Source of the DNA: an uncultured Myxococcales bacterium
GTDB taxonomy: Bacteria; Myxococcota; UBA4151
Direction of reading: 5' to 3'
Assembly: GCA_964013405.1 (NCBI GenBank)
Contig: CAXGWI010000092.1
Coordinates: 1 to 14,427, forward strand
Length of the DNA stretch: 14,427 bases
Below, piece after piece: positions 1 to 14,427 of this stretch (position 1 is its first letter; every line of letters starts with the position of its first letter). The position numbers were made by a program, and so were the translations under genes. The notes beneath the pieces were generated by a model. That model had not been told where the DNA came from. It ran no database searches and was given only the letters and a program-made list of their open reading frames with translations.

Positions 1-1
1 C

Positions 2-3000
2 ACGAACTTCGATGTGCGCCCCCAGGTTCACATCTTCTTCTCCGTGGCCGGCGGGACCGGTTCGGGCTCGCACCTGATGATGGCCTACCTTATCCGCCAG
101 GCCTTCGAGACCCAACTCTCGGGTCGAGTGCCTTTTATCACCGCAAACATCGTGCTGCCCCAGGTCTTTGGCCAGGTCGCCGGTGAGAATGCGCCGGGCA
201 TTTATGCCAATGGCTACGCGGCCCTCAAGGAGATCGAGCATCACATGAAGCTCGCCTCCAACTCGCCGCTGGTCCCCGAGCAGCTCGAGTTCCACTACAA
301 CCCAGGCCTGAAGCGGTCTTCCACCTATGTGAAGACCCCGCCCTTCGACCTGTGCTACTTGCTGGGTTCCCCCGGCGGCTTCCGCTTGGGCGGTAAAGTG
401 GGGGCGGTCTCCACAGTGGCGGCTGATGCCTGCTACTTGAATCTGTTCAGTCCTATCAGTGTGACGGTGGACAGCGATAAGGACAACTACGAGCAGCACT
501 GGAAGGCCCTGTATCCCATCGAGCTGGGCAAGCAGTACAGCCAGCCCGGCTACACGCCGCTTTGGGCCACCTATGGCGCCTCGGTCTACTTGGTGCCGGC
601 CAAGGAGATCGCCAACTACTGTGCGAAGAAGATGGCCTGCTCGGCCATCAACCGGACTCTGCTGATGAACGACCCCGATATGGTACCTCCGGGGCCTGCT
701 CGGGATGCGTTTAACGACAAGCCTAGCCCGGAGAAGCTCAAGAAGATGACCGAGGGTGAGCGCAAAGAAGCCCTCGATAACAGCTTTTGCTCTCGTTTGC
801 GGGCCGTCGCCGACGCAGAGCGGGCGTCCAACGTTGAAGGACAGAGCAAGTCGCCGTTGCGGGCTGCTGAGGAGTCCTATTCCAGCGCCGTCGGTGCCTG
901 GGATCGCCAGATGGAGGCCTGGAAGACTGAGATGGCCAACGTGGCGAAGAATGAGGGGACACTCACCAGCCCCTCAGGCGAGTCGCTGGGTGACAGTGGC
1001 GTGATGGGCTGGGCCAGTGGGCAGGGCAAGAAGAGAAAAGAGAAGGCAGCGAAGTTCGTCCAGGAGAAGGGTCAGAACATCATTACTCGTCTCGACAAGG
1101 CGATGGCCGATTTCTTCAATGAGCACGATATCGAGAGTCTCGGTCAGCGCTACTTCCTGCTGATGCTGTTGGCCGGCCGCGAAGTCGACAGCTACACCGG
1201 ACGCTGGGGTAAGGATAACTTGGTCTCCGGCGCCGAGGCCGTCAAAGGGGCCTTGGCGAACAACATCCTGGGCAAGGGGCAGGAGGACACGGCCAAGGGC
1301 TTCGACAGTCGAATGACCGTTAAAGAGGGCGGCTTCTTTGGTGGTGGTGATGATGAAGAAGCTGCGGCCGACGCGGCTGTGTCGGAAGCGGCCAAGTGGC
1401 TTGAAGGCCAGGTGGAACTCTATCGCAACGGGCTGGCCGAACAGCAACTCTACCTCATCGCTGATGCGGTCGCTGAAAAGGCCGCCAGCATGCTCGACAA
1501 CTTCCGGGATATCGAAGAGCGGGGAGCCAGTCGGGGTGATGAGATTAAAGCTGACTGCAAGGCCTTGCTCCGCCACGGCGGTGAGGAGGCGAACCTCTTC
1601 CAGAATGACATCGAATTGCTCTCCGATCCCAACGAGCGGCGACTCTGGGAGTGGTTCTTCGTCGAGAAATGCGAAATGGGCGATGCCAAGTTGCCCGATG
1701 CCACGGTGCAATCCCTGATCAGTCGGGCCATGACCGAGCCGATCGAAATGCCCGGGGGAAGTCGTCGGAATCCGGAGGCCTCTGAGGTCATCGATCGGGC
1801 CCTGGAGCTGCTTGAGACCGCAGCCTATGAACAGGTCAAAAAGTACACCGTGGGCTCCGGCACGCCTGGCGATCGCTACGAGCATGGTTTGACCATGGAG
1901 GAAGCGGCGATTCTGACCCAGGTCTACATGAACGTCGAGAAGGCGCAGGGGAACCTGTCCATGCGTGCAGCCCTGCAGAAGTTCGGCAAGAAGATGAAGG
2001 CCGACTGCGATCAGGACGAGACCACTCGGACGGCCCTACAAGGCATGATCGGTTCGCAGATTGCGCGGGTCTTTAACTCGGCAGCGGTCCTCGAGGCCTT
2101 CGACGACACCGCCATGACCGGCCAGGTGAAGGATCTGCGGATCTGCCTGCTGGCTTGTCACGAGGATTATCTCGAAGGCGGCGTCCTGAAAGACGCCCTC
2201 GACTCCCAGATGCGAGGGGTTTCACCCTTGGGCGGCTGGCATGACCGCAAGAAGATCATTGTGTACAACGCAGTGATCGGTGCGCCCGTCTATTGCTTCC
2301 CACGGGCTGTTGAGTTGCGAGAAGCCTATGACGAGATCAACGACATCGGCATCAAGGAACTCCACATCGACCAGAACTTCCGGGATTTGGATGATCTGGA
2401 TGTCAACGCTCGCCTCAGCAAATTGCGGGAGCAGGACGAGTACAAGGAGAAGCCCGAGTTCGCCCGGGATCTTGCGGTCTTCCTGACCGGCGTGCTTAAT
2501 CGCCAGGTTCGTCTCGACGAGACTGGGCTCTGGGAGGCGGTGAACGAGTACACCAGTCATGTGCCGGGCTCGGCGGGAACCTTTGCGTTCAACCGCAAGC
2601 TCGCCCCCAACCGCATCGGCGCGGTGAAGGCCTTTACGGACTTGTCCACTGATCCTGACGCCACCGTGCGCCGGGCCTGGTATGAGCCCGTACGCGAGCA
2701 TTTCAATAAGGCCTTCCAGCAGGGGGGTGACGGCATGGAAACAGATTTGGGTAAGAACCTGAGGTTGATCCACGAACAGTGGGGGAACCGGATTCTGGAG
2801 ATGAAGATGGCCCATGCCTCCACGAACGTGGAAGCAGTGGTCCAGAAGGATGGCCGCAAGGGCAACGTGCGGGATCACGTGAAGTCTCTTGGGATTCACG
2901 AGCTCCACGAACTCCAGATCTGTCACAGCGCGTTGGAGCGCTTCATTAAGGATCCCTTTAAGAAGACCGATGAGAAGCCATCGCTGCCGCCGGGGGTGAC

Positions 3001-3007
3001 GGTCTGA
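2..3007 (+). CDS. Tubulin/FtsZ-like GTPase (Tubulin_2 / FtsZl1-type) with long helical middle region; 5'-truncated
   Basis: The frame is open from position 2 (T-N-F-D-V-R-P-Q...), so the true start lies upstream and the GTG at 14 is internal. The tubulin signature IFFSVAGGTGSG is at 32-67. It is followed by motifs typical of this family: ANIVLPQVF, ANGYAALKEIEH, PPFDLCYLL, TYGASVYLVP, and a C-terminal IIVYNAVIGAPVY...Y...LHID block. The stop TGA is at 3005-3007. Confidence 0.9.
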   Translation, partial: TNFDVRPQVHIFFSVAGGTGSGSHLMMAYLIRQAFETQLSGRVPFITANIVLPQVFGQVAGENAPGIYANGYAALKEIEHHMKLASNSPLVPEQLEFHYNPGLKRSSTYVKTPPFDLCYLLGSPGGFRLGGKVGAVSTVAADACYLNLFSPISVTVDSDKDNYEQHWKALYPIELGKQYSQPGYTPLWATYGASVYLVPAKEIANYCAKKMACSAINRTLLMNDPDMVPPGPARDAFNDKPSPEKLKKMTEGERKEALDNSFCSRLRAVADAERASNVEGQSKSPLRAAEESYSSAVGAWDRQMEAWKTEMANVAKNEGTLTSPSGESLGDSGVMGWASGQGKKRKEKAAKFVQEKGQNIITRLDKAMADFFNEHDIESLGQRYFLLMLLAGREVDSYTGRWGKDNLVSGAEAVKGALANNILGKGQEDTAKGFDSRMTVKEGGFFGGGDDEEAAADAAVSEAAKWLEGQVELYRNGLAEQQLYLIADAVAEKAASMLDNFRDIEERGASRGDEIKADCKALLRHGGEEANLFQNDIELLSDPNERRLWEWFFVEKCEMGDAKLPDATVQSLISRAMTEPIEMPGGSRRNPEASEVIDRALELLETAAYEQVKKYTVGSGTPGDRYEHGLTMEEAAILTQVYMNVEKAQGNLSMRAALQKFGKKMKADCDQDETTRTALQGMIGSQIARVFNSAAVLEAFDDTAMTGQVKDLRICLLACHEDYLEGGVLKDALDSQMRGVSPLGGWHDRKKIIVYNAVIGAPVYCFPRAVELREAYDEINDIGIKELHIDQNFRDLDDLDVNARLSKLREQDEYKEKPEFARDLAVFLTGVLNRQVRLDETGLWEAVNEYTSHVPGSAGTFAFNRKLAPNRIGAVKAFTDLSTDPDATVRRAWYEPVREHFNKAFQQGGDGMETDLGKNLRLIHEQWGNRILEMKMAHASTNVEAVVQKDGRKGNVRDHVKSLGIHELHELQICHSALERFIKDPFKKTDEKPSLPPGVTV

Positions 3008-3029
3008 GTCGGATCGACAGAGACACTTG

Positions 3030-5921
3030 ATGGACCTGCAACCCAGGGCCGGGGTTCGTCCTGACAACCCGACCCTCATCCTCTCCTTAGGAGCGGTGGG
3101 GGAAGGGGTGTCGGCCAAGCTCCGCGCTCAGCATGAGGAGTTGGCAAGACTGGGCGCCCTCGATGGGCGTGGCGGTGTTGCTTTTGCCGAGCTCGATGGC
3201 GATTTGCGTCAGGCGATCAAGGCAGCCCAAGAGCTGATGGCCTATGGGCAACTGCTGGGGCAACGGGAGGTCTTGGAGCGCCAACGACCTCGTCTTGATG
3301 TGGTGGTCGTCGCCTCCTTGACCGAGGCAACGGTCCGGCAGCACCTGCAGCATCGGCTGGGTAAGTTACACAGCTTGTTGCTCCATCATATGGGCGCGAT
3401 CTTTGATCGCTTTCGCTACGGTCATGACCGCAACCTGACGGTGATCCCGGTGCTGGCCAGTGGTTATGTGCCTAGAGACCCCGAGGGACCGGCCGTGGAG
3501 GCAGCCCTTAAATCCTTGCTCGACTGGGTGGAGGCGATTCCCAAGGCCGACTTCGCAGATTCCGAGCCCGGTACCGAGACCGCCTTCGACTATGTCGGCG
3601 GCAGCGTCGAGTTGGAACTCGACCTCGCGCGGGGCAAGGAAGATCTGATCGCAGAGATTATGGATGGGGAAGGCCAAAAGGTCCGGCAACTCAAGCTCGG
3701 GCTGCACGTTCCCGGTAAGGTTCAGGTTCGCTGGGATGGGTTGTACCGCTCCGGCAAGAAGGCGGAGACAGGTCGCTATACCTTGCGCTTTCGGCCGCGG
3801 CTACAGTCCTCGGATTACGACGGCTACATCGATCAGGTCTTCGTCCTCGATGATGTCACAGACACCAGCGTCCTCAGTCCGGCGGAAGTCGAAGATAACA
3901 TCCGGAACTTCCTCGAGCTCATGCTCTATTCGGGGCTGCGGAACGCTCGGGACGCCGATGAGTATGAGCTGCTTCCGGCCGGGCGGGACTGGTTTCACCG
4001 AGTGGAGCCCGGTGAGCGCAACAGCCGGCTCTCCACTTTTAGTTGTGCCGCTCTTGAAATCCCCGTGTTCCGTTTGCATCGCTACTGTGCTCAAAAAGCA
4101 GTTCTAGAAGGACTGCGCATCCTCAAGGCTCGCCCCGAGGGTTACGATGAGGATCCGGTCCAAGTGGCCGGGCGGCGGGAGGACATGAGTGAGGCCCAGG
4201 CGGGCATCCGAGCCCTCTCTGTGGATCCGATTACCCGTAAGTTGGCCCAGGACCTGGGGGCCAAACTACAGTTGGAAACGTCCGCTGCCGACGAGGAAGA
4301 CGAGGACGAGGAGACCGACGAAGTTCCGTTGTTGGCTAGCAATGAGTCTTTGCTCATCGCCCTCGGCCCCAGCCGGCTCGAGTCGGATCAGCAACGCATC
4401 AAGGGGCTATGGCGACATTATCAGCGCTGGGGGATGGACCAACGGGTTCGGTCTGCAGCGGTGAAAGCCTACGAATTGGCCGATGAGATCGGTCGCCTGC
4501 TGCGCCAAAGCATTGACCTGATCCTCGATCAGAAAAAACCCGGTGTCCATTGGCGTGCGATCGAAGAGGTCGAATCCCAGATTCGAGAGGTCCAAAGCGG
4601 TTACGAAGATGCCCTCACCCGGCGTGATGAGGTGGAGCTTTCGCCCCTCCCTAGCCCCACACCCCTCAAGGATGCGAACGACGAGATCGTCGCGGCCATT
4701 CAGGAGCGACCGGAGCCGGAGCGCATGAAGTTCTGGGGCTCGATCATGGCCCTGTTGGTGGGGTCCAGGATCGGCGAGTTCTGCTTTCTTAAGTGGGGAG
4801 TCGACCCCTTGGTTGCCTTGGGCGATGAAGCGAACTGGCTCGATCTTTTGCGACACGTCGCCCTGCCCTATCTCGGAGGGATCCTCTTGGGCACAGCCGG
4901 CGTGGTTCTCGCGCTGTGGTTCTGGCTGGATCGGGCCACGGACCGGGTCCGAGATGCTTATGAGTCTTACTTGGACGTGTTTCGGGAGAGGGTGGTCGGT
5001 CGCAATAACGATTCCATCTACCGCTATTATGCCACCCGCCTGGATCTTCTGTTTCGCCAAGAGGTGGTGCGGGCGAACCTTCGCTCCGTTGAAGCCGTCC
5101 ACGCCGAGCATCGGGCCCTCAAGGGCATCGACGAGAGCCTTCGCATTCAAATCCAGAACATCGAAACAGCCCAGGAAGCCCTGGGCGTGGTCATCAATCG
5201 GGATGGAAGTGAGCAACTGGGCGACCTGTTGGGGATTGACGACAAGAGCGCCATGCGGACCCCGGGTCTCGCCGAAGACGATATCGAGGTGATTTATCGG
5301 AGCCGGGCCCTGGGCGTGGATTGCCCAGAAGAAGTGCCCCATCAACATTATGAAGTGGCGATCCAAATCTATCGGGAGGCTGCTTTAGGTCGGGGCTTGG
5401 CCCATCTGTACCAAGACTTCCGAGATCGAGTGCCTGCCTCGGATCTGGATGAGCTGCTCGTCTTTGGTGATGGCCGGGCCAGCGGCGTGCTCGATGGCTC
5501 TCTGATCCCCGATTATGCCCGCCGCCATGTGGTCGACTTTCTCAATGATCACACGCCGAATTTGAGCACCGGCCTGGATTGGGATGGCAACGTGATGAAT
5601 CCCCTCGGGCCCGACAGGTTGACGGCTGCAGAGGGAGAGCGGGACCGCCAGTACCTCATGCGCCTCGAAAATCAGCCCATGATCACCGCAGGCCCCACGG
5701 ACTTGGCCCGTTGGTTGAGCCGCTGGGAGGAGACCGATCCTTTGATGAAGAGCGGCCGGTTTCTCACGGTGGACCCCACCGCCGACCACCATGGCCATCG
5801 GGCCGATCGGGAGAATCGTCTCTATCTCGCCCGCGTGGTGCAAGGCCTACCCCTGCAAGCCGCTCGCAGTTTGCAAAGCCTAGAGACCTGGTTTGATGGC
5901 GAAGGGGGGGCTGAAGCGTGA
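3030..5921 (+). CDS. Degenerate (probably inactive) tubulin-like paralog with inserted FlgD Ig-like domain and a two-helix membrane anchor
   Basis: A ~963-aa ORF (ATG 3030; TTG 3027 is an alternative). PTLILSLGAVG matches the first glycine-rich loop position, and LDVVVVASLTEAT sits where VxxxxSxAGGTGSG is expected. EAALKSL, IDQVFVLDD, STFSCAALEIP......YCAQK and the C-terminal LYLARVVQGLPL all parallel gene 1. Two hydrophobic segments at ~4731-4928 are flanked by helical regions. Confidence 0.8.
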   Translation: MDLQPRAGVRPDNPTLILSLGAVGEGVSAKLRAQHEELARLGALDGRGGVAFAELDGDLRQAIKAAQELMAYGQLLGQREVLERQRPRLDVVVVASLTEATVRQHLQHRLGKLHSLLLHHMGAIFDRFRYGHDRNLTVIPVLASGYVPRDPEGPAVEAALKSLLDWVEAIPKADFADSEPGTETAFDYVGGSVELELDLARGKEDLIAEIMDGEGQKVRQLKLGLHVPGKVQVRWDGLYRSGKKAETGRYTLRFRPRLQSSDYDGYIDQVFVLDDVTDTSVLSPAEVEDNIRNFLELMLYSGLRNARDADEYELLPAGRDWFHRVEPGERNSRLSTFSCAALEIPVFRLHRYCAQKAVLEGLRILKARPEGYDEDPVQVAGRREDMSEAQAGIRALSVDPITRKLAQDLGAKLQLETSAADEEDEDEETDEVPLLASNESLLIALGPSRLESDQQRIKGLWRHYQRWGMDQRVRSAAVKAYELADEIGRLLRQSIDLILDQKKPGVHWRAIEEVESQIREVQSGYEDALTRRDEVELSPLPSPTPLKDANDEIVAAIQERPEPERMKFWGSIMALLVGSRIGEFCFLKWGVDPLVALGDEANWLDLLRHVALPYLGGILLGTAGVVLALWFWLDRATDRVRDAYESYLDVFRERVVGRNNDSIYRYYATRLDLLFRQEVVRANLRSVEAVHAEHRALKGIDESLRIQIQNIETAQEALGVVINRDGSEQLGDLLGIDDKSAMRTPGLAEDDIEVIYRSRALGVDCPEEVPHQHYEVAIQIYREAALGRGLAHLYQDFRDRVPASDLDELLVFGDGRASGVLDGSLIPDYARRHVVDFLNDHTPNLSTGLDWDGNVMNPLGPDRLTAAEGERDRQYLMRLENQPMITAGPTDLARWLSRWEETDPLMKSGRFLTVDPTADHHGHRADRENRLYLARVVQGLPLQAARSLQSLETWFDGEGGAEA
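3585..3797 (+). other. FlgD-type Ig-like domain inserted within gene 2
   Basis: VELELDLARGKEDLIAEIMDGEGQKVRQLKLGLHVPGKVQVRWDGLYRSGKKAETGRYTLRF fits the FlgD_ig pattern I-x-D-x-x-G-x-x-V-R-x-L...G-x-x-x-x-x-W-D-G-x-x-x-x-G-x-x-x-x-x-G-x-Y. WDG is at 3732-3740. Confidence 0.85.
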
Positions 5922-8900
5922 GCATGATCGGCACCTTCATCGCATTGGCTGTGCTCATCACCATTTTGGTGATCGGCTATTTCGTGGGGCCGCTCCTGAG
6001 CATCCTCCATCTCTTCATCGCCGGGATTTGGTACGTCCGAGTCAAGAAGCACAACAAAGAGAAACGACGTGAGCGGCCATCGACCGGTCCGGTGTATTTC
6101 CTGACCGGTGCCACCGTGCTGGCCATCTACGTCGTTGTCTATGCCCTCGACAAAACCCTGGCAGCCACCACCATCGATGGCCCCAAAGGGGGCGTGAGTT
6201 ACTTCTTCTGGGCGATTTGGGAGCCCTTTGGTGTCGGTGGGTGGGTCGATGGCGCCCTTTACGATCGCGCCAGCATGCTCATCCACACGGTGCTCATCCT
6301 GCCGATGTTGTGGTTGGGGGTGACCTTTTTTCGCCGCTATCTGCTTAAGAAGAATCCAGCCGAGAAGAGCTGGATGTGGCGGGGCATTGAGTTCGTTGCC
6401 GGCCTCTTAAGGCTTCAGGCCTTCCTGAAGGGCGGCCAAGAGAAGACAGCTCGGGAAGAGGAGGAAGAGAAAGCCGCTGGGGGGCCAAAGGAAGAGAAAT
6501 GGCCCCCCGAGGGCGAGAAGCCCAGTTGGGAGATCAAGCAGGAGTGGCCCTACCATCAGATCGGTTATGACACTGGCGGTGCGCCGGACCGAACTTGGCT
6601 TTGGCCTCACGAAACATCCCCGGTGTTTCGCAAGTGGATGTGGACTCTTGTCTTCGGTTGCCTGGTGGTTGTCACCGCCTCCAACTGCGTGGGCAAGGGC
6701 AACGGTGTCGGCAGCGCCTTCGGCCCCCTCAAGGGGCTCATCGCTGGTGAGGCGCAAAAGAAGCTAGGAGAGACCCTCGATGCGGTCGGTGAGGAGCTCT
6801 CAGGCGGTGATGATGCGGTCGAGGGGCACTGGTGGCAGACCTTCGTGGGTTCAGGCCAAGAGCTCGACGATCCCGTGGTCCTCGTGGGCCGGGATATTCG
6901 TGCTTCTGATCCCCGTTTCGTGGCGGCCATGCGCCTGGCGCAACACAAAGAGCGGGGCCTCGCCGTCTACACCCTCGCTGAGCCAGATCGGAAGATCGAG
7001 CGCCTGCTAGAGCGAGCCAGCAAAGGTGATGTTCAGCATGCCTACGTCCGCCTGTTAGAAGGTGAGAAAAAGCCCTTTAAGGCCGGCAAAAAACGGGATG
7101 AGTTCCTGCGGAGCCTGAAGGCCTTCACCCAGGCCGATGCCTACACCGAAGCCGATGTGAAAGCGCTGGGCTTTAGCGACATCGCTGACAGCCCCTTCGC
7201 CCAAATGCGCGGCACCAAGGACACCCAGTTGGAGGACGAGTGGGGTCTCGGCATGCTCTCCAAAGTGAAACCTGGTGCGAAGGGAGAGGGGGCTGACTGG
7301 GAACCACCGGCGCTTAGCCCCGGTATCATCAAGGCTCGAGTCGCCCGGGCCGGTGAGCCCGTGAAGAACTTCCTGAAGGATATGGGAGACGCCCTGGCCA
7401 ACGCCGGTGGTGGCATCCACTACGGTACCAGCAAGGGGCTTTGGTTGGCCTCGTTCTGGTTCTGCATCCTGTTGCTGATGGCCCTGGACACCACGACGGT
7501 GCCACCGCCGGAGGAGAAACCATCCGTGGAGGCAGAAGAGCCTCCCGTGCACTTCGGCCTGGTGGAGTTGCTGACGGCCATCACCCGGGCCAATGCGGAC
7601 GGTGATATCGCCGATCCACCAGAGATAGATGGTCGAGCGGAAAAGGATCCGCCCAGGCCCCACGGGAAGTTGGTGGGCGTGGGCAAGAACCGCTGTGTTT
7701 GGCCCGGCGGTCTCGATGATGAGCGCGAGATCGGTGACAAGGCCGAAGCCAGTGCGGCTGCGGGCGAAGAAGCCGACCGAACGACGGCCCAGCTTTCCCG
7801 TTTGGTGAAGGAGTTTGTCCAGCAGCTGGAGCCCAGTGGAGACGGCAGTACCGAGGCCCAAGGTAAACTCATGGAGAGCCAGCGCCGGGCCTTAGAGAAC
7901 TATGCCGCGGCCCGCCAGCGGACCAGTGGGCTGATCGGCTCCATTCAGAGTACAGGCGATAATCTGATCGAGGAGCGGGGAGCCCGTCTTGTGACGGCGA
8001 GTCGCTCGTTGAATCCCCTCTTGATCGGCCCCGAAGGCTCCGGCCGGACGACCACCCTGGCCCTCTTCGCCGCGGATACCGTCCTTCAGTACTGCCGGCG
8101 GGTGTTGTGGATCTGCACCGACGAGCGGCACCGGGAGCAAGTGGTCAATGGGGGCGGCGGCCAACGGGGCTTAGAAGATTGGTTTATGCGGTCCAACCTT
8201 CGCTGGGGGATCAAACGGGGCGTGGGGCTCTCGGGTCCCGGCAGCGTGGACTCGAATCGGGTGGAAGGTATTCGAACCGACATCGCATTCCTGACCCTCG
8301 AGGAGCTCGGCAACATCCATTTGGAGTTGCCTGGCCGCTACGATGAGCTCTTCACCGAGGTGGGGATGGTCGTCTTGGATGACCTTGACCGACTCTCGGG
8401 ACTTGAGGAGCAAAAAGCCTACTGGGTTCTTCGCCGTTTGAACTCCCGGCTAGAGCAGGATGCCGACTCGCCCGTCTCCCTCTTTTGGGCGGCGAGTTGC
8501 TCCCAGGTCGCTGAAGGCGCGGTGACTTGGGCTGAGGATTTGGTCGGTCAGAACTTCGACAGCGTTGATTTTGAGAAACTCAAAGGTGCGCCCCAGGTGA
8601 AGCGCTATCGCTTCTACCTCAATGAGTTCATCGATAAGCGGCGTAACCCCCTAACGGTGCATGACCTGGTTCGCTGGCTCGAAGCCCTGAAGATCCCTTG
8701 GCATCTGCGGCGCTGTGAAGCTCATCTGCGGGATTTGGACTTGGTCTCGGCCGTCTCCGGCTTGGCCAATACCTATCATGTGGCCGACCCGCGGCAGGCT
8801 GCGGTGGTCATTCTGCAGGGTAACTTTGCCGAGGCCAACCGGGAGGCAACCCGCCTCGCACACGCAGGCAGCTTGTCGGCCCGGGAGTGCATGGGCTTCT

Positions 8901-11900
8901 TCATGGATGTGGCTGCTCAGGAGGTCTCCAGTTTCCAGATGATGGACGAAGGAGACCCCCTGCGGGCCTTGATCCAAGAGCTCCCGCGGGCCGTTGCCAG
9001 CCATGGCAATGAAGTCCTGCATCGTCGACAGATCGACGCGGTGCATGTGGAGAACTGGCAGGTCCAAGATCGGATTCAGGACCTCTTCGAGAAGGAGGCG
9101 GTAGAAAGCCGTCAGTCCGATTACGAAGATCATCTCCAGACCGAGGACTTCGTCGACTTTACCGAAAACCACCAGGCTTTCCGTCATCGTCAACGGGTGC
9201 ATCTCGCCCTCGGCCGGTGGCCGGTTGTGCCCTTCATGGCTGGCACGGCAACGGCAGAGTCTGTGGCCGTTCTCGATCGCTCTGCGGGCGAGGTGCTCAC
9301 CGAGGTTGATGCTGCAGTCGCCGACATCCATTATTATCCAGGCCGGGTTTTTCTCCATCCCAACGGGCGATATAAGGTCCGGGAGCGGGAGCAATTGAAA
9401 GGGGATGCCAAGCAACTCCCCCGGCTGCTGGTGGAGCGGATCGAGGACGATCAACTCTCAAGCCCGCGAAAAACCCATAAGCTCATAGACCTAGGAGATG
9501 AATGGGATTGGCGGGAGGATCGAATCAGCATCGGGCGCTTCCCGATCGCGGTCCAAGAAGGGCCTGTGGCGGTCGAGACCACCGTCGAGGGTGTGAATCT
9601 ACTCGAGGCCACCAACCTCAAGTTGATGGAGCGCCGCCAATTCAAGGAGAGTTCGCCCAAGTGTGACTACGAGACCCGTGCGGTCTACATCCGCTTTGAA
9701 GAGCATATGGAGCCCAAGGGTGGGGCGCCACCGGTCCAGCTGCTGGCGGCGACGGGGCGGAGCCTCTTGCCCCTGCTGATGCGGGGCTGTGAAGAGTATG
9801 TGGACGTCCACCTGCTGGGCTCTGAGGCGGTGCCCGAGGGCCTCGCGCTTTGGGAGACCGTCCCCGGTGGGATGGGCTACATGGGGCGTTTCTATGATGA
9901 ACTCGTCCTTGATTGGCTGCGGCTCATTCGTATGCGCCTCGAGCGCTCTGTGGACGTGCATCGTCTGGTGGCGGTCCATGACCACACGGGGAAGCTGGGC
10001 GGTGTTCAGGCCGATCGAGAGAAGGCCTTTGAGACCCACGGTGACAGCCCACTGGGCCGGGCCCTGGCCTGGCTGGATGCGGTCCTCGAAGGCGAGTCCG
10101 ATCCCGGTCAATTCATGGGGCAGGTCACCCACGGCGGTCTTCCCGGTGAAGGGCAGAGCGGTGATATTGGGCGAGTCTGGCAATCCGACAGCGGGCGGAC
10201 GGATCAGCTGGTCTGGACTGAGCACCGTTGGGAGTTGAGCGCCCGCTTGGCCCATCTGCTCCAATACCGAGAGGTCATTCTCCACACAGCCCACGAGCGG
10301 CAAACCCTCCAGAGCGCGCTGCTGTTTAGCGACAATATCGAGGACTTGGTCGCTCGAGCACAGGATTTAGGTTTCCTCATGCGACTCGAGGGGGGCGGGA
10401 AGCCTTCCATCGAAACCAACAGCGAGCGCTACTCTGAGGAGTTCTTACCTTGGGCGATCAACGCCAACGTGGCTATCGACTTGGCCATGGAGCGGTTGAG
10501 GCCTTTGGGTCACCTCTTCGCTCGAGTGGCCCAGCAGTTAACCGAGGCGGTGGACAATAACCCGGGCCTCGGGCGCTACCTCACCGCGGAGTTCATTCTG
10601 GGCTTCGTCCAGGCCATGGATCACGATGAAAGCCTCAAGCACCTGCGGGATATCAAGGTCCAAAAGACCGAGAAGGAGCCCACCGCCGAGGAGAAGCCAC
10701 CGGCCGGGGGTGTGGTGCTCGAGTTCTCCGATCTCAAATACGATGAGGCCACCAAGCAACTGCAGCACGCCTCCACGGGCAAAAAGATCGTCGTACACTT
10801 ACGGGATCGGGACAAAGGAGAGCAGGAGCCACGCCTCCATACCCATTACTGCGCGACCATCTCCAAGTTCAACAACGAGGGGAAGTTCGACCGGGCCTAT
10901 ATCGCGGCCAAACCCGGCGCAGACAGCTACCGAGTCATCAGCACCGACACCGGCGAAGCCAGCGAGCTCACCTTGCCCCACTGTGGTCATTGCGAGCGCA
11001 TGACGGCGGCCGTTGAGAAGGCCACCATGATTCCCCAAAAGACGGTGGAGATGGATTACCAAGAGGCCCAAATCGTCTCGCCCTTGAGGGCCTTGGCGAT
11101 GCGCAGTGGCAACACGGAGTCCAAGATGCTGCTGGCCGTGGCGCTCCTGCGGCTCTTGGGGATCGATGCGATGATGATGAAGAACAGCCTCACCGGCCGC
11201 CGTCGCCTTTTGGTGGCCTGCGACCCCAGCGCCGATCAAGGCGCGGGCTACGACGGCTATCTCCTCAAAGAGGGTTTCGAGGATGAGCATTGCATCGTCC
11301 CGGTCGAAGGCAGCAAGTACTTCCTCGCCGACGTGGCCGAGCCCCTTCAGCCTGGACGGGTAGGGGAGCCGGTCACGCTGGCCGAAACCGAGATGCTCGA
11401 CATTGCGAGCGGTAACCTCATCCAGTTCTTCGTGACGAAGGGCTGGAAGCCGTTGACCGGCAGCTCCGAGGCACCGGAAGCCTTCTCCGGCGTCCAGCGG
11501 CAAACGGGTCGCGCCCAGGATCTCCATGGTGCCGTCGCTGCACCCTTACCCGCGATCCTCCTCGCTGAGCAGGCCGCGTTTGTCCATGAACTGACGGGGC
11601 TGAGCCCGCGAGATGCGGAGCGCTTGGTCATCGAGGCGCAGCCTTGGCGCCTCGATTCGGCGAACACGTTGATCGAGATGAGTGATGGGAGTGCGAGCCT
11701 ACCTGTGGAGGAGAAGGGGCGCCCCTGGGTGCAGCCGCTCCTCGATGGTTTGCGTCGAGCCCATTGTCGTATCAAGAGCGCCGATTTAGATCCTGAGCGG
11801 GCCGAGGCCATCGCCCACGTGGCATCGGTCTATGGTTTGGAGGCGAGCCTCATCGAGGCATGGCTCGATGGCAACCACGCGGGTCGCCCCTTGGATCAGG

Positions 11901-12052
11901 CCGGTGGGCGGGAAGCCTGGCGCCGTCATGGTGATTATCGGATCGAGGCCGGTGACACCCATTACCTCCTTCGGGGCACGGCTTCGCTCAGTGCCGGTCG
12001 CTTTATGCAAGCGATCCAGCGCCGCTACGGAAAGGAACAGGCCCATGGCTAA
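5918..12052 (+). CDS. Giant multidomain membrane protein: multi-TM N-terminus + degenerate MrfA/YprA (DUF1998)-like SF2 helicase module + degenerate transglutaminase-like domain
   Basis: A 2044-aa ORF. Its GTG overlaps the gene 2 stop (GTGA 5918-5921) and is preceded by GAAGGGGGGG. About 5-6 hydrophobic helices lie in the first ~525 aa. Helicase-like motifs occur in order from 7868 to ~10090, and transglutaminase-like motifs from ~10590 to 11370. The stop TAA is at 12050-12052. Confidence 0.88.
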   Translation: MSMIGTFIALAVLITILVIGYFVGPLLSILHLFIAGIWYVRVKKHNKEKRRERPSTGPVYFLTGATVLAIYVVVYALDKTLAATTIDGPKGGVSYFFWAIWEPFGVGGWVDGALYDRASMLIHTVLILPMLWLGVTFFRRYLLKKNPAEKSWMWRGIEFVAGLLRLQAFLKGGQEKTAREEEEEKAAGGPKEEKWPPEGEKPSWEIKQEWPYHQIGYDTGGAPDRTWLWPHETSPVFRKWMWTLVFGCLVVVTASNCVGKGNGVGSAFGPLKGLIAGEAQKKLGETLDAVGEELSGGDDAVEGHWWQTFVGSGQELDDPVVLVGRDIRASDPRFVAAMRLAQHKERGLAVYTLAEPDRKIERLLERASKGDVQHAYVRLLEGEKKPFKAGKKRDEFLRSLKAFTQADAYTEADVKALGFSDIADSPFAQMRGTKDTQLEDEWGLGMLSKVKPGAKGEGADWEPPALSPGIIKARVARAGEPVKNFLKDMGDALANAGGGIHYGTSKGLWLASFWFCILLLMALDTTTVPPPEEKPSVEAEEPPVHFGLVELLTAITRANADGDIADPPEIDGRAEKDPPRPHGKLVGVGKNRCVWPGGLDDEREIGDKAEASAAAGEEADRTTAQLSRLVKEFVQQLEPSGDGSTEAQGKLMESQRRALENYAAARQRTSGLIGSIQSTGDNLIEERGARLVTASRSLNPLLIGPEGSGRTTTLALFAADTVLQYCRRVLWICTDERHREQVVNGGGGQRGLEDWFMRSNLRWGIKRGVGLSGPGSVDSNRVEGIRTDIAFLTLEELGNIHLELPGRYDELFTEVGMVVLDDLDRLSGLEEQKAYWVLRRLNSRLEQDADSPVSLFWAASCSQVAEGAVTWAEDLVGQNFDSVDFEKLKGAPQVKRYRFYLNEFIDKRRNPLTVHDLVRWLEALKIPWHLRRCEAHLRDLDLVSAVSGLANTYHVADPRQAAVVILQGNFAEANREATRLAHAGSLSARECMGFFMDVAAQEVSSFQMMDEGDPLRALIQELPRAVASHGNEVLHRRQIDAVHVENWQVQDRIQDLFEKEAVESRQSDYEDHLQTEDFVDFTENHQAFRHRQRVHLALGRWPVVPFMAGTATAESVAVLDRSAGEVLTEVDAAVADIHYYPGRVFLHPNGRYKVREREQLKGDAKQLPRLLVERIEDDQLSSPRKTHKLIDLGDEWDWREDRISIGRFPIAVQEGPVAVETTVEGVNLLEATNLKLMERRQFKESSPKCDYETRAVYIRFEEHMEPKGGAPPVQLLAATGRSLLPLLMRGCEEYVDVHLLGSEAVPEGLALWETVPGGMGYMGRFYDELVLDWLRLIRMRLERSVDVHRLVAVHDHTGKLGGVQADREKAFETHGDSPLGRALAWLDAVLEGESDPGQFMGQVTHGGLPGEGQSGDIGRVWQSDSGRTDQLVWTEHRWELSARLAHLLQYREVILHTAHERQTLQSALLFSDNIEDLVARAQDLGFLMRLEGGGKPSIETNSERYSEEFLPWAINANVAIDLAMERLRPLGHLFARVAQQLTEAVDNNPGLGRYLTAEFILGFVQAMDHDESLKHLRDIKVQKTEKEPTAEEKPPAGGVVLEFSDLKYDEATKQLQHASTGKKIVVHLRDRDKGEQEPRLHTHYCATISKFNNEGKFDRAYIAAKPGADSYRVISTDTGEASELTLPHCGHCERMTAAVEKATMIPQKTVEMDYQEAQIVSPLRALAMRSGNTESKMLLAVALLRLLGIDAMMMKNSLTGRRRLLVACDPSADQGAGYDGYLLKEGFEDEHCIVPVEGSKYFLADVAEPLQPGRVGEPVTLAETEMLDIASGNLIQFFVTKGWKPLTGSSEAPEAFSGVQRQTGRAQDLHGAVAAPLPAILLAEQAAFVHELTGLSPRDAERLVIEAQPWRLDSANTLIEMSDGSASLPVEEKGRPWVQPLLDGLRRAHCRIKSADLDPERAEAIAHVASVYGLEASLIEAWLDGNHAGRPLDQAGGREAWRRHGDYRIEAGDTHYLLRGTASLSAGRFMQAIQRRYGKEQAHG
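7868..10090 (+). other. Degenerate SF2 helicase module (MrfA/YprA/Hrq1-like) within gene 3
   Basis: The motifs are Q-motif-like LMESQRRA (7868), Walker A-like GPEGSGRTT (8027-8053), Ia-like RVLWIC, Ib-like TDIAFLT and Walker B-like MVVLDDLD (DDLD 8378-8389) followed by VLRRL. Further family-like blocks are VAVLDRSAGEVLTEVD....IHYYPGRVFLH..GRYKV (~9260-9380), GPVAVETTVEG, YETRAVYI and LWETVPGGMGY (~9848-9880). Confidence 0.75.
10592..11370 (+). other. Degenerate transglutaminase-like (papain-fold) domain within gene 3, split by an insert
   Basis: FILGFVQAM ... SPLRALAMRSGNTESKMLLAVALLRLLGIDAMMM ... EGSKYFLADV...PG resembles the pattern FVQ.I.Y...P.E.L....GDCDxKxxLxxxLL..LG....L...H....G..Y...E....G. 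The catalytic Cys position reads Thr (GNT, 11108-11116). Confidence 0.7.
12032..12036 (+). promoter_or_regulatory. Ribosome binding site for gene 4
   Basis: AAGGA lies 8 nt upstream of ATG 12045. Confidence 0.65.
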
Positions 12053-12479
12053 GCAGCGGGAAGAAGACGCTGTCTTTGTCGGCTTTGAAAGCAATCTCCC
12101 TGAGCGGGTGCATCGGGAGCGCAAGGATGAGAGTCTGGGGCCGCCTCCGGTGGATCCCGACCTGATCGCTGCGGCCCTTGAAGAAGCGGAAGCCGCCGAG
12201 GCGAAGAGCCAGGAGGCACCACCAGCGGAAGCAGTGGACGACGAGGAGTTCGACGACGAGGAGTCCGAAGGAAAACCCTGGTTAAAATGGGTGATTATTG
12301 CCGTGGTCGTGGCTGCCATCGGTTACTTCGCTTACCGTCAGATGCAGGACACACCCGAGCCAGCGCCGGCCCAAGAAAGCAGTCAGCCGGCGCAGCCGAA
12401 CGAAGCTGAGGAAGGGGACGGGCCAGAGCCAAGCCCGGCCGATACGCCTCCAGCAAATGATCAAGAGGAGGCGCCGTGA
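12045..12479 (+). CDS. Small acidic, Pro/Glu-rich single-pass membrane protein (144 aa), function unknown
   Basis: ATG 12045 has an AAGGA RBS and overlaps the gene 3 stop by 8 nt; the ORF-track start at 11832 is over-extended. One TM segment, WLKWVIIAVVVAAIGYFAY, is flanked by low-complexity acidic regions. Confidence 0.85.
   Translation: MAKQREEDAVFVGFESNLPERVHRERKDESLGPPPVDPDLIAAALEEAEAAEAKSQEAPPAEAVDDEEFDDEESEGKPWLKWVIIAVVVAAIGYFAYRQMQDTPEPAPAQESSQPAQPNEAEEGDGPEPSPADTPPANDQEEAP
12465..12471 (+). promoter_or_regulatory. Ribosome binding site for gene 5
   Basis: GAGGAGG lies just upstream of GTG 12476, which overlaps the gene 4 TGA. Confidence 0.7.
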
Positions 12480-13150
12480 GCACCGAGACCGAAACACCGC
12501 AGCCTGCGGGCGACGAAGTGGAGGCTGCCGAGGCCCGTGAAGCGCCGGCTGCCGAGGCAGGGCCCGCGGCCGTTCAAGCCCCTGAAGATCCGCCGGCGGC
12601 GGTGCCGGCCACGGAGGAGGAGATGGAGCCTCAGCGCAGTCCAGCCATGGACTGGGCCGTGGCCTTCACGGCCCAACAGCCCTTGGGTCATGGGCGGATT
12701 GAAGGGGTGATTCTCAGCGGCTCGGCGATCTACACGATCTTGCGGCAGGCCTTCGGTGATCGACTGAAGGATCACGGCCTGATTCACTACGGTTCAAAAC
12801 ATTATCTCGTGCCGACCAAGACCCAGTGGGAGCACCTGCTGGACGAGACTCTTGATTTGGACAGTCGCTTGCAGGGGACTCCGTGGTTGCGGGCTGATTT
12901 GGCCTGGCCTTTACGCTTCGACCTCCTACGTCGGGCCGCGGGCTCTGAAGCGACGGACTCAGAGGTGGGCCTGGTGCCCCTGGCCTGCGGCGTGCTCGTG
13001 GATCTTCCGGTGGCTGCCGGGCGTTCTTGCCTGAATGTTTTGATCAGTCATGATGAGGGCAAAAACCAGGTATGGATTGTGGATCCAGCCAATGGTCGGC
13101 GCCGGCCCGTCGATGGCTCGGATCGAGATTTGACGGTCGTCTACATTTAG
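12476..13150 (+). CDS. Hypothetical protein: acidic disordered N-tail + degenerate papain/transglutaminase-like domain (MOA Agglutinin_C-like)
   Basis: A 224-aa ORF with GTGA coupling and a strong RBS. HYLVPTKTQWEHLL ... WLRADLAWPLR ... LACGVLV ... SCLNVLISHD ... VWIVDPANG parallels Y..P.......I / FDCDDFA..LK / A.G...G / HAxN..I / V...EPQ of MOA-type domains. Confidence 0.8.
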   Translation: MSTETETPQPAGDEVEAAEAREAPAAEAGPAAVQAPEDPPAAVPATEEEMEPQRSPAMDWAVAFTAQQPLGHGRIEGVILSGSAIYTILRQAFGDRLKDHGLIHYGSKHYLVPTKTQWEHLLDETLDLDSRLQGTPWLRADLAWPLRFDLLRRAAGSEATDSEVGLVPLACGVLVDLPVAAGRSCLNVLISHDEGKNQVWIVDPANGRRRPVDGSDRDLTVVYI

Positions 13151-13162
13151 ATAGGCGGCGCG

Positions 13163-14427
13163 GTGCTCCTTTCCGCTTTCGTGTTCAGTTTGGGAATGAG
13201 CCTTCCGGTTCTGGCCGGGGCTGCGCCTGGGCCTGCCGAGGCTTGTCTTGAGGTGTTTCCGGGGGGGGTGGCGCGGCCGGAGGAGCCGATGCGCCGCGCC
13301 CAGACTTGGACCCTTTGGGCCCAGCAAGCGGACCACCCGGTGGGATTCTACCGCCAAGCCGCCAAGCTCTATGAATGCGCCATCGAGAAGTCGAAAGCGC
13401 TTCAGAAAGAGGACAGCGAAAATGTAGGGAAGTACGCAGCCCTTCAACGGCAAGCTGAAACAGCGCTCCAACAAGCTCAGGTACGGGTTGAGAACAACTG
13501 GGATACCTTTCGGAGTCAGTACCCGGCGGTGTGGTGGTTCTTAGATGAGAACCCGACCATCGAGCGTTACGAGGACGCCGACATGGCCGCCGTGGGGCAG
13601 GCCTGGCACGGACTGGTCGCTGGCCTGGAGCCCTTGAAGATCCCTCGCCTGACCGTTCTGCCCCGCTGTCTTGAGATGGCTGGGATGAAGACAGGCCATG
13701 ACAAAGCTGCGAGCTGTGCCCATTTACGAGGCGAGCTACTCCAAGTCCTATCGCAAAGCCCCCGCTTTCAAGGCGTCGATGATGCCCGGGCTGTGGAGCT
13801 GCTGGGTGCGGACTATGACGACCTTGTGACGGAGCCAAAGGCTGCAGGCAGCGAAGAGGAGCGAGGGCTCGTTAGGCGCTTGGCCGCTGGTCTTGGGGTC
13901 GGCGAGGTGATGCTCCTTGATCTACGGCTCAGCGACCGATTCCACCTGCCGGCGGAACAGGATTGGGCCGATGTGGCCCGTATCGACTTGAATTACCGGA
14001 TCTGGAGTGAGCGGGAACAGGCCTGGACCGCCGACGGACGTCGAGGCGCAGTGGTGGCCAACGTGGGCAAGGGTTGGGGGATTGGTTTCGTCGCGATCAT
14101 CTTGCTCTTTATCATCTCCGTTCTGTTCGCCACCGTGGCCAGTTGGTTACGCAGGAACCTGGATCGGTTAAAGGCCGGGCGGGGGCTGCAACTGGATAAG
14201 GCGGAGTCACTGGACGAGGACTGGGTTAAGGCTTTGATCCTTTACTTGGGGGTCCCGCTTCTCGGCTTTACGGTGGGCGGTGGGCTCGGGGTTCTCGCCG
14301 GCATGGTGAGCGAGCAGTTTGTCCCCAGCTGGGGCACGCCGGCGCTTACGCCCCTACGGGTAGTGTATATACCCCGCGTTCACGTACTCTGGTGGCCCTT
14401 CATCCATGGTTTCGTGGTGATGGTCTT
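13163..14427 (+). CDS. Exported-domain multi-pass membrane protein, probable TolB-N/CsgG-like domain; 3'-truncated
   Basis: Translated by hand: the frame is open from GTG 13163 to the window end (421 codons, no stop). It begins with signal-peptide-like MLLSAFVFSLGMSLPVLAGAA, then a helical region, then LTVLPRC...LRGELLQVLSQSPRFQGVDD...RLAAGLGVGEVMLLDL...RIDLNYRIWS. TM segments follow at ~14075-14146 and ~14231-14306, with a third starting near 14385. The exact start codon is uncertain. Confidence 0.85.
   Translation, partial: MLLSAFVFSLGMSLPVLAGAAPGPAEACLEVFPGGVARPEEPMRRAQTWTLWAQQADHPVGFYRQAAKLYECAIEKSKALQKEDSENVGKYAALQRQAETALQQAQVRVENNWDTFRSQYPAVWWFLDENPTIERYEDADMAAVGQAWHGLVAGLEPLKIPRLTVLPRCLEMAGMKTGHDKAASCAHLRGELLQVLSQSPRFQGVDDARAVELLGADYDDLVTEPKAAGSEEERGLVRRLAAGLGVGEVMLLDLRLSDRFHLPAEQDWADVARIDLNYRIWSEREQAWTADGRRGAVVANVGKGWGIGFVAIILLFIISVLFATVASWLRRNLDRLKAGRGLQLDKAESLDEDWVKALILYLGVPLLGFTVGGGLGVLAGMVSEQFVPSWGTPALTPLRVVYIPRVHVLWWPFIHGFVVMV

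Follow-up and report, generated by a model that had tools for sequence, protein, structure and literature searches.

A variant FtsZl1-vWA operon with a predicted membrane-anchored pseudo-tubulin and pseudo-helicase in an uncultured myxobacterium

The window analysed here is an entire contig of 14,427 nt (CAXGWI010000092.1) from an uncultured Myxococcales bacterium. Both of its ends cut genes, leaving the 5' end of gene 1 (2-3007) and the 3' end of gene 6 (13163-14425) open. A sequence-only reading had described six co-oriented genes with closely spaced junctions, and rechecking of the ORFs and coordinates confirmed all of these: ORFs overlap by GTGA at 5918 and again at 12476 and by 8 nt at 12045, genes 1 and 2 are 22 nt apart when gene 2 starts from the ATG at 3030, and genes 5 and 6 are 12 nt apart. 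Gene 3 occupies the ORF span 5918-12052 on the + strand, and the transmembrane (TM) segments proposed for genes 2, 3, 4 and 6 are supported, on hydropathy only. A second contig, C102, adjoins the 5' end of the window through a 20-nt contig-end overlap and supplies the first ~160 aa of gene 1 as well as an upstream vWA gene. NACHT/AAA and LRR genes lie < 10 kb upstream, also on C102. The features of the window are as follows.

2..3007, + strand: gene 1, predicted Tubulin_2/FtsZl1 GTPase, 5'-truncated; core component
47..67, + strand: T4 signature loop AGGTGSG of gene 1, from sequence
3027..5921 (ATG at 3030), + strand: gene 2, predicted membrane-anchored pseudo-tubulin; core component
3573..3800, + strand: FlgD-like Ig domain inside the pseudo-tubulin domain of gene 2 (PF13860, E 3e-9)
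5918..7501, + strand: N-terminal membrane region of gene 3 (hydropathy, alignment occupancy)
7985..10117, + strand: predicted pseudo-helicase of gene 3, MrfA/YprA (DUF1998) fold; core (AF2 model, Foldseek, profile, motif counts)
10523..11230, + strand: transglutaminase-like domain of gene 3 (family HMM test)
12045..12479, + strand: gene 4, 144-aa acidic single-TM protein; genus-restricted, not core
12476..13150, + strand: gene 5, 224-aa soluble protein, no assigned fold; not core
13163..14425, + strand: gene 6, 3'-truncated front end of a membrane AAA_16 ATPase paralogue; not core

Gene 1 matches Tubulin_2 (PF13809, E 2e-30), with profile positions 162-355 in the window and 1-143 on C102, and its AGGTGSG loop bears out the earlier claim that its canonical motif is intact. 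FtsZl1 proteins are recognized by a GGGTG(S/T)G-type loop, a long coiled coil and a helical C-terminal part (PMC2875224); gene 1 combines a PF13809 match over cut-off with the AGGTGSG loop and a length of 1158 aa in the same-genus genome G001, where it is intact on one contig. The T4 loop (GG[TS]G[ST]G) and an invariant D-N pair after an H7-like helix are each kept in 74/75 homologues, and 62 of 66 homologues have no TM-like segment beyond residue 400. The gene 1 product is thus predicted to be an FtsZl1/Tubulin_2 GTPase. The vWA gene on C102 encodes a 957-aa protein with a DDSGS motif and a C-terminal TM segment. Whilst the protein itself has no Pfam match, its homologues give weak, sub-threshold matches to VWA_2 (E from 1e-5 to 1e-3) and retain the C-terminal TM segment (62/62) and DxSxS (50/63); the protein is predicted to be an outward-facing receptor. 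It is this gene, which lay outside the window of the sequence-only reading, that makes the locus recognizable as an FtsZl1-vWA operon.

The gene 2 product comprises a tubulin-like N part, a ~370-aa helical hairpin with TM helices at about 570-588 and 616-634, and a C-terminal alpha/beta part. When its AF2 model (pLDDT 73) was compared using VIA-align, the best 16 rows were all of the tubulin/FtsZ family, led by CetZ (Z 15.2, rmsd 4.6 Å, 266 aligned, model range 13-964) and with BtubA and AtubA/B2 among the top matches; Foldseek returned no tubulin among the matches listed. Additionally, hhalign related gene 2 to the gene 1 family (86%, E 4.7e-6). The T4 GTP-binding motif is found in 0/57 gene 2 homologues, and there is no conserved acidic pair in the loop matching the D-N loop of gene 1, in line with the pseudo-tubulin proposed earlier. 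Of 54 homologues, 34 have two TM-like segments, 17 have one, two have none and one has three. A FlgD-like Ig domain (Z 9.3 to FlgD by VIA-align) is a lineage-specific insert, missing from the other 56 aligned rows. As neither the C-terminal parts (1.5%, E 0.033) nor the helical middles of genes 1 and 2 matched significantly, the model of a split tubulin fold applies to gene 2 alone, whose product is predicted to be a tubulin fold interrupted by a TM helical hairpin. According to this model, the C-terminal domain of tubulin, which is reported to be missing from the family, may have been displaced by a long insert and not lost.

The gene 3 product begins with six TM-like segments by hydropathy, with a lineage-specific insert of ~245 aa between the fifth and sixth (alignment occupancy); 38 of 39 homologues have 3-6 such segments. 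For the helicase region (AF2 model, pLDDT 79, pTM 0.83) the top Foldseek match was MrfA (6ZNP, E 1.3e-26, TM 0.54), a profile search against PDB sequences gave E 6e-8, and the RecA1-RecA2-WH-OB-CON-MZB fold is shared with MrfA over about 770 aligned columns. The motifs have decayed within this fold: Walker A reads GSGRT (K to R), Walker B has DD without Glu (DDLD), the motif VI position reads REATRLAHAG vs QxxGRxGR, and motifs Ia, Ib, III, IVa and V together with the Cys4 zinc site are lost. The pseudo-helicase call of the sequence-only reading holds across the family, with the catalytic Glu kept in 4/82 homologues and the zinc site in 0/29 of this gene 3 subtype. The Walker A Lys is kept in 54/82, and nucleotide binding may therefore persist. 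A second subtype has lost Walker A but kept Cys4 in 16/17, indicating that erosion hits different active parts of a fold that itself persists. Moreover, the equivalent of the rope-anchoring Arg is not conserved, and per 100 aa the mean net charge is -3, against -0.25 for four canonical helicases of the MrfA type. From its motifs and charge, the helicase appears dead for ATP hydrolysis and is probably DNA-blind.

Further downstream, a transglutaminase-like domain, split by a ~140-aa insert, scored 21.8 + 4.9 bits against a family profile from which the gene 3 protein and its same-genus orthologue were left out, the highest of 200 shuffles reaching 9.4. Pfam Transglut_core was found in the homologues P0033, P0085 and P0021, although direct pairwise BLAST of the domain against P0021 was not significant. 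GNTESK replaces GDCDSK, placing Thr1733 at the Cys position, and the His is lost; the catalytic Cys occurs in 11 of the 63 rows having the domain. Of two pseudo-papain folds suggested earlier, this one stands as a Cys-less transglutaminase-like domain, whilst that in gene 5 found no support in Pfam, NCBIfam, PADLOC, PDB sequences or Atlas (Atlas model pLDDT 0.35).

We examined 80 related loci. Gene 2 lies ≤ 300 nt after the tubulin gene in 57/65 informative loci, gene 3 downstream of it in 40/48 and the vWA gene upstream in 51/63; all three accompany the tubulin gene in 32/42, on one strand throughout. The order tubulin-gene 2-gene 3 was also present in 7/9 Tubulin_2 loci fetched from a phylum sample that was not picked by closeness. 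Gene 3 is displaced further off in three loci, four Bradymonadia-type loci have the tubulin gene without vWA or gene 3 inside 10 kb, and four distant Tubulin_2 loci contained no match to gene 2 or gene 3. The conserved unit is therefore four genes, the upstream vWA gene and genes 1-3. Genes 1-3 are under purifying selection: synonymous sites are near saturation vs same-genus orthologues (pS 0.66-0.89) while amino-acid identity per domain is 70-98%, a conservation beyond chance. The linkage of genes 2 and 3 to Tubulin_2 spans phyla, the block occurring in many myxobacteria and some acidobacteria (Nannocystaceae, Sandaracinaceae, Bradymonadia and Thermoanaerobaculia), including the cultured Enhygromyxa salina; Sandaracinus amylolyticus and Bradymonas sediminis have single-component homologues. 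Its spread is patchy, with 13/301 phylum genomes over cut-off and the operon in 0/4 genomes of the sister genus, a distribution that would suit a conflict system too.

Genes 4-6 are local neighbours and not core. They had no homologue at E 1e-2 or better among genes called in the 80 loci and 20 extended flanks, and they stand beside the core only in G001. It is accordingly very unlikely that the window as a whole encodes a single six-gene system, as first proposed, even though junctions 3-4 and 4-5 overlap, G001 has the same gene order and purifying selection acts on genes 4 and 5. Gene 5 had eight database matches including itself (62-100% identity). Gene 6, consisting of a signal-like segment, a soluble domain and TM helices, is 27% identical (E 9e-40) to an unlinked paralogue in its own genome (G000:C115), a 1940-aa membrane ATPase (AAA_16, E 1e-9), and has a relative at G001:C33. 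Thus, tight linkage to Tubulin_2 across phyla held for gene 3 and failed for genes 4-6, and the idea of an active tubulin with dead-enzyme membrane partners stands for genes 2 and 3, given their linkage and family-wide motif losses, but not for genes 4-6.

The locus can be placed among the FtsZl1-vWA operons as a new variant. In 2010 Makarova and Koonin predicted that FtsZl1 proteins power an unknown membrane machine, the membrane-remodelling role of these operons being a prediction only (PMC2875224). The locus shares with those operons a large FtsZ-like GTPase with a coiled-coil extension, encoded directly after a membrane vWA gene (often membrane-bound with an intact MIDAS; PMC2875224) and before a large membrane protein, and kinases nearby in some loci; the supplement of that study lists vWA-FtsZl1-'hypothetical protein' in Plesiocystis pacifica (PMC2875224). 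It differs in having no associated P-loop GTPase, a diverged P-loop GTPase or OmpA gene being frequent but not universal in these operons (PMC2875224), in that the gene following the tubulin encodes a predicted membrane-anchored pseudo-tubulin, and in the multi-TM DUF1998 pseudo-helicase that comes next; 'helicase' and 'transglutaminase' have 0 occurrences in the neighbour table (PMC2875224). The GAP1-N2/DO-GTPase systems, as treated in section 29 of Kaur et al. (2020; PMC7159879), likewise combine two tubulin-domain coiled-coil genes with a membrane vWA (Firmicutes version) and have inactive enzyme domains as a theme, but they differ in hosts and no pseudo-helicase is mentioned in that section. 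GAP1-N2 (PF20013) and DO-GTPase2 were each found in 0/2 own-genus genomes, the former in 1/20 operon-bearing genomes, about 2.5 Mb from the operon, and the latter over cut-off in 3/20, unlinked. MrfA/YprA (DUF1998) SF2 helicases (PDB 6ZNP) share the SF2 core and WH-OB-CON-MZB fold, whereas gene 3 is membrane-anchored and has lost the catalytic Glu together with most motifs for DNA contact, its subtype lacking the zinc site as well; the words tubulin, vWA and transmembrane have 0 occurrences in the text of the YprA survey. Unlike DISARM, Dpd, Druantia and ARMADA (the last compared by paper text only, as PADLOC 2023 has no ARMADA models), the locus has no linked nuclease or methylase partner. 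Two tubulin-fold paralogues are also encoded side by side in alpha/beta-tubulin, BtubA/B and Asgard AtubA/B2, but here one partner lacks the GTP-binding loop and would be membrane-inserted via a long hairpin inside its fold, and a heterodimer is putative. Literature searches returned no description of the gene 2 and gene 3 identities, a TM-pseudo-helicase-pseudo-transglutaminase partner is not known to have been described for Tubulin_2, and system-by-system comparison together with PADLOC agreed with the earlier view that no described system fully maps the locus.

The observed basis of our main reading comprises gene order, gene 1 GTPase motifs, purifying selection and, for genes 2 and 3, their folds and lost motifs. 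We give this reading a probability of roughly 45%: the vWA protein and genes 1-3 may build, on the inner membrane, a tubulin-like filament whose assembly is triggered by the receptor. The single-pass vWA protein would bind a ligand outside the inner membrane via its MIDAS site and signal by TM contacts to the product of gene 3, with its dead helicase fold working in the cytoplasm as a scaffold or as a conformational relay. The product of gene 2 would neither bind GTP normally nor supply catalytic residues, and could act as membrane anchor and as nucleator or cap for gene 1 protomers, and GTP turnover by gene 1 would assemble and disassemble a membrane-bound polymer that organizes or bends the membrane locally. 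More tentatively, the two may form an alpha/beta-like tubulin pair, the dead partner being integral to the inner membrane through the ~370-residue TM hairpin inside its fold, with filaments nucleated or capped on vWA command via the DUF1998 scaffold.

An anti-invader role, in which gene 3 would sense or decoy invader DNA or proteins at the membrane and trigger the tubulin pair as the effector, is unlikely. DUF1998 helicases are described as central to DISARM, Dpd, Druantia and ARMADA in the relevant parts of PMC12458937 and PMC9142583, section 29 of Kaur et al. (2020; PMC7159879) interprets tubulin-vWA neighbourhoods as conflict systems in which inactive domains act as decoys, and the patchy distribution and nearby NACHT/AAA and LRR genes would fit. 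However, the gene 3 helicase domain is acidic, with DNA-contact motifs, rope-anchoring Arg equivalent and zinc site not conserved, no nuclease is linked, and PADLOC gave no convincing match for core products (weak partial matches only, best E 4e-6). Nor did the neighbourhoods support the defence role raised earlier: 13 of 127 sampled neighbours (29 loci) matched PADLOC at 1e-8, seven of them generic Ser/Thr kinases and the rest scattered single domains.

It is more doubtful still that the operon encodes a contact-dependent predation, adhesion or export apparatus, in which vWA binds prey or neighbours and the tubulin pair powers an envelope structure. Nannocystaceae, Sandaracinaceae and Bradymonadia, all of which include predatory lineages, are among the hosts, and the receptor is predicted to face outward; yet the operon also occurs in Thermoanaerobaculia, is absent from most phylum genomes searched, and has no outer-membrane, pilin or secretion gene conserved in its loci. 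The least probable reading makes gene 2 a latent membrane-disrupting effector, restrained by gene 1 and signal-released as in abortive defence: hairpin-type pore formers had the lowest Foldseek E-values among the matches listed (E 3e-4), but with TM-score 0.10 and rmsd > 30 Å these are generic long-helix matches, and the whole-fold match is to tubulin.

Should the more tentative alpha/beta-like pair exist, it would be a bacterial tubulin machine of a new kind and, with the vWA protein as an integrin-like receptor, would give bacteria an outside-in adhesion-to-cytoskeleton link. Two well-studied folds would also gain new uses, tubulin as an inactive, membrane-inserted partner of an active copy and a DNA-repair helicase as a scaffold at the membrane. 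The variant narrows the FtsZl1 question to four genes whose folds are defined and whose active or dead roles are clear. Ser/Thr kinase, PP2C and FHA genes adjoin loci of the second gene 3 subtype, and an OmpA/Sel1 gene lies upstream of the operon in G001 only.

The window spans an entire contig of a 3.9 Mb genome and equals it in GC content (0.611 for the window, 0.607 for the genome); gene 3 homologues of the same-genus cluster carry the label Myxococcota/Myxococcales. Re-examination of the sequence bore out the six forward-strand ORFs and five junctions of the sequence-only reading, with genes 1 and 6 both cut by the contig ends. The start of the window has 20 end bases in common with the reverse complement of contig C102, on which we located the absent Tubulin_2 positions 1–143 of gene 1, the Tubulin_2/FtsZl1 GTPase. 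Before the Tubulin_2 start, C102 holds a 957-aa vWA gene. Its product, a predicted outward-facing receptor, is signal-like at the N-terminus, contains DDSGS and has a TM segment at the C-terminus. As a second genome of the genus (G001) carries the vWA gene, the tubulin (1158 aa) and genes 2–6 on a single contig in identical order, the join was confirmed. Promoter and terminator signals did not rise above shuffles. Contigs from one marine metatranscriptome sample cover gene 1 in large part and genes 2–5 in pieces; these were not taken as expression, since DNA carry-over is possible and there was no silent-stretch control. Upstream of the vWA gene by less than 10 kb, and on the opposite strand, lies an NLR-like cluster of tandem AAA, NACHT and LRR genes (L001, C102 positions 5910–13290), which does not occur at the corresponding place in G001 as far as that contig extends.

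The vWA gene and genes 1–3 constitute a real, conserved and uncharacterised variant of the FtsZl1-vWA operons defined by Makarova and Koonin in 2010 (PMC2875224). The listing in that paper gives vWA-FtsZl1-hypothetical for Plesiocystis pacifica, and its table contains no helicase, in contrast to the pseudo-helicase specified by gene 3 here. The loci described by Kaur in 2020 (PMC7159879) likewise combine two tubulins with a vWA gene, but as presented there they include GAP1-N2 and DO-GTPases; neither is present here, and in relatives both are unlinked. Tubulin, vWA and transmembrane forms go unmentioned in the main text of the YprA survey (PMC12458937), and no description of the four-gene unit was found in a literature search with most subscription journals outside its reach.

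In order to assess linkage, we searched a partly scanned genome collection with a Tubulin_2 alignment, which gave 502 confirmed matches. Because the best 80 of these were taken as loci, the set is skewed toward this clade; its members are mostly Myxococcota, Bradymonadia and Thermoanaerobaculia. Of the 80 loci, the window proteins as sole queries matched 38 for gene 2, 31 for gene 3 and 27 for the vWA gene, whilst a gene 3 profile from separate database hits matched 44. The linkage counts rest on loci with enough flank and on profiles partly built from these loci, and are thus circular for such members. Among informative loci drawn from the best 80 of 502, gene 2 followed the tubulin in 57 of 65 and gene 3 in 40 of 48; genes 4–6 had no homologue in the 80 loci or in 20 extended flanks. 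The vWA gene preceded the tubulin in 51/63, and all three partners were present in 32/42, on a single strand every time. Exceptions were four Bradymonadia-type loci where neither the vWA gene nor gene 3 lies within 10 kb, three loci whose gene 3 is farther off and one N-gap artefact. The four Bradymonadia-type loci (L054, L057, L058 and L084) pair the tubulin with a ∼630-aa gene, weakly matching gene 2 in L058, and have an Ig-domain lipoprotein-like gene upstream as well as moeA. The N-gap artefact, an apparent gene 2–gene 3 fusion in L028 whose ORF crosses the gap, was rejected. Two ORFs replace one in the tubulin gene of L030 (9989–13245) and in gene 2 of L041 (13564–18139), through assembly error or decay. 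In five Thermoanaerobaculia loci (L035, L047, L051, L055 and L071) a conserved ∼330-aa lipoprotein-like gene with no Pfam match lies 3′ of gene 3.

Across the phylum, 13 of 301 sampled genomes had Tubulin_2 above the cut-off. Nine of these loci were retrieved: seven had the order tubulin-gene 2-gene 3, one stopped inside the tubulin and one was of a distant type. Neither gene 2 nor gene 3 was matched in four distant Tubulin_2 loci, and a fifth matched gene 2 only, weakly. No Tubulin_2 was found in four genomes (59–93 % complete) of the sister genus, and a genome scan with protein P0019 gave no match. Single-protein searches with gene 3 in 61 and 401 genomes matched only the source genome and G001; these blanks do not amount to absence, as a profile later detected a distant subtype in some genomes of the phylum sample.

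Gene 1 is a Tubulin_2 protein (E-value 2e-30) whose T4 loop is retained in 74 of 75 homologues. A D-N pair, again in 74/75, follows a helix presumed to be H7, and from its position we infer that it is the T7 catalytic loop, a region that, according to Makarova and Koonin (PMC2875224), could not be assigned in FtsZl1. Tubulin_2 proteins are described as having neither of the Pfam domains FtsZ_C and Tubulin_C (PMC9871819). In a quick, unfinished tubulin tree the same-genus sequence sat on a very long branch, and we therefore claim no origin or transfer.

The gene 2 and gene 1 family profiles matched with 86 % probability (E-value 4.7e-6). With the AF2 model of gene 2 (pLDDT 73, pTM 0.61), no tubulin was among the Foldseek matches listed; in a VIA-align comparison with 48 161 chains, members of the tubulin/FtsZ family filled all of the top 16 rows, including CetZ (Z 15.2, rmsd 4.6 Å, 266 aligned, model range 13–964) and BtubA (Z 14.6). 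This range and aligned length suggest that the modelled protein has both tubulin halves, parted by a helical hairpin (about 347–718) with two TM-like segments. As genes 1 and 2 did not match significantly in their C-terminal parts, such a split fold is proposed for gene 2 only. GG[TS]G[ST]G occurs in none of 57 family sequences, and the loop equivalent to the gene 1 D-N is variable. A FlgD-like Ig domain inside gene 2 is confined to this lineage. Foldseek matches to pore-forming toxins were generic helix matches, and that assignment was rejected. A complex prediction for the N-terminal domains of genes 1 and 2 with GTP, C-terminal tubulin parts omitted because of size, scored 0.00 and is evidence neither way.

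A gene 3 search of 1.84 billion representatives yielded 107 matches; the stored sequences that reach 950 aa, 86 with the window protein included, were aligned, and most have N-terminal TM-like segments. The best match of a model of residues 690–1461 (pLDDT 79) was Bacillus subtilis MrfA (E-value 1.3e-26, TM 0.54), which was again best by sequence profile (E-value 6e-8). Of the 82 rows with the domain, 54 have Lys in Walker A and 26, including the window protein, have Arg; the catalytic Glu is left in four. Compared with four canonical MrfA-type helicases of myxobacterial genomes, the window subtype is without motifs Ia, Ib, III, IVa and V and is acidic (−3 versus −0.25 per 100 aa); the Cys4 site occurs in 0/29. 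In MrfA the DNA 'rope' is anchored by an Arg, as reported in PMC7797055; no equivalent of this residue is conserved in the alignment. A second subtype, lacking recognisable Walker motifs and with Cys4 in 16/17, has kinase, PP2C and FHA genes close by; its loci (L063, L068, L069, L073, L075, L077, L079, L080, L083, L089, L113 and L114) carry one or two vWA genes, often with FHA/PP2C/kinase genes, and a shorter gene 3. The C-terminal transglutaminase-like domain, undetected by pairwise BLAST, scored 21.8 + 4.9 bits against a profile built from 32 family domains chosen by motif, with 9.4 as the top score among 200 shuffles. Its Cys is replaced by Thr in the window protein and retained in 11 of 63 rows. 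In some homologues (P0033, P0067, P0075 and P0085) there are two such domains, and the final one keeps GDC(D/E) intact. Inside the domain, at about 10631–11050 of the window, is a ∼140-aa insert with HYC and CGHC (a possible metal site) and 83 % identity in G001; it is the source of weak ZorE2/HNH matches (residues 1571–1701, best E-value 4e-6), and a nuclease was not accepted.

Between the two genomes of the genus synonymous sites are near saturation (pS 0.66–0.89), domains of genes 1–3 are 70–98 % identical and dN/dS, where computable, is 0.01–0.12; as such, we regard these genes as maintained pseudo-enzymes and not as decaying ones. The dead-enzyme idea of the earlier reading holds for genes 2 and 3, with folds kept and motifs lost; genes 4–6 are not shown as members.

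We tentatively propose, at a probability of roughly 0.45, that the vWA receptor would bind a ligand outside the inner membrane and signal through the gene 3 product, a putative relay or scaffold, to the gene 2 product, which may anchor gene 1 polymers and nucleate or cap them, the gene 1 GTP cycle then organising the membrane. A defence system, which would fit the record of DUF1998 as far as it is set out in PMC12458937 and PMC9142583 and the patchy distribution of the unit, is rather unlikely: of 208 eligible neighbours 127 were sampled and 13 matched PADLOC, seven being generic kinases, and the DNA-binding features of gene 3 are eroded. A predation or export apparatus is a weaker reading and quite unlikely, and a role for gene 2 as a latent pore former is highly improbable.

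That all six window genes form one unit is also very unlikely. Gene 5, a soluble protein, found nothing in Pfam, NCBIfam, PADLOC, ESM Atlas or PDB sequences, and did not match the gene 3 transglutaminase profile by hhalign. Gene 6 is matched at 27 % identity by the front part of a membrane AAA_16 protein of 1940 aa whose gene is unlinked; the remainder of gene 6 was not found on other contigs. Both belong to a family of large membrane proteins that has no name (window 13163–14425; L127, 1597–7419; L126, 5928–11612) with a soluble N-terminal domain, several TM helices, an AAA_16 ATPase and a long helical tail. Conservation of the unlinked paralogue extends to G001, and in both genomes (L126 on G001 contig C33, L127 on source-genome contig C115) several ∼890-aa cysteine-rich repeat proteins with CGDG...CDDGN units surround this paralogue.

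Follow-up and report, generated by a model that had tools for sequence, protein, structure and literature searches.

Operons that encode FtsZ-like-1 proteins (FtsZl1; PF13809) together with vWA proteins were described by Makarova and Koonin (2010; PMC2875224), who left open in their replies to reviewers whether FtsZl1 forms filaments; the published review asked about filament-forming elements and about the combination of a cytoplasmic tubulin relative with periplasmic vWA and OmpA proteins. In the Plesiocystis locus of that paper (supplement 5, part 2), a vWA gene, FtsZl1 and a gene for a hypothetical protein of about 900 aa follow one another in the order also seen here, and in the paper's passages on these operons the downstream protein is given no family and no neighbor is called a tubulin paralogue. 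In section 29 of their paper, Kaur et al. (2020; PMC7159879) describe a second related system, the tubulin theme among GAP1-N2 DO-GTPase conflict systems, whose firmicute versions carry two tubulin-domain genes with coiled coils and vWA near the membrane; the locus analyzed here likewise has two tubulin-domain genes and vWA. According to that section, however, the theme is confined to firmicutes and actinobacteria, and neither tubulin is described there as inactive or membrane anchored. Published work already covers the operon type as well as versions with two tubulins. Our literature search found no experimental study of FtsZl1 operons, which were predicted in 2010, and no description of a dead membrane twin or of a split tubulin fold.

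Gene 1 as an FtsZl1 protein

The window (the whole 14,427-nucleotide stretch analyzed; all features below lie on its forward strand) opens inside gene 1 (positions 2 to 3007), which is cut by the contig start, so that its 5′ end is absent from the window. Gene 1 matched the Pfam family Tubulin_2 (PF13809) at 106.5 bits against a cutoff of 27 (E = 2.3 × 10−30). About 158 of its N-terminal residues are encoded on contig C102 of the same genome (96% identical, with a 20-nt overlap with the window start), and the full orthologue in a congener (G001; E = 7.5 × 10−43; 147.6 bits to PF13809) has 1158 aa; FtsZl1 proteins, which have a long coiled-coil middle and a helical C-terminal part, range from about 1000 to 1200 aa. 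The T4 phosphate-binding loop, SVAGGTGSG, is of the GGGTG(S/T)G type and lies at positions 41 to 67 (AGGTGSG at nt 50 to 67). All 45 relatives that were aligned have AGGTGSG unchanged, among loci partly chosen by this motif. As in the published FtsZl1 proteins (PMC2875224), there is an FtsZ-like domain at the N terminus with GGTGSG, a length of about 1100 aa, a vWA gene directly upstream and a canonical FtsZ elsewhere. Membership in this operon type was missed by the initial annotation. Gene 1 is an FtsZl1 protein with an intact GTP-binding loop, and from its sequence it is predicted to be an active GTPase.

Two further elements were placed by conservation and position. The motif DSDKDNY (positions 470 to 490) is a candidate T7/H8 catalytic loop: D and N were invariant (45/45), Y was kept in 41 of 45 members, and the motif sits between the helix and the strand aligned to helix 285–301 and strand 335–344 of gene 2; the equivalent position reads INLDFRD in the genome's own FtsZ. 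A late strand, KKIIVYNAVIGAP (positions 2249 to 2299), is kept in the family and may, by analogy with gene 2, be the tubulin fold's last strand (S10) in a displaced position. Because the genome also encodes a separate, canonical-looking FtsZ, and Tubulin_2 was present in just 2 of 61 related genomes, the FtsZl1 system is regarded as accessory.

Homology and predicted fold of gene 2

Gene 2 (positions 3027 to 5921; an ORF of 964 aa) carries no tubulin annotation. The initial annotation had proposed that it is colinear with gene 1, and all ten peptides quoted in support were found where they had been placed. Pairwise BLASTP of the two products was not significant (best E = 0.29), so detection of the similarity required profiles. 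A comparison of the alignments of both families with HHalign, a check that the annotation had named, reproduced the proposed N-terminal register (probability 79.5, E = 1.5 × 10−5, 192 columns), pairing SLTEATVRQ, EAALKSL, YIDQVFVL and LSTFSCAA of gene 2 with SVAGGTGSG, YAALKEI, PFDLCYLL and WATYGASV of gene 1; the core of the match is a gene 1 strand-helix unit common to both genes, likely S7-H9 (positions 563 to 631). Further runs between the families gave E values of 2 × 10−5 and 4.4 × 10−5, and controls with reversed alignments gave 0.19 and 0.61. The proposed C-terminal match fared less well: KKIIVYNAVIGAPV / NRLYLARVVQGLPL was the top alignment of one profile run at a nonsignificant E of 0.3, and a second run did not recover that register (another register, E = 0.25), although the gene 2 strand of the pair does superpose on the last strand of FtsZ in structural alignment. 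The gene 1 HMM matched gene 2 alone weakly (E = 0.004, two targets), and a gene 2 family HMM run over all ORFs of the loci at a threshold of E = 0.01 added only proteins in the gene 2 slot and FtsZl1 proteins (best FtsZl1 match, E = 4.8 × 10−6). Tubulin_2 weakly matched 13 of 44 gene 2 members, none reported above the cutoff, and a search of PDB sequences with the gene 2 N-terminal alignment yielded nothing significant. On this profile evidence, the gene 1 and gene 2 families are homologous.

The AlphaFold model of gene 2 (pLDDT 79.1, pTM 0.67) points the same way. Its top 16 structural matches were all tubulin, FtsZ, CetZ or TubZ (Z = 11.0 to 14.9; VIA-align), with the best unrelated structure at 10.3 over 106 residues. 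Model residues 13–964 aligned with CetZ chain residues 1–348 (Z = 14.9, rmsd 5.6, 266 aligned), residues 11–941 with FtsZ 9–316 (Z = 12.6, rmsd 4.5, 244 aligned), and residues 13–941 with Escherichia coli FtsZ 10–316. For the N-terminal model, where a different fold would have counted against the initial annotation, the top 14 matches were all of the tubulin family (Z = 9.6 to 11.1), and the best unrelated Rossmann structure reached 8.9. The fold was recovered by the exhaustive aligner only: with Foldseek, both gene 2 models had no tubulin among the matches listed, which were filled by an immunoglobulin-like (Ig) insert and generic helical hairpins, and the ESM Atlas gave no usable match for the gene 2 N terminus or for the C-terminal part of a gene 1 relative. 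Gene 2 is predicted from the model to be a member of the tubulin superfamily by fold, and not an active-GTPase member. It shares the two-domain fold of CetZ, TubZ/PhuZ, FtsZ, BtubA/B and alpha/beta/gamma tubulin (3zid, 4xcq, 4b45, 2vaw, 2bto, 3cb2; Z = 11 to 15) at 8 to 13% identity, but these solved tubulins are compact and have neither a long insert nor a transmembrane hairpin.

In the model, which is the only one of a split fold and covers gene 2 only, a complete tubulin fold is interrupted by a helical insert of ∼480 residues tipped by a two-helix hydrophobic hairpin. This stalk (positions 4155 to 5387; model helices 377–787) lies between the two halves of the fold and was unaligned to tubulins in the structural search, both of its flanks being aligned. 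The displaced C-terminal half-domain (positions 5646 to 5849) is likely S8-H10-S9-S10 (strands 874–880, 911–915 and 931–941; helix 890–903), with pLDDT below 50 at residues 856–873, 880–889 and 916–924. PMC2875224 reported no counterparts of T6-H7 and no tubulin-type C-terminal domain in FtsZl1, whereas the gene 2 model has both, displaced by the insert. A FlgD-type Ig domain (positions 3573 to 3809, aa about 183–261; PF13860, E = 3.1 × 10−9; Z = 9 to 10.6 against FlgD structures) is also inserted in the tubulin domain, and was found in 2 of 44 gene 2 members, only in this genome and the congener among the aligned loci. In 17 loci from Acidobacteriota, Bradymonadales and similar lineages, an insertion of ∼430 to 480 aa directly follows the second strand; a second tubulin repeat, considered as an explanation for these long versions, was rejected, the extra segment being this insertion.

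The hairpin, halfway along the stalk (positions 4731 to 4928; aa about 569–587 and 613–634), is predicted from hydropathy to be a membrane anchor. Hydropathy agreed with the earlier claim that only gene 2 has transmembrane helices, with family-mean peaks of 1.96 and 1.57 over the hairpin and a gene 1 family maximum of 1.19. At least one segment above 1.7 was present in 61 of 69 gene 2 ORFs, compared with 4 of 80 gene 1 ORFs. At this locus, hydropathy rises above 1.5 in gene 2 (aa 616–634, 2.0) and nowhere in gene 1 (peak, 1.41); the first helix of the hairpin reaches about 1.3 in this copy, a weak value beside the family mean of 1.96.

The loops that bind and hydrolyze nucleotide have diverged or disappeared. 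The first strand and a degenerate T1 loop (positions 3072 to 3110) read GLGxFG in the gene 2 family and GLGGxG in gene 1, with G25 kept in 56 of 59 aligned members. Loss of the phosphate-binding loop, as initially annotated, extends across the family: SLTEATVRQ (positions 3315 to 3341; ADLGE in the family) stands where gene 1 has SVAGGTGSG, 48 of 59 members have glutamate at the fourth position, and a T4-like motif was found at the homologous place in 0 of 69 family ORFs (three regular-expression hits fell elsewhere in the sequence). The family alignment contains no T3 GAG segment, and its columns 301–320, presumed to be the T7 site, are variable and gapped where gene 1 has its invariant DN. 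Conserved positions are G25, E100, F126, P146, L283 and F295, which we take to lie at or beside the T1, T4, T5, T6 and H7 elements. No column is invariant in the gene 2 family, and mean identity is 25%, versus 50% in the gene 1 family. Taken as a whole, gene 1 and gene 2 are very probably an active FtsZl1 protein and its dead, membrane-anchored paralogue.

One alternative would make the head of gene 2 a decaying relic, its working part being the helical hairpin with its membrane tip, which would shape or open the membrane or serve gene 3 as a scaffold; gene 1 would then not be contacted in the manner of a tubulin. A class of four loci (F12) is recognisably related to gene 2 by the stalk only (N-terminal probability 5.6), and membrane proteins with helical hairpins are the best Foldseek matches to the full model (a low TM-score of about 0.1), as a relic head might lead one to expect; these helical matches are, however, generic (rmsd 28 or more), and several phyla retain the head fold, together with conserved residues and, in the model, with both halves redocked. 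We consider a relic head improbable.

Operon structure and distribution

Of the 71 loci with DNA downstream of the active gene, 69 have a gene 2 relative after it, and the two genomes without such a neighbor have a gene 2 member elsewhere. In the reverse search via gene 2, the active gene was upstream in 16 of 17 loci, the exception having just 153 bp of upstream sequence. The usual order is vWA (one to four copies), tubulin, dead twin and a membrane helicase-like gene; vWA-like genes were found in 57 and gene 3 relatives in 53 of 80 loci. Immediately upstream of gene 1, in the congener and on contig C102, is a 959-aa DDSGSM protein (weak VWA_2, E = 0.013). In the congener, vWA has an OmpA/Sel1 gene upstream of it, the orthologue of which is on another contig here. 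Gene 3 (positions 5918 to 12052), the usual fourth member, has a 4-nt overlap with the gene 2 stop, hydrophobic segments at its N terminus and a helicase-like domain (DEAD, weak, E = 0.026; TIGR03817, E = 2 × 10−5). OmpA, protein kinase and P-loop GTPase genes are frequent neighbors in FtsZl1 operons; neither a protein kinase nor a P-loop GTPase gene was found among the six genes of the window, and the locus is adjoined by this membrane helicase-like gene instead. In two RNA-library runs from one marine sample, contigs span most of gene 1 together with portions of genes 2 and 3; such contigs are silent on transcription, its level and co-transcription.

The pair occurs in dozens of genomes, with loci mostly in Myxococcota, Acidobacteriota and Proteobacteria and with cultured carriers such as Enhygromyxa, Sandaracinus and Vitiosangium, and a gene 2-type neighbor is absent at some FtsZl1 loci (Bacillus and Cylindrospermopsis records). 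Genes downstream of FtsZl1 in Meiothermus and on an Azospirillum plasmid looked twin-like by eye (E = 0.03 and 0.31) and were excluded from the counts. Distances of gene 1 and gene 2 across 41 loci were correlated (rho = 0.78; permutation maximum 0.21), which reflects shared history only and is no sign of coevolution.

The strict four-gene order with one to four vWA copies and the patchy spread (the 2 of 61 related genomes above) would suit a fixed one-to-one, GTP-controlled switch that forms no filament: a membrane complex, with a vWA receptor outside and the helicase-like protein inside, would sense an invader or envelope contact, much as in GTPase-centered conflict systems, and gene 2 would be a pseudo-enzyme adaptor. 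The large helical insert could impede filament packing, and tubulin-plus-vWA genes have been assigned to predicted conflict systems (Kaur et al. 2020). However, neither DO-GTPase2 (PF19993) nor GAP1-N2 (PF20013), the families that define those systems, was found in this 94% complete genome, both controls being positive in Corynebacterium glutamicum; PADLOC had no match for genes 1 or 2, and neither PADLOC nor NCBIfam named either one as a tubulin or defense gene. Gene 1 also keeps an invariant candidate T7 motif, and T7 in known relatives serves hydrolysis at the head-to-tail interface. On balance, such a switch seems rather unlikely.

A possible seed or cap at the membrane

Our preferred reading, to which we would give a probability of about 40% for the mechanism as a whole, is that gene 2 serves the gene 1 protein as a seed or cap fixed in the membrane. 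The model predicts that the stalk splits the fold after helix H9 and that the hairpin tip enters the inner membrane twice, with both halves of the tubulin head staying cytoplasmic on the stalk. Gene 1 would bind GTP and assemble head to tail, and the gene 2 head would present a single tubulin-type docking face, fixing or starting a short polymer of gene 1 at a place on the membrane that the outward-facing vWA protein and the helicase-like membrane protein may mark. Without T3, T4 and the candidate T7, gene 2 should be unable to hold GTP in the normal way or to set off hydrolysis in a neighbor, and these losses suit a seed, cap or adaptor bound at polymer ends better than they suit a subunit that alternates with gene 1. 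Because most of the conserved gene 2 residues belong to loops on the face with the nucleotide pocket, a gamma-tubulin-like template is favored over a cap that blocks hydrolysis.

The initial annotation compared the pair to alpha/beta tubulin or BtubA/B, and the likeness is loose: the genes are paired paralogues, but both subunits of those heterodimers have nucleotide loops, and gene 2 is without T3, T4 and the candidate T7. To our knowledge, every subunit of CetZ, TubZ/PhuZ, FtsZ, BtubA/B and alpha/beta/gamma tubulin has retained the T4 loop and binds nucleotide. An alternating one-to-one heteropolymer of the alpha/beta or BtubA/B kind, raised in the title of the initial annotation, with every second subunit anchored and the filament coating or bending the membrane, would agree with adjacent, tightly linked, one-to-one paralogues that both appear to have the whole fold. 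Yet gene 2 lacks both the phosphate loop and the candidate catalytic loop, so that nowhere in an alternating chain would a GTP pocket meet a catalytic loop, and low conservation and big head insertions are ill suited to two polymer interfaces; we judge such a polymer improbable, and rank it below a seed or cap at the membrane.

Several observations also count against the seed or cap itself. An identity of 25% with no invariant column is loose for a tight polymer interface; the head insertions (Ig; ∼430 to 480 aa) would crowd the favored pocket face; and the F12 class is related by its stalk only, while some FtsZl1 loci have no twin. A complex prediction with the N-terminal 390 aa of the congener's gene 1, aa 8–372 of gene 2, GTP and Mg, the constructs being without the displaced C-terminal half-domains and stalks, gave scores of 0.01 and 0.00 (mark, 0.32), a result that speaks neither for nor against contact between the two proteins.

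It is conceivable, if unlikely, that FtsZl1 proteins at large form a distinct prokaryotic tubulin cytoskeleton, with a complete head on a helical stalk of 450 to 500 residues after H9, in which the GTP-dead, transmembrane-tipped paralogue is a membrane nucleator, the counterpart of a gamma-tubulin template, linking vWA surface sensing to polymer assembly.

The gene 2 model suggests that the seemingly missing elements for filament formation exist, displaced by the long insert, and a membrane-anchored dead paralogue may be the link between the cytoplasmic tubulin relative and periplasmic vWA/OmpA. An integral-membrane pseudo-enzyme with a tubulin fold would, if true, widen the known roles of the tubulin superfamily.

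Gene layout and the FtsZl1 protein

The window is a whole contig (CAXGWI010000092.1), on whose forward strand gene 1 (positions 2 to 3007) is open at its 5′ end at the contig start, gene 2 (3027 to 5921) starts 19 nt after gene 1, and gene 3 (5918 to 12052), encoding a membrane helicase-like protein, overlaps the stop of gene 2. Gene 1 matched Pfam Tubulin_2 (E = 2.3e-30) and is a member of Makarova and Koonin's FtsZl1 family; its nearest named relatives were from Myxococcota. A congener genome has the intact orthologue (1158 aa), with a 959-aa vWA-type gene and an OmpA/Sel1 gene upstream of it. In the genome of the window, the rest of gene 1 at its 5′ end was located, along with the vWA gene, on contig C102, whose sequence shares a 20-nt overlap with the start of the window. 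This genome also encodes a distinct FtsZ-like protein whose motifs are ordinary; Tubulin_2 was present in 2 of 61 related genomes.

Gene 3 contains a Walker A-like GPEGSGRT at residue 704 and LDDLD where a DEAD box would be expected. As the Walker A pattern matched just 21 of 57 gene 3 relatives, many of these proteins may be helicases that have lost activity. Further towards the end, the segment SGNTESK presumably resembles a transglutaminase-like site minus its cysteine, and residues 1571 to 1701 weakly matched ZorE HNH models (E = 3.7e-6). Three more genes on the same strand (window 12045 to 14425; 144, 224 and >421 aa) have hydrophobic segments and, among the fetched loci, grouped with the congener's copies only; the third of them is paralogous to a gene on contig C115 (29% identity).

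Homology of genes 1 and 2 and loss of the GTPase motifs

Pairwise BLASTP of the gene 1 and gene 2 products gave no significant match (best E = 0.29), so the claim of homology had to draw on relatives. Family-against-family HHalign joined the two (probability 79.5, E = 1.5e-5; repeat runs, E = 2e-5 and 4.4e-5; reversed controls, E = 0.19 and 0.61), in the same register as the colinear similarity described in the initial annotation, whose ten quoted peptides were all correctly positioned. At an E-value cut-off of 0.01, the gene 2 family HMM reached FtsZl1 proteins and nothing unrelated. Among 45 gene 1 relatives, T1 (GLGGxG), T3 (GAGQ), T4 (AGGTGSG) and a candidate T7 DN pair were invariant or nearly so, the conservation of T4 being in part built in by a search pattern that used it. 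The 59 gene 2 relatives had a GLGxFG-like T1, ADLGE at the T4 site (Glu in 48 of 59) and a gapped, variable candidate T7 site, and a T4-like motif was found at the homologous place in none of 69 gene 2 ORFs, which bears out the proposal that gene 2 has lost its phosphate-binding loop. The labels T1 to T7, H7 and S7 to S10 are those we presume to apply, placed by means of the aligned ranges and of the FtsZ sequence from this genome.

Membrane segments had likewise been assigned to gene 2 and not gene 1, and at least one hydrophobic segment above 1.7 was indeed seen in 61 of 69 gene 2 ORFs (some truncated) versus 4 of 80 gene 1 ORFs; family-mean hydropathy peaked twice in gene 2 (1.96 at 569 and 1.57 at 613) and had no peak exceeding 1.19 in gene 1. 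The functional interpretation placed on these features is upheld in part. The portion that fares worse is a heteropolymer in which genes 1 and 2 would strictly alternate: this is improbable because gene 2 provides no GTP pocket and no catalytic loop.

Predicted fold of gene 2

An AlphaFold model of gene 2 residues 1 to 378 (pLDDT 78.9, 44 sequences) had tubulin family members as its top 14 matches among 48,161 chains (best unrelated Rossmann fold, 8.9), including CetZ at Z = 11.1 (rmsd 4.1, 178 aligned). The top 16 structural matches of the full-length model (pLDDT 79.1, pTM 0.67, 59 sequences) were likewise tubulin family members, consistent with the suggested relationship; this model aligned over the entire CetZ chain (Z = 14.9, rmsd 5.6, 266 aligned; model 13 to 964 on chain 1 to 348) and also covered FtsZ 9 to 316 (E. 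coli FtsZ, 10 to 316). Coverage by the N-terminal model stopped at about FtsZ residue 230, and the tubulin fold is therefore predicted to be split: the nucleotide domain with the next strand and helix would extend to about residue 367, ∼480 mostly helical residues (the stalk) would separate the two halves, and residues of about 874 to 941 would complete the C-terminal sheet. Two membrane passes would leave the two head halves on the same side of the membrane, matching the need of a split fold. The split remains a prediction because parts of the 874 to 941 region have pLDDT <50, rmsd to the tubulin family is 4 to 6 Å, and tubulins were not among the matches listed by Foldseek for the gene 2 models. 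A similar strand-helix-strand-strand pattern was seen by eye near the end of gene 1; the profile match was not significant.

The only Pfam domain seen in gene 2 was a FlgD-type Ig domain (window 3573 to 3809, forward strand), inside the presumably cytoplasmic tubulin head and present in 2 of 44 members, those of the window genome and its congener; contig C11 carries a stretch weakly similar to it (E = 0.009). A conserved, uncharacterised insertion of about 430 to 480 aa follows the second strand of the head in 17 loci (L038:13786-15063, from another genome, and 16 similar loci), where gene 1 is also longer (about 1230 to 1300 aa). The gene 2 head tolerates insertions of both kinds.

Operon coupling and a candidate role at the membrane

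A gene 2 relative lay directly downstream of gene 1 in 69 of 80 loci chosen for their gene 1 relatives; these are the best 80 of at least 380 confirmed, contain many kin and are not independent. In 9 others the contig edge fell inside gene 1, and 2 had no gene 2 neighbour. Both genomes without the neighbour carry a gene 2 member elsewhere (L110:6903-9278 and L111:5039-7486) and have kept FtsZl1, the operon being split, with no FtsZl1, vWA or helicase-like match within the 15 to 16 kb fetched around these members. In one of these two cases, locus L078, the gene 2 member appears to share the contig of the locus and to sit ∼10.6 kb further downstream, a placement based on the equal length of the contigs. 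Searching metagenome loci in reverse, with a myxobacterial gene 2 alignment, placed FtsZl1 directly upstream in 16 of 17, the single miss having just 153 bp of upstream DNA. HMMs built from the same 80 loci found vWA-like genes in 57 and helicase-like genes in 53. No Pfam domain was found in 30 gene 2 relatives from a profile search, which were named no more than “hypothetical”. Many loci (L074, L076, L051, L059, L060 and L069) have two to four tandem vWA-type genes upstream of FtsZl1, suggesting a variable receptor array. On plasmids of Meiothermus (L086:14712-16751) and Azospirillum (L088:15447-17579), genes downstream of FtsZl1 resemble still more degenerate twins by eye, with profile scores short of significance; in Azospirillum, a vWA gene and a gene for a membrane helicase-like protein are present at the locus as well.

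Divergent classes accounted for 14 of the 69 downstream relatives: 7 were well supported (N-terminal HHalign probability 96.7), 3 were weak (17.6; two of these with HMM E = 4e-10 and 3.5e-7) and 4 were matched via the stalk only (95.7; N-terminal, 5.6). It is conceivable, at long odds, that the head is a relic and the stalk the working part.

FtsZl1/vWA operons were defined in PMC2875224, where membrane remodelling was proposed; in its available text, T6-H7 and a tubulin-type C-terminal domain could not be identified in FtsZl1, and the Plesiocystis downstream gene is given as hypothetical, with no family. The term “inactivated” is absent from all six of its supplements. Tubulin_2 proteins are described without FtsZ_C and Tubulin_C Pfam domains in the portion of PMC9871819 consulted. 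In the accessible part of PMC7159879, firmicute systems that combine a pair of tubulin genes with vWA genes are tied to DO-GTPase and GAP1-N2, neither of which was found in the window genome; the source data of that paper could already annotate an inactive tubulin. Within the accessible open-licence literature we found no paper describing a split fold, or an FtsZl1 paralogue that is both GTP-dead and anchored in the membrane. The main rival, in which gene 2 would belong to a non-polymer switch within a sensing or conflict complex, is possible if rather unlikely. Conservation was 25% for gene 2 and 50% for gene 1, and this poor conservation, together with the head insertions, disfavours a tight interface of any kind.

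Our tentative reading, at a probability of roughly 0.4, is that gene 2 is a membrane-fixed seed or cap for gene 1. Gene 1 would form a GTP-driven polymer or oligomer, to which gene 2 would offer one tubulin-type face at the membrane, adjoining the outward-facing vWA protein and the membrane helicase-like protein. The boldest reading, and a rather unlikely one, is that the system is a tubulin cytoskeleton borne on stalks and equipped with a membrane nucleator of its own.
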